Part shown: positions 1 through 64,000 of the stretch, in pieces
Layout: the number at the start of each line of letters is the position of its first letter
How positions within the stretch are numbered: the first letter of the stretch is position 1
NCBI GenBank assembly: GCA_034926225.1
Contig: JAYFRF010000005.1
Span: 188,884 to 252,883, forward strand
Direction: 5' to 3'
DNA: 64,000 nt
Source of the DNA: Clostridiaceae bacterium
Lineage (GTDB): Bacteria; Bacillota; Clostridia; Oscillospirales; QAMX01
The notes under the pieces: model-generated
What the model was told of the DNA's origin: nothing
Databases searched by the model: none
What the model saw: only the letters and a program-made list of their open reading frames with translations
Position numbers and translations under genes: made by a program

Positions 1-177
1 TTCGATGCCGAGCTGACCCGTCCCGGCGAACAGATCGAGGACGCGCCGGCCTTCTATATCAAATTGTATCGCGTTGAATACGGACTGCTTCGTCCGCTCG
101 GTGGTGGGACGCGTATCGAGACCTTCGACGGATTTCAGCTTCCGGCCGCGGGCGTCGCCTGTAATCACGCGCATCAT
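1..177 (-). CDS. rsmD: 16S rRNA (guanine966-N2)-methyltransferase RsmD, N-terminal part (gene runs off the left edge)
   Basis: My own translation of the minus strand from the ATG at 177 gives MMRVITGDARGRKLKSVEGLDTRPTTERTKQSVFNAIQFDIEGRRVLDLFAGTGQLGIE. This is a typical RsmD N-terminus with the SAM-binding LDLFAGTG motif. The ATG overlaps the uvrC stop (ATGA). It is absent from the ORF track because it is under 60 aa. Confidence 0.75.
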   Translation of the reverse strand, partial: MMRVITGDARGRKLKSVEGLDTRPTTERTKQSVFNAIQFDIEGRRVLDLFAGTGQLGIE

Positions 178-2039
178 AGATTATTCGTTTCCTTATTATC
201 GTTATTTTCAGTGGCATTTGCCGCGGCTGTATGCAGCCGCGCGTACACCGCCGCCGCCACGTTTTTCGGCACCGCCGCTGCGAGTTCTTCCTCCGACGCC
301 GCGCGGATCGCGCGTACGGAGCCGAATTTCTTCATCAACGCGGCTTTCCGCGTTTCTCCGACCCCTGGAATCTCATCCAAGGCCGATTTCCTTACCTTTT
401 TATCACGCAGCGATCGGTGGTACTCAATCGCGAACCGGTGTACCTCCTCGCCGATCGTGCCGATCAGCGTAAAGAGCGCCGGCTGCGTCCGAATCCCGAT
501 CTCCCGGCCGTCCGGCTCCACCAGAGCGCGTGTCCGGTGATGGTCGTCCTTGACCATGCCGAGCACGGGAATCCGCATGCCCGTTTCCTCGAGCACCTGG
601 CGCGCGGTCTGCGCATGCTGCTCGCCGCCGTCGATTAAGAACACGTCCGGCAGCGGCAGGAATTTCTCGTCCCCTAGAGCTGCGCGCGCGAGCCTTCTGC
701 GCAAAACCTCCGCCATTGAAGCGTAATCGTCCGGCGCTTCCCGCTCGAGCTTAAACTTGCGATAAGCGCTCCGACGCGGCTTCCCGCCTTCGAATACGAC
801 CATCGCGCCGACGGTTTCCTCCCCTGCCGTATGCGAGATATCGTACGCTTCCAGACGGTACGGGGCGTTTTCCATGCCGAGCGCCGACTGCAGAAGCGTT
901 AGTCCCCGTCCGGTTTTTTCCTCGCGAAGCGTCGCGATCCTCGCTTCCTCCCGGGCGTTTTCCATCGCCATCTCCAGAAGCTTCCGCTTTTCGCCGCGCT
1001 GCGGAAACAGCACATATACCCGCCTTTTGGCAAGTCCGGTTAAATATTCGCTCAAAAGCGCCGCGTCCGGCGTCTCCTGCGACAGCAGCACCTCCCGCGG
1101 CAGTATCGGACGGTCGCGGTAGTATTGTGTCACAAATTGCGACAGCGTATCCGCTGCGTCTTCCTCGTCCTCGCATACCGGCAGCAGCGTCTGATCCTTG
1201 CCGAGAAGCGTCCCCTCGACGTAATGCAGCACTGCGATGCACGCACGCGCGGTACCGTTATACAGGCATACGACGTCAGCATCCGGTACATGCGCCGCTA
1301 CGACCTTCTGCCGCCGGTCAAGCCGCTCGATCGCCTGCAGTCTGTCGCGCAGGTATGCCGCCCGCTCATAGTCGAGCGCTTCGGCCGCGTCCTCCATCTG
1401 TGCGCCAAGCGACGCCGTCAGCTCATCGCAGCGTCCCGCAAGCATCATACTCGCTTCTTCCATCAGCGCCCGGTACTGCTCCCGGGATATGCCGCCCTCG
1501 CAGACGCCGACGCAGCGCCCGAGGTGCCGTCTTAAGCACGGCCGTTCTTTTCCGATATCGCGCGGAAACCGGCGCGAGCAGTTTGGCAGCTTTAATGTTT
1601 CCTGTACGATGTCGACGACCTCATGCGCGATGCTCCTGCCGCCGTACGGTCCGAAGCAGCGCTTTCCCGTCTCCGCCTGCGCGGAAAGTATTAGCCGCGG
1701 ATACTCGGCGGCCGGGTCGTAGCAGATGAATGGATAACCCTTATCATCCTTTAAAAGAATGTTATATTTGGGCTGATAATGCTTAATGAGGGTATTTTCC
1801 AAGACGAGCGCCTCAAGCTCCGTATCAGTGACGATCGTCTCAAAGTGATCGATATGGGAAACGAGCCTGCGCGTCTTAATCCACTGTGTTTCCGGATTTT
1901 GAAAATACTGTGTCACGCGGTTTTTTAGGTTTTTGGCCTTCCCAACATAGATGACCACGCCGGCCGCGTCGATCATCCGATAAACGCCGGGCTTTTGTGG
2001 ACACATATTTGCTTTTTCTCGCAGCGCTTCAATATTCAT
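174..2039 (-). CDS. uvrC: Excinuclease ABC subunit C (UvrC)
   Basis: 621 aa. GIY-YIG N-terminus PGVYRMIDAAGVVIYVGKAKNLKNRVTQYF, a UVR domain, and a C-terminal (HhH)2 IPGVGETRKAALMKKFGS. Confidence 0.97.
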   Translation of the reverse strand: MNIEALREKANMCPQKPGVYRMIDAAGVVIYVGKAKNLKNRVTQYFQNPETQWIKTRRLVSHIDHFETIVTDTELEALVLENTLIKHYQPKYNILLKDDKGYPFICYDPAAEYPRLILSAQAETGKRCFGPYGGRSIAHEVVDIVQETLKLPNCSRRFPRDIGKERPCLRRHLGRCVGVCEGGISREQYRALMEEASMMLAGRCDELTASLGAQMEDAAEALDYERAAYLRDRLQAIERLDRRQKVVAAHVPDADVVCLYNGTARACIAVLHYVEGTLLGKDQTLLPVCEDEEDAADTLSQFVTQYYRDRPILPREVLLSQETPDAALLSEYLTGLAKRRVYVLFPQRGEKRKLLEMAMENAREEARIATLREEKTGRGLTLLQSALGMENAPYRLEAYDISHTAGEETVGAMVVFEGGKPRRSAYRKFKLEREAPDDYASMAEVLRRRLARAALGDEKFLPLPDVFLIDGGEQHAQTARQVLEETGMRIPVLGMVKDDHHRTRALVEPDGREIGIRTQPALFTLIGTIGEEVHRFAIEYHRSLRDKKVRKSALDEIPGVGETRKAALMKKFGSVRAIRAASEEELAAAVPKNVAAAVYARLHTAAANATENNDNKETNNL

Positions 2040-2283
2040 GGCGGCTCCCCATCCGAAGGTACAATTCCCGTTGTTCTTTATTGTACCTCAAAAGCGCGCA
2101 AAGGTCAAGTGTTTCTGTAACCGAATTGTAATATTTTTTCCGCCGCACTTTTCTGCCTTTCTTATTCCGAAACGGCAAAAAATCGGCTTTCCCCCATTGT
2201 GTTCCTTTTTATTTTGTGCTATAATAATCTGAATCTAAGGTTTTCCCTTACTCGCTTAAATCATACGAATAAGGATCTTCATT

Positions 2284-3009
2284 ATGTTAAACGCCGTTTT
2301 CTTCCTCGCGGCGGTAGCCGGCGGCGCGTTTGTGCAAGCAGCGTCCGGCTTCGGCTTCGGCATTTTCGTCATGATGTTCTTCCCGCTGTGCCTGCCGAAC
2401 TACGGCATGTGCGTGACGCTGTCGGGTCTATTATCCATCGGCACAACGGTTGTCACCACCATCCAGTACCGTCAATATATCGCCTGGAGGAAGCTCCTCA
2501 TCCCGTCTGTCTGCTTCTGCGTGATCAGCGCAGTCATTATCACCATCGCGGCGGGGCAGGCGGATTCGTTAATGAAACGGCTCCTTGGCGGTGCGTTGAT
2601 TCTCTTGAGTATGTACTTCCTCTTTTTAGGCAAAAATATGAAAATCCACGCAACACCGGCCGCCGGTGTTGCCGCCGGCTCTCTTTCCGGTCTTTTGTCC
2701 GGCCTGTTTTCGATCGGCGGCCCGCCGATGGTCGTCTATCTGCTCGCGGGAACCGATTCCAAGGAGGAATACCTCGCCACGATTCAGGCGTACTTCACCG
2801 TGACAAATCTCTTCGTCCTAGCGGTACGCGCGATGAACGGCATGGTGACAAAAACCGTCTTTTCCCACGCCGCCCTTGGACTTGTCGGCATTGCACTCGG
2901 TGTGTTCCTCGGACGCAAGGTGTTCCGCAAGCTGGACGCAAACCGTCTGCGCTTCATCATCTACCTTTTTATGGCGGCGTCCGGCGTCATCACCCTCGTG
3001 AAAGGTTAG
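2284..3009 (+). CDS. TauE/SafE (TSUP) family anion exporter-like membrane protein
   Basis: 241 aa and multi-TM. It has Gly-rich repeats (AAVAGGAFVQAASGFGFGIF and GSLSGLLSGLFSIGGPPMVVYLL) typical of the internally duplicated TSUP family. A Shine-Dalgarno-like AAGGA precedes the ATG. Confidence 0.85.
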   Translation: MLNAVFFLAAVAGGAFVQAASGFGFGIFVMMFFPLCLPNYGMCVTLSGLLSIGTTVVTTIQYRQYIAWRKLLIPSVCFCVISAVIITIAAGQADSLMKRLLGGALILLSMYFLFLGKNMKIHATPAAGVAAGSLSGLLSGLFSIGGPPMVVYLLAGTDSKEEYLATIQAYFTVTNLFVLAVRAMNGMVTKTVFSHAALGLVGIALGVFLGRKVFRKLDANRLRFIIYLFMAASGVITLVKG

Positions 3010-3013
3010 TCCT

Positions 3014-5257
3014 ATGGCCCAGTATTACAGCGATCTTCCGCTGCCGCCGCGAAGAACCGCCCCGGAAGCGGATAAAACGCCTCCGCACAGCTTTCGTGCC
3101 GCGCTGACCCTGACCCCCTCGCATGACCGGCTCTTTTTCTACGCCGAGCTTTCCGGTACCCCCGCCGTCTATCGCGGACGAGGCTATTTCACCGAAAAGT
3201 CCTCCGATCCGGCGGGCGCGGGCTTCCGTGTGCCGCAAATCTCGCTGCTCGACCCGTTTTTATGGCAGTACCGCACCGTCTCGCCGCAGCATTTCAAGAT
3301 CGTTCTGCGTGTCATCATCCCAAAGCTTCTGCGCGACGGCGTGCAGCTCTCCTGTGCGCTGTCTATGACCGATGACCCGCCCCTGCGCGTGGATGTCGCC
3401 TACGACGAGGGCGTCGAGGTATTCTCGCTGCATATCCTCTCCGTCGTTCCGCGTGCCGGTTTGACCGCGCTCATGGGGCTTGACGACTACATGCTCTCGG
3501 AGAACACGCTCTACCGCATCCGGCAGACACACCTATCCGAGCTTGCCCCATACCCCGATGGCGATTCGATCCTCCCGCTCGATCAAGCATCCTCACTCGG
3601 CAGGCTCTGTGACCGCGCTTCCTATCTATTTGCGGGTTCTGGGGTACAGGCTCTGCGCGACTGCGGGCGCGGCATCAAATCCGCGCGGCGTCAAGTTACC
3701 GGAATCGCCTCCGCCGCCGCGGAGGTCTTAACCGCTCTGCGCCGTCAGGTACTCGACGACGATACCGATACCCACGGCTCCCCCCTGCCGCCCCGCCGTC
3801 AGCCGCAGGACGCCCCCGACGCACACGCCGTGACTTTCCCTTTGCCGACGCGTACGGCGCCGACGCCCATCCGGGAGATCGCGCTTGAGCCTCCGGCGCT
3901 TGGCCGGGCGGTCATCCTGCCAACCCCGATCTCCGGCTCTGTGAAAAACGCGGTATTCTTGAACGATGCCCGCCGTCTTCGGGACTATGCCGTCGCCCGT
4001 GCCAATTTCGTCCCCTTCCGCGCCGGTCGTCCGACCTACGCCGACATGACCGCCGCGCAGAAAAGCTGGTACTTCCACTGGCGCGCGCAGTTCCATCGCG
4101 GGGTTGTCCTGAAGACAGACATCTCCTATATCTACGTGGCGGCCTACGAGCTTCTAAATTCTGTCGCCGCTTCCGGCGCGACGGCGCTCTCCGCTCTCCT
4201 GCGCCTCTGGGAAAGCTACCGCGACGCGTTTCCCTACCTCGACCGCTGTATGCCCGGCTGGTGCGCCGATTATATGCTCCTAAACGACCTGGGGCAGGAT
4301 TTTGACTCCCTGCAGGAGCGCATTCCGTTTTCCATCACCGAAACGGATGTCCCCGCGGAGGTATTCTGCAACCGCCGTCTTCGGGAAGGTCTGTCCGCGC
4401 TGCCGCTGTCTGTGCTCGGCGCGCTGGGCGGCTACCCCATCCTCGACTCCCGCTTCTGCGCCGAGGAAAGCCGGCGCGCACGCTGCGAGACGGCCGTCGC
4501 CCGGGCACTGCGCGCCGCCGAGGGCATACGCAAAGCCTCCGGCAAACCGCTGCTCGACTCATATGCCCCGATGCAGACCACCTATCTGCACGACAGCTTC
4601 TATGGCGCCGTCATCGGCCGTGCGTCCTCCCGCCGCATCGAGCTGACCTATCGGCCCTATGCGCGCGATCCGCAGTTCCGCACGCTGCTTGCGGGTATTC
4701 TGCGTTACACAGAAAACCTTCTTCGCAAACGGGAACGCTTCCCCGGGCGTCTGAAAGCAGAAAGCTTGCCCCCGGATATAGAAAGTGCGATCCTCAACGC
4801 CTTAGCTATCCCAAAGGAAGTGGGCGCCGTACCGCCGGACGCTCCGGATAAGCCGCGTGAGAAGCTTGTCATCGACCTCGAACGCGCGCGTGCGCTTGAG
4901 GATGCGTCATGGGAAAATACCCGCCGCCTGCTCGACGCGCTCGGTACCGAACCCGCGGCTGCCGCCGAGCCGGAGACAGCGCCCGAGCCCGAGGAGCCGC
5001 CTATGCCGGAATCCGAGGAAACGGAGGAGGCGGAGAACGTCCCCTTCATGGAACGCCTGAACGCTACGCAGGCCGCCGTACTCGACGCGCTGAAGCGGGA
5101 GGATACGGACGCCGTACGCCGAATCTGCTCGGAGGCGATGACGTTCCCGGATGCGGTGTTTGAGGAAATCAACGAAATCGCACTCGACGCACTCGGCGAT
5201 CTGCTGATCGATACGGGGATGGGCGTCATTTACGAGGAATACAAAACTCTTGTGTAA
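3014..5257 (+). CDS. TerB-N / TerB-C domain protein with an unassigned ~330-aa N-terminal region
   Basis: 747 aa. The central block AQKSWYFHWRAQFHRGVVLKTDISYIYVAAYELLN...WCADYMLLNDLG is recognised as a TerB-N domain. The C-terminal LNATQAAVLDALK...FPDAVFEEINEIALDALGDLLID is recognised as TerB-C. An acidic/Pro-rich linker (EPETAPEPEEPPMPESEETEE) separates them. The gene starts 4 nt after the TSUP stop. Confidence 0.8.
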   Translation: MAQYYSDLPLPPRRTAPEADKTPPHSFRAALTLTPSHDRLFFYAELSGTPAVYRGRGYFTEKSSDPAGAGFRVPQISLLDPFLWQYRTVSPQHFKIVLRVIIPKLLRDGVQLSCALSMTDDPPLRVDVAYDEGVEVFSLHILSVVPRAGLTALMGLDDYMLSENTLYRIRQTHLSELAPYPDGDSILPLDQASSLGRLCDRASYLFAGSGVQALRDCGRGIKSARRQVTGIASAAAEVLTALRRQVLDDDTDTHGSPLPPRRQPQDAPDAHAVTFPLPTRTAPTPIREIALEPPALGRAVILPTPISGSVKNAVFLNDARRLRDYAVARANFVPFRAGRPTYADMTAAQKSWYFHWRAQFHRGVVLKTDISYIYVAAYELLNSVAASGATALSALLRLWESYRDAFPYLDRCMPGWCADYMLLNDLGQDFDSLQERIPFSITETDVPAEVFCNRRLREGLSALPLSVLGALGGYPILDSRFCAEESRRARCETAVARALRAAEGIRKASGKPLLDSYAPMQTTYLHDSFYGAVIGRASSRRIELTYRPYARDPQFRTLLAGILRYTENLLRKRERFPGRLKAESLPPDIESAILNALAIPKEVGAVPPDAPDKPREKLVIDLERARALEDASWENTRRLLDALGTEPAAAAEPETAPEPEEPPMPESEETEEAENVPFMERLNATQAAVLDALKREDTDAVRRICSEAMTFPDAVFEEINEIALDALGDLLIDTGMGVIYEEYKTLV

Positions 5258-5269
5258 AGGAGTCACGGC

Positions 5270-6586
5270 ATGAAGGTACAGATTCCGCGGCGCGTTGCGT
5301 CCGCCGTACTAAACTCCCTGTCCGCAGGCGTGGTGCCGCGCGTTGGGCAGGAATATATCGCCATCGGCCGCACGCGGGAAATCGCGGCGCTGCTTGCTGA
5401 TCTGAAAACCGTCGAGGATGGTGGCAGCGCGTTCCGGATGATCACCGGCCGTTACGGCTCCGGTAAAAGCTTTCTTCTGCAGCTTCTGCGTTCCCATGCG
5501 CTCGAACGCGGCTTCGCCGTCGCGGACTGCGATCTTTCCCCCGAGCGCAGGCTTGCCGGCGCCAAGGGGCAGGGGCTTGCCACCTACCGTGAACTGATGC
5601 GCAATCTTTCCTGCCGCGTCGCTCCCGACGGCGGCGCGCTGCCCGTCATCCTCTCCCGGTGGATCGCTTCCGTGCAGCTCGACTGCGCGAAGCGGGAGGG
5701 CCTTGCCCCCTCCGACCCCAAGCTCTCGCAGACGACGGAGCTTGCCATAACGGACGCCATCGCCGGCTTTTCAGGTCTTGTCCACGGCTTCGACTTCGCC
5801 GCAGCGGTCAGCGCCTTCTACCGCGGCCTGCGCGACGGCGATGAGGAGCTCAAAAACAGCGCGCTTCGGTGGCTTCGCGGGGAGTTCCCGAATAAGACGG
5901 AAGCTAAACGCGCGCTGCCCGTATCCTCCGTGATCACGGATGAGACCTGGTACGATTTTTTCAAGCTGATGTCCGCGCTGATGGTCGTCACCGGGCAAAA
6001 GGGGCTTCTCATCATCATCGACGAAGCCGTCAATCTCTATAAGATCGTTCAAACCGTCGCCCGTGAGGCAAACTATGAAAAGCTCTTAAATATCTTCAAC
6101 GACGCGACTCAAGGGAGACTCTCCCACACGGCCTTCTTCTTCGGTGGCACCCCCCAGCTCGTCGAGGATACCCGCCGCGGACTCTACAGCTATGAAGCGC
6201 TCCGTTCCCGTCTGCGGGCAAACCGCTTCGCGGGCGACGGCGTACAGGATTTCGCGAGTCCCGTTTTAGCGCTCGCTCCACTCACCCCCGAAGAGCTGCT
6301 CGCGCTCTTGAAGCGTATCGTCGTCCTCCACGCGCTGCGCTACGACTGGACGCCGCCCGTCACCGATGAGCAGCTCGCCGCCTTTGTCACGGATATCGCC
6401 TCCCGTATGGGCGCGGATGTGCTTTTAACCCCGCGCGAGGTCGTCCGCGACTTCACGGGGCTTCTCAATCTCCTGCAGCAGAACCCCGGTGAAAGCTTTG
6501 AATCCCTCGCCGGGTCACTCGACATCAAGCCCGCCGACAGCCGCGAAAACGAGGAAACCGGCGAATTCGCGGAATTCTCCCTTTGA
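5270..6586 (+). CDS. DUF2791 / BrxD-like P-loop ATPase
   Basis: 438 aa. N-terminus VVPRVGQEYIAIGRTREIAALLADL, Walker A GRYGSGKS, DLSPERRL, and Walker B LLIIIDEAVNL. This is collinear with the DUF2791 (BREX BrxD-type) ATP-binding family. An AAGGAG SD lies 7 nt upstream. The gene starts 12 nt after the TerB gene. Confidence 0.8.
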   Translation: MKVQIPRRVASAVLNSLSAGVVPRVGQEYIAIGRTREIAALLADLKTVEDGGSAFRMITGRYGSGKSFLLQLLRSHALERGFAVADCDLSPERRLAGAKGQGLATYRELMRNLSCRVAPDGGALPVILSRWIASVQLDCAKREGLAPSDPKLSQTTELAITDAIAGFSGLVHGFDFAAAVSAFYRGLRDGDEELKNSALRWLRGEFPNKTEAKRALPVSSVITDETWYDFFKLMSALMVVTGQKGLLIIIDEAVNLYKIVQTVAREANYEKLLNIFNDATQGRLSHTAFFFGGTPQLVEDTRRGLYSYEALRSRLRANRFAGDGVQDFASPVLALAPLTPEELLALLKRIVVLHALRYDWTPPVTDEQLAAFVTDIASRMGADVLLTPREVVRDFTGLLNLLQQNPGESFESLAGSLDIKPADSRENEETGEFAEFSL

Positions 6587-6595
6587 TTTCGTGCC

Positions 6596-7129
6596 ATGGG
6601 AAATTATTCACTGCCGGATACCCCCCGGTGCATCCTCGGCATCGACCCCGGTTACGCCATTGTCGGCTTCGGCATGATCTCCTCTTCCTCGGGTGTACGC
6701 TGCTCCCACATCCGCCACGGCGCGATCACCACCCCCGCCGAGCTGCCCCTTGCGGAGCGGCTGCGCATTATCTATGCCGATATGACCTCACTCATCGCCG
6801 AGCGGCGTCCCGACGCGGCTGCCATCGAGAAGCTCTACTTTAATACGAATACCACCACCGCCATCGGGGTAGCCCAGGCACGCGGCGTCATCCTGCTCGC
6901 CCTCGCGCAGGCGAACATACCGCTTTTTGAGTACAGCCCGTCGGAAATCAAGCAGGCTGTCGTCGGCTACGGCAAGGCGGAGAAGGCGCAGATGATGGAG
7001 ATGACGCGCGCGCTGCTGGGTCTTCCGGCGCGCCCGAAACCCGACGATGCCGCCGACGCACTCGCCGTCGCGCTTTGTCACGCCGCGATGCGGACAAGTC
7101 AGTTAAACTTTAAGCACCAAAACGGCTGA
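6596..7129 (+). CDS. ruvC: Crossover junction endodeoxyribonuclease RuvC
   Basis: ILGIDPGYAIVGFG, EKLYFNTNTTTAIGVAQARGV and KPDDAADALAVALCHA match the RuvC acidic catalytic tetrad layout. Confidence 0.95.
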   Translation: MGNYSLPDTPRCILGIDPGYAIVGFGMISSSSGVRCSHIRHGAITTPAELPLAERLRIIYADMTSLIAERRPDAAAIEKLYFNTNTTTAIGVAQARGVILLALAQANIPLFEYSPSEIKQAVVGYGKAEKAQMMEMTRALLGLPARPKPDDAADALAVALCHAAMRTSQLNFKHQNG

Positions 7130-7146
7130 AAGGTTATGTTAAGGCT

Positions 7147-7746
7147 ATGTTTTACTATCTGGAAGGGACGATCGCCCATCTTGACTCCCATATCGCCGTG
7201 GTAGACTGCGGCGGCGTCGGCTATCTGTGCAGCATCTCCCTGCATACGCATGGTAAGCTCGCGCGCGGCGCGAAATCGAAACTTTATACATACCTGAACG
7301 TACGCGAGGACACCTTTGATCTGTACGGCTTTGCCGATCTGGAAGAAAAAAACTGCTTTACGCTCTTAACCGGTGTATCCGGCGTCGGCATGAAAGTCGC
7401 GCTGTCGATTCTCTCTACGCTGTCGCCCGATCAGTTCATGCTTGCCGTGCTCTCGAGTGACGAAAAAGCGCTCACCCGCGCGCCCGGCGTCGGTAAAAAG
7501 CTTGCGCAGCGGCTTATTCTGGAATTGAAGGATAAACTGAAAAAGGAATATGCCGCCGCCGACGCCTCGGAGGATTTTCTTCCCGCCGCCGATGCGCAGG
7601 ACAAGGCCGGAGAAGCGCGGATGGCACTCCAGGCGCTCGGCTACTCAGCATCCGAGGCCGCCGCCGCGCTGCGCAAGGTCGATATCTCCGCGCTGTCTCT
7701 GGAAGAAATCATCCGCGCCGCACTCAAAGGTCTTGTGCGCGGTTAA
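7147..7746 (+). CDS. ruvA: Holliday junction DNA helicase subunit RuvA
   Basis: 199 aa. OB N-domain, HhH motifs LTGVSGVGMKVALSILS and LTRAPGVGKKLAQRLILEL, and a C-terminal domain III. Confidence 0.95.
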   Translation: MFYYLEGTIAHLDSHIAVVDCGGVGYLCSISLHTHGKLARGAKSKLYTYLNVREDTFDLYGFADLEEKNCFTLLTGVSGVGMKVALSILSTLSPDQFMLAVLSSDEKALTRAPGVGKKLAQRLILELKDKLKKEYAAADASEDFLPAADAQDKAGEARMALQALGYSASEAAAALRKVDISALSLEEIIRAALKGLVRG

Positions 7747-7772
7747 TGTATTCATATAAGGAGCGGTTTATC

Positions 7773-8597
7773 ATGGAAGTTTATCATGCGTATGAAATGA
7801 CCCGCGTCGCCGCCGCGTTTACCGCCTCTCTCGGCGTGCAGCCGCCGCGGATGGCCCAGCCCGCCGCCGATCCTCTGACGCGTCTCCTCGCCGATGCCTT
7901 CGACGGCAGACCCGCACAGAAGGCGGTCATCTATAACCCCGACGCCATCGCTTTATGGCTCTATCAGAAATACACCCCCGATTTTGCGGAGGTGACCCGC
8001 TATACCCAGCTTGCCCTGCCGCTACGTACCATGATGCCTTCAGTCACCCCGGTTTGCTTCGCGACCATGTACACCGGCGTTGCCCCTCAGATTCACGGCA
8101 TCCAGAAGTATGAAAAGCCCGTCGTCCGCGTCGATTCCGTCTTCGACGCGCTCATCCGCGCCGGTAAAAAGTGCGCTATCGTCAGTCAGACCGGTGCCAG
8201 CATGTCCCGTATCTTCCTTGAGCGCGGCATGGACTACTTCACCGACTGTGAAAGCGACGAGGACGCGGTCCGGCTCGGCATCCGGCTCATCGAATCGGAC
8301 AAGTACGACTTTATCGCGATCTACAACGGCTGGTACGACCACATGATGCATGCAACCCGGGTGGAAGATCCGGAAGCACTGCGGATTTTCCGCGACAACT
8401 GCCGCTTCTTCGGCGAAATCGCCCGCGCCGTACAGCGCGCCTACGCCGCCTACGACACCTTCCTCGGTTTTTCCACTGACCACGGCTGCCACGACCATCC
8501 CGACACAGGGCATGGCACCCACGGCACCGATCTGCCGGACGACTTAAACGTGATGCACTTCTACGGTACCATGAAAGGCACACGCCATGGCGATTGA
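7773..8597 (+). CDS. Alkaline-phosphatase superfamily (nucleotide pyrophosphatase/phosphodiesterase-like) protein
   Basis: Nucleophile-Thr motif [23 protein letters not shown], plus YDHMMH and STDHGCH..GHGTHG metal-ligand-like motifs. I trimmed the start to the ATG at 7773, which is preceded by AAGGAG (the track ORF starts at 7746). The 3' end overlaps the ruvB start by 11 nt. Confidence 0.7.
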
Positions 8598-9681
8598 ATT
8601 TGACGATCAGCTCAGCGAACGCATCCTCGATACGACGGCGCAGCCCGCCGACGACGCGGAGGGCAGTCTCCGTCCGCAAAAGCTTAACGAGTACATCGGT
8701 CAGGATAAAGTCAAGGAAAACCTGAGCGTTTTTATCGAAGCGGCACGCATGCGCGGCGAATCACTCGACCATGTGCTGCTGTCCGGCCCCCCCGGACTTG
8801 GCAAAACCACCCTTGCGGGCGTCATCGCAAACGAGATGGGCAGTCATATCCGCGTCACCTCCGGCCCCGCGATCGAGAAGGCCGGCGATCTCGCGGCTCT
8901 GCTCACAAACCTCGCTCCGCACGACATCCTCTTTATCGACGAAATCCACCGCTTAAACCGCGCGGTTGAGGAGGTATTATACCCTGCGATGGAGGACTTC
9001 GCGCTCGATATCATCATCGGCAAAGGTCCCTCCGCACGCTCCATCCGTCTCGACCTGCCGCCGTTCACGCTCATCGGCGCGACAACCCGCGCGGGGCAGC
9101 TCTCCGCCCCCCTGCGCGACCGTTTCGGCGTTCTTTTAAAGCTCGAGCTTTACTCCCCCGCCGAGCTCGAACGTATCGTCCGCCGCTCCGCCGAAATCCT
9201 TGCAGTCAGCGTCGATCATGACGGCGCGCATGAGATCGCCGGCCGTTCCCGCGGCACCCCCCGTATTGCGAACCGCCTGTTAAAACGCGTGCGTGACTAC
9301 GCGCAGGTGCGCGCGAGCGGGCATATCACCCGCGACGTCGCCGATATGGCGCTGCGCGCGCTCGATATCGACGCGCTCGGCCTCGACGCGACCGACCGCC
9401 GGATGCTACGTGGGATCATCGATATCTACGGCGGCGGCCCCGTCGGATTGGATGCCCTCTCCGCCACCGTCGGCGAGGAGGCTGTCACGCTCGAGGATGT
9501 CTACGAACCGTATCTTTTACAGCTCGGCTTTCTCTCCCGCACCCCTCGCGGGCGCTGCGCCACGGTTCGCGCATACGAGCATCTTGGCATCACATTTGTC
9601 GCCGCGGACCCACCGCGCGAGGAGGAAACACTGCAGCAGCGGATAGATGAATGGTTAAAAGCTTCCAAATCCAACGCCTAA
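8587..9681 (+). CDS. ruvB: Holliday junction DNA helicase RuvB
   Basis: Walker [12 protein letters not shown], Walker [26 protein letters not shown], and a winged-helix C-terminus. Confidence 0.97.
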
Positions 9682-9767
9682 AACTGCGATTTCCCACCCC
9701 ATTGTGCATGTTGTACGAGAACGGACTGCCAATAGTATACAAATTAACAAAATATGAACACGCCCTC

Positions 9768-9796
9768 TTGACAAAGCGTAAAATACCGTATATAAT
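9768..9796 (+). promoter_or_regulatory. Sigma-A type promoter upstream of the sigH-like gene
   Basis: TTGACA (9768-9773), a 17-nt spacer, then TATAAT (9791-9796). Both hexamers are perfect consensus, about 20 nt upstream of the CDS. Confidence 0.6.
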
Positions 9797-9814
9797 ACGA
9801 GACAGACAGGAATC

Positions 9815-10438
9815 GTGAAGAAAATGCAGCCGACAGAGTTTGAGAAATTATCGGATGATGCTCTTTGCCGTTTGAGCAACACCGGCACGCGAGAGGCCGG
9901 CGAGGTTTTGGTAGAGCGTTATGCACGGCTTGTACGCTGTGTTGCGCGTCCGTTTTACTTGGCGGGCGGAGACCACGAGGATCTGTTGCAGGAAGGAATG
10001 ATCGGTCTCCTAAAGGCCATCCGGGAGTACTCCCCGGAAAAGTCCTCCTTCCAGACTTTCGCAGCGCGTTGTATCCGCTATAGGATTTATGACGCGATCA
10101 AACAAGCGCAAGGAAAGAATCAGCAGGTGCTAAGCACCGCACTGCCTTTGGAGCATCCCGGAACTGATGCCGAAGATCCGTTCGATTGGTTATCCGACCA
10201 TGAATCCGATCCGGAAGCGCTTGTAATCCACAGGGATGAGCAGCGGCAGATCGCCGCTGAGCTCGACGCACTCTTGTCCGGTTTTGAGAAAAGTGTCTTA
10301 TCTCTCTATTTGGAAGGCCTTTCATTTTCTGAGATGGCGCGCCGGTTACACCGTCCGGTGAAATCGGTTGACAACGCCGTGACCCGAATCCGCAACAAGC
10401 TCTCCCCGCGTCTTTCCCCTCGGGATAAGCTGTCCTGA
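9815..10438 (+). CDS. sigH: RNA polymerase sigma factor, SigH (Spo0H)-like
   Basis: PFYLAGGDHEDLLQEGMIGLLKAIREY...FQTFAARCIRYRIYDAIKQA is collinear with Bacillus SigH region 2. A C-terminal region 4 HTH is present (SFSEMARRLHRPVKSVDNAVTRIRNKL). The start is a GTG at 9815; the ATG at 9824 is an alternative. Confidence 0.7.
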   Translation: MKKMQPTEFEKLSDDALCRLSNTGTREAGEVLVERYARLVRCVARPFYLAGGDHEDLLQEGMIGLLKAIREYSPEKSSFQTFAARCIRYRIYDAIKQAQGKNQQVLSTALPLEHPGTDAEDPFDWLSDHESDPEALVIHRDEQRQIAAELDALLSGFEKSVLSLYLEGLSFSEMARRLHRPVKSVDNAVTRIRNKLSPRLSPRDKLS

Positions 10439-10574
10439 GAAAAAATGCCCCAGGCTTTACCGGGAAACCCCCGATAAGCAATATTAAGATGCCCGGCGTA
10501 ATAAAACCCCTGCACGTTCTTAAAACGCTCGAGGTTTTCGTCGATGGCACGACAATCAAAGAGAGGTTTAACAC

Positions 10575-10856
10575 ATGTACCAGGACAAAACACTCAAGTG
10601 CAAAGAATGTGGCGCTGATTTCGTTTTCACCGCCGGTGAGCAGGAATTCTACGCCGAGCGCGGCTTCCAGAATGAGCCGCAGCGCTGCAAGGCCTGCCGT
10701 GACAATCGCAAGAACGCTACCCGTGCTCCCCGTGAGTACTTTGTCGCCACTTGCGCGATGTGCGGCGGCGAAGCTCGTGTTCCGTTCGAGCCGAAGACCG
10801 ATCGTCCGGTTTACTGCAGCGAGTGCTTCGCGAAGATGCGTCAGCAACAGGGCTAA
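10575..10856 (+). CDS. Zinc-ribbon (CxxC-x17-CxxC, duplicated) domain protein
   Basis: 93 aa with two zinc-ribbon units: CKECGADFVFTAGEQEFYAERGFQNEPQRCKAC and CAMCGGEARVPFEPKTDRPVYCSEC. An AGAGG SD is present. Confidence 0.8.
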   Translation: MYQDKTLKCKECGADFVFTAGEQEFYAERGFQNEPQRCKACRDNRKNATRAPREYFVATCAMCGGEARVPFEPKTDRPVYCSECFAKMRQQQG

Positions 10857-10883
10857 TCCCTTTTCACATCTTTACAAGTCGTC

Positions 10884-10917
10884 AAAGCGCTCTCCCAATC
10901 GGGAGAGCGCTTTTTTT
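10884..10917 (+). terminator. Rho-independent terminator after the zinc-ribbon gene
   Basis: AAAGCGCTCTCCC-AATC-GGGAGAGCGCTTT followed by a T run. Confidence 0.8.
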
Positions 10918-10929
10918 ATACTTTATCGC

Positions 10930-11559
10930 TTACTGCGTGCACTGCGCGACGCTGACCTCATACGCTACCCGCGCCTGACTCTCCGTGCCGACGAGCTTGG
11001 TATACGCCCTGCTTTGCAGCCTGCCTGTAAAGGTGACACGCGTATACGGCTCCATTCCGGCGCAAAGGCGCGCGATGCTGCCCCAGGTGACGCAGGGTAT
11101 GTAGTCAAACCGCGTCCGGATTCGTTCTTCCCGGAGCCCCTCCGCCGATGCCGTGACCGGCGGTGCCGCGCGGTCCACCCGCAGCATGATATCCGTGATC
11201 TCCCGACCATACGGCGTGCAGCGGTAGATCGGCGGCTTGCAGATCACCCCGGTCAGGCTCACGCGGTTATCACAGGCGTCCTCGCAGCGTTCCAGCGACT
11301 TTGCCCATGCTGAAATCTGTAAACGGTTCCCGACAGGGCCTCGGTTGTTATACGAGCGCACCTGTCCGAACAACCGCACGCGTTCCCCCACTCTCATTCG
11401 CAGTACCATAGCTTCCGGCGCTATGATGTTCAGGACATCCACAGTGCCGGAAAGTCTTTCCACCTCCAGTGGAAATGTGTAAAAGATGACCCCGTGACTC
11501 TCGTGCGAAACAATCGGGGCGGCCTGAATATCGCCGCAAAGATGCAATACGTTTTCCAT
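10930..11559 (-). CDS. Tandem OB-fold, SSB-like protein (no acidic C-terminal tail)
   Basis: The N-terminus NVLHLCGDIQAAPIVSHESHGVIFYTFPLEVERLSGTVDVLNI resembles the clostridial two-OB 'single-stranded DNA-binding protein' family. A second OB-like half (NRVSLTGVICKPP...) follows. The start is trimmed to the ATG at 11559, which has an AGAAGGGA SD. Confidence 0.5.
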   Translation of the reverse strand: MENVLHLCGDIQAAPIVSHESHGVIFYTFPLEVERLSGTVDVLNIIAPEAMVLRMRVGERVRLFGQVRSYNNRGPVGNRLQISAWAKSLERCEDACDNRVSLTGVICKPPIYRCTPYGREITDIMLRVDRAAPPVTASAEGLREERIRTRFDYIPCVTWGSIARLCAGMEPYTRVTFTGRLQSRAYTKLVGTESQARVAYEVSVAQCTQ

Positions 11560-11702
11560 ATAACGTGTCCCTTCTTTCGAAATCTGCCGGCGATGTATCG
11601 TATGTGCTGACTTTCCCATTTATGCCGAGCTTTCCCAAGTCTCTTTTTCTTGACTTCTTTCGCCCTTCGCGATATACTGGTTTTATCAATGGAGGGAATC
11701 AT

Positions 11703-13046
11703 ATGAAAAAACTGCTGTCTGTTCTGCTTGTATTGTTGCTCCTGACGCTGCCGGTAGTCACCACTACAGTGGCGACAGCCACTGCCGCGGCGACTGATCT
11801 CGAGGCGTTTTGGACCGCGCAGGAATGGGCTGTTCTGCGCCTGACCAATATAGAACGTATGAATCGCAACCTGGCGCCGCTCACCTTCACCGCCGATGCG
11901 CTCAACGCCGCCCGGATCCGCTGCGGGGAGCTGGAGTCCGTCGTAGGACATACCCGCCCGGATGGCCGCGATTGCTTCTCCGTGCTGACGGATCTCGATA
12001 TCGACGCCTCCTACGCCGGTGAAAACGTGGCGGCCGGCCAAAGCGACGCCTACGATGTCATGCAGGCCTGGATGGGAAGCGAAGGGCATCGCGCCAATAT
12101 CCTCAATGACGGCTTTTCCCATCTCGGCGCCGCTTATCTTCCCGGCTCTCTCGGAGAGTCTTATCGCTCCTACTGGACGCAGATTTTCTTCGACGACTAC
12201 TGCCGCTTCTCCTCACTCCGCCTCATTGACGCGGAGAACCTGGTCGTCACGCCCGGCACCTCCATCGACGACATGCGCGTTATCGCGGAGGCGGAATGCG
12301 CTGTCCATGGGAAATCGTATCTGCCTGTGATCTCCCAGATGTGCTTTGGTTATGACCCGGACGTTACAGGCGAACAAACCGTCACCGTCACATTCCGCAA
12401 CCTCTCCGCCACGTTCACCGTCGAGGTTCGCGAGGATGCCTCCACATCCACCCCTCCTGTGTCATCCTCCGACACCATTGCGGTTTTTCAACCCGTTTCG
12501 GATTACTATTATCTTTTTGACGATGTCTCCGACGGCGCGTGGTATTACGACGACGTCTATTTATCCGTCATTTACGGTCTGGTTCGGGGCGTTACCAGTG
12601 CGGAATTTAAGCCCGACGATGCCCTGACCGTCGCCCAGACCTTGATGATCGCCGCTCGTATCCGCAACCTCTATGACGGCGGCAGCGGCAATATTTCGCA
12701 GGAAGGCGCCACCTGGTACTCGGGTGCCGTCACTTACTGCGTCGAGCAGGGGATCATCGCCACGGATGCCTTCGCGGATTTTACGCGACCCGCCACCCGC
12801 GCGGAGGTCGCCGGTATCCTGGCACATACGCTGCCCGGTACCGAGCTGAACGCCATCCGCAAGATAGATTCCATATCCGACGTCTCGGCCGATGCGCCCT
12901 ATGCCGATGAAATTTTCTCCCTCTATCGCGCGGGCATCCTGATCGGCGATGAAACGGGTGCGTTCCACGGGAATCAGTCGATTCGACGCTGTGAAGCCGC
13001 CGCGGTTCTCGTCCGCTTAATCCTTCCGGCACAGCGTATCGGATAA
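11703..13046 (+). CDS. Secreted CAP (SCP/YkwD) domain protein with an Ig-like region and C-terminal SLH repeats
   Basis: Signal peptide MKKLLSVLLVLLLLTLP. CAP block LTNIERMNRNLAPL...GENVAAGQSDAYDVMQAWMGSEGHRANIL. SLH-like repeats FDDVSDGAWYYDDVYLSVIYGLVRG, FTRPATRAEVAGILA and IRRCEAAAVLVRL. The start is trimmed to 11703 (GGAGGGA SD). Confidence 0.8.
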   Translation: MKKLLSVLLVLLLLTLPVVTTTVATATAAATDLEAFWTAQEWAVLRLTNIERMNRNLAPLTFTADALNAARIRCGELESVVGHTRPDGRDCFSVLTDLDIDASYAGENVAAGQSDAYDVMQAWMGSEGHRANILNDGFSHLGAAYLPGSLGESYRSYWTQIFFDDYCRFSSLRLIDAENLVVTPGTSIDDMRVIAEAECAVHGKSYLPVISQMCFGYDPDVTGEQTVTVTFRNLSATFTVEVREDASTSTPPVSSSDTIAVFQPVSDYYYLFDDVSDGAWYYDDVYLSVIYGLVRGVTSAEFKPDDALTVAQTLMIAARIRNLYDGGSGNISQEGATWYSGAVTYCVEQGIIATDAFADFTRPATRAEVAGILAHTLPGTELNAIRKIDSISDVSADAPYADEIFSLYRAGILIGDETGAFHGNQSIRRCEAAAVLVRLILPAQRIG

Positions 13047-13065
13047 TTTTCCGTAAAAAAATAAA

Positions 13066-13112
13066 AAAAGGCGAAACTCACCGATATTTCGGCTTTGAGT
13101 TTCGCCTTTTTT
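13066..13112 (+). terminator. Rho-independent terminator
   Basis: GGCGAAACTCA...TGAGTTTCGCC stem followed by TTTTTT, with an A run upstream. Confidence 0.75.
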
Positions 13113-13179
13113 GGAACACTGTCGTCCGTTATCTCGTCTAATGGATATGGAATATTTATATTGGAAAGGATGGCTTCGT

Positions 13180-14421
13180 ATGAAGCATCGTACGCCTCGG
13201 CTCTTATCCCTTTTGCTGACCGCAGCTCTGATTTCAGGCCTCTTCGCCGCCTGTACGAATACTGTCACCCCCTCACAGACCTCTACGCAAACCTCCGCCA
13301 CGACTACCACGACCGCGACGGCTTCCTCTTCCTCCTCAACCCCCCATACAACACGCGTATTTCCCGCGTCCTCCGTACCCACGCCTGCCACGTCAAAACA
13401 GACCGGATCGTCAAGGCCCGCGGTGACTTCGCAGACATCCGGTACATCCTCTGCCACGTCTGAAACGACCACCACTTCGCCGACCGATTATAACGCGGTT
13501 TTTGCTGAGTACGGCATCGAGCCTGCCGATGAGCTGATCCCTTGGGCATGCTATTTTGTGGATAACTTCCCGGTCGGGGAATGCGATGTCCGCTTCGTCA
13601 ATCTGGCGGACGGCGACAACCCTGAAATGCTCGTGACACACTTCCAATACGACGAAAACGGCCTCCTTATCGTCGATCTCTATCTATGTGTGATGGACAG
13701 CCGCGGCGTTATAGCAGCCACATGGTCCTACCGGCTCGAGGACAACAGCCGCGCACAATACTGCGCCGCATATCTCATTGACTTCGACGGCGATCCGGCG
13801 CTCTTAATGTACTACCGCCTGACACTCAAGGGTACCACCACGGAACGATATGACATCTACCGCTTCGATGAGGACGGTAACCGGATCATGGTCAGCGCAG
13901 AGGAATCCTCGTTCCCCGATTCGCAGGTCTCCGATACCGCGCTGTTTAAGGAAAACTATGCGCCGCGTCTGAAAAACGCTATTGTCGTCATCAACTTCCC
14001 CTCCCCGTGGCACGACGCCGTGTATTATGATGAAAGCCTGCCCGTGCATGCGTTTGCCAAGCAGAATACGCCCATCAATCAGCTCCGCCGTGAGGAGGAT
14101 AACTTTATCGCCATAACCTCCTACGCCATCGACGAGAAAACCTCCGCCGTTTCCATTAAGGGTTATACGCTGCGTTATGCCGGCGGAAAAGATACGTTTG
14201 GGCGCTTTGTTTACGACGCTACGGCGATCATAGAGTTTACCTGCCCGGGCGATACCGGCATAACCTATAAAACCGAAACCGGAGAACAGGCCTCCGTACC
14301 GCTTTTAAGCTTCCTCCAAAACAATCTCTCCGCCTTTGGTACCGTCATCTACGACGGCGCACAGCCTGTTTACCGGTTCCGGACGCTTCACGGTGAAATC
14401 GTCAGTATAACAGAGCCGTAA
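13180..14421 (+). CDS. Lipoprotein of unknown function with a Ser/Thr-rich linker
   Basis: Lipobox LFAAC after MKHRTPRLLSLLLTAALISG. A long S/T tract follows (TSTQTSATTTTTATASSSSSTP...). The remainder has no motif I recognise. The start is trimmed to 13180. Confidence 0.7.
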   Translation: MKHRTPRLLSLLLTAALISGLFAACTNTVTPSQTSTQTSATTTTTATASSSSSTPHTTRVFPASSVPTPATSKQTGSSRPAVTSQTSGTSSATSETTTTSPTDYNAVFAEYGIEPADELIPWACYFVDNFPVGECDVRFVNLADGDNPEMLVTHFQYDENGLLIVDLYLCVMDSRGVIAATWSYRLEDNSRAQYCAAYLIDFDGDPALLMYYRLTLKGTTTERYDIYRFDEDGNRIMVSAEESSFPDSQVSDTALFKENYAPRLKNAIVVINFPSPWHDAVYYDESLPVHAFAKQNTPINQLRREEDNFIAITSYAIDEKTSAVSIKGYTLRYAGGKDTFGRFVYDATAIIEFTCPGDTGITYKTETGEQASVPLLSFLQNNLSAFGTVIYDGAQPVYRFRTLHGEIVSITEP

Positions 14422-14432
14422 AGGCTGTCCAC

Positions 14433-14468
14433 AAAACGCCCGCGCTTGACAAAGGCGGGCGTTTTGTC
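14433..14468 (+). terminator. Rho-independent terminator after the lipoprotein gene
   Basis: AAAACGCCCGC-loop-GCGGGCGTTTT. Confidence 0.7.
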
Positions 14469-14475
14469 GTATACT
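14446..14475 (+). promoter_or_regulatory. Putative sigma-A promoter nested in the terminator loop and right arm
   Basis: TTGACA (14446-14451), an 18-nt spacer, then TATACT (14470-14475), upstream of the GH25 gene. Confidence 0.45.
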
Positions 14476-14512
14476 GACATATAAGAATGCAAAAGAAAGA
14501 GGATTTTATCCC

Positions 14513-15445
14513 ATGCCCACCGTTTCCTCCCCTCCAAGCGATCCCAATCGTACTGCCCGTCTGCGCGCACAGCGCCAGCGAGATCGGACGGTCATCCTCG
14601 CGGTTTCGAGCTTCGCCGTTTTATGCGTGGTTCTTGTCATCATCGTCGCTGTTTCCTTAGGCAGTCGGCGTGACCGTACAGTCACCGCGGCCACGGACAC
14701 CGCGGACGCCGACACCGTAATGTATATGGGGTACGCCGTCCCTATTTATCCGGAGCTCCCCATCAACGAGCTTGACTCTGAAGCCTTTTCTACGAAGAAT
14801 GACCTACTTACCTACGACGACGGCAGTATCATTTCACAAAACGGCATCGACGTATCGGAGCATCAGGGAGAAATTGACTGGGAAAAGGTTTCCGAGGCTG
14901 GCATCACCTTCGCCTTCCTGCGCATCGGTTATCGCGGGTATACGGAAGGTATGCTCTATCCGGATGCGCGCTTCGAGGAAAACTATGCCGCTGCCAAAGC
15001 CTGCGGACTGTCCGTCGGCGTCTACTTCTACTCGCAGGCGGTCACCTCCTCCGAAGCGAAGCACGAAGCCGAATATGTCCTCGAGCTGCTCGACGGCCGC
15101 ACGCTTGATCTGCCGGTCGTCGTCGACTGGGAGTATGCCGACGCGGATTCGGCGCGAACCGATGAGATCAGCGGGATGCTTTTAACTTCCATTTCCGACA
15201 CCTTCTGCTCTCTGATCGAAAATTCCTCCTATTCCGCAGCCATTTATTTTAACAAGGATACCGGTTATATCCAATACGATCTCGGCAGTCTTTCGGATTA
15301 TGCCTTCTGGATCGCGGATTACAACAGCACCCCCGTATTTTATTACGCACACGAATACTGGCAGTACTCCGACAACGGCACTGTCGATGGTATCACAGAG
15401 CCTGTCGATTTAAATCTCCGCTTTGTTGAAAAAGTAATCTCATAA
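14513..15445 (+). CDS. Membrane-anchored GH25 muramidase (lysozyme)
   Basis: N-terminal TM VILAVSSFAVLCVVLVIIVAV. GH25 signature GIDVSEHQGEIDWEKVSEAGITFAFLRIGYRG...GVYFYSQA...WQYS. Confidence 0.85.
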   Translation: MPTVSSPPSDPNRTARLRAQRQRDRTVILAVSSFAVLCVVLVIIVAVSLGSRRDRTVTAATDTADADTVMYMGYAVPIYPELPINELDSEAFSTKNDLLTYDDGSIISQNGIDVSEHQGEIDWEKVSEAGITFAFLRIGYRGYTEGMLYPDARFEENYAAAKACGLSVGVYFYSQAVTSSEAKHEAEYVLELLDGRTLDLPVVVDWEYADADSARTDEISGMLLTSISDTFCSLIENSSYSAAIYFNKDTGYIQYDLGSLSDYAFWIADYNSTPVFYYAHEYWQYSDNGTVDGITEPVDLNLRFVEKVIS

Positions 15446-15448
15446 GAC

Positions 15449-15490
15449 AAAAAAACCCTCCGATTCGAACTCGAATCGGAGGGTTATTTT
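15449..15490. terminator. Bidirectional terminator between convergent genes
   Basis: A run, CCCTCCGATTCGA-AC-TCGAATCGGAGGG, then a T run. It serves the GH25 gene (+) and oadB (-). Confidence 0.8.
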
Positions 15491-15504
15491 GATACAAATA
15501 AGTT

Positions 15505-16674
15505 TTAGCCGAAGATACGCAGCAGGAAGCCGGCCGCAATTGCGGAACCGATAACGCCGGCAACGTTCGGGCCCATCGCATGCATGAGGAGGAAATTCGC
15601 CGGATTGGCCTTTTGCCCTTCGATCTGCGAAACACGCGCCGCCATGGGAACCGCGGAAACACCCGCGGAGCCGATCAGCGGATTAACCTTACCCTTTGTA
15701 AGGGCACACATCAGCTTGCCGAACAGCAAACCGCCAACAGTCGAGAAGCAGAACGCGGCAAGACCGAGTCCGATGATCATCAGGGTCTTAATCTGGAGGA
15801 AATTCTGGCCGTATGCCGTCGCGCCGACGGAGAGGCCGAGCAGAATCGTGATGATATTGCACAGCGCGTTCTGGGCGGTATCCGACAGACGGTCGACAAC
15901 ACCGGATTCACGGAACAGGTTGCCGAGCATCAGCATGCCAAGCAGCGGCGCGGTATCCGGCAGGAACAGAACAGAAAGAACGGTAACCATGATGGGGAAG
16001 ATGATTTTCTCGGGCTTTGAAACCTTGCGGAGCTGCACCATTTTGATCTCACGCTCATGCTTCGTGGTAAGAAGCCGCATGATCGGAGGCTGGATGATCG
16101 GGATCAGCGCCATATAGGAATACGCGGCGACCGCGATCGCAGGAAGAAGATGAGGTGCAAGCTTCGTAGTCAGATAAATCGCGGTCGGACCGTCGGCGCC
16201 GCCGATGATACCGATGGACGCGGCTTCCTGCGGCGTAAAGCCGAGGAGGTTTGCGCCGATGAAGCAGACGTATACGCCAAGCTGCGCCGCAGCGCCGAGA
16301 AGCATGCTCGAGGGGTTGGCAATTAAGGGTCCGAAGTCGGTCATCGCGCCGACAGCGAGGAACATCAGCGTCGGATAGACGCCAAGCTTGACGCCGATAT
16401 AGAAGATATCCATCAGACCGCCGTCATGAAGAACCGCGGCGAAATCCACATTCGTTGCGTTGCTCCAAAGCTCCGGATGGTAGATGCCGGAAATCGGCAG
16501 GTTCGTCATCATCATACCGAAGGCAATTGGTAAAAGCAGAAGCGGCTCGTATTTTTTAACCACCGCTAGATATATCAGGACAAAGGAAACAAGAAGCATA
16601 ACGCCCTGCTGCCATGACATCTGTGCAAATCCGGAGTCTGTGAGAAGACGTCCGATGGTTCCTAAGACACCCAT
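15505..16674 (-). CDS. oadB: Na+-translocating decarboxylase beta subunit (OadB/GcdB/MmdB family)
   Basis: 389 aa polytopic protein. LLLPIAFGMMMTNLP, GIIGGADGPT and MGPNVAGVIGSA match the beta-subunit family. Confidence 0.92.
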   Translation of the reverse strand: MGVLGTIGRLLTDSGFAQMSWQQGVMLLVSFVLIYLAVVKKYEPLLLLPIAFGMMMTNLPISGIYHPELWSNATNVDFAAVLHDGGLMDIFYIGVKLGVYPTLMFLAVGAMTDFGPLIANPSSMLLGAAAQLGVYVCFIGANLLGFTPQEAASIGIIGGADGPTAIYLTTKLAPHLLPAIAVAAYSYMALIPIIQPPIMRLLTTKHEREIKMVQLRKVSKPEKIIFPIMVTVLSVLFLPDTAPLLGMLMLGNLFRESGVVDRLSDTAQNALCNIITILLGLSVGATAYGQNFLQIKTLMIIGLGLAAFCFSTVGGLLFGKLMCALTKGKVNPLIGSAGVSAVPMAARVSQIEGQKANPANFLLMHAMGPNVAGVIGSAIAAGFLLRIFG

Positions 16675-16692
16675 GTAAATCTCCTCCTTCGC

Positions 16693-17091
16693 TTACAGAA
16701 GCGTCAGGAGCAGATCATCCGTATTGACAGACGCGCCCTTGGTTGTGACGATAGAGCCAATCGAACCGTCACGCGGGGCGACAATTTCGTTCTCCATCTT
16801 CATGGCTTCGAGGATAACCAGAATCTGGCCTTTCTTAACCGCCTCGCCGGCAGAAACGCTTATCTTAAGGATTGTGCCCGGCATCGGCGCGGCAATCGGA
16901 TCACCCGCACCGGCAGCCACAGGAGCGGCGGCAGGAGCAGGCGCGGCAGCGGGGGCAGGCGCGGCCACAGGGGCGGCAACGGGAGCGGCGACGGGAGCCA
17001 CAGGCGTATCAGTGATGTTCACGATCTGCGCTTCGCCCTGCTCAACCTCGATCTCATAATCTTTCCCGTTCAGGCTTACACGATATTTCAT
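16693..17091 (-). CDS. Biotin carboxyl carrier subunit (biotinyl domain with an Ala/Pro linker)
   Basis: EAMKMENEI biotinylation motif and an (APVA)n linker. GGAGG SD. Confidence 0.9.
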   Translation of the reverse strand: MKYRVSLNGKDYEIEVEQGEAQIVNITDTPVAPVAAPVAAPVAAPAPAAAPAPAAAPVAAGAGDPIAAPMPGTILKISVSAGEAVKKGQILVILEAMKMENEIVAPRDGSIGSIVTTKGASVNTDDLLLTLL

Positions 17092-17108
17092 TGGTTAATC
17101 CTCCTATT

Positions 17109-17462
17109 TTACGGATTCAAGCATTTGATGCTCTTAAAGCGAAGCTCGTTGAGCGGAATCTTCGTCTGATCGGCAACTATCGCCATCAGCAGCGCTGCGC
17201 TCTGATCATCGACATCCCGCAGTTTGAGTTCGCCGGTAGTTGCCATGACCGCCGGCTTAGCCGCGGGAGCGGGAGCCGCGACAGGCTTCACAGCGGCGGC
17301 GGGAGCGGGCGCTCCCTGCTCTTTTTGAGCGGTGAAATGCGACACGGCTTTAGAAACCAATGTAATCAGAAAGGCAAGGACTGCAAGCGATACCAAAACC
17401 ACAAGCAGGCCGACTAACGAATACAAAAAGATTTCGCCGGTCGATAAACTTTCGATTTTCAT
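17109..17462 (-). CDS. OadG-family decarboxylase gamma subunit
   Basis: 117 aa with a single N-terminal TM (FLYSLVGLLVVLVSLAVLAFLITLV) and an Ala/Pro linker. The gene lies between the alpha and BCCP genes. Confidence 0.75.
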   Translation of the reverse strand: MKIESLSTGEIFLYSLVGLLVVLVSLAVLAFLITLVSKAVSHFTAQKEQGAPAPAAAVKPVAAPAPAAKPAVMATTGELKLRDVDDQSAALLMAIVADQTKIPLNELRFKSIKCLNP

Positions 17463-17479
17463 GAAGTAGGCTCCTTCCC

Positions 17480-18859
17480 TTAGTCGATACGGCGAACCGT
17501 GAACTTCACGTGACGGTTTTCCTTTTCCTCGCGCGCTTCAAAGAATTTCTCGGCAACCTGCGGAAACGCGATGTATGAAAGGACATCTTCGTCGGAACGC
17601 ACCTTATCGCCGAGCTCCTTCTTCGTTTTGGCAAACAATGGCTCGAGCGTATCGGCAAAGCGGCCGGTAATGGGCTTTTCGTCGCCGAGAACCTTCTTGA
17701 TGAGATCGGGGTCGACTTCACCCGGCGCACGGCCATATTCGCCGCGGAGGTATGCCTTGACTTCCTTGGAAACATTCTTATAGCGCTCGCCGGCTAGAAC
17801 GTTCGCAGTAGCCTGGACACCAACCATCTGGCTCATGGGCGTGACGAGCGGCGGGTAACCGAGATCGGCGCGTACGCGGGGCGTTTCGGCCAGCACTTCG
17901 TCGAGGCGATCGAGAGCCTTCTGGGCTTTCAGCTGCGCAACGAGGTTCGAGAGCATGCCGCCCGGAATCTGATAGACGAGCGCTTCGGTTGTCGTCGTCA
18001 TAACAACGGGATCGAGCAGATTCGACTTCAGATACTCGGCCTGAATCGGCTTGAAGAAGTCGTTGATTTCCTTGGTGATCTTCTGGTTGACGCCGGTCTT
18101 GTAGCCAAACTGCTCAAGCGCATAGACAAGGCTCTCTGTCGGGGGCTGGGAGGTGCCGTTGGAAAAGCAGGAAATCGCGGTATCGATCGTATCGGCACCG
18201 GCTTCGACAGCTTTTAAAAGCGTCATCGGGCCGAGGCCGGTCGTGGAATGAGTATGCACGACGATGGGGAGCTTGACGGCGGCCTTGATCGCGGAAACGA
18301 GATCATAGGCTTCCTTTGGGCTCATGATGCCGGCCATATCCTTAATACAGATGGAATCGGCACCCATATTGGCGAGTTCCTTCGCGGTGGCGACGTTTTT
18401 TTCGAGGGTATGAATCGGGCTGATCGTATAGCAGATCGTACCGGAGGCGTGCAGGCCGCTCTTCTTGGTCTGATCCATCGCAACTTCGATGTTACGCATA
18501 TCGTTCAGCGCGTCAAAAATGCGGATAATATCCATACCGCAGTCGGCGGAGTGCTTGATAAACTCACGTACGACGTCGTCGGGATAGTGCTTGTAGCCGA
18601 GGAGATTCTGGCCGCGCAGAAGCATTTGCAGCTTCGTCTTCTTGCAGGCCTTGCGGATATTCCGAAGGCGCTCCCAAGGATCCTCATTGAGGTAACGCAG
18701 GCAGGAGTCAAAGGTCGCGCCGCCCCAGCATTCCAGGGAATAATAACCGGCGTTGTCCATGACGCCCAAAATTTCCTTAAACTTGTCATACGGCAGGCGT
18801 GTGGCAATCAGGGACTGGTTTGCGTCGCGAAGGACGGTCTCTGTGATGTTGACTTTCAT
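17480..18859 (-). CDS. oadA: Oxaloacetate decarboxylase alpha / pyruvate carboxylase subunit B-type carboxyltransferase (no biotinyl domain)
   Basis: KVNITETVLRDANQSL, HTHSTTGLGPMT, and a PYC_OADA-like C-terminal half. The start is trimmed to the ATG at 18859, 10 nt after GGAGGA (the track ORF starts at 18880). Confidence 0.9.
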   Translation of the reverse strand: MKVNITETVLRDANQSLIATRLPYDKFKEILGVMDNAGYYSLECWGGATFDSCLRYLNEDPWERLRNIRKACKKTKLQMLLRGQNLLGYKHYPDDVVREFIKHSADCGMDIIRIFDALNDMRNIEVAMDQTKKSGLHASGTICYTISPIHTLEKNVATAKELANMGADSICIKDMAGIMSPKEAYDLVSAIKAAVKLPIVVHTHSTTGLGPMTLLKAVEAGADTIDTAISCFSNGTSQPPTESLVYALEQFGYKTGVNQKITKEINDFFKPIQAEYLKSNLLDPVVMTTTTEALVYQIPGGMLSNLVAQLKAQKALDRLDEVLAETPRVRADLGYPPLVTPMSQMVGVQATANVLAGERYKNVSKEVKAYLRGEYGRAPGEVDPDLIKKVLGDEKPITGRFADTLEPLFAKTKKELGDKVRSDEDVLSYIAFPQVAEKFFEAREEKENRHVKFTVRRID

Positions 18860-19048
18860 CCGTGTATTTTCCTCCATCAATTAAAATAAACATAAACAGG
18901 GGACTGCACAAGCTTCCTTATGCATTCTTTGTTATTCTACTACATGGAAGCGCAAATTACTATAGGTACAAATCTATAATTTTCTACCTTTTCACTCGCG
19001 AAAATAGTCGTTTCGCCGAGTTTAACGCACGCTTCCGCCGCCGCTCAT

Positions 19049-19393
19049 TCACACGGTCACGTCGCGGCATGCGATTACATCCGTACCTGTGCCGCAGACA
19101 TCCCGCAGCACCACGTCGCCGCGGTGAACGGGCGCTTTGACGGTCACCGTGTCCAGTACGCGCATGGCGTCAAACAGCCGCTCCTTGGGGATATCCGTCC
19201 GCGTTTTCACCGGCAAACGGCGCAGGGCGGCGCTTTCCAGCCGTACGGTGGTCGTCAAAACACGCGTCGGATGCGTCGCTTCCTTCCGCGCGTAGACTTC
19301 GCCCCTTTTGCAGGTGTTACCGCTCACCTTCCCGTCGTCGCCGACGGTGATATGACACCCGCTCGGGCATACGATACAGATTAACTCTTTCAT
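19049..19393 (-). CDS. DUF1667 domain protein (third subunit of the clostridial GlpA-like complex)
   Basis: MKELICIVCPSGCHITV...GNTCKRGEVYARKE Cys pattern. GAGGTG SD. Confidence 0.85.
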   Translation of the reverse strand: MKELICIVCPSGCHITVGDDGKVSGNTCKRGEVYARKEATHPTRVLTTTVRLESAALRRLPVKTRTDIPKERLFDAMRVLDTVTVKAPVHRGDVVLRDVCGTGTDVIACRDVTV

Positions 19394-19403
19394 TCCGCGC
19401 ACC

Positions 19404-20636
19404 TCATGCTCTTTCCATCGTAACAGTCAACTTTTCCGCGTTTTGAACCGCCGTACGGGAAACGGTCAGCTTTTCCATCTCGCCCGGCGTCATATGCAGC
19501 CGTTTTTTTCGCAATATCTCCCGTTCTCCGTCCCGCACCACGAGGTCTCCTTTCGCGCAAGGCGTCCGTACTCGGAAAAACAGCGTCACCTCGCCCGGGT
19601 CGCCGGTTTTGCGGATCCTCTGCGGTACGACATAGCCCACGCCGTTACCTGGGTTCACCTCCACCGCTTCGCAGGGCTGCTCGCCCGCATACTTCGCCGC
19701 CGCGTGTCCGGCGCGCTCGCCCTCGTCGCTGACGAAGTCCACGAGGTCATGCACCTGCACGACATTGCCACACGCAAAGACGCCGGGACAGGACGTCTCC
19801 ATATCGTCGTACACCACCGGCCCGTTCGTATGCGGATCGATGGCGATTCCCGCGCCGCGGGAAAGCTCGTTTTCCGGGATTAAGCCGACGGATAAGAGCA
19901 AGGTATCACAGTCGATCCGGAAATCGGTACCGGGGATAGGCTTCCGATCGGGGCCGACTTCGGCGACAATCACGGCCTCCAGCCGCGTTTTGCCGATAAT
20001 CCGTACGATCGTATGTGATAAGTATAGCGGAATGTCGTAATCCTTCAGGCACTGTACGATATTTCGGTTCAAACCGGACGAGTACGGCATCAGCTCGACG
20101 CAGGCAAGCACCTTCGCGCCCTCGAGCGTCATACGCCGCGCCATAATCAGACCGATGTCGCCGGAACCGAGGATGACCGCGCGCTTTCCGACCTGATAGC
20201 CCTCGATATTCATATACCGCTGCGCCGCACCCGCCGTAAAGACGCCCGACGGGCGATCTCCCGGCACACCGATCGCGCCGCGTGTCCGTTCCCGACAGCC
20301 CATCGCGAGAATTACCGCGCCGGACTCTACCGTAAAAAGCCCGTCCGCCGGGTTCACCGCCGTGACGGTACGTCCGTCGAGCGACAGCACCATCGTGTCG
20401 TATTTGCAGTCGATACCCTCCAGTTGATCGATAAAGCGTCCGGCATACTCGGGGCCCGTCAGTTCCTCTCCGAAACGATGCAGTCCGAAGCCGTTATGGA
20501 TGCACTGGTTTAAAATACCCCCCGGCTCCTGCGCCCGCTCAAGGATCAGCACACGCGACGCACCCGCGTCCCTCGCCGCAATCGCCGCGGCAAGCCCCGC
20601 GGGACCTGCGCCGATAATCGTCACATCCGCTTTCAT
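19404..20636 (-). CDS. FAD/NAD(P)-dependent pyridine nucleotide-disulfide oxidoreductase family protein
   Basis: MKADVTIIGAGPAGLAAA and a second Rossmann GSGDIGLIMA. The start at 20636 forms an ATGA overlap with the upstream gene's stop. Confidence 0.85.
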   Translation of the reverse strand: MKADVTIIGAGPAGLAAAIAARDAGASRVLILERAQEPGGILNQCIHNGFGLHRFGEELTGPEYAGRFIDQLEGIDCKYDTMVLSLDGRTVTAVNPADGLFTVESGAVILAMGCRERTRGAIGVPGDRPSGVFTAGAAQRYMNIEGYQVGKRAVILGSGDIGLIMARRMTLEGAKVLACVELMPYSSGLNRNIVQCLKDYDIPLYLSHTIVRIIGKTRLEAVIVAEVGPDRKPIPGTDFRIDCDTLLLSVGLIPENELSRGAGIAIDPHTNGPVVYDDMETSCPGVFACGNVVQVHDLVDFVSDEGERAGHAAAKYAGEQPCEAVEVNPGNGVGYVVPQRIRKTGDPGEVTLFFRVRTPCAKGDLVVRDGEREILRKKRLHMTPGEMEKLTVSRTAVQNAEKLTVTMERA

Positions 20637-22081
20637 GCCTGCTCCCCCTTCGTCTCCCCGGTCAGAATATAACTGCCCTTCCTGTCCTTTTCGATGGCTT
20701 CCATCGGCAGCTTCCACTCCCGCGCGAGAATTTCATGCACGCGAGGCCCGCAGAAGCCTCCCTGACACCGGCCCATGCCGGTGCCGCAGCGGCGTTTGAC
20801 GCCGTCGATCGTCTTCGGCGGCAGCGGCGCGCGCAGCGCGTCCAGAATTTCGCCCTCTGTGATCGTCTCACAACGGCAGATCACGCGTCCGTAGGCGGGA
20901 TCCTTCTTTATCAGCGCCTTCTGCTCCGCCCGCGAAAGCCGACGGAATTCGACATGCTCTCGTCCGTCGATGAAGTCCGTCTTTTCCTCCAGCTTCAGCC
21001 CCGCCATCCGCAGGCAGCCGACCGCTTCCTCCGCGATTGCGGGCGACGACGTCAGCCCCGGAGACTGGATGCCCGCGAGGTTAATAAAGCGCGGATCCAC
21101 CGGCGACGATGCGATGATGAAATCCTTCGTACCTCTAGCGCGCAGCCCAGCGAAGTTGCGGATGCTGTCCCGGTAGTTGATGGTATCCACGCTCAGTACC
21201 GCCGTTTTCCGGATAAATTCCAGGCTTTCGGACGACGTGGACACATCCTCACGATCCGTCTGCGGCATCGCGTCGGGTCCGATAATCAGGTTCCCGTGCA
21301 CCGTCGGCGAAACAAGGACGCCTTTGCCTTTTTCTGTCGGGCACTGGAAGATCACATGCGATACAAGCTTGCCCTGCGACTTATCCAGTAAGTAGTACGC
21401 GCCCTTATCCGGCGCCATCGTAAAGCCCGCGCCGCCGATCATCGCGTGAATCACATCGGCATACTCGCCGGCAGCGTTGACAATCGTACGGGTTTCATAA
21501 AGCTCACCGCCCGCCGTCACAGTAAAGCCGTGCTCATCCCGCTCTATCGCGGTCACAGGCGCGTCCGTTCTTACTTCCGTGCCGTTGCGAACAGCAACCT
21601 GCGCCATCGCAAGGGCAAGCCCCCACGGATCGACGATGCCCGCTGTCGGCGCATACAGAGCCGAGGTCACATTTTCCGACAGGTTCGGTTCAAGAGCGCG
21701 CGCCCCGGCCGCGTCCAGCAGCGCCATATTCGGCACCCCGTTTTGTACCCCCCGGTCGTACAGCTTTTCAAGTGTGCTTCGATCCGCATCGGAAAAGCCC
21801 AGTACGAGCGAGCCGATTTTCTCGAAACGCACATCGAGCCTGCGGCAAAGCTCCTCCATCATCGCGTTCCCGCGCAGATTCGTCCGCGCCATCACACTGC
21901 CCGGCTCCGGATCATATCCCGCATGCACAATCGCGGAATTGGCTCTGGTTGTCCCCATAGCTATGTCGTTTTGCGCTTCCAGAAGCAGCGTGCGTATCCG
22001 AAAACGCGCAAGCGTATACGCGACGGCACAGCCTACAACGCCGCCGCCGATGATGATACAATCGTATCGCATTTTTTGCAC
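20633..22081 (-). CDS. FAD-dependent glycerol-3-phosphate dehydrogenase-like oxidoreductase with a BFD-like [2Fe-2S] domain
   Basis: YDCIIIGGGVVGCAVAY FAD fold. C-terminal ICRCETITEGEI...RRCGTGMGRCQGGFC. Confidence 0.85.
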   Translation of the reverse strand: MQKMRYDCIIIGGGVVGCAVAYTLARFRIRTLLLEAQNDIAMGTTRANSAIVHAGYDPEPGSVMARTNLRGNAMMEELCRRLDVRFEKIGSLVLGFSDADRSTLEKLYDRGVQNGVPNMALLDAAGARALEPNLSENVTSALYAPTAGIVDPWGLALAMAQVAVRNGTEVRTDAPVTAIERDEHGFTVTAGGELYETRTIVNAAGEYADVIHAMIGGAGFTMAPDKGAYYLLDKSQGKLVSHVIFQCPTEKGKGVLVSPTVHGNLIIGPDAMPQTDREDVSTSSESLEFIRKTAVLSVDTINYRDSIRNFAGLRARGTKDFIIASSPVDPRFINLAGIQSPGLTSSPAIAEEAVGCLRMAGLKLEEKTDFIDGREHVEFRRLSRAEQKALIKKDPAYGRVICRCETITEGEILDALRAPLPPKTIDGVKRRCGTGMGRCQGGFCGPRVHEILAREWKLPMEAIEKDRKGSYILTGETKGEQA

Positions 22082-22138
22082 CTGATTCTCCCACTGTATA
22101 TTTGCGCCGTGAAACTGTTGCGGCTAAAAACATGCTTT

Positions 22139-22175
22139 CTCGTGCCGAACGGCGTTTTACGCCGTTCGGCACGAG
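22139..22175 (-). terminator. Perfect 16-bp hairpin downstream of the ASRT-family gene
   Basis: CTCGTGCCGAACGGCG-TTTTA-CGCCGTTCGGCACGAG. The trailing U tract on the minus strand is weak, so terminator function is uncertain. Confidence 0.5.
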
Positions 22176-22189
22176 TCCTGTTTGTATTT

Positions 22190-22552
22190 TTAGTCGAAGG
22201 TGTGTCCCTGCACGGAATAATAAGCCATATTCGGCTGACGGGTGTCCAGGCGGCCGAACACACAGAATACCGGCTCATCGGACTCGACGACGAGGGCATA
22301 CTGCCCAAACGGCACCTTGAAATTCTGCTCACCGAAGGGCTGGTCAAGGTGGTAGCAGCGGATACGTTCCGCCGGGATCTTCACGATAATGTCGCGTACG
22401 GGGTCTTTGTCTTCAAAATAGAAGCTGACCTTCACCGTCGCGTCATGCTTGCGGAGGTTAAAGATCATCAGCGCCTCGTGCGCCTCCATCGCGCCGCCGT
22501 CCTTGGGCGGCAGATCTCCGTCTGCGAAAACCCAGTTTTTACTGCCTTTCAT
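22190..22552 (-). CDS. Sensory-rhodopsin-transducer (ASRT) family protein
   Basis: 120 aa. NWVFADGDLPPKDGGAMEAHEALMIFN...VSFYFEDKDP...YHLDQP resembles the ASRT small beta-sandwich family. The start is trimmed to 22552 (GGAGGA SD). Confidence 0.7.
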   Translation of the reverse strand: MKGSKNWVFADGDLPPKDGGAMEAHEALMIFNLRKHDATVKVSFYFEDKDPVRDIIVKIPAERIRCYHLDQPFGEQNFKVPFGQYALVVESDEPVFCVFGRLDTRQPNMAYYSVQGHTFD

Positions 22553-22610
22553 ATGCAAATCCTCCATTTACCGTTTCAATCTCCCTTAGTGTATGTGAAT
22601 TCCTTTCGGA

Positions 22611-24425
22611 TTACTCGCAAGGTACCAGCGTTTCCGCCGCGCTGCGGGGCGTATTGGAAAGCCAGAATACACGCGCCGCGTGCGCCGGGACGGCGATGCT
22701 GATCGCGCCGCGCACACGTCCGTAGTTTTCCTGCTCCCAGAACTCAAACGCATATCGTTTTCCGGCAATACAGGATGCCGGAACCGTCATCTCACGGGTA
22801 AAGTCGCTCCAGTTGATCAGCGCAACGACGTGCGTATCACCAAAATCGCCAAAGTCGAGGATGCCGGGAACTTCGGCGTCGAACAGATCGAGCGGTACCG
22901 CCGCGCGGGTGTTGTTCGGGAAAAGCTTTTCAAGCCAGCCGATGCGTTCCCGAGTAAGCAGCGTCATCTTATCCGACAGCATCAGGATACCGCCGGAAGC
23001 CGCGACGGCGGTTATGAAAACCTCGATCTCCTGCGGTGTCCGCACACAGCGGCGCATACACTCGTCGTCCTCTTCGCCAGCGCCGCGCACCATGACACAG
23101 TCCGGATCGTTTAAATAAACCTTATGATGATAAAAATACCGTTTGAAAACGCGCATGAAGACTTCCTTTAACGAATCCCAATCATGGAAGATATCGTTGC
23201 TTACGCGCATGCCCTGACACAGACCCATCGGCGCGGCAATCTGCGCCGTGCAGGCAAGCAGGAAGGTGTCCTCTGTTACGGACTCGCGCATGAATTTCAA
23301 CCCTAACCGCATGGATTCCAACGTCGAGATCTTCGGGTTATACCTTTTGCCGGGTAAACCGCCCGCGATCATGTAGTCAAGCTTGATGTAGCGGTAGCCC
23401 CACTCGTAGGAAAGCTTATGAAACAGCTCACGCAAATGCCGTTCGCCCTCCGGATGCGTTGGGTCGATGGCGTAGTTGCCGACCCGGACGGGACCGGAAC
23501 CGTCTGGTTTCTGGATCATGGCTTCAGGATGCGCTTGGGCAAAATTCGAGTCCGGCTGCGCCGAAAACGGGCAAAGCCAGATGCCGGGGATAAAGCTTTT
23601 TGCGCGAATCTCGTCCGCCATCACTTTCATCCCGTTCGGGAACCGGCCGTTCGCCTCCCAGTCTCCGTACTTGTCCGCCCAGCCTTCGTCGATCTGCACG
23701 ACTTTAACCGGCAGTCCGTTGTGCTCCCGCGCTAGGCAATCCATGTTTTCGCGAATGGTAGCCTCGCTGATATGGTTCAGATAATAGTACCAGGTACACC
23801 AGCCCGTCGGCACCTTCTCCGGCAGCGACGGAAGCTGCTGGTACTCGGCCAGCGTGTCCATATACGCGCCGAGTGCTTCGTCCGGCGTTTTACCGTCGCC
23901 GACATAGAACCAGTCAGACTGAATGGTCTCTCCCGGCTGCAAAACCCGGTCCTCGACGTTTTGCGCGGCGCAGAACGCGCCGTCGGCGTCAATGCCGAGA
24001 TCGGAGAAGTAGCAAACGTTCGTCGCAAACCCCAGTACCCCCGAAACGCCGTCTTCATCCGAAAACGGGAGCAAATCGCAGCTTTTCGCGCTGGTCATCG
24101 GCAGCATTCTCACCGTGCGCGCGGGACTGCACATCTGATTGTAGATCTTAAACGACGTCTCTTGCGCTTCATAGACGATACATGTCCGGATGGGCGCCGT
24201 CCAGCGCCCGGTAAAGGCGATATCCTGCACCTTCAGCGGCTGCTGCGCCATATGACGGTAGGTCACGCGCGTTACAATGCCGCGGGAGGTTTCCCTCGTC
24301 TCGATCGTATAGTTTTCACAGACGCGCGTATCGTCTCCGCACAGCTCTCCGATATACGGCACGGCCTCCGTACTGTAAGTCTTCGAAAGATAACGAACCG
24401 CAACCGTAATATCCAGTTTTTTCAT
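22611..24425 (-). CDS. Alpha-galactosidase (GH36/clan-D melibiase-like)
   Basis: TGWCTWYYY...VKVVQIDEGWADKYGDWEAN..FPNGMKVMADEIRAKSFIPGIWLCPF...YRYIKLDYM. The start is trimmed to 24425 (GAGGTGA SD). Confidence 0.8.
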   Translation of the reverse strand: MKKLDITVAVRYLSKTYSTEAVPYIGELCGDDTRVCENYTIETRETSRGIVTRVTYRHMAQQPLKVQDIAFTGRWTAPIRTCIVYEAQETSFKIYNQMCSPARTVRMLPMTSAKSCDLLPFSDEDGVSGVLGFATNVCYFSDLGIDADGAFCAAQNVEDRVLQPGETIQSDWFYVGDGKTPDEALGAYMDTLAEYQQLPSLPEKVPTGWCTWYYYLNHISEATIRENMDCLAREHNGLPVKVVQIDEGWADKYGDWEANGRFPNGMKVMADEIRAKSFIPGIWLCPFSAQPDSNFAQAHPEAMIQKPDGSGPVRVGNYAIDPTHPEGERHLRELFHKLSYEWGYRYIKLDYMIAGGLPGKRYNPKISTLESMRLGLKFMRESVTEDTFLLACTAQIAAPMGLCQGMRVSNDIFHDWDSLKEVFMRVFKRYFYHHKVYLNDPDCVMVRGAGEEDDECMRRCVRTPQEIEVFITAVAASGGILMLSDKMTLLTRERIGWLEKLFPNNTRAAVPLDLFDAEVPGILDFGDFGDTHVVALINWSDFTREMTVPASCIAGKRYAFEFWEQENYGRVRGAISIAVPAHAARVFWLSNTPRSAAETLVPCE

Positions 24426-24429
24426 ACTA

Positions 24430-25437
24430 TCACCTCTGAGGTCCGGCCGACACGCCGCCGCTGGCAAGCGCTTCGATCTCCGCCATGCCCAGCAGCGCAT
24501 AATCAAACTCCACCGAGCATTTGAGAACCGCCGTCGCCGCCGCAAAGTTCACGGTATGCTGCGGCGTATAGCCCGCAAGCTCCGCCACGATCAGCGCGCC
24601 GCCGAAGCAGTCGCCCGCACCCACGCGGTCGACGATATGCACACGCGCCAACGGCGAGTAGTATGTTAAGCCGTTCTCGTAGAGCACGCCGCCGATATCG
24701 TTATCCGTTGCGGTGATATTTTTACTCAGTGTGATCGCCACACGGCGGAACCCAAAGCGCTCCTGCAATTGGCGGGCGATGCTCTCATATTTTTTGTCCT
24801 CGGTGCAGCCCGCCTCGGCATACACGCCGAACACCTGCGACGCCTCCGACTCGTTGAAGCTGCATACATCGACATACGGCATCAGCACACTCAAACCCTT
24901 TCCGGCTTCCTCCGGTGTCCAGAGCTTTTTGCGGTAATTGATATCGCAGCTGACGGTCAGACCCATGTCCTTCGCCGTCCGCACGGCGTCCATTGTGATC
25001 TGGGCCAGATCGCCGCCGAGCGCCGGGGTAATACCCGAAAAATGGAACCAGCACGCGCCGTTAAAAATCGATTTCCAGTCAAACTCCCCGCGCTTCGCCA
25101 GCGCGATGGAAGAACCCGCGCGGTCGTAGACAACCTTCGAATCCCGCTGAGACGCGCCTTTTTCGGCAAAATAGATGCCGAGTCTGGGGCCTCCGCGCAG
25201 AATGCCGCTGGTGTCAAGCCCGTACCTGCGCATTTCGTTCAGCGCTGCCTGTCCGAGTTCGTTCTCCGGCAGCTTTGTAATCATCGCCGCGTCCAGTCCG
25301 CACATCGCACAAGTTACGAGCGCGTTGGCTTCGCTGCCGGCATAGCTTGCTTCAAAGCAATTCGCCTGCACAAAACGCCGATAGCCCTCAGGGTTCAAGC
25401 GAAGCATCACTTCGCCAAATCCAACTACTTTTGCCAT
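24430..25437 (-). CDS. PfkB-family sugar kinase (2-dehydro-3-deoxygluconokinase-like)
   Basis: GFGEVMLRLNPEGY, with C-terminal DRVGAGDCFGGALI. Confidence 0.85.
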   Translation of the reverse strand: MAKVVGFGEVMLRLNPEGYRRFVQANCFEASYAGSEANALVTCAMCGLDAAMITKLPENELGQAALNEMRRYGLDTSGILRGGPRLGIYFAEKGASQRDSKVVYDRAGSSIALAKRGEFDWKSIFNGACWFHFSGITPALGGDLAQITMDAVRTAKDMGLTVSCDINYRKKLWTPEEAGKGLSVLMPYVDVCSFNESEASQVFGVYAEAGCTEDKKYESIARQLQERFGFRRVAITLSKNITATDNDIGGVLYENGLTYYSPLARVHIVDRVGAGDCFGGALIVAELAGYTPQHTVNFAAATAVLKCSVEFDYALLGMAEIEALASGGVSAGPQR

Positions 25438-25450
25438 TTGTTTATCCTCT

Positions 25451-26626
25451 TTACACAGGCATTTTTTGTAATTCGCGGATTGCCGGAATCATGGCACGGC
25501 CCGCCTCGACGCGGCCTTCGATCACCATCCGGCAGAGATTGGTCACCAGCTCGTTATGCGCTTCGCAGGTGCGAATATTGCGCACCGCAAGCATCGGATG
25601 TCCCCTTTGGAAGTCACTTTCGTCCAGATACGCTTCATCAAAGGCATACTGTGCATGGGACGGCCCTGTAATCATGCACCAGCCGTCAAAATACCGCTTT
25701 AAGAGCCGCTCATCGGGGATCATCGCGGAAAGTCTGTCGAGATAATCGAGTACGGTCTGCTTTTCCGCGCCCTCATACAGATGGATCAACGTCAGTTCGG
25801 CGTTGAACCGATACGGATGCAGCCGAAACGCCGGTTTTTGTCCCTTTTCAAAGGTTAATTCAACGATGTACCCCGAGAACCACGACGGATCGGCGCTGCC
25901 GAAATCGCGGAACAGGAAATTGCCGGGGCTGTAGACAATCGGCGCACCTCGATAGGTTTCCGCACCCTGCATGCAATGCGGGTGCATCCCGACCACGGCA
26001 TCCGCGCCGAGATCGACGAACGTACGGTACCGCGCGCGCACCCCCGGACTCGGCAGCGGATTGTGCTCGTTGCCGCCATGCATGATCACCAAGCAAAAGT
26101 CGGCGTTCTCCTTCACTGTCCGGATGGCGCGGGCCGCGCGATGGAGGTCAAACCCCGCCGAGCCCCAAGCATCAAGCGTCGCGCCGCCGAATTCGTTTTC
26201 GCAGAACGCGCAGACACCAAGCTTCCCCGCAGGCGTCTGGGCATACCAAGGCTCATACGCCGCGTCGAGGTTTTCCCCCGCGCCGACACGTCCAAAGCCC
26301 TCCTCATCGAGCACCCGCGCGGTATTCTCCACCGCGGCCGGCCCGAAGTCTCCGGTATGGTTGTTCGCGAGCACCGCGCAGTCAATCCCGGCTTCCCGGT
26401 AGAAGCACAGATTCTCCCGCGTCTGCCAGAGGTTCGGCCCGCACTTCGCGATCGGGGTCAGCGGTTCCGTGATGGCGTTCTCCAAATTGGCAATACGCAA
26501 ATCCATCCCGTCGATCAAGGGCTTTACCTCACGCAGTAATGCCTTCGCACGGTCGGCATCCATGACATCCTGAATTCTGTCCATGCAAATGTCGCCCATA
26601 ACGGCAACGCGCAGCGTCTTCTCCAT
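25451..26626 (-). CDS. CapA-family (PGA_cap) metallophosphatase-like protein
   Basis: VAVMGDICMD, ANLENAIT, VLANNHTGDFG and IMHGGNEHN. Confidence 0.8.
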   Translation of the reverse strand: MEKTLRVAVMGDICMDRIQDVMDADRAKALLREVKPLIDGMDLRIANLENAITEPLTPIAKCGPNLWQTRENLCFYREAGIDCAVLANNHTGDFGPAAVENTARVLDEEGFGRVGAGENLDAAYEPWYAQTPAGKLGVCAFCENEFGGATLDAWGSAGFDLHRAARAIRTVKENADFCLVIMHGGNEHNPLPSPGVRARYRTFVDLGADAVVGMHPHCMQGAETYRGAPIVYSPGNFLFRDFGSADPSWFSGYIVELTFEKGQKPAFRLHPYRFNAELTLIHLYEGAEKQTVLDYLDRLSAMIPDERLLKRYFDGWCMITGPSHAQYAFDEAYLDESDFQRGHPMLAVRNIRTCEAHNELVTNLCRMVIEGRVEAGRAMIPAIRELQKMPV

Positions 26627-26641
26627 CGATCTTCCCTCCGA

Positions 26642-26965
26642 TTATGTTAATGTATCGGTATTTTTCATCGTTTTCAAGTTGCCGATCTTCTCCGCGCGGC
26701 GGGCAAGCTCCGCGTCGATATCGCGAAGCGGTACGCCGGTCTGTACCAGCAGCACCATTATATGGTAAAGCAGGTCACACGCTTCAAGCTGGATCTCGCC
26801 CGGCACGCCGTTCTTCGAGGCGATGATCAACTCCGCGCTCTCCTCGCCGATCTTCTTACAGATTTTGTCCAGCCCCTTATCGAAGAGGTAGCAGGTATAC
26901 GATCCCTCCTGCGGATTCTCCTTTCGGCCGCATACAACCTGATACAGCTTTTCTAGACTCTCCAT
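26642..26965 (-). CDS. hisE: Phosphoribosyl-ATP pyrophosphohydrolase (stand-alone HisE)
   Basis: SYTCYLFDKGLDKICKKIGEESAELIIASKN...EACDLLYHIMVLL. Confidence 0.9.
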   Translation of the reverse strand: MESLEKLYQVVCGRKENPQEGSYTCYLFDKGLDKICKKIGEESAELIIASKNGVPGEIQLEACDLLYHIMVLLVQTGVPLRDIDAELARRAEKIGNLKTMKNTDTLT

Positions 26966-26977
26966 ATCGTTCCTCCG

Positions 26978-27568
26978 TCAGTCTCCTACCGTAATCAGCG
27001 GACGCAAATCCGCCATTGTTTTTTCACCGATGCCGTCCACCCGAATCAAATCCTCAATCGACGCAAACGCGCCGCTTGCTTCCCGATACGCAATAATGCT
27101 TTTTGCCTTCACCGGTCCGATGCCGGGCAGCGTGTCCAGCTGCGCTTCTGTCGCGGTGTTGATGTTGACCTTCCCCGCTATGTATGCAGTCGTCGCCTGC
27201 GTACTCTCCGTCGGGGTCTCCGTCGAAGTCGTCGTCGGAACCGGCGTGGTCGTCATGCTTGTCTGCGTTACAGTCGTGGTCGCGGCAGTCGTCACAGGCG
27301 CGGCCGTTGTTGTCACCGCCGCCATTTTCAGCTGTCCGGATAGCGCCGTCCCCGCTCCGGATACCGGGGCCGTCGTCTCCGCACGTAAATACACACCCTC
27401 CGGGTTCTGCACATACACCTCAAGCTGCGTTCCGCCCGTCGCGCGTCCGACGAAAAACCCCAGCGTAAACATGACGCCGCCCAGCGCAACGATGGTCGCG
27501 GCCCAGATCCCGATGCTTTGCAAAAGCTTTCGCCGCTGGCGTTTAACCTCGTCCTCCGGCTCGCGCAT
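26978..27568 (-). CDS. comEA: ComEA-family helix-hairpin-helix DNA-binding protein (membrane anchored)
   Basis: N-terminal TM, a Thr-rich linker, and C-terminal VNINTATEAQLDTLPGIGPVKAKSIIAYREASGAFASIEDLIRVDGIGEKT. Confidence 0.85.
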   Translation of the reverse strand: MREPEDEVKRQRRKLLQSIGIWAATIVALGGVMFTLGFFVGRATGGTQLEVYVQNPEGVYLRAETTAPVSGAGTALSGQLKMAAVTTTAAPVTTAATTTVTQTSMTTTPVPTTTSTETPTESTQATTAYIAGKVNINTATEAQLDTLPGIGPVKAKSIIAYREASGAFASIEDLIRVDGIGEKTMADLRPLITVGD

Positions 27569-27572
27569 ACGC

Positions 27573-27887
27573 TCACTCCTCCGCCGTCAGCTCCCTATAA
27601 AAGCAGGTCTCATTGCCCGTATGACATGCCGGACCGTCCGGACGCACCAGATACAGCAGCGTGTCCCCGTCGCAGTCCACCATGACCTTCACTATATGCA
27701 TAATGTTACCCGACGTCGCGCCCTTATTCCACAATTCCTTGCGGCTTCGCGACCAGAACCATGCCGTTTTTGTCTCCATCGTCAGCCGCAGCGCCTCCGC
27801 GTTGACATAAGCAAGCATTAACACTTTTCCGCTGCCGACATCCTGCACAATCGCCGGGACAAGGGGCGTCTTTTCAAAATCCACCAT
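27573..27887 (-). CDS. hisI: Phosphoribosyl-AMP cyclohydrolase (stand-alone HisI)
   Basis: [22 protein letters not shown]...WFWSRSR.ELWNKG.TSGN...[11 protein letters not shown]...GPACHTG..CF. Confidence 0.92.
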
Positions 27888-27900
27888 CGATACGGTCTCC

Positions 27901-28665
27901 TTATGTACGCACCGGAATCCCGCGGCCCCGCAGATATTCCTTCACCTGCGGCACCGTCAGCTCCCCGTAATGGAACAGCGTCGCCGCCAGCGCCGCGTCG
28001 CCGCCGCCTTTCACAAATCCCTCGTAAAAATGCTCCAGCGCGCCGCACCCACCGGACATGATGACCGGTATCTTCACGGCGTCCACGATCTTACGGGTGA
28101 TGTCCAAATCAAACCCCGATTTTGTGCCGTCGGTCTCCATCGATGTTAAAAGCAGCTCGCCCGCACCGCGTTCCTGCGCTTCGATCGCCCATGCCACGGG
28201 ATCCTTCTCCGTGCCGATACGGCCGCCGTTCACGACGACCTCATACCCGGACGGATTGCCCTCCCTGCGTCTTGCATCGATGGCAACCACGACGCACTGA
28301 CTGCCGTAGCGCTCTGCCGCACGGTCGATGAGGGACGGGTCGCGCACGGCTGACGAGTTGATCGAGATTTTATCCGCACCCGCCCGCAGGAGGTCGTGGA
28401 AGTCCTCCACGGTGCGGATGCCGCCGCCGACGGTCATCGGCACAAACACCTCTCTGGCCGTGCGCTCGACGACATCCACGATGGTACGGCGTTTCTCATG
28501 CGTCGCCGTAATGTCGAGGAAGACGATCTCGTCCGCGCCCTGTTCGGAATAAAACTTGGCAAGCTCCACCGGATCGCCGGCGTCGCGCAGATTGACAAAG
28601 TGCACACCCTTGACAACGCGTCCCTCAAACACGTCGAGACAGGGGATAATTCGTTTCGCAAGCAT
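27901..28665 (-). CDS. hisF: Imidazole glycerol phosphate synthase cyclase subunit HisF
   Basis: [12 protein letters not shown]...[12 protein letters not shown]...GGGIRT. The start is trimmed to 28665 (AGGAGGAG SD); the track ORF is 5'-extended. Confidence 0.95.
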
Positions 28666-28679
28666 CGGTTCTCCTCCTT

Positions 28680-29408
28680 TTATACGCTTCCGGCAAGTTC
28701 CACCGCGTGCCGCAGATCCATCGCGCCTGTGTACGCCGCTTTTCCTACGATCGCCGCGTCGATACCCATATCGCGCAGCCGCACCACGTCGTCCAAGGTC
28801 GTCACGCCGCCGGACGCCACAATCTCGCACTTCACAGCATCCCGCAGCGCCTGCAAATACGCGAAAGAAGGCCCCTCTTGCAGGCCGTCACGGTCGATAT
28901 CCGTAAAAATGATCGTTTTCACGCCGAACGACTCCATTTGCCGCGCAAAATCCAGATAAGGAATGCCGGAATCCTCTACCCAGCCGCGCGTCCGCACGGA
29001 CCCATGAAGCGCGTCGATGCCGACGGCAATTTTGTCCCCGTATTCTTTCACCGCGGAGAGTACCAGCGCCGGATTCTCCACCGCCGCCGAACCCAATACC
29101 ACACGCGCGACACCCAGCGCGAGTGCCGCCGCGATATCCTCCATCGTACGGATCCCGCCGCCCAGCTCGACAGCCGCGCCGAGCGCCGCGCTGAGCGCGG
29201 CAACCTCCCGCACAATCCGGCGGTTTTGGCCGCCGCCGGTCTTTGCGCCGTCGAGGTCGACCATATGCAATAATGTCGCGCCTGCGGCAAGAAAGCGCCG
29301 CGCGGTATCCTCTGCACTGTCCGCCACGGTATGCGTCGTCGCAAAGTCTCCCTTATATAGGCGTACCACGTTTCCGTCTTTCAAATCAATTGAAGGCAAT
29401 ATACGCAC
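28680..29408 (-). CDS. hisA: ProFAR isomerase HisA
   Basis: [21 protein letters not shown]...LHMVDLDGA...GGGIRT. GTG start. Confidence 0.93.
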
Positions 29409-29442
29409 GGGTTTTAAAACTCCCCTCTATATTTTCGCCTTT

Positions 29443-29472
29443 ATTCTATCATATTCCGACCGCCTTGTAAAG
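29443..29472 (-). promoter_or_regulatory. Putative sigma-A promoter for the his cluster
   Basis: On the minus strand: TTTACA/TTACAA, a 16-18 nt spacer, then TGATAGAAT (extended -10). Confidence 0.45.
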
Positions 29473-29553
29473 GAATTTCGGCCACATTCCGATGAGAAAA
29501 CACGGGAGGCGGCGAAGGGAAACCCTGTAAGTCTCGTATCCATATGGCTCTAC

Positions 29554-30081
29554 TCAAATTCGATAAAAAAGAGAGAGACGGGGGATAACCCCCTGTCTCT
29601 CTCCCATATAGGGTACGATCACCGCATTCGGGTAATAATACCCTTCCGCACCTGCCGTTCGAGTAATCCAATAAAAGCTTTTTAAGCCCTCCGTACGAAA
29701 GGTGCGTTTCCATGCGCCGGACTGTACCGTGAAAAAGGTCTCGTCGGCGGCTTCGTCCCCCTTTTCCACTATGATGGTCATCGAGGTGCCGACACGGATG
29801 GTCATTGTTTGGGCATCGGGATCCGGTGTATGCTTTACCTTTTGTTTGTCGGAAACCGTCAGAAAAGACCGCAGTTTTTCACGGTTATCCCCCGCGACCA
29901 CAGTATTCACGCCGTCCATCTGGGCGACAACGCCGTTTTCCCCGGCTGTACCGAAGCTCTGTACAAGCCTCGACTCATAGTCCACCATATCGATCCTCTG
30001 CCACATCAGATAGCCGATAAACGCGATCACAGCGAGAATCGCGAGTATGCAGGGGACCAGCAGCCATCGCAAATGCTTCAT
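29554..30081 (-). CDS. Hypothetical N-terminally anchored membrane protein
   Basis: MKHLRWLLVPCILAILAVIAFIGYLMW TM, then a soluble ~140-aa domain with no motif I recognise. The ATG at 30081 lies 6 nt after GAGGTG. Confidence 0.55.
   Translation of the reverse strand: MKHLRWLLVPCILAILAVIAFIGYLMWQRIDMVDYESRLVQSFGTAGENGVVAQMDGVNTVVAGDNREKLRSFLTVSDKQKVKHTPDPDAQTMTIRVGTSMTIIVEKGDEAADETFFTVQSGAWKRTFRTEGLKSFYWITRTAGAEGYYYPNAVIVPYMGERQGVIPRLSLFYRI
29564..29603 (-). terminator. Rho-independent terminator overlapping the last codons of the upstream ORF
   Basis: On the minus strand: GAGAGAGACAGGGGG-TTAT-CCCCCGTCTCTCTC followed by TTTTTT. Confidence 0.7.
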
Positions 30082-30086
30082 TTTGA

Positions 30087-30386
30087 TCACCTCAGCCAGA
30101 CATGCGTGCAGAATACGATGAACAGCGCGCCGGCAACGATAAAGATACCAGCCACCAGCAGTGCCGCGAGCAGTGCGCCGCCGATGGCGCTCCGGGTTTC
30201 CGACGGCGTCAGCTCAGTCGCAGGGGATGCCTGTCCCTCATGCGTTTTATTCGGTGCAGGCCGCCGCTTCGGATACGCCTTTCCAAACCAGCCGGTCTGT
30301 TCGAGCATGCCGGACGGCATGCCATCGACATCCATCGGCGCGATGACATGCCCATCGTCTTTAAAATCAATTCGCTTTCTTTTCAT
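30087..30386 (-). CDS. Hypothetical small C-terminally anchored membrane protein
   Basis: ORF with a C-terminal TM GGALLAALLVAGIFIVAGALFIVF. The start is uncertain: the ATG at 30386 overlaps the oppF 3' end, and the SD is weak. Confidence 0.35.
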   Translation of the reverse strand: MKRKRIDFKDDGHVIAPMDVDGMPSGMLEQTGWFGKAYPKRRPAPNKTHEGQASPATELTPSETRSAIGGALLAALLVAGIFIVAGALFIVFCTHVWLR

Positions 30387-31386
30387 TTTCTTTCGGAGGG
30401 TCCGCCTTATACAAGTGGCAATGCACAAAATGACCGTTTGGCAGCGTATGGCATGGCGGCGTTTCCGTCTTGCAGATCTCCATGCAGTCGCGGCAGCGCG
30501 TATGGAACTTGCAGCCCTTGGGTGGATTCGCCGGAGACGGAATGCTGCCTTCCAGGATGATCCGCTTCATCTTAATATCGGGATCCGGCACCGGAATCGC
30601 CGAAAACAGCGCTTTGGTATACGGATGCATGGGATTTGCGAAAATATCCTCTTTTGTGCCGTATTCCACAAGATTACCGAGATACATGATGCCGACAGTG
30701 TCCGAAATATGCTCGACCACGGACAGGTCATGCGAAATGAACAGATACGTCAGATGGAATTGCTTCTGTAAATCCATCAGCAGGTTGATGATCTGCGCTT
30801 GAATCGACACGTCGAGCGCTGAAACCGGCTCGTCACAGACCACGAACGACGGATTTAACGCGAGCGCTCTCGCGATGCAGATACGCTGGCGCTGCCCACC
30901 GGAAAACTCATGCGGATAACGGGGCTTATAATACTCCTGCAGGCCGCAGTTTGCCATGACTTTGGTAATATATGCGTCAAATTCTTCCTTCGGTACGATA
31001 TTGTGCTCGCGCACCGCCTCGCCGATGATCTCGCCGACGGGCATACGCGGCGACAGGCTGGAATAGGGGTCCTGAAAGATGATTTGCAGCTTTGTACGCA
31101 GCTCGTTCATCCGCCCGGAATCATACTTGTGGATATCCTTCCCGTCAAACAGCACTGTGCCGGCGGTCTTGGGCGTCAGGCGCAAAAGAGTGCGTCCCAC
31201 TGTTGTCTTACCGCAGCCGGATTCGCCGACAAGCCCCATCGTCGTACCCCGCTGAATCGAAAAGCTGATGCCGTCGACAGCCTTCACATAACCCGTCACC
31301 CGGGAAAAAAGGCCCGTCTTAATGGGAAAATAGGTTTTAAGGTCCCGGACCTCCAAAATAGGATCGTGATGGTTTTCTGTGCTCAT
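30367..31386 (-). CDS. oppF: Oligopeptide/dipeptide ABC transporter ATP-binding protein (OppF-type)
   Basis: GESGCGKTT, SGGQRQR, FVVCDEPVSALD, and the C-terminal oligo_HPY Cys motif. ATGA overlap with oppD. Confidence 0.92.
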   Translation of the reverse strand: MSTENHHDPILEVRDLKTYFPIKTGLFSRVTGYVKAVDGISFSIQRGTTMGLVGESGCGKTTVGRTLLRLTPKTAGTVLFDGKDIHKYDSGRMNELRTKLQIIFQDPYSSLSPRMPVGEIIGEAVREHNIVPKEEFDAYITKVMANCGLQEYYKPRYPHEFSGGQRQRICIARALALNPSFVVCDEPVSALDVSIQAQIINLLMDLQKQFHLTYLFISHDLSVVEHISDTVGIMYLGNLVEYGTKEDIFANPMHPYTKALFSAIPVPDPDIKMKRIILEGSIPSPANPPKGCKFHTRCRDCMEICKTETPPCHTLPNGHFVHCHLYKADPPKENEKKAN

Positions 31387-32597
31387 TTTGAGGCCCCCTT
31401 CCCCGTCCTGTCGTCATATCGGTAGCAGACGACGGTATGCGTCGGACTGATGCGGCATTCCGGCGGATAAGGTCCGTCGCACGCCGCGACGCACTGTTCG
31501 CAGCGATCCTTAAAGTAACAATAGTCCGGCATGTCGATCGGATTGGGCACCTTGCCGGGAATCGAATACAGTCTCTCGACATGCTTGCCGACAGCGGGCT
31601 TGGAATTCATCAGGCCGATCGTATAAGGATGCGCAGGAGATTTGAAGATATCCGCCGCCGTTCCCTTTTCGACCACCTTGCCCGCGTACATGACGACGAC
31701 ATAGTCCGCCATTTCCGCGATCACGCCCAGATCGTGCGTGATCAGCATGATCGACGCGTTGATCTTATCCTTCAGCTCGCGCAGCAGATCCAGAATCTGC
31801 GCCTGAATCGTCACGTCGAGCGCCGTCGTCGGCTCGTCCGCGATGATCAACCGTGGGTTGCACGACAGCGCCATCGCAATCATGACGCGCTGCCGCATAC
31901 CGCCGGACAGCTCGTGCGGATACATATTATAAACGCCCTCGGCGTTCGCGATACCGACCAGCTCAAGCATCTGTACCGTGTGCGCCTTGACCTCGGCCGC
32001 AGACATGTGGCTGTTATGCAGCTCGATTACCTCATCCACCTGCGCACCGATGCGGAAAACCGGGTTTAAGCTTGTCATCGGCTCCTGGAAAATCATCGAG
32101 ACAACCTTGCCGCGAATTTTCTGCATCTCGGCTGTCGGCGTTTTGGCAATATCGATCGCCTCATCGCCTAAGTTAAGGCGGATCGCACCCTCGACGATCT
32201 GCCCCTGCGGACGCTGCACCAGCTGCATCAAGGACAGACTCGTGACGCTCTTGCCGCAGCCGGACTCGCCGACGACGCCGACGGTCTTGCCGATCGGGAC
32301 GTCAAAGCTGACGCCGTCCACCGCTCGCACGGTGCCGACGTCGGTGAAAAAGTAGGTGTGCAGATTGTCAAACTCGACAACGTTGCCAGGGTCGCGCATC
32401 TCGGCAGCGTATTCTTCCTTCGGCACCTTTTTGCGGTTTCGTTCCCGCTCCAGCTGATTCGTAATCCGGCGATTAAACTTCGTTATCTCTCGGGATTCCC
32501 TTGCCGTCAGGTAATCGACGCCGCCGGATTTGTTTTTCCGTTCCTTTGCCTGAATGACCGACGCGTCGATCTGTTCCTTAATTGAACGCTTTCCCAT
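31383..32597 (-). CDS. oppD: Oligopeptide/dipeptide ABC transporter ATP-binding protein (OppD-type) with a ~75-aa charged N-terminal extension
   Basis: GESGCGKSV, LSGGMRQR and LIIADEPTTALD. The N-terminal extension is Lys/Arg/Glu-rich (KEQIDASVIQAKERKNK...RERNRKKVPKEEY). The ATG at 32597 lies 6 nt after GAGGTG. Confidence 0.9.
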   Translation of the reverse strand: MGKRSIKEQIDASVIQAKERKNKSGGVDYLTARESREITKFNRRITNQLERERNRKKVPKEEYAAEMRDPGNVVEFDNLHTYFFTDVGTVRAVDGVSFDVPIGKTVGVVGESGCGKSVTSLSLMQLVQRPQGQIVEGAIRLNLGDEAIDIAKTPTAEMQKIRGKVVSMIFQEPMTSLNPVFRIGAQVDEVIELHNSHMSAAEVKAHTVQMLELVGIANAEGVYNMYPHELSGGMRQRVMIAMALSCNPRLIIADEPTTALDVTIQAQILDLLRELKDKINASIMLITHDLGVIAEMADYVVVMYAGKVVEKGTAADIFKSPAHPYTIGLMNSKPAVGKHVERLYSIPGKVPNPIDMPDYCYFKDRCEQCVAACDGPYPPECRISPTHTVVCYRYDDRTGKGASK

Positions 32598-32602
32598 CTT
32601 GC

Positions 32603-34327
32603 TCACCTCTTCATCTTCGGGTCAAAGGCATCGCGCAGACCGTCGCCGATGAAATTGAAGCCCAAAACCGTTAACAGGATCAGAATACCGGCCGGAATCC
32701 AGACATACAGATAATTCGTCAGCACGAACACGTCGTTGACCGCGTTGATGATGTTGCCCCACGACGCGTACGGATACTTGACGCCAAGGCCTAAAAAGGA
32801 CAGCGTCGCTTCCGTCAAAATGATGCTGCCGAGTCCCATCGTCGCGTAAACGATGAGCTGCGGAATCACGTTCGGCACGAGATGCTTAAAGATTCTTCTC
32901 GATACCGACAGCCCCGTCGCCTCCGTCGCAAGCATGAACTCCTGCTCACGAAGCGACAAGATCTGACCTCTTACCACACGCGCGATGCCCGGCCATCCGG
33001 TGACGCCCAGAATCGCCATCATTACCATAATGCGCGCCGCCGCATCGATGCGCATGCTGTCCATGATCGCACCGATGATGATATACAGCGGCATCGTCGG
33101 GATGCAGTTGAAGATATCGACGATACGCATAATGATCTGATCGACCCATCGGCCGAAGTAACCGGAAATGCCGCCGAGAATAACGCCGATGACGGTCTCG
33201 ATGATCACGACAATGAAGCCGATAATCAGGGACACGCGTCCGCCGTACATCAGGCGCGTCAGGATATCCATCCCGTAGCCGTCCGTCCCTAAAGGATGCG
33301 CGGCCGACGGCGCACCATAGGTGTCGATCAACTTCGTTTCCGTCTCCGTGCGGATATCAAACTGATAATCGCGGCGCACGATGCTATAGGTCACCGTATT
33401 CCCTTGAGCGTCGGTAATATCGAAATCGTAGTTGCCCTCATTGATCGCGTTCGCGATCATGGTTTTGAATTCGACGCTTAAAAACGATCCCGCGACGGCA
33501 GGGGTTATGATCATATTAGACGCATCGGCGAAAGGTTCGCTTGTCGCGGCGTCCAGAATGGTCACGCTGTCCCCGTCCGTTTGGATAAGATACTGACCTT
33601 GATCGGCTTCAAATTCCGTTTTTCCCTCGTTCATGGCGCGTTGGGCTTCCAGCCGGAATGAATAGGAAACCTCCGCGTTGTTATTATACAGGTTATAGAT
33701 GATCTTCGTCGCGAGCGCAATATCCTCCTGCGCCGTTATAAAAATGGACTTGCCCGCGTTTTCGATCGTATACAGCGTGCCGTCCAGCTCAAACGCCGGC
33801 TCTTTAGCCGAATGCGCCGCGATAAACGTTTCCTCAAAGCTTTCCGGAAGCGTCACGCCTTCCTCCGGCGTCACGGAATAGATCCCCTTTAATGCAATGG
33901 CTGACGCGACCTTCTTATCGCCGCTGATGCGGTAGAAGTCCTCGCTCTCCTTCGTCAGCTGATATGTCGTGCCGTTTGCTGCAAAGCTGTCTTTTTTATT
34001 ATTGATCGCCAGCACAAATTTCGCCTGCGCAGCCGAGCTAAAGGAGGCTCCTTCCTTCTCATAATAATAGAAGTTCCGGTTGTACGTGGCGGACGCATAG
34101 TCCTTGACCATCATACCGGTCGTATAGAAGGTTTCTGTTTCTTTATAGGGAATGATCACGCCACCCAAAAAGGAAAACAAAAACATGGCGATGATGATGA
34201 TCGTACCGACGATCGCCAGCTTGTTGCGGATGAAGCGCTTGATCACAAGCATTGACGGAGAGAGTACGCGAACGGTATGCTCTTGCGTCGTGTTCTTCAC
34301 GGGTACGTTTTTTTTGTTGGCATCCAT
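32603..34327 (-). CDS. oppC: ABC permease (OppC-type) with a ~280-aa extracytoplasmic insertion after TM1
   Basis: The C-terminal ~230 aa is a typical BPD_transp_1 core (EQEFMLATEATGLSVSRRIFKHLVPN). The segment between TM1 and that core has no recognised motif. Confidence 0.88.
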   Translation of the reverse strand: MDANKKNVPVKNTTQEHTVRVLSPSMLVIKRFIRNKLAIVGTIIIIAMFLFSFLGGVIIPYKETETFYTTGMMVKDYASATYNRNFYYYEKEGASFSSAAQAKFVLAINNKKDSFAANGTTYQLTKESEDFYRISGDKKVASAIALKGIYSVTPEEGVTLPESFEETFIAAHSAKEPAFELDGTLYTIENAGKSIFITAQEDIALATKIIYNLYNNNAEVSYSFRLEAQRAMNEGKTEFEADQGQYLIQTDGDSVTILDAATSEPFADASNMIITPAVAGSFLSVEFKTMIANAINEGNYDFDITDAQGNTVTYSIVRRDYQFDIRTETETKLIDTYGAPSAAHPLGTDGYGMDILTRLMYGGRVSLIIGFIVVIIETVIGVILGGISGYFGRWVDQIIMRIVDIFNCIPTMPLYIIIGAIMDSMRIDAAARIMVMMAILGVTGWPGIARVVRGQILSLREQEFMLATEATGLSVSRRIFKHLVPNVIPQLIVYATMGLGSIILTEATLSFLGLGVKYPYASWGNIINAVNDVFVLTNYLYVWIPAGILILLTVLGFNFIGDGLRDAFDPKMKR

Positions 34328-34343
34328 AGCTTTTCCTCCCTCC

Positions 34344-35330
34344 TTAGTTGACGCGTACGCGCGGATCGACCACAGCGTACAGAATATCGGAAAGAAGGGT
34401 ACCCAGGAGCGTCAGTACAGCCATGAAGATCATATAAAACATCGAAAACGGGATATCGCCCGAGATCATCGCCTGATACGAGGTCCAGCCGATGCCGGGA
34501 ATCTGGAACAGCGTCTCCGTGATCATCGCGCCGGAGAAAAGCCCCGGCAGCGTACCGCCGACAAGCGTTACGATCGGAATCAGCGTGTTGCGAAAGGCGT
34601 GATAATTGATCACGCGTTTTTCAGGTAAGCCTTTCGCGCGCGCGGTGCGGATATAGTCCGAATTCAGCACTTCCAGCATGTTCGTACGTGTATAACGCAT
34701 CATAAAGCCGATGGAAACGATCGTCAGGGTCATGACAGGCAGTACGAAATGCCGTACGACGTCGAAAAACTGTCCGACGGAGTTGAGCTGGTTATAATAC
34801 CGCCCCACCTTGCCGTACAGATCGAACCATCCAAGCTTTATGGAGAATCCAAGTTTTAAGAGGGTCGCGAAGAAAAAGGTAGGCAATGAGATCCCTATCA
34901 ACGCGATAACGGTAACCGTATAGTCTGTTTTCGAATACTGCTTTCTTGCGGAAAGGATACCGAGCGGGATGGCAATCACAAGTTCGAGTACGAACGAGAC
35001 TGCCGCAAGGAAAAAGGAGTCCCAGATCACGCTCTTAAACTTATCAATGACCGGGACATTGTAATACCAGGAATCACCAAAATTGCCCTGAAGCGCATCG
35101 CCAAGCCACATGATGAATCCGTTCGGAATACCGACATCCATGTGATAGATCGCGTTAAGCTGTGCAAGCCACTCCGTATAGCTCTTCGAGCCGGGCAGAC
35201 TTGCGCGTTCACGGGCCAGCCGCTCGATGTAGGATGTCGGGATGCAGCGCATAATCGTATAAACGATCAACGCCACAAAAAACAAAATTACGACAGATAA
35301 AAACAGTCGTTTAACAAGAAATTTCCACAT
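34344..35330 (-). CDS. oppB: ABC permease (OppB-type)
   Basis: MWKFLVKRLFLSVVILFFV..., DYIRTARAKGLPEKRVINYHAFRN. Confidence 0.92.
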   Translation of the reverse strand: MWKFLVKRLFLSVVILFFVALIVYTIMRCIPTSYIERLARERASLPGSKSYTEWLAQLNAIYHMDVGIPNGFIMWLGDALQGNFGDSWYYNVPVIDKFKSVIWDSFFLAAVSFVLELVIAIPLGILSARKQYSKTDYTVTVIALIGISLPTFFFATLLKLGFSIKLGWFDLYGKVGRYYNQLNSVGQFFDVVRHFVLPVMTLTIVSIGFMMRYTRTNMLEVLNSDYIRTARAKGLPEKRVINYHAFRNTLIPIVTLVGGTLPGLFSGAMITETLFQIPGIGWTSYQAMISGDIPFSMFYMIFMAVLTLLGTLLSDILYAVVDPRVRVN

Positions 35331-35433
35331 AAAACCACCTCATGTGCAAAAGCTTGGGCAGAACTGAAAACCCTGGCGTCGCGCAAGGCGCGTTAGTATA
35401 TTTATACACTGTTTTGTTTTCGGCCTAAGATGC

Positions 35434-35467
35434 GCGGAAGGGGAACGCTCAAAGCTTCCCCTTCCGC
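35434..35467 (-). terminator. Intra-operon hairpin between the binding-protein and permease genes (likely partial terminator or processing site)
   Basis: GCGGAAGGGGA...TCCCCTTCCGC 11-bp stem. The U tract is only moderate. Confidence 0.5.
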
Positions 35468-35520
35468 TAACACCCCGCCGTTTCAGGCGACGTCAAGGAT
35501 CCTATTCTTTTATCTTTTGC

Positions 35521-37950
35521 TTAATTCATCTCGATCAGTTGGATCTCGCTCATCCAGCCCCAGTACGTGGTGATGTCCGGGGTAACGGTGTCCATATTGA
35601 CACGCTCCGGGCTAAACGCCACGATGTTCTGACGCTGATAGTTCGGGATCTCGACCGCCCAGTCGATGATGATGTCGAGGCAGGCCTTATAAACGGTCTT
35701 GCGGTAGCTCTGATCGTCGCTTTCACGGGCTTCCACGATCAGCTTATCGAGTTCCGCGTCGTTAATGTGATAATGGTTGGAATCGGAGCCGCCCTGACCG
35801 ACGATGCCGGAGCTGTGGTAAACCTGATACATATCCGGATCGATCGTAGCGCCCCACGCCGCGCACCAGATGTTCTGCGTACCGGCGTCCAGCTTATCCC
35901 AAAGCTCGTTGGAATCGGCCGGGTCGTTGATGACAAGCTCAATGCCGATGGTCTCCAGCGCCGCTTTTGCGTTGGACAGGATCATAAAGGACGGATGGTC
36001 GCCCGCACCGTCGGCGGGGATGATAGCCTCATAGGAAAGCAGAGCGCCGTCAGGAGCCGCCGTAAACTTGCCGGTCGCCTCGTCAAACGTATAGCCGGCA
36101 GCCTTCAGGAAGCCGATCGCGGCATCCAGAGCGGCGGCATACTTCGCATCCGCGTCCATATCGTCCGTATAGATCGGGTTGCCGTCGATATCGACGGAGA
36201 AGGCCATCTGATAGTCCGCATCGGACTTCTGAGGTGCCGCCCAGGAGGTATTGGAAATCGGGTACTGAATGACCGTCGCGGCATCGCCGTAGTAGCTGTC
36301 GATAGAAACGTCACGGTAAGCCGCAAGGACTGTCGCAAACGCGCGGCGCAGGTTCTTGGACGCATCGGAAGCAGGCTCGCCGCCCACGTTCATGGTATCG
36401 GCGTTCATGCCGATGTAGCCGTAACCAAGGTTATCTACGCTGGAGATGGTGATGACGTCGCCTTCCAGCTCGCCGTTGGTGTTGTAGCCACGGATGGCCT
36501 CAAAGTTCGTCTTGGTGCCGTTGGTCTCACCGGCATCCGCGGTGCCCTGCACGATACCAGGCAGCACGTCAGCGGACGCGGTCTCAAGGAACTGGACATA
36601 CTTGGTCTTCGGGGCGCCCTTATAATAATCTTCGTTTGCTTCGAAGTAGACAACCTTATCGGTGTACTCGACAAACTTGTACGGACCGGCGCCGACCGGC
36701 GAGGTGGTCTTCGCAAGCACAGCGCTTAAATCGCCGCGAGTAAAGCCAAACTGGTTGTTGTCGTAATCATAGAGGGACGCGTCGCCGTAGTAGTGCATAG
36801 GAGCGACCTGGATACCGAGGATGGAGTAGACAGCCGGAGCGGAATAGCCCTTGGTTTGTACCTGAACGGTATACTCGTCGATCTTTTTAATGCCTTCGAT
36901 GTTCGGAACTTCTTCGCCCTCGAGCTTGCCGATGGCATTATCGAAGAGATACTGCTCGGCCATCGCCTGCATATCTGCTTCGTAATAGTCTTCCGCGCCA
37001 CCGTAGCCAACGCCCAGAAGCTTCCAGTCCATGCCGTACTCTTCAAGAACCTTCGCGAGGACATCCTCTTCCTTTTCGACCTTGGTGGAGTCGTAATCGG
37101 CATCGGTGCCGTAAAACGCGTAGAACAGATCCTTGGCAACCGGATACGCGTCGGTGTACTTCTTATAGGACTCGTTGCCGTATAAGGTCTTGACCCAGTC
37201 AAGCTCGGAGACCAGAACGCCGGAGACGAAATCGGTCAGCTGCTTGCCGAAAGCTTCGTCCGGCTTTTCAAGCAGCGCGCTGATCTCCTCGGCGCTGATC
37301 TCAACGCCTTCCGCGAGGGAATTATTGTACTGATAATTGATAAGACCGATGATCGGGTAGGAATTCAAGGTGGTGGAACCGACATAGGACGGATCGAGGT
37401 ACACATAGTAGTTGAAGATCACGTCGTCCGCGGTAACAGGCTCGCCGTCGGAGAAGACAAGGTCCTTGCGCAGCGTCGCGGTATAGGTGGTAATATCGGA
37501 CTTCTCGTCGTATTCGACCTTGAGGTCGGCGGCGCCGGTGTACGTATACATTGTGCCGTTATACTCGCGCTCCTCGCCGGCAATCGCGTTATAAACGATG
37601 CCGCCGCTGCGGTCGGTCGTCATCAGGCTGATCTGCGTCATCGTGACGACGTCCTGATCATAACCGGTATCGGCAACATAGGGAGAGAACTTCTGGGAGA
37701 AGGGGCTATACGCAACAACCAGGGGAACGTCGACTTTGGGAGCGGCGGTCGTCGTCGTCGTGGCGGCCGTCGTCGCAGCGGTCGTCGTCGTGGTAGCGGC
37801 TGTCGTCGCGGCAGCCGTCGTCGCAGCGGTGGCAGCCGTCGTCGCGGTAGTGGTCGAGCCGGACGTATTGCCCGTACATGCCACTAACCCGACGCACATC
37901 AGCGCCGCCAAGGCCAGCGCCAAAACACGCGCGAGAGTCTTGTTCTTCAT
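35521..37950 (-). CDS. Family-5 (OppA/DppA-type) ABC substrate-binding lipoprotein, unusually large
   Basis: Lipobox LVAC, a Thr/Ala linker, then an SBP_bac_5-like body (~740 aa). The start is trimmed to 37950 (GGAGGA SD). Confidence 0.88.
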   Translation of the reverse strand: MKNKTLARVLALALAALMCVGLVACTGNTSGSTTTATTAATAATTAAATTAATTTTTAATTAATTTTTAAPKVDVPLVVAYSPFSQKFSPYVADTGYDQDVVTMTQISLMTTDRSGGIVYNAIAGEEREYNGTMYTYTGAADLKVEYDEKSDITTYTATLRKDLVFSDGEPVTADDVIFNYYVYLDPSYVGSTTLNSYPIIGLINYQYNNSLAEGVEISAEEISALLEKPDEAFGKQLTDFVSGVLVSELDWVKTLYGNESYKKYTDAYPVAKDLFYAFYGTDADYDSTKVEKEEDVLAKVLEEYGMDWKLLGVGYGGAEDYYEADMQAMAEQYLFDNAIGKLEGEEVPNIEGIKKIDEYTVQVQTKGYSAPAVYSILGIQVAPMHYYGDASLYDYDNNQFGFTRGDLSAVLAKTTSPVGAGPYKFVEYTDKVVYFEANEDYYKGAPKTKYVQFLETASADVLPGIVQGTADAGETNGTKTNFEAIRGYNTNGELEGDVITISSVDNLGYGYIGMNADTMNVGGEPASDASKNLRRAFATVLAAYRDVSIDSYYGDAATVIQYPISNTSWAAPQKSDADYQMAFSVDIDGNPIYTDDMDADAKYAAALDAAIGFLKAAGYTFDEATGKFTAAPDGALLSYEAIIPADGAGDHPSFMILSNAKAALETIGIELVINDPADSNELWDKLDAGTQNIWCAAWGATIDPDMYQVYHSSGIVGQGGSDSNHYHINDAELDKLIVEARESDDQSYRKTVYKACLDIIIDWAVEIPNYQRQNIVAFSPERVNMDTVTPDITTYWGWMSEIQLIEMN
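37741..37854 (-). repeat. Low-complexity ACN/GCN codon tract encoding a Thr/Ala linker
   Basis: It encodes TTTATTAATAATTAAATTAATTTTTAATTAATTTTTAA. On the plus strand it appears as repeated gtcgtcg/gcggc units. Confidence 0.6.
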
Positions 37951-38012
37951 TTTCAAATCCTCCATTTTTTCTCTGGTTTCAAAGCGAAATCCAAAGGGAT
38001 TTTATTGTATCG

Positions 38013-38041
38013 ATTATATCATTTTCTGGATCCTTTGTCAA
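38013..38041 (-). promoter_or_regulatory. Sigma-A promoter of the opp-like operon
   Basis: On the minus strand: TTGACA, a 17-nt spacer, then TGATATAAT (consensus -35, extended consensus -10). Confidence 0.65.
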
Positions 38042-38205
38042 TATGATTAAATCGGATCTCAATATGTTTGTTTATGCGTTATTATGTATTATTACTGATT
38101 TTATTCTACTCTTTTTCTGTTTTTATGCCGTGTGTATTCGGCGTGCGGGACGTTTTTCATATTTGGTAAACCGTCAAAAAAGTACCGGTTTTTCACAAGG
38201 CATGC

Positions 38206-38243
38206 AAGAAGAAAAGCGCGGAGTGTGAAAAGCACTCCGCGCT
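38206..38243 (-). terminator. Rho-independent terminator after msmK
   Basis: On the minus strand: AGCGCGGAGTG-loop-CACTCCGCGCT followed by TTTTCTTCTT. Confidence 0.7.
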
Positions 38244-38258
38244 GAACATGTGTGACAA

Positions 38259-39371
38259 TCAGTTGGTGATGGTCTTTTCGGTGTCCTTGTCGAACAGATG
38301 GATCTTGGTGTTGTCGATCGCAATCTTGACCTTATCGCCGTTACGGGCGGTGGAAGTCGGGGCAACACGGGCGATGAAGTTCTGGCCCTCAAGGAGGAGG
38401 TACAGATAGGTCTCGGAGCCCATCATTTCGACGAGGTCGACATGCGCGGTAACGGTGGAGTTTGTGAACTCCTGGAGGTAACGGGTCTCGTCATGGAGAC
38501 TCTCCGGACGGATACCGACGATCACTTCCTTGTTCGCATACGCGAGGACTTCGGGCTTACGGCCCTTATCATCGGGCAGGAGGATGGTATAATCGCCGAA
38601 CTTGACGTATGTCTTGCCGTCCTTGTCAACGACGGTACCGGTGATGGTGTTCATCTGCGGGGTGCCGATGAAGGTCGCGACGAAGAGATTGGCGGGGTTT
38701 TCGTACAGAACCTGGGGCGCGCTGACCTGCTGAATGAAGCCGTCCTTCATAACGACGATGCGGGTACCCATGGTCATAGCCTCGATCTGGTCGTGGGTAA
38801 CATAGATGAAGGTGGTGGCCAGACGCTGATGGAGCTTAGACAGCTCGGTTCTCATCTGGGCACGGAGCTTTGCGTCGAGGTTTGACAGCGGCTCGTCAAG
38901 AAGGAAGACCTTCGGGTCACGGACGATGGCGCGGCCGAGGGCGACACGCTGTCTCTGACCGCCGGAAAGAGCCTTCGGCTTACGGTCGAGGAGGTGCGCA
39001 ATATCGAGGATCTGGGCGGCTTCGTCGACGCGCTTTTTGATTTCGGGCTTCGGCGTCTTACGCAGCTTAAGACCGAACGCCATGTTCTCGAAGACGGTCA
39101 TGTGGGGGTACAGAGCGTAGTTCTGGAAGACCATCGCGATATCGCGATCCTTCGGAGCCACGTCGTTGACGAGCTTGTTGTCGATGTAGAGTTCGCCTTC
39201 AGAGATTTCTTCCAGACCGGCGATCATACGGAGCGTGGTGGTCTTGCCGCAACCGGACGGGCCGACAAGAATGATAAATTCCTTGTCTTCGATGTCCAGA
39301 TTAAAATCGGAAACCGCCGTAACGCCGCCCGCGTATCTCTTGTAAATGCCTTTCAGTGTTACGCTTGACAT
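38259..39371 (-). CDS. msmK: Sugar ABC transporter ATP-binding protein (MsmK/UgpC/MalK type)
   Basis: GPSGCGKTT, LSGGQRQR, FLLDEPLSNLD, and a MalK-type C-terminal regulatory domain. The start is trimmed to 39371 (GGAGG SD). Confidence 0.92.
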   Translation of the reverse strand: MSSVTLKGIYKRYAGGVTAVSDFNLDIEDKEFIILVGPSGCGKTTTLRMIAGLEEISEGELYIDNKLVNDVAPKDRDIAMVFQNYALYPHMTVFENMAFGLKLRKTPKPEIKKRVDEAAQILDIAHLLDRKPKALSGGQRQRVALGRAIVRDPKVFLLDEPLSNLDAKLRAQMRTELSKLHQRLATTFIYVTHDQIEAMTMGTRIVVMKDGFIQQVSAPQVLYENPANLFVATFIGTPQMNTITGTVVDKDGKTYVKFGDYTILLPDDKGRKPEVLAYANKEVIVGIRPESLHDETRYLQEFTNSTVTAHVDLVEMMGSETYLYLLLEGQNFIARVAPTSTARNGDKVKIAIDNTKIHLFDKDTEKTITN

Positions 39372-39548
39372 AGTTGAACCTCCGTTTAGTTCGAAGTTAG
39401 TGTTTATATTATAACAGATGAATTCTAAAATGGATAGTGGTTTATTCAACAAACGTTACGGATTTCTTTTATTCATTCTGCCCATCATGACAATGGAAAA
39501 ATTGACGTAAAATCCATCCATGCCATTATATTCCGTCTTTTTTCCTTC

Positions 39549-40271
39549 TTATCCGCGCGTTTTCCGGGTCATTCTCTCAATTTGCGCAATTTCATCTTTA
39601 TAAAGCTCGCGCCATTGTCCCTCCGCGAGGTCTTCATCCAGCACAAGCGGCCCGAAGCTCTCCCGGCGCAGGAAGCTCACCTCTCCGCCCGCCGCCGCGA
39701 TCATACGCTTGACCTGATGATACCGTCCTTCGGTCACGGTCACACGAGCCTCCCCCGCTCCTAGCGGCTCCAGTGTCGCAGGCAGGCAAAGCTCGTCCCC
39801 GTCAATACGGATCCCCCGGGCGAAGCGGGCGACGGCATCGGACGCAAGGGCGCCCGTATAGCGGACGTAATAGGTCTTTTCGACATGGCGCGCGGGCGAC
39901 AGCAGCAGATGCGCCGCGTCGCCGTCGTCCGTAATGAGCAGCAGCCCCACCGCGTCCCGATCGAGCCTGCCCGCCGGGAAGATGCCGCGTCGTACGAGCT
40001 TTTCCGGAAGCGCAGTCAGGACGGTCGGCGCCTTCGGGTCACGCGTCGCGCAGAGTAGCCCTGGCGCCTTATTCATCATGATATAAACATATCTGCGATA
40101 CTCAAAAGGTTTGCCGTCGAGCGTAATCCGCGCCTTTTCCGGATCGATTTTCGTCTCCGGGCTACGGATAACGTCACCGTCGACCGATACGGCGCCGCGC
40201 CGGATGCGTTCCTGCAGCTCCCGGCGCGACCCCTCTCCCTGTGACACCAATATCTTATCGAGTCTTTCCAC
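39549..40271 (-). CDS. rsuA: Pseudouridine synthase, RsuA/RluB family
   Basis: N-terminal S4 domain (RLDKILVSQG..SRRELQERIRRGAVSVDG) and the catalytic GRLDRDAVGLLLITDDG. Confidence 0.85.
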   Translation of the reverse strand: MERLDKILVSQGEGSRRELQERIRRGAVSVDGDVIRSPETKIDPEKARITLDGKPFEYRRYVYIMMNKAPGLLCATRDPKAPTVLTALPEKLVRRGIFPAGRLDRDAVGLLLITDDGDAAHLLLSPARHVEKTYYVRYTGALASDAVARFARGIRIDGDELCLPATLEPLGAGEARVTVTEGRYHQVKRMIAAAGGEVSFLRRESFGPLVLDEDLAEGQWRELYKDEIAQIERMTRKTRG

Positions 40272-40298
40272 GTTCCTTCATCCACGACGGGATTAAGG

Positions 40299-40790
40299 TC
40301 AGCCCGTCGTCCTTTCAAATCCGTGCATGAAGCCACGGTACTCCGTGGAGCAGACATCGCCGCCGATCACGCGATTCTTATAAATCAGCAGGTTTGCGAC
40401 GACGTTTTCCTCTACGCCGGGGTAATTCGTGATCTCATATGTATAGCGTTTTGCCGTTTTGCCCTGGTATTTCTCAAGATCGAGCCCCTGATACTGCTGC
40501 AGCTCGTTGTACTGCGCGTACACGTCGTCGAACTCCTGCGGGATCACGACCTCCTCGATCGCGATCGGGTCCGCGCTGACCTCCCAGCCGAACGCGTTCA
40601 GAAACGCGATGCGGTCGTCGTTGTCGCGGATGTTTTTGTAGCTGACATCGGTGGCCGTCGAGACAGTCGAATCGGCCGCGTTGTTTTTGAGCGACGTGAC
40701 CGCAACGATGATCAGAAGCAGTACGAGGAATACGCCTCCGATAAACAGTGCGAGCTTCGTCTTCGTCAGTTTTGCCGTGTAAATCAACAT
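40299..40790 (-). CDS. DUF4830 domain protein
   Basis: N-terminal TM, then RIAFLNAFGWEVSADPIAIEEVVIPQEFDDVYAQYNELQ..QGLDLEKYQGK. Confidence 0.7.
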   Translation of the reverse strand: MLIYTAKLTKTKLALFIGGVFLVLLLIIVAVTSLKNNAADSTVSTATDVSYKNIRDNDDRIAFLNAFGWEVSADPIAIEEVVIPQEFDDVYAQYNELQQYQGLDLEKYQGKTAKRYTYEITNYPGVEENVVANLLIYKNRVIGGDVCSTEYRGFMHGFERTTG

Positions 40791-40869
40791 ACGATTGGTA
40801 CCTCCCGTTTTGCACGTTTTGGTACAATGTATGCGCGTCCAAAGACGTTATGACTTGTTCTTTTCTTTT

Positions 40870-41436
40870 TTAGCCGCTGATCAGATGCTCAACCAAAATT
40901 TTCAGTCCGATCCCAATGAGAATCACGCCTCCGGCGATGACCGCCTTTTTGCGATACCTCGAACCGAACACATTCCCGATACGCACACCGGCGAAGGAAA
41001 AAATGAACGTTGTCACACCGATGACCGCCGCCGCCAGCGCGATATTCGTCCGCAGGCAGGCGAGCGATACGCCCACCGCCAGCGCGTCAATGCTCGTCGC
41101 AACCGCCAGCACCAGCATACCCTTCACCGCGAACGACGAGTCCACCTTTTCCTCCTCGCAAAACGCCTCGCGCAGCATATTCACGCCGATCAGTATCAGC
41201 AGGATGAACGCCACCCAGTGGTCGAAGCGTTCGATATACGTATAAAAGCGCGAACCGACGAAGTAGCCGACCGTCGGCATCAGCGCCTGGAATCCGCCAA
41301 AATATAAACCGCAGGCAAGGGCGCCGTCCCAGCGCATCCTTCTCGACGCAAGACCCTTGCAGATGCTGACCGCAAACGCGTCCATCGACAGTCCCACCGC
41401 AAGGACCATAAGCTCCCAAATAGCCATAAACCCCAT
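40870..41436 (-). CDS. mntP: Manganese efflux pump MntP
   Basis: LAVGLSMDAFAVSICKGL, with the duplicated half VATSIDALAVGVSLA. The ATG at 41427 is an alternative start. Confidence 0.88.
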   Translation of the reverse strand: MGFMAIWELMVLAVGLSMDAFAVSICKGLASRRMRWDGALACGLYFGGFQALMPTVGYFVGSRFYTYIERFDHWVAFILLILIGVNMLREAFCEEEKVDSSFAVKGMLVLAVATSIDALAVGVSLACLRTNIALAAAVIGVTTFIFSFAGVRIGNVFGSRYRKKAVIAGGVILIGIGLKILVEHLISG

Positions 41437-41446
41437 CCATACCGAA

Positions 41447-41478
41447 GGAACCCCTTAGAGACTAAGGGGTTCCTTTTT
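41447..41478. terminator. Hairpin between the acyl-CoA synthetase gene and mntP
   Basis: GGAACCCCTTAG-AGA-CTAAGGGGTTCC. The T run lies on the plus strand although both flanking genes are on the minus strand, so orientation and function are ambiguous. Confidence 0.45.
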
Positions 41479-41488
41479 CCCTTTATTG

Positions 41489-43144
41489 TTATCCGTTATT
41501 CTTGCGCAGATCCGTACGGCGGATCTTCCCGCTGATCGTTTTCGGCAGTTCCGCTGCGTATTCGACGATGCGGGGGTATTTATAAGACGCCGTATGCGTC
41601 TTGACGTAGTTCTGAAGCTCCTTTGTCAGCTCAGGGGTTCCCTCGTAGCCTTTATTCAGCACGACGGTCGCCTTGACGATCTGTCCGCGAACCGGGTCGG
41701 GCGCGCCGGTGACGCCGCATTCCAGCACCGCCGGATGCTCCATCAGCACGCTTTCGACCTCGAACGGCCCGATGCGGTAACCGGAGCTTTTGATCAAATC
41801 GTCCGCGCGGCCGACGTACCAAAAATAGTTATCCTCGTCACGCCACGCGATATCGCCGGTATGATAGAGACCGTCGCGGCAGACCTCGGCGGTCAGCTCC
41901 TCGTTGTGATAGTACCCGCCGAACAATCCGCAGGGCTTACCGTCCTCGATGTGCAGGACGATCTCGCCGACCTCTCCGGGCTTTGCGGATTTATTGCTGC
42001 CGTCCACGATGTCCGCCTTATACGCGGGGGATGGCTTGCCCATCGAGCCGGGCTTGGGTTCCATGCCGTATAGGGTCGCCACTGTCAGCGTCGTCTCGGT
42101 CTGGCCGAAGCCTTCGCGGACTTTCAGCCCCGTGCGGCGGCGGATCTCGTTGTAGACCTCGGGATTTAACGCCTCGCCTGCGATGGTCGCCTCATGCACG
42201 CTCGACAGATCATACTGGGAAAGATCCTCGGCGAGGAAGAAGCGGTAGATCGTCGGCGGCGCGCAGAAGGTCGCAATTTTATATTTTTGGATCCGTTCCA
42301 GTATCTCGGTGGCGTGGAAGCGTTCAAAATCGAACACAAAGACCCCCGCTTCGCAGAACCACTGTCCGTAGAGCTTGCCCCAGACGGCTTTGCCCCAGCC
42401 GGTTTCCGCAACGGTGAAATGCAGCTTCCCGCGCTCGACGCGATGCCAGTACGCGGCGGTCACGATGTGCGCGATGGGGTAGGTAAAGCTATGTCCGACC
42501 ATCTTCGGCAGTCCGGTCGTTCCGGAAGTGAAGTATAAAAGCATCATATCGTCGTTCGCCGTCGCCTGATCTCCGGTCGGACGCTTAAAACTGGGTGACG
42601 CGGCGTCGATGAGGGCGTCGAAATCGAGAAAACTTTCGTGCTTGCCGTGAACGAGAAGCTTATGCTTTAAAGCGGAGGATTCCGCCTCTGCCTCGAGGAT
42701 GCTGGGAATCGTCCAGCCATCCGCCGTGCAGACAACGGCGGACACGCCGGCGGCGTTGAAACGGTAGGTAAAGTCATGCGTTGTAAGAAGATGCGTCGCG
42801 GGAATCGCAACCGCGCCAATTTTGCACAGGCCCATGATCGCGTACCAAAACTGGTAATGCCGTTTTAAAACAAGCATCACGCGGTCGCCCTTGCGAATCC
42901 CAAGGTCATGGAATACGTTCGCTGCGCGGCTGGAAAGCTCGGACATCTCGCGGAAAGTAAACCGGCGTTCCGCCCCGCTCTCGTCGCACCACATCATCGC
43001 CAACGCGTCGGGGGTGCGCCGGGCGACTTCGTCGAGGACGTCAAAGGCAAAGTTGAAATTTTCCGGATAATGAAAATCGATCTTTGTCAATACGTCTTTA
43101 TCATCGAACTCTTCTTTTACGTATTCCTTATATATGGCTTCCAT
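41489..43144 (-). CDS. AMP-forming acyl-CoA synthetase (acetyl/medium-chain type)
   Basis: LYFTSGTTGLPKMV, TGWGKA, YHTGD, and the C-terminal SGKIRR. Confidence 0.85.
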   Translation of the reverse strand: MEAIYKEYVKEEFDDKDVLTKIDFHYPENFNFAFDVLDEVARRTPDALAMMWCDESGAERRFTFREMSELSSRAANVFHDLGIRKGDRVMLVLKRHYQFWYAIMGLCKIGAVAIPATHLLTTHDFTYRFNAAGVSAVVCTADGWTIPSILEAEAESSALKHKLLVHGKHESFLDFDALIDAASPSFKRPTGDQATANDDMMLLYFTSGTTGLPKMVGHSFTYPIAHIVTAAYWHRVERGKLHFTVAETGWGKAVWGKLYGQWFCEAGVFVFDFERFHATEILERIQKYKIATFCAPPTIYRFFLAEDLSQYDLSSVHEATIAGEALNPEVYNEIRRRTGLKVREGFGQTETTLTVATLYGMEPKPGSMGKPSPAYKADIVDGSNKSAKPGEVGEIVLHIEDGKPCGLFGGYYHNEELTAEVCRDGLYHTGDIAWRDEDNYFWYVGRADDLIKSSGYRIGPFEVESVLMEHPAVLECGVTGAPDPVRGQIVKATVVLNKGYEGTPELTKELQNYVKTHTASYKYPRIVEYAAELPKTISGKIRRTDLRKNNG

Positions 43145-43261
43145 TTTAGATAAATCCTCTTTCTTTGAGCACAGATTACGTGTTTTCGGTCATACCTTTC
43201 CTACTCAAGGCTGTTTTTTCAAAACACGCCGTACCGCCCTTTATAAAGGAGGGGCGTTTTC

Positions 43262-43834
43262 TCAATTCTCCTTACGGATAACGACCGCCAAAAATATGCA
43301 GTCCTCTCCGCCGGTTGCGATCATACCGTGGCCCCGGCGACTGTCGTAGTAGACAGCGTCACCGGGGCAGAGAATCTCGATGTGCTCGCCGTAGACGAAT
43401 TTCATCTTGCCCTTTAATATGAAGTCTAATTCCTGATGTTCGTGCGTCGTCTGATGCACGGCTCGGTACTGTTCCTCCTCGCGGTAAGGCGCCGTAACGA
43501 CATACGGCTCCGCGAGCTTGTCCCGAAAAAGATAGCCGAGGTTTTCATACAGAAATCCCTCGCGCCGTTTGATCGGCAGTCCTTCTCCCGCACGCGTGAC
43601 GGTGTACCCCGTCAGCTTCGGCGAATCACCGGTCAGAAGCTCGGTCAGCTCCACGCCGAACGCGGCCGCGCATTTATAAAGAAAGGTGAACGAGAAATCC
43701 ACCTGTCCTTCCTCACACGCCGCGTATTCTTCTTCGGAGACATCGCAGCGCTTGGCCATTTCCGCCGCGGAAATAGCGCTGATATCCCGCAGTCCGCGTA
43801 TTCTTTCCGCAATCTGGAGAACCTGATTATCCAC
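43262..43834 (-). CDS. XRE-family HTH + cupin transcriptional regulator
   Basis: HTH IRGLRDISAISAAEMAKRCDVSEEEYAACEEG and a C-terminal cupin (HEHQELDFILKG...GDAVYYDSRRGHGM). The track ORF begins at a TTG (43921). I prefer the GTG at 43834, 10 nt after GGAGG, but the start is uncertain. Confidence 0.7.
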   Translation of the reverse strand: MDNQVLQIAERIRGLRDISAISAAEMAKRCDVSEEEYAACEEGQVDFSFTFLYKCAAAFGVELTELLTGDSPKLTGYTVTRAGEGLPIKRREGFLYENLGYLFRDKLAEPYVVTAPYREEEQYRAVHQTTHEHQELDFILKGKMKFVYGEHIEILCPGDAVYYDSRRGHGMIATGGEDCIFLAVVIRKEN

Positions 43835-44086
43835 TGCTGCATAACCTCCGTCGTATTGGATTTTCACGGAATTACTATGTTCCGTAGCGTATATTCTATC
43901 AAATAATTTTCCCGTTGTCAAACGCTTTTACTTCGCATTCAGTCGAAATCCTATTTCTTTTCTCCACTTTTCCCGTGCAATAACGCCAAAACATTTCTTA
44001 CCGTGCAAAGGCATAATAATTATCTCCAGTTTGCCGCTTTTGTTTTTGTGCATTATGCAGAAAGTTCCCTCTTTCGATTTCCTCCA

Positions 44087-44115
44087 TTGCAAATAAAGGT
44101 TTCTTGTGGTAAACT
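44087..44115 (+). promoter_or_regulatory. Putative sigma-A promoter for rlmB
   Basis: TTGCAA, a 17-nt spacer, then TGGTAAACT (extended -10-like). Confidence 0.5.
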
Positions 44116-44160
44116 GTAGATTAGATAGCTATATATATTGTAAAATATAAGGAGTTTCAC

Positions 44161-44925
44161 ATGTCGTTACCTGATTCCGGTGAACGGTCCGTCCTTGAGG
44201 GCCGGCACGCCGTTTCCGAAGCTCTTGCCGCGCGCAGGCTGATCGATAAAATCTATCTCCTTAAAAACGCGCCCGATGATTCCACTCTTTCCTCCATCCG
44301 CACCCGCGCGCAGGCGGCCGGCATCCCCGTCGTCGAGGTCGACCGGTGCAAGCTTGATTCTATGAGCCAGACCGGCGCGCATCAGGGTGTGATCGCGGCT
44401 GTCCCTGCGGTGGACTACGCAAGCGTCGAGGATATCCTCCGCGCGGCCGACGCGGACAGTGCGCCCGCCCTGATCGTTCTGTGCGACGGACTATCCGATC
44501 CGCATAACCTCGGCGCCATCGTCCGTACGGCGGGTGCCGCCGGCGCGCATGGCGTCATCATCCCTAAGCATCGCAGTGTTTCTCTGACCGCGGCCTGTGC
44601 CAAAGCCGCCGCCGGCGCGCTGGAGCATGTGCCCGTCGCCCGCGTCACAAATCTTGCGGAAACGATCGTCACGCTGCAAAAGCATGGTATCTGGGTCTTC
44701 GGCACCGCCGGAGAAGCGGCAACTTCTTTATATGACGCCGACTTCGACCGCCCCGCGGCGATCGTCATCGGCAACGAGGGCAGCGGCCTTTCGCGTCTGG
44801 TACGCGAACGCTGCGACTACCTCTTAAGCATTCCGATGAAAGGCGCGGTGCCTTCCCTAAACGCGTCCGCCGCCGCCGCCGTTGTGTTATTTGAAGCCGT
44901 CCGCCGTCGCTTGGGACGCGTATAA
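44161..44925 (+). CDS. rlmB: 23S rRNA (guanosine-2'-O)-methyltransferase RlmB (SpoU/TrmH family)
   Basis: SpoU_sub_bind N-domain, DGLSDPHNLGAIVRTA, GNEGSGLS and IPM.G...SLN.S.AAA. Confidence 0.88.
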   Translation: MSLPDSGERSVLEGRHAVSEALAARRLIDKIYLLKNAPDDSTLSSIRTRAQAAGIPVVEVDRCKLDSMSQTGAHQGVIAAVPAVDYASVEDILRAADADSAPALIVLCDGLSDPHNLGAIVRTAGAAGAHGVIIPKHRSVSLTAACAKAAAGALEHVPVARVTNLAETIVTLQKHGIWVFGTAGEAATSLYDADFDRPAAIVIGNEGSGLSRLVRERCDYLLSIPMKGAVPSLNASAAAAVVLFEAVRRRLGRV

Positions 44926-44958
44926 CACAGCAAAAGTTTGAAAAAAGGTGGTATCCAT

Positions 44959-47223
44959 ATGCGGGAAAACGATCCCGGAAAAACCGGTTTCCCGGAGCGG
45001 CCTTCGATTCCGCCGTCCGTACAGGACGATCGGGAGCTTGATGAGATCATGGAGCTTCTCGGCGATGCCGATCTCACCTCCGACGAGGAATCCGCGTCTC
45101 TCTCCGACAGTAATTTTGTATTCGATGATATTCTGAAGGAATACGAAGGGGATCCTTCCCCCGTTTCTGAAAAACCTTCCCCCACTCCGGCGCCTGTTGA
45201 CGAACCGACACAGCGTATTGTCAAGCCCGTTCTCCCCGCCGAACCGGCCCCCGCCGAGCCTGCGCCGACTGCAGCTCCCGCCCAGTCCGTACCCGCGTCG
45301 GCCGTACCCGTCGAATCGCCGGCCGCCCCCCATACAGACGAAGAAGAAGCCCCGGATGTCCGGCAGACGATTTCCGATCAGGTCTCGCAGGTCATGGACC
45401 AAAAAAAATCGCAGCCCCACCGCCTTCCAAAGCATGTCGCCAAAAACAGCGCGGTTCAGGTTGCCGATGAGTATGAAGAGGTGCCCCCAAAGCCTGACGA
45501 AACCACCGCAAGTTCCCCGGCGCCGACCGGCCCCGCATGCAGCGACGACCTGCGCAGCTTCCGCGGACTGACTCCCGCCGATGCGCTCGCTAAGGCGAAA
45601 AGCGCCGTCCGGTACTATCGCTGGCGCAGCTTTGTGACACTCCTTCTATCGCTGCTTTCCGCCTACGTCACCGCCGCGCCTACCTACGGGCTGCCGCTGC
45701 CGTCGTTTGTATCCTATGTCAAGCTGCCGTTCGTCTATCTGTTCATCCTCAACGCTATTCAGATCGGCGCGATGTTTTTATGCGTTTCGCTTCTTGCCGA
45801 CGGTCTGCGCATGCTGTTCCGCCGGAAGTTTAAGGCGGAAACGCTGCTGTTTTTCCCCTGCCTGATCAATTTGCTCTATACCATGCAGATCATGGTCTCC
45901 CCGACCTCCGGCGGGTATCTCCCCTATCACCCCGTCGTGATCCTGTCCCTGTTCTTCGGTATGCTGACGCGCCTGCTGCGCTACGAAAATGTCGTGCGCA
46001 CCTGCCGCGCGCTGACACTCGGCTCCGGTAAATACGCCGCTGTCAACGGCATCCATACCGCCGACGGACATGTCCGTACCGTTTATAAACAGGAACCGGC
46101 GGGCCTTGAACGCCGCGTGATGGATCGTCTTTGGGATGAGGACCGCGTCGAGCGTTTCCTTTCCTACTACTCTCCCTTCGCGCTCGTCCTCACCGCTGTT
46201 TTCGCTGCCATCGCCGCCCTCTCCGGCTCCGGCACGGTCAGCTTCCTCTGGTGCTGGTCAGCACTCCTGTCTGTTTCTCTGCCCGGCGGTCTGCTCGTCG
46301 CTTGTGTGATGCCCTCCTCGTCCGTTTCCGGCAGGCTTGCCCATACCGGCACGATCCTCGCGGGGCCTCGCGCGCCTGTTCTGTTAAACGATACCGAATC
46401 GGTCATCCTGCAGGAACGCGATGTCTTCCCGACAAAGATGATTTCGTTCTCCCCTGTCAGGGTTTTCTCCGGCTTTACTCCCGAAAAGGTGGACCTCTGT
46501 ACGCTCGCCGTTCTCAAAGCCTCCGGCAGCGGCTTATATCACGCCCTTGCGGTCTCCCTCTCCCGCGTACCGATGAACATGCCGCTGATGGAAAACTTTG
46601 AATTCTACGAAACCGGCGGTATGGGCGCGTTCGTCAACTCCGACCGTATCCTCGTCGGCACCGCGAACTTCATCCTCCGCTCCGGAGTCCGGATCCCGGA
46701 GGGGATCAACCTGAAAAACGGCGTCTTTGTGTCGATCAACATGCAGTTTGCCGGGTTGTATCCCGTAAAATATGACGTACAGCCCTCCGTCCGCCGCGCG
46801 CTGACCTATCTGACGCGCCGGCATCTGACCCCGATTCTCGCCGTGCGTGATTTTAGTATCACCCCTCAGCTCGTTGAGGCCAAATTTAAGATTCCCCCGG
46901 ACTCCCTTGGCTTCCCCGACTTAGGGGAGCGCATCGCCTACTCCGGCATGCGCGACGGGCTGGACGACGAGCCGATCGCGGCACTCGCGGTGGATTCCGC
47001 CGTGAATTTCTCCGACGCCGTCGCTTCCGGCAAGCGCGTCTTCGCCGCCACACGCGTCAATCTCGTGATCGGTCTTATCGCGGCAATCCTCGGCGTCGGT
47101 TTGAATTTCTTCCTCCTCTTTACGCGCAGCGCGGCCTCTATTACGCCGATCAACGTCCTCTATTACACCTGTCTATGGTTTGTCCCGGCTCTTCTGGTTT
47201 CTTTTGCCGCAAATCGTCGTTAA
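44959..47223 (+). CDS. Polytopic membrane protein collinear with P1B-type ATPases but lacking the catalytic motifs; disordered acidic/Pro-rich N-terminus
   Basis: See findings. FEFYETGGMGAFVNSDRILVGTANFIL and GVFVSINMQFAGLYPVKYDVQPSVRRALTYLTRRHLTPILAVRDFSITPQL align to the P-type ATPase N/P domains. DKTGT, TGD and GDGxND are replaced. The start is trimmed to the ATG at 44959 (AAGGTGG SD). Confidence 0.6.
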   Translation: MRENDPGKTGFPERPSIPPSVQDDRELDEIMELLGDADLTSDEESASLSDSNFVFDDILKEYEGDPSPVSEKPSPTPAPVDEPTQRIVKPVLPAEPAPAEPAPTAAPAQSVPASAVPVESPAAPHTDEEEAPDVRQTISDQVSQVMDQKKSQPHRLPKHVAKNSAVQVADEYEEVPPKPDETTASSPAPTGPACSDDLRSFRGLTPADALAKAKSAVRYYRWRSFVTLLLSLLSAYVTAAPTYGLPLPSFVSYVKLPFVYLFILNAIQIGAMFLCVSLLADGLRMLFRRKFKAETLLFFPCLINLLYTMQIMVSPTSGGYLPYHPVVILSLFFGMLTRLLRYENVVRTCRALTLGSGKYAAVNGIHTADGHVRTVYKQEPAGLERRVMDRLWDEDRVERFLSYYSPFALVLTAVFAAIAALSGSGTVSFLWCWSALLSVSLPGGLLVACVMPSSSVSGRLAHTGTILAGPRAPVLLNDTESVILQERDVFPTKMISFSPVRVFSGFTPEKVDLCTLAVLKASGSGLYHALAVSLSRVPMNMPLMENFEFYETGGMGAFVNSDRILVGTANFILRSGVRIPEGINLKNGVFVSINMQFAGLYPVKYDVQPSVRRALTYLTRRHLTPILAVRDFSITPQLVEAKFKIPPDSLGFPDLGERIAYSGMRDGLDDEPIAALAVDSAVNFSDAVASGKRVFAATRVNLVIGLIAAILGVGLNFFLLFTRSAASITPINVLYYTCLWFVPALLVSFAANRR

Positions 47224-47270
47224 TTCGCCTGTTTTTTTGTGATTTTTCTGCACTCAATGAAAATTAGTGC

Positions 47271-47299
47271 TTGCATTTAAGCCTTCAATCGAGTATAAT
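47271..47299 (+). promoter_or_regulatory. Sigma-A promoter for the EF-G paralogue
   Basis: TTGCAT, a 17-nt spacer, then TATAAT. Confidence 0.6.
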
Positions 47300-47350
47300 A
47301 TTACTTAATGCGGATCATTTCATTTTTTAACGCCATAAAGGAGTATGAAC

Positions 47351-49414
47351 ATGGGGTACACACCGGATAAGATCAGAAACGTTACATTGCTCGGCCATGG
47401 CGGCGACGGCAAGACCTCTCTCGCCGAAAGCCTTCTCTTTCTGACGAAGGGTACGGACCGCTTAGGGAAGGTCACCGACGGCAATACCGTCTGCGATTAC
47501 GATCCCGAGGAAATCCGTCGCCAGTTCACCATCGGCGCCTCCCTCGCGCCTGTGGAATATAATGGCTTTAAATTAAACTTTATCGATACCCCCGGATTTT
47601 TCGATTTCGCCGGTGAAATTATGCAGGCTCTCCGCGTTACCGAAACCGGTTTGATCTTTGCAACCGCCAAATCCGGCGTCGCGGTCGGTACCGAAAAGAG
47701 CTGGAAGTATTGCGTCGATCGCAATCTTTCCCGTATGTTCTATATCTCCAAACTCGATGAAGAGCATGCCGATTTCACGCGCGTTGCCGATCAGCTCCGC
47801 TCTCAGTTCGGCTCCTCCGTCTGCCCCATCACCTTCCCCGTGATGAACGGTACCAAGGTCGACTGCATCGTTGACGTCGTGAAGAATAAGGCTTATAAGA
47901 CCGACGGCGGAAAGCTTACCGAGACGGCTGTTCCCGCCTCCGCCGCTTCCGTTATGGAAGATTACCGCGCCCAGCTTTCCGAAGCCATCGCCGAAACCGA
48001 CGACGATCTGATGGAGAAGTTCTTCGCCGAGGAACCCTTCACGGAAGAAGAATTCCTTAAGGGCGTCAAGGCCGCCGTTAAGACCGGCGCCCTCGCACCC
48101 ATCTTCTGTGGTGCCGCGACGACCGGCGACGGTACCCTCCCGCTTTTACAGAGTATCATCGATTATGCGCCTTCCCCTCTCGACGCACCCGCCCAGCTCA
48201 CCGCTGACGGCGACGAGGTTGCCGCCGATCCCGGTGCGCCGACCTGCGCCTTCGTCTTCAAAACAGTCACCGACCAGTATGGCCGTTTCTCCTTCTTCCG
48301 CGTCATGGCCGGCAAGGTCTCCGCGGATATGTCCCTTACCAATGCCCGTACCGGTGAGCCGGAAAAGATCGGCCACATCTACATGGTTCGCGGCAAGAAG
48401 AACATCGAGGTAACCGAAATCGGTCTCGGCGACATCGGCGCCGTTTCCAAACTCGTCAACACCAAGACCAACGATACCCTCTGCGCGCCCGGCCGTGTTG
48501 TGTCCCTTGCGCCGATCATCTTTATGGAACCCTGCTACAAGCAGGCCATTAAGCCTAAAGTCAAGGGCGGCGAAGAAAAAATCGCTTCCGGCCTTACGAA
48601 GCTTCGCGACGAGGATCAGACGTTTGAAGCTTATAACGATCCCGAGACGCATGAATACATCATCGCTGGCGCCGGCGACATGCACTTAGACGTCCTCTGC
48701 TCCAAGCTCAAGAGCAAATTCGGCGTTGAGCCGGAGCTTTTTGCCCCGCGTGTCGCGTATCGCGAGAAGATTCGCAAGAAGGTCCAGGCCGAAGGCAAGC
48801 ATAAGAAACAGTCCGGCGGCCATGGCCAGTACGGTCACGTCAAGATCGAGTTCGAGCCCTGCGACAGCACCGAAATGGTCTTTGAGGAACGCGTATTCGG
48901 TGGAAGCGTGCCGAAGAACTTCTTCCCCGCCGTAGAAAAGGGCCTGCGCGACTGCATGGATCGCGGCTTGCTCGCGGGTTACCCCGTCGTGAACCTCAAA
49001 GCCACCCTCTTCGACGGTTCCTACCACGACGTTGACTCCAACGAGCTTTCCTTCAAGATGGCTGCCCGCCTCGCGTTCAAGGACGGCTTCCCGAAGGCGA
49101 ATCCCGTTATCATGGAGCCGATCGGCTCGCTGAAGGTCTTCGTACCGGACGCGAACATGGGCGATATCATTTCCGACATGAACAAGCGCCGCGGTCGTGT
49201 CATGGGTATGACCCCCACCGAAGACGGCTTACAGATGATCGAAGCCGAAGTTCCGATGGCAGAAATGGCTTCCTACGCGATCGACCTGCGTTCGATTTCC
49301 CAAGGGCGCGGCAGATTCGTTCTGAAATTCGAGCGCTACGAGGACGCCCCGCCGATGGTTCAGCAGAAGGTTATCGACGACGCCAAGGCCACGATGGAAG
49401 AGGACGACGAATAA
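47351..49414 (+). CDS. Elongation factor G paralogue (EF-G-like translational GTPase with divergent G motifs)
   Basis: Five-domain EF-G architecture (HKKQSGGHGQYGHV and C-terminal EPIGSLKVFVP...YAIDLRSISQGRGRF). The G motifs are GHGGDGKTS, DTPGF and SKLD. The ATG at 47345 is an alternative start. Confidence 0.85.
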   Translation: MGYTPDKIRNVTLLGHGGDGKTSLAESLLFLTKGTDRLGKVTDGNTVCDYDPEEIRRQFTIGASLAPVEYNGFKLNFIDTPGFFDFAGEIMQALRVTETGLIFATAKSGVAVGTEKSWKYCVDRNLSRMFYISKLDEEHADFTRVADQLRSQFGSSVCPITFPVMNGTKVDCIVDVVKNKAYKTDGGKLTETAVPASAASVMEDYRAQLSEAIAETDDDLMEKFFAEEPFTEEEFLKGVKAAVKTGALAPIFCGAATTGDGTLPLLQSIIDYAPSPLDAPAQLTADGDEVAADPGAPTCAFVFKTVTDQYGRFSFFRVMAGKVSADMSLTNARTGEPEKIGHIYMVRGKKNIEVTEIGLGDIGAVSKLVNTKTNDTLCAPGRVVSLAPIIFMEPCYKQAIKPKVKGGEEKIASGLTKLRDEDQTFEAYNDPETHEYIIAGAGDMHLDVLCSKLKSKFGVEPELFAPRVAYREKIRKKVQAEGKHKKQSGGHGQYGHVKIEFEPCDSTEMVFEERVFGGSVPKNFFPAVEKGLRDCMDRGLLAGYPVVNLKATLFDGSYHDVDSNELSFKMAARLAFKDGFPKANPVIMEPIGSLKVFVPDANMGDIISDMNKRRGRVMGMTPTEDGLQMIEAEVPMAEMASYAIDLRSISQGRGRFVLKFERYEDAPPMVQQKVIDDAKATMEEDDE

Positions 49415-49434
49415 AAATCCCGCAAAAAAGATCA

Positions 49435-49464
49435 GGCCGCCGGATCGCAGACGATCCGGCGGCC
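49435..49464 (+). terminator. Terminator hairpin after the EF-G paralogue
   Basis: GGCCGCCGGATCG-CAGA-CGATCCGGCGGCC, then ATTTAT. Confidence 0.65.
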
Positions 49465-49480
49465 ATTTATACGTTTCTGT

Positions 49481-49518
49481 CAAAAAAGGCGGCTGCCAGT
49501 TCTTTTCCTGCAGCCGCC
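49481..49518 (-). terminator. Rho-independent terminator after the sugar-binding lipoprotein gene
   Basis: On the minus strand: GGCGGCTGC-loop-GCAGCCGCC followed by TTTTTTG. Confidence 0.8.
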
Positions 49519-49534
49519 TTGCCGTTATAAGGAG

Positions 49535-51118
49535 TTATTTACTCAGCTTATCATTGATTTCCGTCTGCTGCTGGTTGTACAGGTCAATGAGATCCTTTAA
49601 ACCGAGCTTCTCGATTTCCTGTACATAGGCGTCCCAATCGTCGAGCGAGCGCTGGCCGCTGATGAAATCGCCGAGAGCCTGCTGCATCGCGGTGTTGATC
49701 GGGTCATTTAAAATGTTGTACTGTTCGAGGTTTTTGTCGCTCCAGGAGATCGCGGGCAGGCGGTACTCACCGGAGAACTCGCCGATCTTTTCGATCGCTT
49801 CGCGGGCATACTCGGACGCGAAGGTGTTCATCGCGACAGTATCGCAGTTGAGGTAGAAGCCTCTCTGATAGAAGCCGAACTTCGTCGGATAATCGAAGAA
49901 GTTGCTCTGGCCGGCAACGATGCCGATATGGCTCTTGGTGCCGTCGGCGTTGACCGTATAGGACTCGCCTTCGATGCCCCAGTTCATCGCGGTGATGCCG
50001 TCTTCGGAGTACATCCAGTCGAACATGTTAAGCAGGCGATCGACATACTTGGAGCTGACGAAGGTGACGTAACCGGAGGTCAGGAGCTGCGTCTGGGCGT
50101 TAAAGGTCTTGACGCCGCTGCCGCCGCCTTCAAACGGATCCATGAAAGCAAACTGGACGTCGGGATTGTCGGCCTTCATCGCGTTGGTATAGGTATCGAG
50201 ACGGCCGTAGTAATCGTTGAAAACGAAACCCTTATTGGTGGAGATGATTTCCTGCCAGTCGGCGGTGGTCATGGAGAACCAGTTCGTCGGTATCAGCTCG
50301 TCTTCCCACATCTGATGGAGCCAGGTGATGCATTCCTTCATGGGTTCCGCGGTGGAGCCGTAAGTCCAGGCGGAATCGGCGTTGGAATAATACATGCCAT
50401 AACCGCCGCCCCACTGCCACACGATACGGTCGAGGATGCCCGGCCAGCTTCTGTTGGCTAGCGGATAGGAATCCGGATACTCCTCCTTTAGCTTCAAGCA
50501 GGCGTCATGCAGCTCGACCTCGGTCTTCGGGACAGCGATCTCAAATTTCTCAAACAGGTCTTTTCGGTAATCCCAGATCGTGGAGTTGTTGCCCATGCCG
50601 TAACCGATCTGCGGGGTGACATACAGTCCGCCGTCGGCGGCGTAGAACATGTCGGTATAGCCGTCCTGCTGCGCGGCGAGCCATGCTTGATAATTGGGCA
50701 TCCCGGTCAGCTTACCTTCATAATTTACGAGAGCGCCCTGCAAGCCCCAAATGGCGGCTTCCGACGCACTGAACGCGGCGGCCAGGTCCGGCAGCTCGCC
50801 GGAGGCAAGGCCTAAGTTGATCTTATCGGAGATGCCGTCCTGGAAAGGTGTCACGTTGAAGTATATGCCTGTTGCCGCGTTGATTGCGCGTTCGCAAACG
50901 AGATCCTTGGCATACAGATACGACGGGTTCTCGACGATCCACATGTTGACGGTAATATCGTCCTTTTTTACGACCGCGGTAGTCGTCGCGGCGGCCGTCG
51001 TCGCCCCGGCAGCGGTGGTCGCGGCGGTCGTCGCGGTCGAGCCGCCTGCCGAGCAGCCGGCGAACAGGGTGATCAGGAGCAGCGACGCGAGGAAGATGAC
51101 AGCTATGCGCTTTTTCAT
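49535..51118 (-). CDS. Extracellular solute-binding lipoprotein (family-1, LplA/LipO-like large sugar SBP)
   Basis: Lipobox LFAGC, a Thr/Ala linker, and a ~480-aa SBP body. The start is trimmed to 51118. Confidence 0.88.
   Translation of the reverse strand: MKKRIAVIFLASLLLITLFAGCSAGGSTATTAATTAAGATTAAATTTAVVKKDDITVNMWIVENPSYLYAKDLVCERAINAATGIYFNVTPFQDGISDKINLGLASGELPDLAAAFSASEAAIWGLQGALVNYEGKLTGMPNYQAWLAAQQDGYTDMFYAADGGLYVTPQIGYGMGNNSTIWDYRKDLFEKFEIAVPKTEVELHDACLKLKEEYPDSYPLANRSWPGILDRIVWQWGGGYGMYYSNADSAWTYGSTAEPMKECITWLHQMWEDELIPTNWFSMTTADWQEIISTNKGFVFNDYYGRLDTYTNAMKADNPDVQFAFMDPFEGGGSGVKTFNAQTQLLTSGYVTFVSSKYVDRLLNMFDWMYSEDGITAMNWGIEGESYTVNADGTKSHIGIVAGQSNFFDYPTKFGFYQRGFYLNCDTVAMNTFASEYAREAIEKIGEFSGEYRLPAISWSDKNLEQYNILNDPINTAMQQALGDFISGQRSLDDWDAYVQEIEKLGLKDLIDLYNQQQTEINDKLSK
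50975..51040 (-). repeat. Low-complexity ACN/GCN tract encoding a Thr/Ala linker
   Basis: It encodes TATTAATTAAGATTAAATTTA. Confidence 0.55.
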
Positions 51119-51191
51119 GGTTCCTTTTCTCCTTTTCATGGGTGTATTTACTTTAAGCGGTTTTGCCGCAAAAGCACGGTTTACATCCGGT

Positions 51192-52064
51192 TTAGCCCTT
51201 AAGAGAACCGATCATTACGCCCTTCGCGAAGTATTTCTGCAAAAACGGATAGATGATAATCATAGGAAGGATGGACACGATGATCGTCGCGTTCGTCAGT
51301 GTCTCGCCCAATACCAGCGAGTCGCCGGAAAGGGCGTTGGCCTCCTGACTGATCGTAGAACCCGCGATCAGCATCTGCTTTAATAGCACCTGCACGGGGT
51401 ATTTCGCCGTATCGGTCAGATAGATGAACGGCTTCATGTAGGAGTTCCACTCGGCGACCGCGTAGAACAGCGCGATCGTCGTCAGAATCGCCGTCGACAG
51501 CGGGAGCATGATGCGCTGCAGGACGCCCAAGTCGTTTAAACCGTCGATTTTTCCCGCGTCCTCCAGCTCTTTTGGAAGCGACTGGAAGAAGCTCTTCATA
51601 ACGATCAGGTTATACGTGCTGACGCAGCCCATCAGAATCATCAAAAGCCTTGTATTGAGCAGCCCGTAAAGCTTCATCGTCAGGTAAGTCGGGATCATGC
51701 CGCCGTTGAAGAACATCGTGATGACAATCATCGTCATAAAAACGCCGTAGCCCCACAGCCGGTTGCCCTTGCTTAAGGCATATGCACCCGTCGTCGTCAC
51801 GAACATGGCAAGGATCGTATGGAAGAACACGTAAAAAAGCGTATTGCCATAGGCGGGGACGATGTTCGTAGCGCTGAGGATCATCTTATACCCGCCGAAA
51901 TTTAAGCCGATCGGATAGAACGTGACGCTGCCCTGCATCACCGGCAGCGTATCCGACATGGACACGGCGAGAATATGCAGCATCGGGTAAATGATTAATA
52001 ACGCAAACGTAGTAATAAACAGGTATTTTAAAAAAGAGAAAAACGAGAATTTCTGCTGTACCAT
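51192..52064 (-). CDS. Carbohydrate ABC transporter permease (LplC/MalG-like)
   Basis: 290 aa, 6 TM, with the EAA-type loop LPKELEDAGKIDGLNDLGVLQRIMLP. Confidence 0.92.
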   Translation of the reverse strand: MVQQKFSFFSFLKYLFITTFALLIIYPMLHILAVSMSDTLPVMQGSVTFYPIGLNFGGYKMILSATNIVPAYGNTLFYVFFHTILAMFVTTTGAYALSKGNRLWGYGVFMTMIVITMFFNGGMIPTYLTMKLYGLLNTRLLMILMGCVSTYNLIVMKSFFQSLPKELEDAGKIDGLNDLGVLQRIMLPLSTAILTTIALFYAVAEWNSYMKPFIYLTDTAKYPVQVLLKQMLIAGSTISQEANALSGDSLVLGETLTNATIIVSILPMIIIYPFLQKYFAKGVMIGSLKG

Positions 52065-52079
52065 ATTAAAAACCCTCCC

Positions 52080-53027
52080 TTACCACAAGCTGTAGTCCGT
52101 CAGCTTGCGGCTGACGAAGTTGGCCGCCACCACGAACAGCAGGTTAATGAGCGAGTTAAACAGTCCCACGGCCGTCGAGTAACTGAATTGACTGCCGGCA
52201 AGACCCTGCCTGTACACGTAGGTCGAGATGACGTCCGACGTGACAAGGTTCGATGTCGTCTGCATCAGATACGCCTTTTCAAAGCCGACGGACAGCAGCG
52301 AGCCGGTTCTTAACACGAACAACGTTACGATCGTCGGTGCGATGCACGGCAGGGTGATATGCGTAATCTGCTGAAGCTTACCCGCGCCGTCGATCACCGC
52401 GGCCTCATACAGCTCCTGATCGATGGCAGCAAGCGCCGCGTAATAGATAATCGCGCCCCAGCCGGCTTCCTGCCAGATACCCGAAAAGATGTACAGCGAC
52501 CGGAAGTACCGCGGATAAGTAAACACGTCCGCGCGCGGGAACCCGAACAGATTCATGAAATCCATTAAAAGACCGCTGTCGGGGTTGAGCATGCTCTTGA
52601 GCATGCCGACGATAACGACGGTGGAGATAAAGTGCGGCATGTACGAAACGGTCTGGAAGGCTTTTTTCGTCCAGTCCACGCGAACCTCATTGACGACAAG
52701 CGCGAGGAAAATTGTAAACGGAAAGCTGATGATCAACGAATACGCGCTCAGGAGGAACGTATTGCGTACGAGCTTCCAGCTGTTCAGCTCCGTAAAGAAA
52801 CGAATATAATGCTTTGCGCCGACCCATGTGCTGCCGGATACGCCGAGAAACGGTTTGTAATCCATGAACGAAATGGATATGCCCCAAATAGGCACATAGT
52901 TAAACAGAACGAGATAGAGAATGCACGGAAGTACCAGAATCAGCAGATACCGACTGTCGAGGAACTTTTTCTTCCCCGGCGACATCCGCCTGTACCCCGA
53001 GGATACCGGCGTCGCGGCTGTTTTCAT
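52080..53027 (-). CDS. Carbohydrate ABC transporter permease (LplB/MalF-like)
   Basis: IDQELYEAAVIDGAGKLQQITHITLP EAA loop. The start is trimmed to 53027. Confidence 0.9.
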   Translation of the reverse strand: MKTAATPVSSGYRRMSPGKKKFLDSRYLLILVLPCILYLVLFNYVPIWGISISFMDYKPFLGVSGSTWVGAKHYIRFFTELNSWKLVRNTFLLSAYSLIISFPFTIFLALVVNEVRVDWTKKAFQTVSYMPHFISTVVIVGMLKSMLNPDSGLLMDFMNLFGFPRADVFTYPRYFRSLYIFSGIWQEAGWGAIIYYAALAAIDQELYEAAVIDGAGKLQQITHITLPCIAPTIVTLFVLRTGSLLSVGFEKAYLMQTTSNLVTSDVISTYVYRQGLAGSQFSYSTAVGLFNSLINLLFVVAANFVSRKLTDYSLW

Positions 53028-53272
53028 TTCTTTACCCCCCAAAGTCATATTCGCGCGTCCGACAGTCCCGGCGTTTCCGCGGTTCCGGCACAAGCGATGC
53101 CAGGCCGCGGTTCATCGGATTTTCATACCGCTTTTACAAAATGATTATAACAACCCGCCCTAAATTTGTCAATACTTTCCTGCATTCGCAGTTGATTTAT
53201 TTCATTTTCAATATTCTCCCAGTCATTTTTTGTGCCGATTCATTCTTTCCGGCTTTTATTTGTTTTTATATG

Positions 53273-53300
53273 TTGACATTTTTACGGCATATGATATAAT
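53273..53300 (+). promoter_or_regulatory. Sigma-A promoter of the aspS leader
   Basis: TTGACA (53273-78), a 16-nt spacer, then TGATATAAT (extended -10, TATAAT at 53295-53300). Confidence 0.65.
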
Positions 53301-53459
53301 AGATAAAATTTAAGTCGAGGCGATTTTTCATGCTGTTCTTATCACTTTACGACATCGATCGATAGGCGCTTAAGCGTCCCCTTTGCGGAGATGCTCAAGC
53401 GCCATATCGGCGTTGTGTCGCAAGGGGAAAGGACAAATCAGCTCCTTTTATATAAAAAA

Positions 53460-53505
53460 CCCCGTACCGGCACACGTTGCGTTCGTGTAGGTACGGGGTT
53501 TTTAT
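53460..53505 (+). terminator. Leader (attenuator) terminator upstream of aspS
   Basis: CCCCGTACC..ACACG-TTGCGTT-CGTGT..GGTACGGGG followed by TTTTTATTTT. It lies ~150 nt after the promoter and ~100 nt before the aspS start. Confidence 0.75.
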
Positions 53506-53606
53506 TTTCTTTGAGAGGTCGTGGTATCATGCGGCATACAGATTATGCCGAAAGCGATTGGGGTTATTCACCGCATCCATCATACTATATTACGGAGGGC
53601 ATGTAT

Positions 53607-54935
53607 ATGCTTATAATTCAACCCCAATCCGCGGAATATTCCATCGAAGCGTCCGCGCTTTCCCTGTCCATCGGGGAAACGGTCACGCTGCAAGGGATGG
53701 TGTATAAAATCCGCGAAATGTCAGGGTTTGCTTTTATCCTGTTACAGACGCGCACGCAGCTTTGTCAATGCGTCTGGTCACCGGACTTTACCGATTTCCC
53801 GCTGTCCGCGCTGCATCCGGGAGCAGCGGTACGCGTCAAAGGCGCTGTCACGGAGGAGCCGCGCAGCCATACCGGGTATGAACTGCGGCTTCTTTCCTGT
53901 ACCTTACTGAACTCGCCGTCCCGCGAGGAACCTCCCGTCGTCATCAACAATCGCGAAGCCACCGCGGCGCTCGATACGCTGCTCGACTACCGTCCCCTTA
54001 CGCTGCGCAATCAGAAGGAACGCGCAATTTTTGTGATTCAAGCCGCGTTATGCGCCGGATTTCGCCGGTTTTTCATCGAAAACGGCTTCACGGAGATCCA
54101 TTCGCCAAAACTCTGCTCCGGCGGCGCGGAGGGCGGTACGGAGGTCTTCCAGGTAGACTATTTCGGCAAACCCGCCTGCCTCGCGCAGAGTCCGCAGCTT
54201 TATAAACAGATGATGGTCGGCGTTTTCGAGCGCGTCTATGAAATCGCCCCCGTTTTTCGCGCGGAAAAGCACGATACCGCACGCCACATCAACGAGTACA
54301 CCGGTGTCGACTTCGAAATGGGCTTCATCACGAGCTTTCACGATCTCATGCGGATGGAAGCCCGCCTGATCGCGTCTGCGCTTTCCTACGTAGACAGCGT
54401 CTGTCCCGAGGAACTGGCGCTCTTAAAGACTGAGCTTCCCAAAACCGACGCGATTCCCGCCATCCCTTTCGACGAGGCGAAGCTTATCATCGCTGACGCT
54501 TATCATCGCCCCGTCACCGACCCGCTGGACTTTGACCCAGAGGAGGAAAAGCTTTTAGGCGCGCTGATCAAGCAGGAAACCGGCAGCGATTTCGTCTTTG
54601 TCACGCATTATAAAAGCGCAAAGCGGCCGTTTTATACGATGGATACGCCGGGAAACCCCGATGTGACGGAAAGCTTCGACTTGCTTTTCCGCGGCATGGA
54701 AGTCACCACCGGCGGACAGCGCATCCATGATTACGATATGCAGCTTGATAAAATGCGCGCGCGCGGCGTTGACCCCGCACTGTTTGAAAGCTATCTGTCC
54801 GCGCACAAATACGGCCTTCCTCCGCATGGCGGACTCGGCATCGGCCTGGAGCGTTTCACCGCGCGGCTTTTAGGCTTTGACAATGTCCGCCGCGCGACGC
54901 TGTTCCCCCGCGATACGCATCGCTTGGAACCGTAG
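53607..54935 (+). CDS. aspS: Aspartate--tRNA ligase, archaeal/type-2 (possibly non-discriminating)
   Basis: OB anticodon-binding domain. Class IIb motifs FTEIHSPKL, FQVDYFGKPACLAQSPQLYKQ, PVFRAEKHDTARHINEYTGVDFEM and GLPPHGGLGIGLERF. The start is trimmed to the ATG at 53607, 7 nt after GGAGGG. The 5' 72 codons of the track ORF cover the promoter and terminator. Confidence 0.9.
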   Translation: MLIIQPQSAEYSIEASALSLSIGETVTLQGMVYKIREMSGFAFILLQTRTQLCQCVWSPDFTDFPLSALHPGAAVRVKGAVTEEPRSHTGYELRLLSCTLLNSPSREEPPVVINNREATAALDTLLDYRPLTLRNQKERAIFVIQAALCAGFRRFFIENGFTEIHSPKLCSGGAEGGTEVFQVDYFGKPACLAQSPQLYKQMMVGVFERVYEIAPVFRAEKHDTARHINEYTGVDFEMGFITSFHDLMRMEARLIASALSYVDSVCPEELALLKTELPKTDAIPAIPFDEAKLIIADAYHRPVTDPLDFDPEEEKLLGALIKQETGSDFVFVTHYKSAKRPFYTMDTPGNPDVTESFDLLFRGMEVTTGGQRIHDYDMQLDKMRARGVDPALFESYLSAHKYGLPPHGGLGIGLERFTARLLGFDNVRRATLFPRDTHRLEP

Positions 54936-54942
54936 GCGATAA

Positions 54943-54981
54943 GACAAAGCTCGAACCGCCACACGCGGTTCGAGCTTTGTC
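54943..54981. terminator. Bidirectional terminator between aspS and the VOC gene
   Basis: Perfect 17-bp stem GACAAAGCTCGAACCGC-CACAC-GCGGTTCGAGCTTTGTC. Confidence 0.8.
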
Positions 54982-54982
54982 G

Positions 54983-55378
54983 TTAGGCTTTTTCGTGAAA
55001 GTATAATGCCCATGGAATGCCGCATTTGTCCGTCACGAGCGCCAATGCCGTCGCCCACGGATATGGGCCCCCGAGCGAATAATTCCGCCCTTCTTGTATT
55101 AAAACGCCATACGCCTTACGAAAATCACTCTCGTTTTCAAAGTGAATTTCGCAGACCATCACATTTTCCGAGACCCTTTCGACTTTATTCCCCGGGCAGA
55201 GTAAAATTTCAAATCCGTTAATTTCCATCAATATATGGATATCTTCCCCGTCCGGCGGCGTTGATTCGGAAATTTTTCTCGCGTTGAAAGCTTGCTGATA
55301 TAAGGAAAAAGCTTCTATTCTTTCTTCGTTTGTACTGCCTATGCAGAAAGCCATCTTAAATTGTGGGTACTGCGGCAT
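54983..55378 (-). CDS. VOC (glyoxalase/PhnB-like) family protein
   Basis: 131 aa. The pattern ...IHILMEINGFEILLCPG... and C-terminal DKCGIPWALYF is typical of PhnB-like VOC proteins. The start is trimmed to 55378 (AGGAGG SD). Confidence 0.75.
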   Translation of the reverse strand: MPQYPQFKMAFCIGSTNEERIEAFSLYQQAFNARKISESTPPDGEDIHILMEINGFEILLCPGNKVERVSENVMVCEIHFENESDFRKAYGVLIQEGRNYSLGGPYPWATALALVTDKCGIPWALYFHEKA

Positions 55379-55453
55379 AGCGATCCTCCTCATAGCTTAT
55401 AGATTTCATCGTCGCCGTCTTTTGAATAAAAAACCATCGCAGTGTCCGCTGTG

Positions 55454-55486
55454 AAAAACGGCGGCGGGACAAGCTCCCGCCGCCGT
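55454..55486 (-). terminator. Rho-independent terminator
   Basis: On the minus strand: ACGGCGGCGGGA-GCTTG-TCCCGCCGCCGT followed by TTTTTCAC. Confidence 0.75.
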
Positions 55487-55493
55487 AAACGGA

Positions 55494-56429
55494 CTATTCC
55501 ACCAGCTTATTGACAAGTGCCGCCACCGCCGCGAAATCGCCCGGCTTCGGCGCCTTTACATCGTCGAGAATACACCAGGTCTCCACATGATCGACCTTCT
55601 TCCCCGGTTCGACCATGCGCAGCGGGGAAAGAGACTCCATTTCCAGGAAGCTTGCGTTGGTATAGGTTTCAAAATTCATACCGCCGTCGGGGTATACCGC
55701 GCCTTCCACGAAGGGCAGGCGCTTCACGAACAACGCGCCGCGATAGGCATAGGCGGCCCAGCCCCGACGGTTATCGAGACCCAGCTTGAACGCCGTCTGC
55801 GCGCGCTTGTCCTGACGGAGCGTGATGTATTCCTTCCCCCAGGCCACGCGTTTGTCGCTCATATCGCTGTACGGCCAGAGCGCCATCACACGGTTGCCGA
55901 GAAGGCCCGTATTATGCCGGTTCTGCGGGATGATCTCGACGCCGCCGGGGGTCAGCACGGACAGCGCCCACACGGCGAACTCCTGCGGTACCTCCGCGAT
56001 GTTGGTCACCGAATTGGTCACGGTCACCTGCGTGCCGTACTCCTCAAGCGCGACGGTCAGTTCCATCGTAATACCGTTTTTACGCTGCGGCGGCGGGGTA
56101 AAGGTGACGCCGGTATTGGAAATGGCATAGCGAACACGGGTATTGTCGGGATAGTAGCAGCGTGGCAGCGATTCCGGGCTAATCCAGATGCGGTGGCCGC
56201 CGTAGATATACCAGGCCGCGCCGCGTCCGTAGTAGTCGGACATCGCCTTCTCGTCATGGACAATGGAACGCGCGCGATCCTCGAAAAAGAAATTCGATCC
56301 GCCCCGCAGGGAATAACCGATCACGCGCGGACCGATATCGAGGGTCACATAGACCTCCGCGAAAGCGTTTTCAATCTTTAAGCAGCGCCCGAAATTCTTA
56401 TAGCGAACCTCGCTGTAGCTGATGGCCAT
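55494..56429 (-). CDS. Conserved hypothetical protein (beta-rich; possibly mutarotase-like fold)
   Basis: 311-aa ORF with coding-like composition and tight spacing to the upstream gene. I cannot name a diagnostic motif. Confidence 0.55.
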   Translation of the reverse strand: MAISYSEVRYKNFGRCLKIENAFAEVYVTLDIGPRVIGYSLRGGSNFFFEDRARSIVHDEKAMSDYYGRGAAWYIYGGHRIWISPESLPRCYYPDNTRVRYAISNTGVTFTPPPQRKNGITMELTVALEEYGTQVTVTNSVTNIAEVPQEFAVWALSVLTPGGVEIIPQNRHNTGLLGNRVMALWPYSDMSDKRVAWGKEYITLRQDKRAQTAFKLGLDNRRGWAAYAYRGALFVKRLPFVEGAVYPDGGMNFETYTNASFLEMESLSPLRMVEPGKKVDHVETWCILDDVKAPKPGDFAAVAALVNKLVE

Positions 56430-56447
56430 GAGAATACCTCCTTTCCA

Positions 56448-57347
56448 TTATAACGCACACATACGGGCAAGTTCCCTTGCGACCTTATAGAGAAGCCTCG
56501 TCGAATCCATCAGCAACGCCGCGCCGTACATCACCTGTGTCTGATCGGCTTCAAGGGACAGTGTGCCGCCGTAGCCGATTTCCTTCAGTGCGGCGGCGAA
56601 ATCCGTCCAGCAAACACTTGACAGATGCGTCGGGCCGTTGTATCCGAGCATCGGCGCGACATGGCAGTCGTCGATGCCGTCGTTGTCGTGGATGTGCAGC
56701 GTACAGAGCCGTTTGCCGAGCTTTCGCGCCATGTCCGCAGCACCCGAGCCGGAAAGCTGGGCATGTCCGGTGTCGAGGCAGGCGACAAACTGCCCTCCGA
56801 GCGCGTCGATATAGTCGATCATCTCCTCCGCCGAGGAGCAGACCGTCGGGCAGATACGCTTTTTCTCCGGATCCCAGTTGAACATATTTTCGACGCCGAG
56901 CCGGACGCCGCACCGCTCAAGCATAGGCGTCAGCTCACCGTAAAACTTCATGTTAATCTCACGCGTTTCGGCGCGGAAATGGTCATAGCGATATTCCCGC
57001 GGGATGCAGGGATGGATGATGATATAGGGAGAGCCGAGACGGTACGCCGCGAGGATCGCTTTCTTCTGGCACTCGAGGATATAGGCGTCCTCGTCGGGAT
57101 TCGCGGTATACGAGGGCATCGGCGAATGCACCTGTCCGATCTCGATCCCGGCGTCGCGCGCCGTCTGTCCGAGGTTTTCAAAATAGCGTTCAAAATCGGC
57201 TTCGGGACCGGCAAAAAGCTCGCCGTGCATGTCGTACTTGAACATGCCGAAGTCCACCGCGTCAAAGCCGATGTCGGCAAGCCTTTTTAAAGCTTCGGCG
57301 TCACCGTAGGTACGCGCCATCATGTCGGTTGTTACGGATACCTTCAT
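56448..57347 (-). CDS. Sugar phosphate isomerase/epimerase (xylose-isomerase-like TIM barrel)
   Basis: AP_endonuc_2-type pattern: GFDAVDF, ...VHSPM..., LGVENM, DTGHA, LHIHDNDG. Confidence 0.85.
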   Translation of the reverse strand: MKVSVTTDMMARTYGDAEALKRLADIGFDAVDFGMFKYDMHGELFAGPEADFERYFENLGQTARDAGIEIGQVHSPMPSYTANPDEDAYILECQKKAILAAYRLGSPYIIIHPCIPREYRYDHFRAETREINMKFYGELTPMLERCGVRLGVENMFNWDPEKKRICPTVCSSAEEMIDYIDALGGQFVACLDTGHAQLSGSGAADMARKLGKRLCTLHIHDNDGIDDCHVAPMLGYNGPTHLSSVCWTDFAAALKEIGYGGTLSLEADQTQVMYGAALLMDSTRLLYKVARELARMCAL

Positions 57348-57365
57348 ACGTATATCCTCCCGCTC

Positions 57366-58886
57366 TTATTTTTCGATCAGGCTCTCTCCCGTCATCTGGG
57401 CGGGCTTTTCGATGCCCATCAGGTCGAGCATCGTCGGGGTAATGTCCGCCAAACGACCGCCTTTACGCAGGGTGATCGGATGGCCGGCGCCAACGACGCA
57501 GAACGGCACGGGGTTTGTCGTATGCGCGGTAAACGGCGTCACGCCGTCGTCGTCGAGCAGCTTATCGGCATTGCCGTGGTCGGCGGTGATCAGCGCCATG
57601 CCGCCGGCGGCGAGTGTATGCTCCACCACGCGTCCGACGCAGGTATCCACGGCCTCGACCGCCTTGACCGCCGCGTCGAAGATGCCGGTGTGACCGACCA
57701 TATCGCAGTTCGCGAAATTTAGGATAATCGCGTCGTAGGTACCGGCGTCGATGCGGGAGCAGACCTCGTCCGTAACCTTATACGCGCTCATCTCCGGCTG
57801 GAGATCGTAGGTTGGCACGTTCGGGGAATCGATCAGACACCGATCCTCGCCCTCGTAGACGGTTTCGGAGCCGCCGTTGAAGAAGAAGGTGACATGGGCG
57901 TACTTGGTATACTCGGCGATGCGCAGCTGGCGCATATGATGGTTTGCAAGCACCTCGCCAAAGGGCATGGTCAGCTCCTCCGGCGGGAATGCGATCTTCA
58001 CATTCGGCATCGTCGCGTCGTACTGCGTCATGCAGACGTAGTAAAGCGGGAAAAAGCCTTTTTTGCGGGGAAAACCGTCGAAATCCGGATCGACAAACGC
58101 GCGGGTGATCTCACGGGCGCGATCTGGACGGAAATTGAAGAAGATCACGGAATCATTCGCGCCGATCACGGTATCGGTGCAGACGATGGGCTTGATGAAC
58201 TCGTCGGTCACACCCTCGGCATAGGACTTTTTGATCGCGTCCACGGGGTCGGCGTTCTTCACGCCCTCACCGCATACCATCGCGTTGTACGCAAGCCCGA
58301 CGCGGTCCCACTTCTTCTCGCGGTCCATCGCGTAATAGCGGCCCATGACGGTCGCGACCTTGCCTGTGATTTCCTTCGTCTTTTCGACGCACTCGGCGAC
58401 AAAATCCGCGCCGGATGCCGGCGGCACGTCGCGGCCGTCCATCAGGCAGTGGATGTACACACGGTCGAGCCCGCGCCGCCGCGCGAGCTCCAAGAGCCCC
58501 CAAAGATGGGTGTTGTGCGAATGGACGCCGCCGTCGGACATCAGGCCGATGAGATGGAGGGCGGAGCCCCGCTCCTTTGCGTTGTCGACCGCGCCGGTGA
58601 GCGCGGCATTCTCAAAGAAATCGCCGTCGCGAATAGACTTCGTGATGCGGGTCAACTCCTGATAGACGACGCGGCCCGCGCCGATGTTGGTGTGTCCGAC
58701 CTCGGAGTTGCCCATCTGCCCATCCGGCAGACCGACGTCCATTCCGGACGCGCCGATCTCGGTCATGGGGTTATGTGTAAAAATACGGTCGAGGTTCGGT
58801 GTTTTCGCCGATGCGATGGCATTGCCGTTACGGTCGGGATTGATGCCGAAACCATCCATAATAATCAGTGTAACGGGTTTCCTCAT
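57366..58886 (-). CDS. gpmI: 2,3-bisphosphoglycerate-independent phosphoglycerate mutase
   Basis: LIIMDGFG, GNSEVGHTNIGAGR, SDGGVHS, and ITADHGNA. Confidence 0.96.
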   Translation of the reverse strand: MRKPVTLIIMDGFGINPDRNGNAIASAKTPNLDRIFTHNPMTEIGASGMDVGLPDGQMGNSEVGHTNIGAGRVVYQELTRITKSIRDGDFFENAALTGAVDNAKERGSALHLIGLMSDGGVHSHNTHLWGLLELARRRGLDRVYIHCLMDGRDVPPASGADFVAECVEKTKEITGKVATVMGRYYAMDREKKWDRVGLAYNAMVCGEGVKNADPVDAIKKSYAEGVTDEFIKPIVCTDTVIGANDSVIFFNFRPDRAREITRAFVDPDFDGFPRKKGFFPLYYVCMTQYDATMPNVKIAFPPEELTMPFGEVLANHHMRQLRIAEYTKYAHVTFFFNGGSETVYEGEDRCLIDSPNVPTYDLQPEMSAYKVTDEVCSRIDAGTYDAIILNFANCDMVGHTGIFDAAVKAVEAVDTCVGRVVEHTLAAGGMALITADHGNADKLLDDDGVTPFTAHTTNPVPFCVVGAGHPITLRKGGRLADITPTMLDLMGIEKPAQMTGESLIEK

Positions 58887-58917
58887 ATATAAAAAGTACC
58901 TTTCTTCAGATAATAGC

Positions 58918-59916
58918 TTACAGCGGGCAGAACATCAGCAGCTCGCCGTTTGTGGCAGTGCCGTACTGCTCGAAGCCGCAGGTTTTATAGAGCTTCTGCG
59001 CCTTATAATTTGTCGAATGTGTGATCAGCCGCAGCACATGCTTGCCATGCGTACGCGCGCGCGATTTCAGGAAGGTCAGCATCACGCGACCGATGCCCTC
59101 CCCCTGCGCCTCGTCCGCCACGCCGATGCCGACGGAGGTCACGACCTCGTCCAGCAGCCGTAAAAAGACGTAACCGATGACACGTTCCTCCCCATCGACC
59201 GTCCATACGGCAACGAAGCGGTCGTCCATCGGGTCGTGCTGGGTATCGCGGCACAGCGTGTCGAGCGACGCCCGGTCGAGCCGGTGCGGGGTGAAAAACG
59301 CAATGCTCGCGGGGCTCATCGAATGGAAGAACGCGTCCAGCTTCGCGCCGTCGTCCTCCCGCAGGGAGCGGAGCATGTAGGGCTTTCCGGAGCGCGCCGT
59401 ATAGGAGATCGCAACCGGCTCCCAACACGTAAGGGACTCCGCCGATTGCGGCACGAGATTATACATGAACAGCATATCACCATTCATAGCGTTGCCGACC
59501 TGATAAAAGCCGTCATGCTGCAAGAGCCGGTGTGCACGGACATTGCGCGGCGGCACCGCCGCGCAAGCGAGAACATAGTCCCGCGAGCGCGCCCAGTCCA
59601 GCATCGCGTTCAGCAGCATTTTCCCGATACCGCATCCAGCATACGCGTCTAAAATACCCAGCGAAAGGATGGGCACGGGGCGATAAAGCTCGTCCAAAAT
59701 ACCGTAGCCGACGATACGATCGTCGGACACAGCCGCCAGTCTCGCTGTATGCGTCATATCGACGGTTTCGCGGCAGATCCGTTCCAGCGCTTCGGGAGAG
59801 ATGCTGTGCGGAGTAAATAACGAGAGCGCATCCGGGCTAAGGGCGCGGAAAAAGGCGGACAATCTGGCGGCGTCGTCCCCGTTCAGCGGACGAACGGCAA
59901 GCGTCTGCTTCGTCAT
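58918..59916 (-). CDS. Tandem GNAT-family N-acetyltransferase
   Basis: Two GNAT cores: IVGYGILD...DAYAGCGIGKMLLNAMLDWA and VIGYVFLR...ADEAQGEGIGRVMLTFLKSRA. Confidence 0.8.
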   Translation of the reverse strand: MTKQTLAVRPLNGDDAARLSAFFRALSPDALSLFTPHSISPEALERICRETVDMTHTARLAAVSDDRIVGYGILDELYRPVPILSLGILDAYAGCGIGKMLLNAMLDWARSRDYVLACAAVPPRNVRAHRLLQHDGFYQVGNAMNGDMLFMYNLVPQSAESLTCWEPVAISYTARSGKPYMLRSLREDDGAKLDAFFHSMSPASIAFFTPHRLDRASLDTLCRDTQHDPMDDRFVAVWTVDGEERVIGYVFLRLLDEVVTSVGIGVADEAQGEGIGRVMLTFLKSRARTHGKHVLRLITHSTNYKAQKLYKTCGFEQYGTATNGELLMFCPL

Positions 59917-59937
59917 AAAAAGCCTCCCCTACGAGTA

Positions 59938-59980
59938 GAAAAACAAACGCGGAAAGACGCCTTTGCGCGCCTTTCCGCGT
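59938..59980 (-). terminator. Terminator-like hairpin between tpiA and the GNAT gene
   Basis: On the minus strand: ACGCGGAAAGG..-loop-..CTTTCCGCGT followed by TTGTTTTTCT. Confidence 0.6.
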
Positions 59981-60014
59981 ATACGCGTCAGGTGAATCGG
60001 GGATACTCCGTCTC

Positions 60015-60785
60015 TTATTGATTCGCGGCGTTGATGATCGCGGCGAAGTCGGGAGCCTTCAGGGAAGCGCCGCCGATGAGACCGCCGTCGACGTCGAGCT
60101 TAGCAAGAAGCTCGGCCGCATTGCCGGCGTTCATGGAGCCGCCGTACTGGATGGTGACGGCGCGGGCGATGCGGGCGCCGTACAGCTCGCGGATGCAGTC
60201 GCGGATCCAGCCGCAGACCTCCTCGGCCTGATCGGCAGAGGCGGTTTTGCCGGTACCGATGGCCCAGATGGGCTCATAGGCGAGGATAATGCGCTTGACG
60301 GCGCTGGGCTCGACGCCGCCGAGGGCGATCTTGACCTGCTGGCGGATAAACTCGAGCGTCACACCCTGCTCGCGCTGCTGGAGGGATTCGCCGACGCAGA
60401 CGATCGGACGAAGGCCGGCGTCGAGCGCGGCATGGATCTTCTTGTTGACCGTGATATCGGTTTCCGCAAAGTACTGACGGCGCTCGGAGTGTCCGATGAC
60501 GACGTACTTGACACCGAGCTCGGCGAGCATCTGAGCGCTGATTTCGCCGGTATACGCGCCGCTCTTCTCATAATGCATATTCTGCGCGCCGATGGAAGCG
60601 CGGAAGCCCTTCGTCGCCTTGAGTGCGGCGGGGATGTCCACGAACGGAACGCAAAGAACGATTTCACACCACTTCACGCGGGAAACGGATGTCTTAAGCT
60701 CCTCGATTAAAGCGCGCGTCTCAGCCGGAGTCTTATTCATTTTCCAGTTGCCGGCGATAACGGTCTTACGGTATCTCTGATTCAT
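60015..60785 (-). CDS. tpiA: Triosephosphate isomerase
   Basis: [26 protein letters not shown] and GGASL. Confidence 0.96.
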
Positions 60786-60817
60786 GGCAGTATATTGCTC
60801 CCTTTAAATATATTTAA

Positions 60818-62005
60818 TTATTTATCCTGAAGGCACGCGATGCCGGGAAGCTCGAGGCCTTCAAGGAACTCGAGGGAAGCGCCGCCGCCGGTGGAGATGT
60901 GGGTCATCCTGTCGGCATAGCCGAGCTGCTCGACCGCAGCCGCGCTGTCGCCGCCGCCGATGATGCTGATCGCCTTGGAGTTCGCGATCGCCGCCGCGAC
61001 ACTGCGGGTACCGTTGGCGAATGCGTCGAACTCGAACACGCCCATCGGGCCGTTCCAGACGACGGTGCCGGCATCCCGGATCGCCTTGGTGAAAACTTCG
61101 ATAGACTTCGGGCCGATGTCGAGTCCCATCAGCTCGCCGATGGCTCTGCTGCAGACCACGACAGGCGTCGCGTCGGCCTTAAACTCGGCCGCGGCCAGCG
61201 TGTCGCACGGCAGAATAAAGCGAACGCCTTTTCCGAGCGCCTTGAGAACCATTTCGCGGGCATAATCGAGCTTATCATCCTCGCAGCGGGAATTGCCGAT
61301 ATCGCCGCCCATGGCCTTGATAAACGTATACGCCATTGCGCCGCCGATGATCAAGGTATCGACCTTCTCAAGGAGGTTGTTGATCACACCGATCTTATCG
61401 GAAACCTTCGCGCCGCCGAGGATCGCGACGAACGGACGCGCCGGGTCGGCAAGCGCCTTGCCCATGACGGAGATTTCCTTCTCAATTAAAAAGCCGCAGA
61501 CCGCCGGGAGATACGCCGCGACGCCGGCCGTGGAAGCATGCGCACGATGCGCGGTACCGAACGCGTCGTTGACATAGATATCGGCAAAGGCCGCAAGCGC
61601 TTTCGCAAAATCGGGGTCGTTCTTTTCTTCCTCCTTATGGAAGCGGACGTTCTCTAAAAGGCACACGTCGCCGTCCTTCAGCGCGTCAATGCAAGCCTTC
61701 GCGGAGTCGCCGATGACGTCCTTGGCCATGGCGACGTCGCAGCCCAAAAGCTCGGACAGGCGCTTCGCCACAGGCGCAAGGGAGTACTTTTCGTTAAACT
61801 GACCCTTCGGACGGCCGAGATGGGAACAAAGGATGGTCTTGGCGCCATGCTCGCGCAGGTACTGGATGGTCGGCAGAGCGCCGAGGATACGGGTCTCGTC
61901 GGTAATCTGAAGATTTTCATCCTGCGGCACGTTGAAATCGCAGCGAACTAAAACACGTTTGCCGCAAACATCGATGTCGCGAACGCTCTTCTTGTTATAA
62001 TTCAT
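60818..62005 (-). CDS. pgk: Phosphoglycerate kinase
   Basis: [28 protein letters not shown], and [13 protein letters not shown]. Confidence 0.97.
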
Positions 62006-62238
62006 GAGTAAGACTCCTTTTCCCGTGCTGATTTGCTACGGGTTTTTGATTCATACGGGCTATATTATACGTCATAAATGCCTAAAATGCAAGGGAAACC
62101 GCGTAGTAAAGTTCAATTTTAGCGATATTACTTTATTGCGCCGTCCAAAGCATCAATCTTTGTACAAAACAACAGTTTTTTCTCATTGTTTCCGTCATAA
62201 CAGCTTTTACAAAAGGGGTGTCGCCGCCAAAAATCGCT

Positions 62239-62802
62239 CTATTCCGCTCTTTTGTACACGGAAGTGACACGGTGCGTCCGTTCAAATTCACGAATCTGTG
62301 CAAATCGTTCCCGCCAATCCGGCATTACGCGTTCTACCACGGCATAAAACCGGGCACTGTGGTTATGCTCCTTAAGATGCGCCAGCTCGTGCACGACGAT
62401 GTACTCGAGGCAGCGTTCCGGCAGCAGCAGCGCGCGCACCGAGAGGCAGATCCGCCCATTCGCGCCGCAGCTGCCCCACCTTGTCGCAGCGTTTGTCAGC
62501 GTAATCCCCGCCGGGGTCACGCCAAGGAGTTCCGCCCATTTCCACACAAGCTTCGGCAAAGCCTGTTTTCCCTGCTCTTTAAGACAAGCCGTAAGCTTAG
62601 GTGTCAGCGCAATCGTCTGCGCGGCGGCTTCGCGGGACCGTCTTTGCTCCCGGTGCCGCCGGATCCACTCCGCATGCGCCGTCACAAATGCGTCGATCTC
62701 CCTTGTCGGCATCCGCAGCGGCGCGCGGACGGTCACATGGCCCGCCTCCCCTACCTGCACGGCAATCGTCCGGCGCCCCGAGCGGATCAGCTCGTAGTCC
62801 AT
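62239..62802 (-). CDS. YgjP-like (DUF45/M48-type) zinc metallopeptidase
   Basis: RWGSC....I.L...LL..P...LEYIVVHELAHLKEHNHSARFYAVVERVMPDW. TAATG overlap with the upstream gene. Confidence 0.85.
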   Translation of the reverse strand: MDYELIRSGRRTIAVQVGEAGHVTVRAPLRMPTREIDAFVTAHAEWIRRHREQRRSREAAAQTIALTPKLTACLKEQGKQALPKLVWKWAELLGVTPAGITLTNAATRWGSCGANGRICLSVRALLLPERCLEYIVVHELAHLKEHNHSARFYAVVERVMPDWRERFAQIREFERTHRVTSVYKRAE

Positions 62803-63653
62803 TACTTCCTGCCGAGCGCCGGCGTCTTATTCGGGCTGGAGCGGCCCTCGATGGCGGGCGGGCGGCGCTCGATGGCCGCCATCGCGATTTCGACGTCCTC
62901 ATGCACCTCCGCGGGCGTAAACGCGCCGAGCGTCACCATATCGCACGGTCGGATCGTCGAATAGGAGAACGTCAGCCCCACAAACGGCGAGCAGCGTCCC
63001 GCGGCCATCGACTTGATCGTCATGACCGGCTTTTTCGCACCCCAGATGACCTTATGGATGTACTCGACCTCGACCTGCATCAAAAACCCCATGCAGTTAT
63101 AAATCTGGATATAGGTCTCGACGTCGTACCCCTGCTCGTCGGAGAACAACACCAGCTCCGGCATATGCGCGGAAAGCCCGGGCAGCATCCCGTTTTCACG
63201 GATCATATAGAGGTAATCCGGAAGCCGGTCGATTGAGTGGCGCAGCTTCGACACAAGCTGCTCGGCGCTGGAGTGGTGAATCAGGCAGAAGGTGGAGCCG
63301 GCGCGTCGGGCCTCCTGGATCGTCGCCTCCGCCCGCGCGCGTCCCTCGGCGGTATCGGATACGTCGATGCAGGGCGTCGAGATCAGCGTGATTTTTTTGC
63401 CGGTACGCTCCTCGGCGAGCTTCACGCCTTCCAGGAGCAGGTCGTTGCCGACCACCGGCGCCATCAGCGCGTCGATGCCATAGGACAGATACGCTTCCAA
63501 CACAGAGGAAACCATCTCCGGCGATGAGTGCCGGTCACGAATCAGCGCGTCGGCGGAGGTAGAGGTATGGCTGTAGCCGAGAATCCAGTTCGAGCCGATG
63601 AGCATGCGCGGCAGCGATACGCCGCCGACTTCGGTACGGGGAAATTCCTTCAT
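62802..63653 (-). CDS. Conserved hypothetical protein
   Basis: 283-aa ORF starting MKEFPRTEVGGVSLPRMLIGSNWILGYSH. It has no motif I can assign, and it is translationally coupled to the metallopeptidase gene. Confidence 0.55.
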   Translation of the reverse strand: MKEFPRTEVGGVSLPRMLIGSNWILGYSHTSTSADALIRDRHSSPEMVSSVLEAYLSYGIDALMAPVVGNDLLLEGVKLAEERTGKKITLISTPCIDVSDTAEGRARAEATIQEARRAGSTFCLIHHSSAEQLVSKLRHSIDRLPDYLYMIRENGMLPGLSAHMPELVLFSDEQGYDVETYIQIYNCMGFLMQVEVEYIHKVIWGAKKPVMTIKSMAAGRCSPFVGLTFSYSTIRPCDMVTLGAFTPAEVHEDVEIAMAAIERRPPAIEGRSSPNKTPALGRK

Positions 63654-63713
63654 AATAAGAGCCTCCTAACAGATGAAACTATCGGAAAAGCAATGGTTCT
63701 TTACAAATAATAC

Positions 63714-63742
63714 TTGCAAGCGGATGCGTTGTATGGTATGAT
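63714..63742 (+). promoter_or_regulatory. Putative sigma-A promoter for the CNNM/DUF21 gene
   Basis: TTGCAA, a 17-nt spacer, then TGGTATGAT. Confidence 0.5.
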
Positions 63743-63794
63743 ACCCCTACACACGATATAAAATCGTGCAAAAATAAACTGGAGGAATGATTTC

Positions 63795-64000
63795 GTGGAC
63801 GACCCTTTGGGACGACAGTTGCTTTTACAGGCTATACTGATCGCCCTGAACGCCTTCTTCGCCGCGTCGGAGATCGCGGTACTTTCCCTCAACTCAAACA
63901 AGGTGCGTAAAGCCGCCGAGGACGGCGACCGTAACGCACAAAAAATGCGCAAGCTCATCGATGAACCCTCGGGCTTCCTCTCCACCATCCAGGTGGGCAT
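63795..64000 (+). CDS. Hemolysin-family (CNNM/DUF21-CBS-CorC, TlyC-like) membrane protein, N-terminal part (runs off the right edge)
   Basis: My own translation from the GTG at 63795 (8 nt after GGAGGA) gives VDDPLGRQLLLQAILIALNAFFAASEIAVLSLNSNKVRKAAEDGDRNAQKMRKLIDEPSGFLSTIQVG. This is the canonical DUF21 start. The minus-strand ORF in the track (63701-64000) is rejected. Confidence 0.8.
   Translation, partial: MDDPLGRQLLLQAILIALNAFFAASEIAVLSLNSNKVRKAAEDGDRNAQKMRKLIDEPSGFLSTIQVG

Follow-up and report, generated by a model that had tools for sequence, protein, structure and literature searches.

The seven co-directional genes TauE-SngA-SngB-ruvC-ruvA-PDE-ruvB of a Clostridiaceae bacterium are in our judgement likely to form one transcription unit that was put together in two rearrangement steps, with the adjacency of the TauE-SngA-SngB cassette to the ruv genes being accidental and not the mark of a shared pathway. 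The array was analyzed within a stretch of 64,000 nucleotides, referred to here as the window, and we regard it as an ordinary operon fusion, the helicase-less clade of SngA/SngB pairs to which the cassette belongs being of mild interest. The fusion is unsurprising in kind; it nevertheless provides a clean and datable case in which a mobile cassette appears to have overwritten the promoter that served essential repair genes, and was then inherited vertically, which makes it useful for the study of operon evolution and of the domestication of defence-type genes.

Gene content and layout of the array

The features of the array and of its surroundings are the following:

174–2039, minus strand: uvrC, divergent from the array, left edge of the rearranged region (Pfam GIY-YIG, UVR and UvrC_RNaseH)
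2197–2225, plus strand: candidate promoter of the whole array, with an extended −10 element (TTGTGT-N17-TGcTATAAT)
2284–3009, plus strand: TauE/TSUP-family membrane permease, first gene of the cassette (Pfam PF01925)
3014–5257, plus strand: SngA-like protein with TerB_N and TerB_C, 4 nt after TauE (Pfam, PADLOC)
5270–6586, plus strand: SngB-like P-loop ATPase of the DUF2791 / BrxC_BrxD family, 12 nt after SngA (PADLOC, Pfam)
6587–6595, plus strand: fusion junction, the 9 nt that separate the stop codon of sngB from the ATG of ruvC
6596–7129, plus strand: ruvC, Holliday-junction resolvase (NCBIfam NF000711, Pfam RuvC)
7147–7746, plus strand: ruvA, 17 nt after ruvC (TIGR00084)
7773–8597, plus strand: PDE, 274 aa, predicted to be of the NPP/phosphonoacetate-hydrolase type, 26 nt after ruvA (Pfam PF01663)
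8587–9681, plus strand: ruvB, overlapping PDE by 11 nt (NF000868)
9768–9796, plus strand: promoter of the sigma-factor gene downstream, a perfect match to the sigma-70 consensus, outside the array (TTGACA-17-TATAAT, 12/12)
9815–10438, plus strand: sigma factor (Pfam)
10575–10856, plus strand: treble-clef zinc-finger protein (Pfam)
10884–10913, plus strand: strong terminator (13-bp stem, then a T run)

All seven genes of the array (2284–9681) are intact and lie on the plus strand. Their ORF coordinates gave intergenic gaps of 4, 12, 9, 17 and 26 nt and then one overlap of 11 nt, exactly as listed in a first-pass annotation of this DNA, and the gene identities proposed there were confirmed by Pfam, NCBIfam and PADLOC. 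RuvC (NF000711, 202.6 bits against a cut-off of 163; Pfam RuvC, 1e-48), RuvA (TIGR00084, 205.7 bits against 85) and RuvB (NF000868, 520 bits against 282) are ordinary equivalogs and hence members of the resolvasome.

Among the cassette proteins, TauE belongs to the TSUP/TauE family (PF01925, 78.9 bits against a cut-off of 32.6, residues 7–235). SngA matched TerB_N (2e-20) and TerB_C (1e-8), both above the Pfam cut-off, as well as the PADLOC SngA profile over residues 308–744 (1.1e-54), while its N-terminal stretch of about 300 amino acids gave no Pfam match. The match of SngB to its PADLOC profile covered the full length (1.3e-166, profile positions 4–438 of 439), that to PF10923 had an E-value of 2.5e-149, and the Walker A (GRYGSGKS) and Walker B (LLIIIDE) motifs were intact as read in the translation.

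Promoters and terminators

A promoter with the sequence TTGACG-N17-TATAAT precedes ruvC in all three cassette-free relatives that carry PDE (L089, L090 and L098/L099), together with a ribosome-binding site of the GGAGG type, and we take it to be ancestral. This promoter is missing in both cassette-bearing genomes, that of the window and L002, where the sngB stop codon lies 9–13 nt from ruvC. The ruvC gene of the window begins 9 nt past the sngB stop without a Shine-Dalgarno sequence, and in L002 an AAGGGGA ribosome-binding site has been retained before ruvC.

Upstream of the cassette, the extended −10 element of the candidate promoter at 2197–2225 is of a rare kind, with TGnTATAAT occurring seven times in the 64 kb versus 0.86 expected. 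Equivalent sequences were found upstream of TauE in L002 (TTGCGT-N17-TGCTATAAT) and in L003 (TTGCAA-N17-TGTTATAAT), the latter at a locus that sits elsewhere. On the uvrC side a promoter-like sequence, TTGACC-17-TACAAT, is present on the minus strand at 2108–2080. The first-pass annotation had recognized a promoter only after ruvB; the site at 9768 is indeed real, and is kept in L089 and L090, but the one at the head of the array had been overlooked.

No credible hairpin-plus-T-run terminator was found within 2284–9681, in agreement with what had been reported. The terminator scan gave four weak plus-strand matches inside the array, all in coding sequence (2662, 2674, 3939 and 6751) and with stems of 5–7 bp and poor T runs; the total for the scan was 15, against 10.3 ± 3.4 in shuffled sequences. 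A terminator after ruvB was rejected, since neither the scan nor folding revealed one and the region 9660–9800 folded no better than shuffles (z = 0.43). The transcript may consequently extend into the gene for the sigma factor; 3′ of the array, the first convincing terminator on the plus strand is that at 10884–10913.

The co-transcription of the seven genes that had been proposed is therefore supported by the loss of the ancestral ruvC promoter, the presence of a cassette promoter, the spacing of the genes and the want of internal terminators and promoters, although as a reading of sequence.

We consider it unlikely that the genes are just closely packed, with a cryptic promoter in the 3′ part of sngB driving ruvC-ruvA-PDE-ruvB and repair gene expression being independent of the cassette. 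Consensus scans for plus-strand promoters with at least 9 of 12 matching positions found none inside 2284–9681, and the best promoter-like sites there are weak (8/12), as for example TCGACG-16-TAAGAT at 6018 in sngB. Such sigma-70-like matches are nonetheless what this reading would need, weak as well as non-canonical and alternative-sigma promoters escape scans of this type, and the AAGGGGA sequence of L002 indicates that in this genome ruvC can at least be translated independently. Against this reading, a strong promoter conserved in three relatives has been deleted and not moved, and with no terminator between sngB and ruvC read-through would take place even from a template with an internal promoter.

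In E. coli, ruvAB forms a LexA-regulated operon and ruvC belongs to a separate upstream operon with yebC. By comparison with ruvAB of E. coli, the control region of the window showed no LexA (Cheo) box. SOS control of the array was rejected on this ground, the GAAC-N4-GTTC box being absent from 2040–2283 and its matches across the window being below chance. A riboswitch or leader RNA was likewise discarded, as Rfam gave no match at E ≤ 0.1 either upstream of TauE or within 1500–11500. Compared with other ruv operons, the core order ruvC-ruvA-ruvB is that of most relatives, and foreign genes in or beside ruv operons are common in this bacterial order; the window differs in that the promoter of an incoming cassette has taken the place of the native one of ruvC.

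The PDE gene between ruvA and ruvB

The start of PDE is ATGGAAGT according to the gene callers and to all relatives, an alternative ATG at 7746 having no ribosome-binding site. The protein matched PF01663 with 36.2 bits (cut-off 23). Its sequence had no match in the PDB, and the fold was obtained instead from a structure search with the AlphaFold model (pLDDT 94), for which Foldseek retrieved NPP and PhnA folds of the PDB with E-values of about 1e-8, TMq of 0.55–0.6 and a probability of 1.0. Residues D57, T92, D189, H193, D236, H237, H240 and H250 were invariant in 32 homologues. As judged from the model, PDE belongs to the alkaline-phosphatase superfamily, NPP type; its fold matches the NPP/PhnA branch (ENPP1/3/5/6, PhnA, PorX), and its invariant Asp, Thr and His residues are of the kind that forms an NPP-type site, where they would supply the Thr nucleophile and metal ligands. 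It differs from that branch in being a minimal core of 274 aa with 12–16% identity to any solved structure, and in its position between ruvA and ruvB, which is specific to one clade.

PDE occupies this same position in L002, L089, L090 and L098, and the order ruvC-ruvA-PDE-ruvB is found without the cassette in L089, L090/L091 and L098/L099. A homologue at 52% identity stands alone elsewhere in its genome, and the ruvA-ruvB gap of other lineages, among them many related Clostridia, contains unrelated genes. The first 11 nt of ruvB (ATGGCGATTGA) are the end of the PDE gene, and this overlap (ATGGCnATTGA) is kept in all five PDE-clade genomes, with a GTG start in L098, which suggests that the translation of PDE and ruvB is coupled. 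Values of omega for PDE were 0.057–0.09. The association of an NPP-type enzyme with ruvB in a single clade is unexplained and of biochemical interest.

Since the PDE-containing core is present in cassette-free relatives, PDE would have joined the operon separately from the cassette and earlier. In this older step, a gene with the NPP-type alkaline-phosphatase fold would have been captured in the gap between ruvA and ruvB and become translationally coupled to ruvB through the 11-nt overlap, the whole clade retaining it afterwards.

Distribution and evolution of the cassette

The fusion of the cassette to the ruv genes was observed only in L002 and in the genome of the window, both of them gut-type Clostridia and close relatives of each other, with SngB proteins that are 93% identical. 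Close relatives were drawn from exact-protein look-ups, and among the matches listed in a RuvC genome scan none was closer than 64% RuvC identity; in the 80 further, more distant ruvC loci listed there, TauE, SngA and SngB were never near ruvC. Similarly, uvrC lies beside the array in L001 and L002 only and was within 10 kb of ruvC in none of the 80 loci listed.

Relatives of SngB at 86%, 84%, 75% and 68% identity were all located at other loci. A different gene follows SngB in L097 (86%), the order in L003 (84%) is TauE-YjbR-SngA-SngB-LplA, and L007 and L100 provide yet other contexts of the pair; L003, L007 and L097 are relatives in terms of SngB identity, which is not a statement on the kinship of the organisms. 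In a neighbour-joining (NJ) tree the lineage with the ruv fusion forms a terminal twig, the only part of the SngB clade at ≥75% identity that adjoins ruv. A metagenome scan with SngB retrieved three loci, all of the 84% group. About 10 independent SngB contexts were sampled in total, and further ruv-linked cases may exist.

All the cassette genes are under purifying selection, with omega values of 0.05–0.18 that are as low as those of core genes (0.135 for TauE versus L002, 0.176 for SngA and 0.053 for SngB). Their dS (0.76–0.85) is close to that of the flanking core genes (0.56–0.77), which indicates vertical inheritance since the fusion. Recent horizontal transfer was rejected, as the GC content of the cassette (0.55–0.65) resembles that of its neighbours and its dS equals that of core genes; neither measure gave any sign of recent acquisition.

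The second, recent step would date to the ancestor that the window organism shares with L002. A TauE-SngA-SngB unit, self-contained and with its own extended −10 promoter, would have been fused to ruvC on its 5′ side, at a synteny breakpoint, and the ancestral ruvC promoter would have been deleted in the process. From then on ruvC-ruvA-PDE-ruvB would have been transcribed by read-through from 2197–2225, with ruvC of the window translated probably by re-initiation past the sngB stop. The cassette genes would have stayed functional, their place beside ruv being a landing site.

Comparison with Shango and BREX systems

The Shango anti-phage system consists of a TerB-like protein (SngA), an ATPase (SngB) and a DEAD/DEAH SF2 helicase (SngC) (Millman et al. 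2022, preprint, 10.1101/2022.05.11.491447; Johnson et al., 10.1101/2022.11.11.516204). The window encodes clear homologues of SngA and, adjoining it in the canonical order, of SngB. In contrast to Shango, it has a TauE permease upstream and no SngC. Two bona fide SngC sequences (PADLOC 1e-264 and 1e-273) served as tblastn queries and matched nothing in the window, in L001 or in L002; inspection of the large ORFs within the 64 kb revealed no helicase either, and SngB is directly followed by ruvC. Relatives whose SngB is 67–69% identical have the complete set of three Shango genes, with SngC directly after SngB. What the first-pass annotation called a defence cassette is an incomplete Shango, without the defining helicase in the 64-kb window, in L001 and in L002. 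The locus differs further from Shango in its position between the core genes uvrC and ruvC, outside any defence island, in its putative transcriptional fusion to ruvC and in a defence role that is only predicted.

SngB belongs to the same P-loop family (PF10923) as BrxD of BREX systems, but the SngB model scores far above the BrxD equivalog, which at 171.5 bits falls below its cut-off of 350 (NCBIfam BREX_BrxD). A link to BREX, in which SngB would be the BrxD-like ATPase and the alkaline-phosphatase-fold gene would stand for PglZ, was rejected: PADLOC detected neither PglZ nor any other BREX component among the seven proteins, and PDE joined ruvAB in genomes devoid of SngAB.

Possible roles of the cassette genes

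Helicase-less SngA/SngB pairs of this Clostridial clade might have left phage defence and serve in the response to membrane, metal or oxyanion stress together with the adjacent transporter, which would explain their co-directional place among housekeeping genes. We find this doubtful. SngC is absent in five of seven independent contexts, these loci are all outside defence islands, and omega is as low as in core genes. Three helicase-less contexts are directly beside a membrane transporter: TauE is linked to the pair in the window, L002 and L003, that is, in two genomic contexts across a dS above 1.3, and in L100 a ZIP permease is directly downstream. A membrane-surveillance role has moreover been proposed for TerB proteins (bioRxiv 10.1101/2022.05.11.491447; 10.1101/2025.09.30.679545). 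The sample is small, however, the proximity of transporters could be due to chance and the L007 pair has none next to it, and SngB is still a full-length, high-scoring match (1e-166) to a defence profile.

Just as doubtful to us is a broader proposal, that the monophyletic helicase-less SngA/SngB clade, often accompanied by TauE, represents an undescribed system of its own, made up of two or three genes, that recruits host DNA motors such as RuvAB in place of SngC or has been repurposed for membrane or oxyanion stress. The fusion in the lineage of the window would then be an instance in which a defence-derived module came to control the expression of the Holliday-junction machinery of the cell. 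A more useful lead than the ruv fusion is that SngA/SngB pairs persist without SngC under strong purifying selection in several chromosomal contexts; if active, such pairs would constrain models of Shango as to which component senses and which is the effector.

Functional integration of the cassette with the ruv genes, for which the first-pass annotation had argued, is not supported, as the fusion was seen in two genomes only and the cassette is elsewhere or absent in other relatives; relatives with the ruv core and the extra genes missing or displaced, named beforehand as the finding that would speak against that claim, were found for the cassette. In its specific form, SngAB would make up for the missing SngC with the RuvAB branch-migration motor, the RuvC nuclease or both, as a repair-coupled defence or DNA-surveillance module. 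The missing helicase in the window, L001 and L002, where canonical relatives have SngC directly after SngB, fits such a role, and the tight sngB-ruvC spacing, the loss of the own promoter of ruvC and the persistence of the arrangement under purifying selection since the split of the window organism and L002 (dS of about 0.75) would be equally expected from a real functional link. We hold it to be very improbable, because the helicase loss is older than the fusion and independent of it, the SngB clade at ≥75% identity being helicase-less throughout; because a second helicase-less pair, in L100, adjoins Zip, Sua5 and peptidase genes and not ruv; and because the Ruv proteins are ordinary and have the same operon core in cassette-free relatives. 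Adjacency would in any case add little, since RuvAB could act in trans.

An ancestral connection between the cassette and the ruv genes through a GFO_IDH_MocA gene, which lies upstream of TauE in L003 and of ruvC in L089 and L090, was also rejected, as these genes are paralogues with 30% identity and their positions a coincidence.

Gene content of the array

Between positions 2284 and 9681, seven intact plus-strand ORFs were found exactly where the first-pass annotation had placed them. Pfam, NCBIfam and PADLOC searches confirmed all the gene identities, and the ORF coordinates reproduced its intergenic gaps (4, 12, 9, 17 and 26 nt) as well as the 11-nt overlap between the last two genes. The features are as follows.

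Features of the array
2197-2225, plus strand: candidate promoter heading the array, TTGTGT-N17-TGcTATAAT, extended -10 type
2284-3009, plus strand: TauE/TSUP
3014-5257, plus strand: SngA, 747-aa TerB_N/TerB_C protein (PADLOC SngA, 1e-54)
5270-6586, plus strand: SngB, 438-aa DUF2791/BrxC_BrxD ATPase (PADLOC SngB, 1e-166, full length)
6596-7129, plus strand: ruvC (passes equivalog cut-off)
7147-7746, plus strand: ruvA (passes equivalog cut-off)
7773-8597, plus strand: PDE, 274-aa Phosphodiest-family protein
8587-9681, plus strand: ruvB (passes equivalog cut-off)

Three components make up the Shango anti-phage system: a TerB-like protein, an ATPase and a DEAD/DEAH helicase (10.1101/2022.11.11.516204; 10.1101/2022.05.11.491447). 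According to PADLOC, the TauE-SngA-SngB cassette encodes two of these three proteins, SngA and SngB, whereas the SF2 helicase SngC is missing from the locus and ruvC lies directly 3' of sngB. No helicase was found among the large ORFs of the 64-kb window, and tblastn with two genuine SngC queries gave no match in the window and close relatives. As a Shango system the cassette is thus incomplete, and the locus is not a defence island, since housekeeping genes make up the remainder of the window. The array is an ordinary operon fusion in which a known defence module takes part in a new, helicase-less form.

No Pfam family matches the first ~300 residues of SngA (residues 1-309; window 3014-3940), and these diverge far more quickly than the remainder of the cassette; identity between the window and L003, a relative carrying the cassette elsewhere, is 50% for SngA and 84% for SngB. 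This part of SngA may act as a variable region for sensing or specificity. TerB proteins have been tied to membrane surveillance in published proposals (10.1101/2022.05.11.491447; 10.1101/2025.09.30.679545).

The ruv operon in relatives

A RuvC scan of species-representative genomes returned at least 80 loci with 50-64% RuvC identity, mostly from Oscillospiraceae and Acutalibacteraceae. When nine window proteins were used as tblastn queries against the 80 listed loci, neither TauE, SngA and SngB nor PDE was detected in any of them, and uvrC was not found near ruvC in any. In most of these loci ruvC, ruvA and ruvB form a compact block, and the gene for the window's sigma factor often comes next. 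Enlarged ruvA-ruvB gaps contain assorted unrelated genes, so foreign genes at this position are commonplace in Oscillospirales, and the slot appears to tolerate insertions. It is occupied in L014, L016, L026, L030, L043, L049, L051, L056, L075, L076, L077, L086 and L088; the products include small membrane proteins, a Y1-transposase-like protein, a P-loop kinase-like protein of ~170 aa (four genomes), and a TPR membrane protein and a Cys-rich protein (two genomes each).

PDE belongs to a family that is large in Clostridia (2932 matches). Homologues with at least 65% identity sit between ruvA and ruvB in L089, L090/L091 and L098/L099, never with the cassette, and a 52%-identity homologue stands alone at another locus. 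The overlap ATGGCnATTGA (window 8587-8597) is kept in all five genomes with PDE in this slot (window, L002, L089, L090 and L098, the last with a GTG start) even though their RuvB identity is only 78-90%, which suggests selection for translational coupling of PDE to RuvB. An AlphaFold model of PDE built from 32 homologues (pLDDT 94) matched NPP-type phosphodiesterases, phosphonoacetate hydrolase and PorX in Foldseek searches of the PDB (E ~1e-8, TMq 0.55-0.6, 12-16% identity), with no sequence-level match there. The invariant residues D57, T92, D189, H193, D236, H237, H240 and H250 fit an active NPP-type bimetallo site, with Thr as the presumed nucleophile. Assignment of PDE as PglZ was rejected by PADLOC.

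In the cassette-free loci L089 (5487-8544) and L090 (5476-8547), a GFO_IDH_MocA oxidoreductase gene and an SLH-serpin gene lie upstream of ruvC, and this block is inverted in one of the two. In this clade, rearrangements have repeatedly had a breakpoint in the sequence upstream of ruvC.

Genomic contexts of SngB

SngB homologues were compared across a range of identities, covering about 10 independent contexts.

SngB homologues by identity to the window protein
100% and 93%: L001 and L002 (MAG GCA_034118045.1), array as in the window, uvrC through sigma factor
86%: L097, unrelated gene 3' of SngB
84%: L003, TauE-YjbR-SngA-SngB-LplA..., without ruv and without helicase
75%: L007, SngA-SngB, then two unknown genes
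69% and 67%: L005 and L008, canonical SngA-SngB-SngC
68%: L100-L102 (221-11598), helicase-less SngA-SngB-Zip-Sua5/CoaE-peptidase-Mur ligase, co-directional with housekeeping genes

The first-pass annotation had read the gene order as functional integration of the cassette with the resolvasome genes, and had named two patterns that would speak against it, ruv genes contiguous in relatives without the extra genes, or these genes placed elsewhere. Both were found: relatives carry ruvC-ruvA-(PDE)-ruvB without the cassette, and the other sampled relatives carry the cassette elsewhere, so this inference is probably wrong.

In a neighbour-joining tree of SngB, all sequences with at least 75% identity form one helicase-less clade, of which the ruv fusion is a terminal twig, and the L100 pair represents a separate helicase loss. 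The idea that SngAB uses RuvAB as a substitute for SngC is weakened by both observations, since helicase loss is older than the ruv fusion and recurs without ruv adjacency. A more plausible new lead is that helicase-less SngAB, often beside a transporter (TauE or Zip), may be a distinct chromosomal module. TauE is linked to SngAB in two differing contexts, and its promoter accompanies it (TTGCGT-N17-TGCTATAAT in L002, TTGCAA-N17-TGTTATAAT in L003), so the mobile unit is promoter-TauE-SngA-SngB. In L003, a YjbR-family gene (7562-7894; DNA-mimic-like fold family), absent from the window, is inserted between TauE and SngA. In L100-L102, spacing is short between the SngA-SngB pair and the genes for the ZIP metal permease, Sua5/CoaE, peptidases and Mur ligase.

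Transcription of the array and the sngB-ruvC junction

Within the array, consensus scanning detected no plus-strand promoter-like site scoring 9/12 or better, and the best matches of a lenient scan reached just 8/12. Four weak intra-CDS terminator-like matches did not exceed the shuffled-sequence level. Of the earlier claim that a recognisable promoter occurs only after ruvB, the perfect TTGACA-17-TATAAT at 9768 stood, but another promoter candidate heads the array (2197-2225); perfect TGnTATAAT occurs at 7 sites in 64 kb against 0.86 expected. No terminator was found directly after ruvB, and the earliest strong one downstream is at 10884-10913, past the sigma-factor and zinc-finger genes. Searches for a LexA box ahead of the array (2040-2283) and for Rfam elements (1500-11500, E <= 0.1) were negative.

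All three cassette-free relatives with PDE in the slot have a canonical TTGACG-N17-TATAAT promoter and a GGAGG-type ribosome-binding site ahead of ruvC. This promoter is absent in the window and L002, where only 9 and 13 nt, respectively, separate the sngB stop from the ruvC ATG, and ruvC of the window lacks any Shine-Dalgarno sequence (...ccctttgatttcgtgccATG), which suggests that its translation is coupled to sngB termination. Of the sequence-level evidence, promoter loss and the tight junction argue most strongly that ruvC-ruvA-PDE-ruvB have likely come to depend on cassette-side transcription. The proposed co-transcription of the array, strengthened by loss of the ancestral ruvC promoter together with the failure to find internal promoters or terminators, is likely right. 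On the best reading, the array comprises two nested, unrelated insertions into the ruv operon, which in Oscillospirales commonly accepts passenger genes; the second, the cassette, would have overwritten the ruvC promoter.

Age and selection

In the window-L002 comparison, dS was 0.85 for TauE, 0.81 for SngA and 0.76 for SngB, and 0.56-0.77 for uvrC, ruvC, ruvA, PDE and ruvB. This match indicates that the common ancestor of the window and L002 lineages already had the cassette in place, with vertical inheritance from then on. Omega values pointed to purifying selection throughout (SngB 0.053, PDE 0.057, TauE 0.135, SngA 0.176), and the constraint on SngB equals that on RuvB; by these estimates, the cassette genes are functional rather than remnants in decay. 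The GC content of the region showed no anomaly.

Genes downstream of ruvB

Two genes lie 3' of ruvB, one for a sigma factor of the sigma-70 family (9815-10438), the other for a treble-clef zinc-finger protein (10575-10856), bounded by the perfect TTGACA-17-TATAAT promoter and the strong terminator. Their products may form a sigma/anti-sigma pair, and many relatives keep both genes and their promoter behind ruvB.

Follow-up and report, generated by a model that had tools for sequence, protein, structure and literature searches.

The divergent elongation factor G (EF-G) paralogue encoded in the window, by which we mean the whole 64 kb stretch of DNA analysed here, has a complete EF-G fold and is almost certainly a member of the EFG II (EF-G2) family, within its Clostridia sub-group; its source is an uncultured bacterium of the Oscillospiraceae type. 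The divergence of its GTPase motifs had been observed correctly from the sequence, but it is a family trait that has already been catalogued. As the best overall explanation we favour, with reasonable rather than high confidence, an EF-G2 that binds GTP and docks on the ribosome without canonical GTPase activation. PGAP would name such a protein plain 'elongation factor G', masking the divergence, and it is because of this generic name that the protein came as a surprise.

Assignment to the Clostridia group of EF-G2

The family assignment rests on HMM scores and diagnostic residues. The protein passed the NCBIfam model NF009381 (PRK12740.1-5, 'elongation factor G') with 862.4 bits against a cut-off of 583, the match covering residues 5–685 of the protein and positions 4–690 of the 692 in the profile. 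It failed the canonical EF-G equivalog TIGR00484 (EFG I; 595 bits, cut-off 659.4), with all four motifs altered, and likewise the models for Bacteroides-type EF-G2 (NF058620; 590 bits in two stretches, cut-off 1000) and actinobacterial EF-G2 (NF009377; 542.5 bits, cut-off 890). The type-I residues of EFG II, in 1WDT numbering, are Gly16, Leu25, Thr291, Gly333 and Lys/Arg352 (Margus et al. 2011). At these positions the protein has G16, L25, T291, G333 and K352, plus L264, all in the EFG II state; the type-I residues of two canonical representatives, P0238 and P0264, are A, T/L, I/V, A and G in the same order. The G2 motif is relaxed in EFG II, with RGITI lost and RxxSI found in the Clostridia sub-group (Margus et al. 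2011); the RRQFTI seen here fits that pattern with Thr in place of Ser, and switch I of the close homologues mostly reads [KR]RQ[IF]SI. The Oscillospiraceae/Clostridia clade of EF-G2 carries the signature GHGG[DE]GKTS, D[TA]PG[YF]FDF and SKxD, in which the acidic residue at P-loop position 19 is specific to the clade.

All five EF-G Pfam domains were found above their gathering cut-offs, in agreement with the earlier note, which had described domains II–V as intact. The AlphaFold model (pLDDT 92.3) matched EF-G and EF-G2 structures with TM scores of 0.81–0.94, including active ribosome-bound EF-G (7n2v; TM 0.94, rmsd 2.3 Å). In the G core, 44 of 149 columns are invariant among 120 close homologues, roughly equal to the conservation of domains II–V, and in domain IV the figure is 61 of 119. 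The tip loops of domain IV are of the EF-G type (HKKQSGGHGQYGHV at 48800–48841 and DGSYHDVDS at 49013–49039) and equal the canonical translocase sequences SGGHGQYGHV and SYHDVDS. In-place translation also gave CGAATTG at 48107–48127 and YAIDLRSISQGRGRF at 49274–49318. Compared with canonical EF-G (EFG I; S. aureus 2XEX and E. coli 7N2V), the protein shares the five-domain fold (TM up to 0.94), the domain IV tip loops and the acidic helix in G'. It differs in lacking AHIDAGKT, RGITI, DTPGH and NKMD, and in that the canonical gene lies in the str operon.

Divergent GTPase motifs

The motifs were placed by HMMER alignment to S. aureus EF-G, in which AHIDAGKTT, DRGITIT, DTPGHVDF and NKMD stand opposite (table 1), and in-place translation confirmed the G1, G3 and G4 sequences first read from this DNA. 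They are conserved in the 120 homologues, which are 55–92% identical to the protein. Against a 92%-identical homologue, dN/dS is 0.06 for the gene and 0.075 for the G domain alone. The gene is under strong purifying selection, and a pseudogene reading was rejected on the dN/dS of 0.06. Since the odd motifs are kept in 120 homologues at such a low dN/dS, they do not reflect chance or sequencing error.

The position of the catalytic His is occupied by Tyr or Phe in every one of the 120 close homologues, and Ser is the first residue of G4 in at least 114 of 121 sequences (these homologues and the query). Among 148 non-canonical representatives of the wider family (50%-identity clusters), the switch-II His is missing in approximately 145. 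The commonest residues in its place are Y (75) and F (32), with D (9), L (8), S (6) and N (4) less frequent; the first residue of G4 is N in 116, S in 15 and T in 11. The His is also missing in all three solved EF-G2 structures (Thermus 1WDT, Bacteroides 7UVP and Mycobacterium 9K0Z). Its loss is a hallmark of the EF-G2 family and has already been noted in the literature. Because the loss spans the whole family, the odd motifs are real yet already described, and the protein, which had been presented as an individual oddity, is instead typical of the EFG II/EF-G2 family, which was described long ago and in which loss of the His is the rule.

The set of residues that binds the nucleotide is intact, comprising GxxxxGKT in the P-loop, the Thr of switch I, the DxxG motif and, in G4, both Lys and Asp. 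Retention among the 148 non-canonical representatives is high for K21 (145), T/S22 (146), S/T60 (144), D79 (145) and G82 (145), with D136 kept in 127, and switch I of the query retains its Arg as well as the Mg-coordinating Thr. What has been replaced is the switch-II His, the 'hydrophobic gate' Ile residues of the P-loop and switch I, and the two residues, Asp and Gly, that belong to the monovalent-cation site. The elements that serve activation by the sarcin-ricin loop are likewise lost (the catalytic His, the Ile and Asp of the P-loop, and the Gly and Ile of switch I). Every element that ribosome-activated hydrolysis makes use of has been replaced, and these replacements recur across the EF-G2 family.

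These observations bear on two statements in the earlier note. It had called the NKxD motif altered, which is right for the Asn alone; Lys is still present, and so is the Asp that specifies guanine. It had also raised a 'different nucleotide regime'; with the Lys and Asp of G4 conserved, and a homologue carrying TKLD crystallized with GTP-Mg, a changed nucleotide specificity is not supported.

Table 1. Features of the EF-G2 gene, its product and its upstream neighbours (positions in the window).
Feature	Position	Strand	Details
rlmB (23S rRNA Gm2251 2'-O-methyltransferase)	44161..44925	+	TIGR00186, 233.7 bits (cut-off 160)
Multi-pass membrane protein, approx. 754 aa	44959..47223	+	directly upstream of EF-G2; conserved
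Promoter-like site	47271..47299	+	putative, read from the sequence
Shine-Dalgarno AAAGGAG	47337..47343	+	7 nt before ATG 47351
EF-G2 (EFG II subfamily) CDS	47351..49414	+	687 aa plus stop
G domain including G' insert (aa 7–275)	47369..48175	+	PF00009 match
G1 / P-loop GHGGDGKTS	47393..47419	+	Lys21 and Thr22 kept; Ile and Asp of AHIDAGKT replaced by Gly-Gly
G2 / switch I RRQFTIG	47516..47536	+	canonical RGITI; Gly to Gln, Ile to Phe
G3 / switch II DTPGFFDF	47585..47608	+	Phe83 at the catalytic His position
G4 SKLD	47747..47758	+	Asn to Ser; Lys and Asp kept
Domain IV	48746..49102	+	PF03764, 142 bits
G+C-rich hairpin, probable terminator	49435..49464		13 bp, 11 of them G-C; 20 nt past the stop codon

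Gene boundaries and genomic context

The open reading frame as called begins at an in-frame ATG six nucleotides further upstream (47345..49414, + strand). We preferred the start at 47351, which had been proposed before, because the Shine-Dalgarno sequence is spaced 7 nt from it and only 1 nt from 47345. A length of 687 residues, which is also that of the closest homologues, fits this start, and an independent gene call on an identical contig uses it too; the identical gene is present in the assembly of SRR27243473.

The gene had been credited with its own consensus promoter and terminator, and both statements need tempering. The putative promoter has a perfect −10 hexamer (TATAAT, 47294–47299; 6/6) and, separated from it by a 17 nt spacer, a −35 hexamer (TTGCAT, 47271–47276) that matches at only 3 of 6 positions. 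A scan for consensus promoters did not call it on the + strand, because the −35 hexamer falls below threshold, so 'consensus' overstates the case. A strong hairpin does follow the gene. Its + strand tail (ATTTATACGTTT) has no clean T run, the tail on the − strand is better, and the terminator scan called this hairpin for the − strand only, with no + strand terminator. An Rfam scan of 43–54 kb found no leader or riboswitch.

Next to the gene lie rlmB, the membrane protein and genes for an ABC transporter of sugars, and no other translational GTPase is encoded in the window. The gene therefore lies outside an rpsL-rpsG-fusA-tuf context, as had been claimed; together with the TIGR00484 score, this bears out the view that it does not encode a canonical EF-G. 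According to a survey, the EFG gene of a genome that has a single one is always EFG I, so a canonical str-operon fusA is expected alongside EF-G2 in the same genome. A scan of a genome collection gave a best match of 72–73% identity, and the canonical representatives that a search recovered belong to unrelated taxa, Dictyoglomus among them.

The order rlmB, membrane protein, EF-G2 is kept in 31 of 59 related genomes, with rlmB upstream on the same strand. When all ORFs lying up to 5 kb from EF-G2 were clustered against each other across 80 genomes, only rlmB and the membrane protein recurred. The locus shows conserved chromosomal synteny in many species, with no mobile-element context. The membrane protein matched no Pfam family and gave a weak match to a P1B-ATPase model (TIGR01525, E 1.6e-4); none of its 42 homologues contains DKTG, GDGxND or TGE motifs.

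Comparison with characterized EF-G2 proteins

Three EF-G2 proteins have been characterized. Thermus thermophilus EF-G-2 (TTHA1498; PDB 1WDT and 2DY1) is an EFG II protein of five domains, 665 residues long against 687 here, which like the query lacks the Bacteroides-type insertion. Its G1 motif, GHAGSGKTT, begins with Gly as in the query, with no acidic residue before GKT; an aromatic residue takes the place of the His (DAPGYGDF; Tyr rather than Phe), and a hydroxyl residue that of the G4 Asn (TKLD; Thr rather than Ser). The two proteins have in common the EFG II diagnostic residues and the loss of the cation-site Asp and Gly. They belong to different phyla and are approximately 35% identical, with Foldseek TM scores of 0.81–0.84. 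Thermus EF-G-2 was crystallized with GTP-Mg, and thus binds it without the His or the cation-site Asp and Gly. It is reported to have both intrinsic and ribosome-dependent GTPase activity and to support poly(Phe) synthesis.

Bacteroides thetaiotaomicron EF-G2 (BT2167, fusA2; PDB 7UVP and 8DMF) is also an EFG II protein without the switch-II His (DCPGSDDF). It is 35% identical to the query and differs in G2 (YGYSV) and G4 (NQLD). With 718 residues it is longer than the query, which lacks the additional domain IV segment of the Bacteroides protein and, when aligned with 7UVP, shows a break at its residue 513. Bacteroides EF-G2 comes from a gut anaerobe where it is an accessory factor to canonical EF-G1, is induced by carbon limitation, is required for gut colonization, and translocates without GTP hydrolysis.

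Mycobacterium smegmatis EF-G2 (PDB 9K0Z and 9K10) has Tyr for the His (DTPGYADF), TKLD for NKMD and a Gly-rich P-loop for AHIDA. It is non-essential, encoded outside the str operon and 34% identical to the query. It was reported to lack ribosome-dependent GTPase activity, translocation-type contacts and recycling activity, and was described as trapping post-translocated ribosomes, its domain IV loops being displaced from the tRNA. In EF-G1, the H88Y substitution nearly removes GTPase activity.

The gene named fusA2 in Clostridioides difficile was considered as a further functional precedent and set aside: since the name there denotes the argyrin-target EF-G, it is uninformative about the function of EFG II.

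Proposed function

We suggest that this EF-G2 would bind GTP and dock like EF-G in the factor-binding site of the ribosome, at the A site, where it may promote or stabilize the translocated state. The rapid hydrolysis that depends on the His and is triggered by the sarcin-ricin loop would play no part. Most likely, then, it would serve beside a canonical fusA product as an auxiliary translocase that is slow and costs little energy, as a modulator of elongation or as a stress factor, probably when nutrients are limiting. The mechanism is modelled by analogy on Bacteroides EF-G2, and Thermus EF-G-2 agrees with it; for the specific role of a slow translocase, we put the chances at about even.

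Some findings weigh against this explanation. The three characterized EF-G2 proteins, each approximately 35% identical to the query, disagree among themselves: that of Thermus hydrolyses GTP, that of Bacteroides translocates without hydrolysis and that of Mycobacterium traps ribosomes. The missing GTPase activity of the Bacteroides protein was reportedly ascribed by Han et al. in 2023 to a 26-residue insertion. The query lacks this insertion, and it fails NF058620, both of which tell against the Bacteroides analogy.

The earlier expectation that the protein binds the ribosome and hydrolyses GTP poorly fits the loss of the activation elements and the lack of ribosome-dependent GTPase activity in two characterized proteins with these substitutions, the M. 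smegmatis and B. thetaiotaomicron factors. Its corollary, a role 'rather than in translocation', goes too far, given the poly(Phe) synthesis supported by the Thermus protein, the Bacteroides translocase and the canonical domain IV loops of the query.

The earlier proposal of rescue or hibernation finds support in so far as M. smegmatis EF-G2 offers a precedent for a stress factor that traps ribosomes. A protein of this kind would hold the 70S ribosome in a post-translocation, non-ratcheted state, slowing or parking translation without GTP hydrolysis. The query has in common with MsmEF-G2 an aromatic residue for the His, a hydroxyl residue for the Asn of G4 and a P-loop rich in Gly, and MsmEF-G2, which has no ribosome-dependent GTPase activity, is described as trapping the post-translocated ribosome. 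Yet the domain IV loops of the query are canonical, where those of MsmEF-G2 reportedly lie displaced from the tRNA; the actinobacterial model gives only 542 bits against 890; and two of the three characterized EF-G2 proteins show translocation. We regard ribosome trapping as an unlikely function for the query, though one to be taken seriously.

Specialization for recycling is a good deal less credible. It is documented that EF-G paralogues can divide their labour, and Borrelia EF-G2, mitochondrial EF-G2 and Pseudomonas EF-G1A offer examples of an EF-G that splits ribosomes with RRF. Mitochondrial EF-G2, however, reportedly keeps both the catalytic His and the G motifs and still has a GTPase activity that depends on the ribosome, and the Borrelia factor is treated apart from EFG II examples in the literature. 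The query has the EFG II diagnostic residues, and MsmEF-G2, itself an EFG II protein, lacks recycling activity.

The same HMM scores and diagnostic residues led us to reject, along with recycling, a ribosomal protection factor of the Tet(M)/Tet(O) type or another antibiotic-resistance factor, which we consider highly improbable. That reading might be invited by an EF-G-like GTPase whose gene lies outside the str operon and which has PDB and NCBIfam matches to Tet proteins, and ribosome protection had indeed been suggested. The scores fall far short, however (273.5 bits against 775 for tet_protect, NF012153; 169 against 1100 for the Tet(M)/(W) model), the query has its G' insert complete and domain IV loops of the EF-G type, and the conserved chromosomal synteny of the locus also speaks against it. 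That this EF-G2 is the sole or main translocase of the organism is scarcely plausible: the architecture is complete, the promoter and ribosome-binding site are decent and the window covers just 64 kb of the genome, but the protein fails the TIGR00484 cut-off and its gene lies away from rpsL, rpsG and tuf.

Implications

The EF-G2 proteins bear on whether GTP hydrolysis is needed for translocation and on the energy economy of gut bacteria. Cultured relatives include Intestinimonas, with an orthologue in I. butyriciproducens, Flavonifractor, which also has an orthologue, Oscillibacter and Evtepia. By analogy, and tentatively, the Clostridia EF-G2 could be a hydrolysis-independent translocase that sustains translation in major Firmicutes gut commensals at low energy, possibly together with RlmB and the membrane protein; we think this possible rather than likely. 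If it were true, the principle seen in Bacteroides EF-G2 would extend to the other dominant gut phylum, and would do so by other structural means, because the Clostridia-group protein does not have the Bacteroides insertion.

An EFG II protein with a complete EF-G architecture

The gene encodes a protein of 687 aa, the same length as its closest homologues, and each of the five EF-G Pfam domains exceeds its cut-off; the earlier note had read domains II−V as apparently intact. Two start codons are available. ATG 47351 is the better choice over ATG 47345 because of its spacing from the Shine-Dalgarno sequence; the protein length agrees with this start, and an independent gene call on an identical contig also places it there. 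Motif positions were obtained by in-place translation of the exact window coordinates, which, together with HMMER alignment to S. aureus EF-G, confirmed the unusual G1, G3 and G4 motifs read previously.

Features of the EF-G2 gene and its surroundings (window positions)
Feature	Position	Strand	Remark
rlmB, membrane protein, EF-G2	44161-49414	+	shared gene order
Membrane protein, ~754 aa	44959-47223	+	adjoins EF-G2 upstream
Shine-Dalgarno AAAGGAG	47337-47343	+	7 nt before ATG 47351, 1 nt before ATG 47345
EF-G2 ORF as called	47345-49414	+	
EF-G2, preferred start	47351-49414	+	
GHGGDGKTS (G1)	47393-47419	+	opposite S. aureus AHIDAGKTT
RRQFTIG	47516-47536	+	opposite S. aureus DRGITIT
DTPGFFDF (G3)	47585-47608	+	opposite S. 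aureus DTPGHVDF
SKLD (G4)	47747-47758	+	opposite S. aureus NKMD
CGAATTG	48107-48127	+	
HKKQSGGHGQYGHV	48800-48841	+	
YAIDLRSISQGRGRF	49274-49318	+	
13-bp hairpin	49435-49464		
Second hairpin	~49487-49520		clean T run serving minus-strand gene

The consensus promoter and terminator attributed to the gene hold up in part. The promoter-like site has a perfect −10, but its −35 matches at just 3/6 positions and the consensus promoter scan makes no call there; a 13-bp hairpin does follow the gene, but its T tail is poor on the + strand. Two G+C-rich hairpins stand back to back (49435-49520) between the convergent EF-G2 and solute-binding-protein genes, and the first seems usable in both directions.

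The protein is a typical member of the EFG II/EF-G2 family. It passes NF009381 ('elongation factor G', PRK12740.1-5 subfamily; 862 bits, cut-off 583) and falls below the cut-offs of TIGR00484, the canonical EF-G equivalog (595 against 659), NF058620 for Bacteroides EF-G2 (590 against 1000) and NF009377 for actinobacterial EF-G2 (542 against 890), with scores far under the cut-offs of the RF3, BipA and LepA models. EFG II was defined as a subfamily by Margus et al. 2011 (PMC3150367), who gave RxxSI as the switch-I motif of its Clostridia sub-group and listed five positions separating EFG I from EFG II (1WDT numbering: 16 A/G, 25 T/L, 291 I/T, 333 A/G and 352 G/[KR]). At each of these the query is in the EFG II state, and it has Leu264 as well. 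Two canonical representatives show the EFG I residues. The gene lies outside any str operon, as first noted, and the 64 kb window holds no second translational GTPase. A canonical fusA is expected elsewhere in this genome, because a lone EFG gene was always EFG I in a 305-genome survey and because the protein fails the TIGR00484 equivalog score.

Loss of the switch-II histidine across the family

The switch-II histidine is absent from the query and alike from all three solved EF-G2 proteins, from Thermus (PDB 1WDT; G1 GHAGSGKTT, G3 DAPGYGDF, G4 TKLD), Bacteroides (7UVP; GSSGSGKTT, DCPGSDDF, NQLD) and M. smegmatis (9K0Z; GPSGGGKTT, DTPGYADF, TKLD). HMMER was also run exhaustively against 1.84 billion cluster representatives. 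Among the 150 best matches, only two had the fully canonical AHIDAGKTT/DTPGHVDF set. In the other 148 the histidine position is mostly Y (75) or F (32), followed by D (9), L (8), S (6) and N (4), with His rare. The nucleotide- and Mg-binding residues are kept (K21 in 145, T/S22 in 146, D79 in 145, G82 in 145, the switch-I S/T in 144 and the G4 Asp in 127), whereas the residues that serve activation have gone family-wide: the His, Ile and Asp of the P-loop, and Gly and Ile of switch I. Judged from these alignments, loss of the histidine is a hallmark of EF-G2, one that the literature already records. A 2026 preprint describes the M. smegmatis changes as His88 to Tyr98, NKMD to TKLD and AHIDA to GPSGG, and reports that H88Y in EF-G1 nearly abolishes GTPase activity. 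The family is already known: its description dates from 2011, it has entries in NCBIfam and the PDB, and its missing histidine is published.

Other residues mark the clade. Among the 120 closest database matches (55−92% identity; from MAGs and isolates of Oscillospiraceae and further Clostridia), D[TA]PG[YF][FY]DF is present in 120/120 and GHG[GS][DE]GKTS in nearly all. SKxD occurs in at least 114 of 121 aligned sequences (query included), while only 15 of the 148 wider representatives have the G4 Ser. Position 19, directly before GKT, is D/E in approximately 115 of 121 close sequences versus only 6/148, giving a clade P-loop pattern of GHGG[DE]GKTS; this acidic residue lies one position past the canonical EF-G cation-site Asp.

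The protein is functional and no decaying copy, a reading ruled out by motif conservation, by strong purifying selection, with dN/dS at 0.06 overall and 0.075 for the G domain when compared with a homologue of 92% identity, and by its modelled fold. Invariant columns make up 44/149 of the G-domain core, like domains II−V. The AlphaFold model (pLDDT 92.3) superimposes on ribosome-bound active E. coli EF-G (7n2v) with a TM score of 0.94 and an rmsd of 2.3 Å.

Distribution and gene neighbourhood

Scanning one genome per GTDB species, with pattern matches then confirmed, yielded 536 relatives. Oscillospiraceae and other Clostridia account for the best 80, among them the cultured Intestinimonas butyriciproducens, Flavonifractor, Oscillibacter ruminantium, Flintibacter faecis and Evtepia gabavorous. 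Identity peaks at 72−73%; the window's species is therefore absent from the collection.

Upstream sequence was sufficient in 59 loci, and 31 of these share the window's order rlmB, membrane protein, EF-G2 on one strand, down to approximately 52% EF-G2 identity. The rlmB product is the 23S rRNA Gm2251 methyltransferase. In most cases the membrane protein gene and EF-G2 stand 36−256 nt apart. Because the 128-nt gap in the window carries the promoter-like site, this link may be inherited gene order and no operon. No other neighbour recurs among ORFs within 5 kb of EF-G2 in 80 genomes. In a single locus of the 80, from a Clostridia MAG (L051), prfC (release factor 3; GTP_EFTU and RF3_C; 12166-13782) lies approximately 100 nt downstream on the same strand. 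Bins labelled Eggerthellaceae, Bacteroidaceae and Mycoplasmatota (loci L014, L016 and L040) carry an Oscillospiraceae-type EF-G2 (53−59% identity), with the rlmB, membrane protein, EF-G2 order in L014 and L016; mis-binned contigs or mislabelled bins are the probable cause.

The membrane protein (680−850 aa in conserved loci) matches no Pfam family. Its first 230 residues are acidic and rich in Pro/Ala, and it has at least six hydrophobic segments and only faint matches to heavy-metal P1B-type ATPases (TIGR01525, E 1.6e-4; PF00122, E 0.4). Since DKTG, GDGxND and TGE are missing from all 42 homologues, it may be a catalytically dead P-type ATPase relative.

Possible modes of action

The observation in the earlier note was accurate, and its interpretation partly right. 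Tet-like ribosome protection, one role it proposed, is ruled out by the NF012153 score (273 bits, cut-off 775) and an EF-G-type domain IV. A different nucleotide regime also finds little favour: the Asn of NKxD is indeed lost, but the Lys and guanine-specifying Asp remain and a TKLD homologue binds GTP, so changed base specificity seems unlikely.

By sequence comparison, the query keeps its nucleotide-binding residues and has lost the elements through which the sarcin-ricin loop activates hydrolysis; the acidic G' helix is conserved, and the domain IV tip loops (SGGHGQYGHV and SYHDVDS) are of the EF-G type. EF-G2 would bind GTP, dock in the ribosomal factor site and act on the A-site tRNA-mRNA as EF-G does, probably without fast His-dependent hydrolysis. 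Precedents diverge in activity. Thermus EF-G-2 translocates and does hydrolyse GTP, its intrinsic activity being higher, whereas Bacteroides EF-G2 is reported to translocate slowly with no hydrolysis; carbon limitation induces it, and gut colonisation requires it. A role as a trapping factor seems less likely, as the canonical domain IV loops and the gut-type anaerobe origin favour slow translocation. For the same reasons we prefer the reading, which we put at about an even chance, that EF-G2 may serve its host as a slow auxiliary translocase.

Follow-up and report, generated by a model that had tools for sequence, protein, structure and literature searches.

Genes for aminoacyl-tRNA synthetases in Firmicutes are, in the textbook account, controlled by T-box riboswitches, and leader-peptide attenuation is the corresponding account for amino-acid operons in Proteobacteria. 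A classical attenuator consists of a leader open reading frame (ORF) with cognate codons, a set of mutually exclusive helices, and an intrinsic terminator, and the stalled ribosome selects the antiterminator. In the rtpLP leader the signal is hungry cognate Trp codons; transcription antitermination comes first, and ribosome position then sets the accessibility of the next Shine-Dalgarno (SD) sequence. In the ermC and ermB leaders, a drug-stalled ribosome unmasks a sequestered SD. We know of no leader-peptide attenuator for Asp, and full-text searches, with subscription journals mostly outside their coverage, found no prior description of an Asp-codon leader for aspS. Upstream of the Bacillus hisS paralogs hisZ and hisS*, His-codon leader peptides are described in passages of Naville and Gautheret (2010; PMC2965389). 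For the anti-TRAP operon of Bacillus subtilis, a passage of PMC4027176 citing Chen and Yanofsky (2004) describes a T-box plus the rtpLP leader peptide.

The aspS gene of the window (the whole stretch of 64,000 nucleotides analysed here) is preceded by a leader that we consider probably to be a two-module sensor of charged tRNA-Asp, working through ribosomes and involving no tRNA- or metabolite-binding RNA. Its main parts are these.

53273 to 53300, plus strand: promoter of sigma-70 type, TTGACA-16-TGaTATAAT with an extended -10, matching at 12 of 12 hexamer positions and with the TG present.
53330 to 53509, plus strand: module A, comprising a first upstream ORF (uORF1), hairpin P1, alternative helices, and an intrinsic terminator.
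53507 to 53561 and onward, plus strand: module B, with a second upstream ORF (uORF2) after the terminator; matched at 64.3 bits by covariance model R1.
53594 to 53598, plus strand: SD of aspS, GGAGG, recognized in the sequence; only partly paired in free RNA (P unpaired 0.31).
53607 to 54935, plus strand: aspS, encoding an archaeal-type non-discriminating aspartate--tRNA(Asn) ligase of 442 aa (NF003483, 524 bits).

The aspS product is 100% identical to a public 442-aa protein, P0001. Its translation likely starts at ATG 53607, which lies 8 nt past GGAGG and is also the start of P0001; ATG 53601 is a less likely alternative. In a promoter scan, the best plus-strand site within 52000-56000 is the one at 53273-53300, already recognized in a preliminary description of this DNA as TTGACA with a 16-nt spacer, and both its -35 and its -10 are kept in the window's closest relative, L081. 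Transcription probably starts near 53307, as predicted from this site, and the scan finds no plus-strand promoter-like site at 53310-53600. Folding of the leader (53305-53615) yields -112.5 kcal/mol, compared with -83.2 +/- 4.8 kcal/mol for 100 dinucleotide shuffles, none of which folds as stably. With z = -6.2, the structured leader that had been claimed for aspS is structured beyond chance. All five sequence observations of the preliminary description are present in the DNA, and its sole slip is one coordinate, by 2 nt.

Firmicute aminoacyl-tRNA synthetase genes are usually controlled by T-boxes, and so are orthologs of this aspS, which speaks for a T-box riboswitch, divergent or tandem, with uncharged tRNA as its ligand. 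The T-box model RF00230 scores 57-84 bits (E 1e-10 to 1e-17) in the orthologous leaders L011, L013, L016, L018, and L041; the T-box-bearing orthologs belong to Lachnospiraceae, and the three examined in alignment (L013, L018, L041) have an AAC (Asn) specifier. Because orthologous leaders carry T-boxes, control by tRNA charging is an ancestral or a parallel solution for aspS. However, the model that detects these positive controls has no match in 53150-53750 on either strand at E<10, and no Rfam family, T-box included, reaches its gathering score in the window. Matches to Thr_leader, trpB, STnc370, and ClpQY_promoter (E 0.1-8) are not meaningful, because their alignments do not extend beyond the terminator hairpin and the U/A tracts. 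Stem I, a specifier loop, and an antiterminator bulge are all invisible in the alignments of the leader family, and a conserved UGGN upstream of and overlapping the terminator is absent. One further point in favor of a T-box, the faint likeness of GTGGTATC to the T-box GGUGGUACC, is offset by its position: the look-alike sits downstream of the terminator, varies among relatives (GUGAU, GUGUU, GUGAC, or GUGGU), and is accounted for as the extended SD of the second uORF, so we rejected it as a T-box element. Likewise, the string GTGGTATCATGCGG, called T-box-reminiscent at first, is the extended SD of uORF2 plus its start codon. The first impression that the leader contains no clean T-box thus holds in the Rfam scan, and the divergent or tandem T-box, which had been kept as an option, is rejected, since RF00230 fails here while scoring in orthologs; its probability is negligible.

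We assembled 23 distinct related aspS leaders from Clostridia (Oscillospiraceae, Acutalibacteraceae, Christensenellales, some Lachnospiraceae, and others), which show the two modules. Since the leaders are related, counts over this family are not independent. Every leader lies directly 5' of aspS, and the upstream neighbor varies: ABC permease, LysM/CAP, metallophosphatase, PIN, MCP, or FAD-binding. The modules are separable, with B alone in L088 and A alone in L171. Covariance models were built from the family alignments, R1 for module B and R2 for module A. Each matches the window once, R1 at 53507-53561 and R2 at 53339-53426 (39.9 bits), and neither scan finds a further copy of its module in the window. 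The models also retrieved a new leader, L070, carrying every feature. The window's copy is the most divergent of the family, and its module A has the lowest R2 score in the model-building alignment; only the later-found L070 scores lower. A protein-guided metagenome scan returned mostly Lachnospiraceae loci about 51% identical, similar in identity to the T-box-bearing genome loci; the leaders of use from it were L086-L090.

Module A contains the following elements.

53317 to 53320, plus strand: SD of uORF1, GAGG, 9 nt ahead of the ATG.
53330 to 53365, plus strand: uORF1, MLFLSLYDIDR-stop, with Asp codons GAC (53351-53) and GAU (53357-59).
53345 to 53364, plus strand: segment 1a, the last part of uORF1 with its Asp codons; predicted partner of segment 3 (53404-53426) in ribosome-free RNA, at -16.4 kcal/mol.
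53364 to 53404, plus strand: hairpin P1, formed by segment 1b (53365-53380) and segment 2 (53386-53403) at -24.8 kcal/mol.
53380 to 53403, plus strand: segment 2, spanning the P1 loop and 3' strand; alternative partner of segment 3 (53408-53427) at -21.2 kcal/mol.
53404 to 53431, plus strand: segment 3, the pivot, with the family motif GUGUUGUGCCYGUG; its partners are 1a, 2, or the terminator 5' arm.
53460 to 53509, plus strand: intrinsic terminator, with a hairpin at 53460-53498 (-22.8 kcal/mol) and a U-tract at 53499-53509.

The 11-codon uORF1 had been noticed before, and its GAGG (53317), ATG (53330), GAC (53351), and GAT (53357) are all present. Its only conserved part is a block of Asp codons, DDD or DxD (DD in one leader), which is kept in all 23 module-A leaders, at the C-terminal end of the peptide or close to it, and reads D-I-D in the window. 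The N-terminal residues are unconserved, and GAC and GAU swap synonymously across the family. An SD-like motif precedes the ATG in 22 of the 22 leaders analysed, and an ORF with SD and ATG runs in frame with the Asp block in all 22, compared with 1/22 and 0/22 for the other two frames. The Asp block stands one codon ahead of the stop in most leaders, the distance from the first Asp codon to P1 is fixed at 13-14 nt, and the window's stop codon, UAG at 53363-65, is at the foot of P1. The window's uORF1 carries just two Asp codons.

Two competing helices had been proposed for the region after the stop codon, and both pairings are present. In the first, GGCGCTTAAGC (53365-75) pairs with GCTCAAGCGCC (53393-403), leaving one A unpaired, at about -24.8 kcal/mol with the upper stem included; in the second, CCCCTTTGCG (53378-87) is able to pair with CGCAAGGGG (53419-27) at about -17 kcal/mol. 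They form part of a set of covarying alternative pairings. The family core of P1 is AGCGCUUG/CAAGCGCU. Each of its eight pairs is retained by 17-22 of 22 leaders, and some changes are compensatory: GC to AU (three times), CG to UA, and UA to CG. Helix 2:3, which includes the previously described CCCCUUUGCG/CGCAAGGGG, is 78.5% paired in the family as against 31-52% for slid controls; 21 cells have changes on both sides, and in the covariation analysis, named in advance as a check on the leader, its score is reached by none of 500 shuffles. Helix 1a:3 is 81.8% paired in the family; with slid partners the value is 27-51%, a range that applies to the whole tested structure, helix plus P1. P1 and helix 2:3 share nucleotides and are therefore mutually exclusive.

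The strong terminator of the preliminary description is likewise present, with the hairpin followed by UUUUUAUUUU. A scan of 22 leaders located a terminator in 21; in L083, where the T-run is interrupted, it was placed by hand. The terminator 5' arm with the start of its loop (53460-53480) and segment 3 (53408-53427) can form a duplex of -23.7 kcal/mol, a candidate antiterminator (3:4). Against shuffled arms the window's segment 3 and its own arm reach z = -2.8, and against the arms of the family they rank 2 of 21. Across the family, the mean energy of segment 3 is -15.7 kcal/mol with its own arm and -12.5 kcal/mol with foreign arms, with a mean z of -2.1 relative to shuffled arms. The evidence for the 3:4 pairing consists of these energy statistics, without column-by-column covariation, and the pairing is weak in L004, L006, L008, and L170.

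The P1 core and segment 3 are more sequence-conserved than pairing requires, and the 7-nt loop of a module B hairpin (below) displays an invariant GA(Y). Both observations favor a reading in which termination depends on a trans-acting ligand bound by the conserved helices, with the uORFs incidental. Candidate ligands are a small molecule, AspRS acting on its own leader in the manner of E. coli thrS autoregulation, and tRNA-Asp pairing with the GAY of the module B loop. Such a site is hard to reconcile with a P1 loop whose length differs among leaders (about 14 to about 48 nt) and in which neither junction nor loop nucleotides are conserved, with the lack of an Rfam match, and with the Asp block's 22/22 in one frame against 1/22 and 0/22, which is difficult to explain without translation. 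The UGGN is unconserved in the upstream GUGRU. In module B, moreover, the loop carries the codon GAY and not the anticodon GUC, the positions beside it are unconserved, and no conserved purine follows the codon. We regard a ligand-binding leader as very unlikely.

In the ribosome-based reading that we prefer, the strong promoter would give rise to a leader of about 200 nt, with uORF1 translated as RNA polymerase proceeds. With no ribosome, 1a:3 and P1 (1b:2) would form, then the terminator, and transcription would stop at about 53505. A ribosome at the UAG would cover 1b, segment 2 would take segment 3 in a termination-permitting pairing, and the terminator would again form. When Asp-tRNA(Asp) is scarce, a ribosome would wait at the first Asp codon, covering 1a, with its front edge just before P1; P1 would therefore stay closed and segment 3 would be left partnerless. 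Free segment 3 would then pair with the terminator 5' arm, and polymerase would read through into aspS. Transcription attenuation, which the preliminary description inferred, and an Asp-codon leader peptide, one of its two options, are supported by the conserved uORF, the covarying alternative helices, and the absence of a T-box. Of the outcomes it named as refuting, neither a confident T-box hit nor a uORF missing from related leaders was observed.

The predicted direction of this switch was modeled with ribosomes at set positions on transcripts cut after the terminator 5' arm, folded in a thermodynamic model that is not a kinetic measurement. Averaged over the family, pairing of the arm is 0.68 when the first Asp codon occupies the A site, 0.47 for a ribosome on the stop codon, and 0.51 without any ribosome; in 18 of 21 leaders the first-Asp value exceeds the stop value. 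The window gives P = 0.74, 0.37, and 0.52 for the same three states. Equilibrium folding with ribosome masks was tried and set aside as a switch test, since it shows no switch in most leaders because the terminator is too stable: it persists in most of them at any ribosome position (0.87-0.94 in the window). The terminator is lost solely in the first-Asp state in L001 (there also at the third Asp), L002, L008, and L090, and in L009 that state lowers it to 0.39. A switch is thus visible only in the cut, co-transcriptional folds, and the separation in the window is modest.

That persistence at equilibrium, together with a perfect promoter and a strong terminator that delimit a self-contained unit of about 200 nt, would suit an independent small gene at 53273-53509, specifying a small RNA or an 11-aa protein, with aspS expressed from another promoter or by unregulated read-through. 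Terminated attenuator RNAs can also act in trans elsewhere, as a passage on rnTrpL describes (PMC6614838), but a role in trans would be additional to the role in cis, not a substitute. The unit accompanies aspS in every leader, whatever its other neighbors, the peptide is unconserved apart from its Asp codons, the covarying alternative helices overlap the terminator, and the plus strand offers no second promoter-like site between the start of the leader and aspS (53310-53600). A separate gene is, in our estimate, slightly more improbable even than a ligand-binding leader.

Past the terminator, module B has three elements.

53513 to 53527, plus strand: extended SD of uORF2, GAGAGGUCGUGGUAU (family consensus GAAAGGnnGUGAUC), defined by family alignment and 16S duplex energy.
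53529 to 53558, plus strand: core of uORF2, M-R-H-T-D-Y-A-E-S-D, with AUG at 53529, Asp-5 GAU at 53541-43, and Asp-10 GAU at 53556-58.
53532 to 53550, plus strand: hairpin within uORF2, CGGCAUA / UAUGCCG, with the Asp-5 codon in a 7-nt loop.

The 16S 3' tail, which we take to be the canonical Firmicute sequence (from general knowledge, not from this genome), forms a duplex of -14.7 kcal/mol with the uORF2 SD of the window and of -17.1 kcal/mol on average in the family; the SDs of aspS average -10.4 kcal/mol and the window background is -5.1 +/- 2.5 kcal/mol. The start is ATG in 20 leaders and GTG in 3, the family pattern is M-R-H-x-D-x-A-x-x-D, and Asp-5 and Asp-10 occur as in-frame GAU or GAC in 22 of 23 leaders, the exception being L083, whose second GAU is put out of frame by a 1-nt deletion. 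The hairpin has 6 bp in the family alignment, with a seventh pair possible in the window. It is 97% paired in the family, shows compensatory changes at five of six pairs, and has a covariation score reached by none of 500 shuffles. Pairing is kept at the cost of altered amino acids, and part of the apparent conservation of the peptide is therefore conservation of RNA.

In most relatives, an anti-SD that masks the SD of aspS begins directly after Asp-10. The 24 nt after Asp-10, paired with their own SD region, have a mean z of -2.3, and in 15 leaders this pairing is among the top three of 23. In foldings of about 12 of 22 leaders, free RNA masks the aspS SD (P unpaired <=0.2) and a ribosome at Asp-10 opens it; a ribosome at Asp-5 opens it hardly or not at all in those leaders. 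The window's module B has no such anti-SD (z +1.3, rank 19/23), nor has L081, its nearest relative (rank 23/23). A ribosome at Asp-10 leaves the aspS SD unopened in both, and in the window P unpaired goes from 0.31 to 0.12. In the minimum-energy fold of the window's leader, the aspS SD region is instead paired, weakly, with the terminator tail CUUUG and with the SD region of uORF2. A pairing of GTGGTATCATGCGG with CCGCAT had also been put forward; the first string is at 53521-34 as described, and the second is at 53571-76, not 53573-78. The AUGCGG/CCGCAU pairing is possible, yet it lies outside the minimum-energy fold and is not seen at the corresponding place in the relatives examined. In most relatives a stop codon ends uORF2 19-42 nt before aspS. 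The window's frame has no stop and continues into aspS (ORF 53529-54935), as does that of L083; two of 23 leaders is about chance for frame and absence of a stop, and we rejected a uORF2-aspS fusion as a longer AspRS.

These observations on module B bear on whether it is a regulatory Asp uORF at all. Module A alone might be the ribosome-mediated attenuator, with module B a structured translation-initiation element, either a standby or enhancer ribosome-binding site with a stabilizing hairpin or a site bound by an unknown factor, whose GAY triplets are conserved for reasons at the RNA level. A hairpin whose covariation overrides the encoded amino acids fits this reading, as do the two leaders lacking both an anti-SD and an effect of Asp-10 on the SD (the window and L081), the out-of-frame GAU of L083, and the frames open into aspS in the window and L083. 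It does not fit a start codon that is always ATG or GTG, with constant spacing from an SD of exceptional strength, two GAY triplets in frame in 22 of 23 leaders with synonymous variation only, or an anti-SD that begins right past Asp-10 together with an aspS SD that, in about 12 leaders, is opened far more from Asp-10 than from Asp-5. We consider it unlikely that module A acts alone, though less so than either of the two preceding alternatives.

If module B is instead the second part of the charged-tRNA-Asp sensor, it would be a second, strongly initiating uORF, translated through Asp codons 5 and 10. In relatives with an anti-SD, a ribosome waiting at Asp-10 would cover the anti-SD and thereby free the aspS ribosome-binding site. 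We predict, from these folds, that module B in most relatives is a hungry-codon-driven translational attenuator of the ermC or rtpLP type. Its contribution in the window is uncertain, because the anti-SD and the stop codon are lost while the SD, the start, the hairpin, and both Asp codons are kept.

A covarying hairpin with an invariant GAY in its 7-nt loop, placed behind an unusually strong ribosome-docking site, also raises the idea that the hairpin is itself the sensor, the loop with its Asp codon contacting the tRNA-Asp anticodon, or AspRS, directly. We hold this to be a long shot. Because the loop has the codon GAY and not the anticodon GUC, it is not a tRNA mimic, and with the flanking loop bases unconserved, kissing by tRNA-Asp or binding of AspRS to such a mimic was given a low probability. 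Were a hairpin sensor real, it would be a minimal, T-box-independent means of reading tRNA status at the start of translation, usable with or without a leader-peptide attenuator, as in L088, where module B occurs alone.

A two-module ribosome-based sensor, if correct, would make aspartate one of the few amino acids known to be sensed by hungry-codon leaders, and would provide a five-segment attenuator with a detachable second uORF module. The models R1 and R2 allow annotation of leaders in gut and bioreactor Clostridia that are currently unannotated intergenic sequence. A change of signal from Asn to Asp bears on how the two jobs of a non-discriminating AspRS are balanced in bacteria whose Asn-tRNA comes from the indirect pathway.

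Compared with known systems, module A most resembles the attenuators of pheST (pheM) and of the trp, his, leu, thr, and ilv operons, with which it shares a leader ORF, mutually exclusive helices, and a terminator; as in E. coli pheST, the regulated gene is an aminoacyl-tRNA synthetase gene itself. It has no sequence or Rfam relationship to any of them, however, and its codons are for Asp in a host from Clostridia, not Proteobacteria. Its pivot segment has three partners, making five segments rather than four, the uORF1 stop is built into the foot of P1, and a second uORF module follows the terminator. The leaders of hisZ and hisS* resemble it in placing a "regular" leader peptide, instead of a T-box, before a Firmicute gene of the aminoacyl-tRNA synthetase family (PMC2965389). 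The amino acid, gene family, and bacterial class differ from those in the passages of that paper, there is no sequence similarity, and those passages name no second translational module, which the aspS leader would have. The anti-TRAP operon with rtpLP shares with our proposal two-tiered control, antitermination followed by an SD-gating leader ORF, but both tiers of the aspS leader are leader ORFs, with no T-box. The ermC and ermB leaders are matched by the predicted unmasking of the SD at Asp-10 in most family members. The aspS leader differs from rtpLP and the erm leaders in its stall signal, which would be Asp codons and not Trp codons or a drug, in the covarying hairpin of uORF2 (with the first Asp codon in the loop) and its extended SD, and, for the window's own copy, in lacking an anti-SD. 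The T-boxes (RF00230) of orthologous AspRS genes have the same position, the same gene, and presumably the same purpose, raising expression when charging falls. Those T-boxes, with Asn specifiers in Lachnospiraceae, bind uncharged tRNA directly, whereas the system in the window and in many Oscillospirales-type Clostridia would read Asp codons through ribosomes, and the aspS leaders would thus be a clean natural case of one sensing device swapped for an unrelated one.

The gene 3' of the leader encodes an archaeal-type non-discriminating aspartate--tRNA(Asn) ligase (AspRS; NF003483, 524 bits). Folding of the whole leader, proposed as a check in the preliminary description, gave a structure much more stable than those of shuffled sequences (z = -6.2). 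We divide the leader into module A (53330-53509), which holds the first leader ORF (uORF1), hairpin P1, a set of competing segments and the terminator, and module B (53507-53561 onward), which holds a second leader ORF (uORF2). In module A, segment 1a is the end of uORF1 with its Asp codons, 1b:2 is P1, 3 is the pivot, and 4 is the 5' arm of the terminator. The promoter, the 11-codon ORF with two Asp codons and the terminator were all found as first described, and so were the helices with their coordinates, except that CCGCAT lies at 53571-76 rather than 53573-78.

Features of the window leader and alternative pairings in module A
53273-53300, + strand: promoter TTGACA-16-TATAAT with TG upstream, 12/12 match
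53317, + strand: Shine-Dalgarno (SD) sequence GAGG of uORF1, 9 nt before the ATG at 53330
53330-53365, + strand: uORF1, MLFLSLYDIDR-stop, Asp codons GAC at 53351 and GAT at 53357
53345-64 with 53404-26: helix 1a:3
53365-80 with 53386-53403: hairpin P1
53380-53403 with 53408-27: helix 2:3, which takes in the earlier-noted CCCCUUUGCG/CGCAAGGGG
53408-27 with 53460-80: helix 3:4
53460-53498, + strand: terminator hairpin, 39 nt, -22.8 kcal/mol, then UUUUUAUUUU
53594-98, + strand: SD sequence GGAGG of aspS
53607, + strand: ATG of aspS, the start of the public protein copy P0001 (442 aa), with the better spacing from GGAGG

Another extended -10 promoter of perfect consensus (53144-53172, TTGACA-17-TATAAT with TG) lies on the minus strand and is directed the opposite way, toward ABC-transporter permease genes at 53093-52080 and 52064-51192, so that the spacer 53094-53329 is a divergent promoter region. 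A mechanical ORF list includes a 514-codon ORF at 53391-54935 (+), because the aspS frame is open upstream through uORF2 into the terminator; automatic gene calling could choose an aspS start too far upstream. The terminator region 53454-53509 looks bidirectional because A6 precedes the hairpin on its 5' side and a U-tract follows on its 3' side; no convergent minus-strand gene that it could serve lies nearby.

When 80 genome loci encoding AspRS relatives were searched with the leader by blastn, the part 3' of the terminator was the best-conserved piece; reading of upstream regions showed a shared architecture where the AspRS has 55-63% identity to that of the window. With further loci from the protein database and from metagenomes, the collection came to 23 different leaders, those of the window and of its nearest relative, L081 (77% AspRS identity), among them; the leaders are related to one another, so counts among them are not independent. 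All lie directly 5' of aspS, and the gene on the opposite side varies, a combination that is the signature of an aspS cis-regulatory element. Two covariance models, R1 for module B and R2 for module A, each matched the 64-kb window a single time, at the expected place. Both found a leader outside the training set, L070, which on inspection has a uORF1 with D-A-D-A-stop, P1, segment 3 and a terminator, and a module B with a GTG-initiated uORF2, Asp-5, Asp-10, the hairpin and a segment complementary to the aspS SD region (anti-SD). The modules can exist singly: locus L088 (600-810) has module B only, directly behind its own promoter, and L171 (428-700) has only module A, with the first uORF, the helices and the terminator.

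In every analysed leader, an ORF of 11-27 codons starts at an ATG with an SD-like motif ahead of it. Its conservation is limited to a block of Asp codons, which in most leaders is separated from the stop by one codon. Most blocks read DDD; those of the window, L081, L001, L008, L083, and L070 read D-x-D, and that of L082 reads DD. GAC and GAU replace each other within the block, and L081 and the window also differ in this way. To control for chance, the three frames were compared: an ORF with SD and ATG reaches the block in 22/22 leaders in the Asp frame, and in 1/22 and 0/22 in the other two. The Asp-codon uORF proposed for the window is therefore conserved in related leaders. The distance from the first Asp codon to P1 is fixed at 13-14 nt; P1 has the core AGCGCUUG...CAAGCGCU, and the UAG stop of uORF1 falls within its foot. 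About half of the uORF1 peptides have an Asn codon two codons before the first Asp (N-x-D-D-D: L002, L004, L005, L007, L008, L010, L083, L090, L168, L171, and L173), where the window has Leu. This codon could make the sensor respond also to tRNA-Asn, charged by the same enzyme; alternatively, it could reflect an RNA-pairing constraint.

A divergent or tandem T-box had been the other option for this leader. The Rfam scan of the whole window returned no match at gathering score, and the T-box model found nothing in 53150-53750 even at E<10; weak matches to other families there (Thr_leader, trpB, others) cover the terminator only. Because 20 orthologous loci also gave no Rfam match at gathering score, we relaxed the threshold as a positive control, and the T-box model matched leaders of Lachnospiraceae orthologs with archaeal-type AspRS (L013:2596-2832, L018:2412-2664, and L041:2580-2813 at 76-84 bits, L011 and L016 at 57 and 71 bits; E 1e-10 to 1e-17 overall). 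All of them lie below the high Rfam gathering score (93) and are missed by a default scan. The model therefore works, and the orthologs are T-box regulated while the window is not; its leader agreed with no T-box criterion, and the T-box reading, divergent and tandem forms included, was rejected. In L013, L018, and L041, the three read in the alignment, the specifier is GGGAAC-A, in which AAC is an Asn and not an Asp codon.

Downstream of P1 lies the conserved segment 3, GUGUUGUGCCYGUG, whose partners were examined in an alignment of the collinear leader parts (A1). With the Asp codons it is 81.8% paired, against 27-51% when slid, a control covering the whole tested structure (Asp-codon helix plus P1) and not the Asp-codon helix alone. 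With the 3' half of P1 (helix 2:3) it is 78.5% paired, against 31-52% slid; here 21 cells are changed on both sides, and the covariation score was reached by 0/500 shuffles. With the 5' arm of the terminator, pairing averages -15.7 kcal/mol for a leader's own arm and -12.5 for the arms of other leaders (mean z -2.1 against shuffled arms); the window reaches -21.6 kcal/mol, z -2.8. Since they share nucleotides, these pairings are mutually exclusive. Tandem terminators occur in L004 (2050-2151) and L170 (425-593), the first built from the P1 loop's 5' side and a segment after segment 3, then a U-tract, so that there the 2:3 pairing itself lies inside a terminator.

Each leader was folded with 30 nt masked in imitation of a ribosome. 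At equilibrium, L002, L008, and L090 lost the terminator only when the first Asp codon was in the A site, L001 lost it at the first and third Asp, and in L009 it fell to 0.39 at the first Asp; in most leaders, the window included, it was so stable that it was not displaced. The moment of decision is imitated more closely by a transcript that is cut after the terminator 5' arm.

Predicted fraction of the terminator 5' arm paired in cut transcripts
No ribosome: mean of 21 leaders 0.51; window 0.52
A site at first Asp: mean of 21 leaders 0.68; window 0.74
A site at stop: mean of 21 leaders 0.47; window 0.37

Arm pairing was higher at the first Asp than at the stop in 18/21 of these related, hence non-independent, leaders, and the modelled values fit classical attenuation logic. 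Without a ribosome, 1a:3 and P1 would form and transcription would terminate. A ribosome at the uORF1 stop would cover 1b and let 2:3 form, again giving termination. One waiting for Asp-tRNA would cover 1a and leave P1 intact, and segment 3, thus free, would hold the terminator arm and allow polymerase to read through. We infer these steps for real ribosomes and polymerase. At the level of sequence, module A qualifies as a leader-peptide attenuator, with a stall geometry that comes from modelling. Given the in-frame uORF1 in 22/22 leaders, the covarying helix 2:3 and the lack of a T-box, an Asp-codon leader peptide was the right choice between the two original options.

In module B, a gap-free alignment of 22 leaders (A2) covers the 55 nt around 53507-53561. 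The motif GAAAGGnnGUGAUC precedes the start codon, an ATG or, in L004, L005, and L070, a GTG, by about 8 nt, and the frame that follows, uORF2, reads M-[R/G]-H-x-D-x-[A/V]-x-x-D, with both Asp codons GAU or GAC in 22/23 leaders. This motif is complementary to the canonical Firmicute 16S rRNA 3' tail, used in place of this genome's own sequence, and its duplex with that canonical tail averages -17.1 kcal/mol (window -14.7), compared with -10.4 for aspS SDs and -5.1 +/- 2.5 for random 21-mers of the window. Because of this duplex energy, the piece once called T-box-reminiscent is an extended Shine-Dalgarno sequence of uORF2 and not a T-box sequence. A hairpin spans codons 2-7, where 53532-38 pairs with 53544-50 and the 7-nt loop holds Asp-5. 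In the family its stem is 97% paired, 5/6 pairs carry compensatory changes, and its score was reached by 0/500 shuffles. Since the compensations alter amino acids 3, 6, and 7, selection on the hairpin acts on RNA. The uORF2 N-terminus M-R-[H/N]-x-D (window 53529-53543, A2) resembles MRNVD, residues 6-10 of ErmBL, a macrolide-sensing leader. ErmBL is reported to stall at Asp-10 (PMC8274638). The likeness is probably coincidence, because the uORF2 residues covary with the RNA hairpin.

The 24 nt after Asp-10 show, in most relatives, complementarity to the aspS SD region of the same leader (mean z -2.3; rank 1-3 of 23 in 15 leaders), and in most leaders uORF2 stops 19-42 nt before the aspS ATG. 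In about 12/22 leaders the aspS SD is predicted to be masked in free RNA and opened by a ribosome at Asp-10, little or not by one at Asp-5. By analogy, module B in the relatives has the arrangement of translational attenuation, with its Asp codons as the putative stall signal.

The window departs from the rest of the family. Its module A scores 39.9 bits, the lowest in the alignment used for the model (only L070, found later, is lower), and its uORF1 has two Asp codons rather than three. Its module B retains the SD, start, hairpin, and both Asp codons; no anti-SD was found there (z +1.3, rank 19/23), and the aspS SD is predicted to be only partly paired and not opened by a ribosome at Asp-10. 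SD sequestration, as translational attenuation requires, is thus predicted for most relatives but not for the window. Moreover, uORF2 has no stop and continues in frame into aspS (53529-54935, 468 codons), a fusion found in 2/23 leaders, about chance expectation. The anti-SD is also missing from L081, where uORF2 runs across the aspS start in another frame. For the window, this leaves us fairly confident of module A and unsure whether module B is still regulatory.

The element belongs to a conserved, seemingly undescribed family; the full-text literature, in incomplete coverage, yielded no leader peptide for aspS, with Asp codons or otherwise. Of most interest are the contrast between an Asn-reading T-box in the Lachnospiraceae orthologs and Asp-reading uORFs in the window, and the detachable second module and its hairpin. 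The type of regulation itself is not new, and the family extends it. As precedent in Firmicutes, His leader peptides are reported to stand in for T-boxes 5' of hisS paralogs in bacilli (PMC2965389). Module A resembles in working principle the leader-peptide attenuators of E. coli trp, his, leu, thr, and pheST, of which pheST is the closest in kind, a synthetase there too being the regulated gene. Module B shares its working principle with the erm leaders (ermC type) and with rtpLP, the Trp-codon leader of B. subtilis anti-TRAP.
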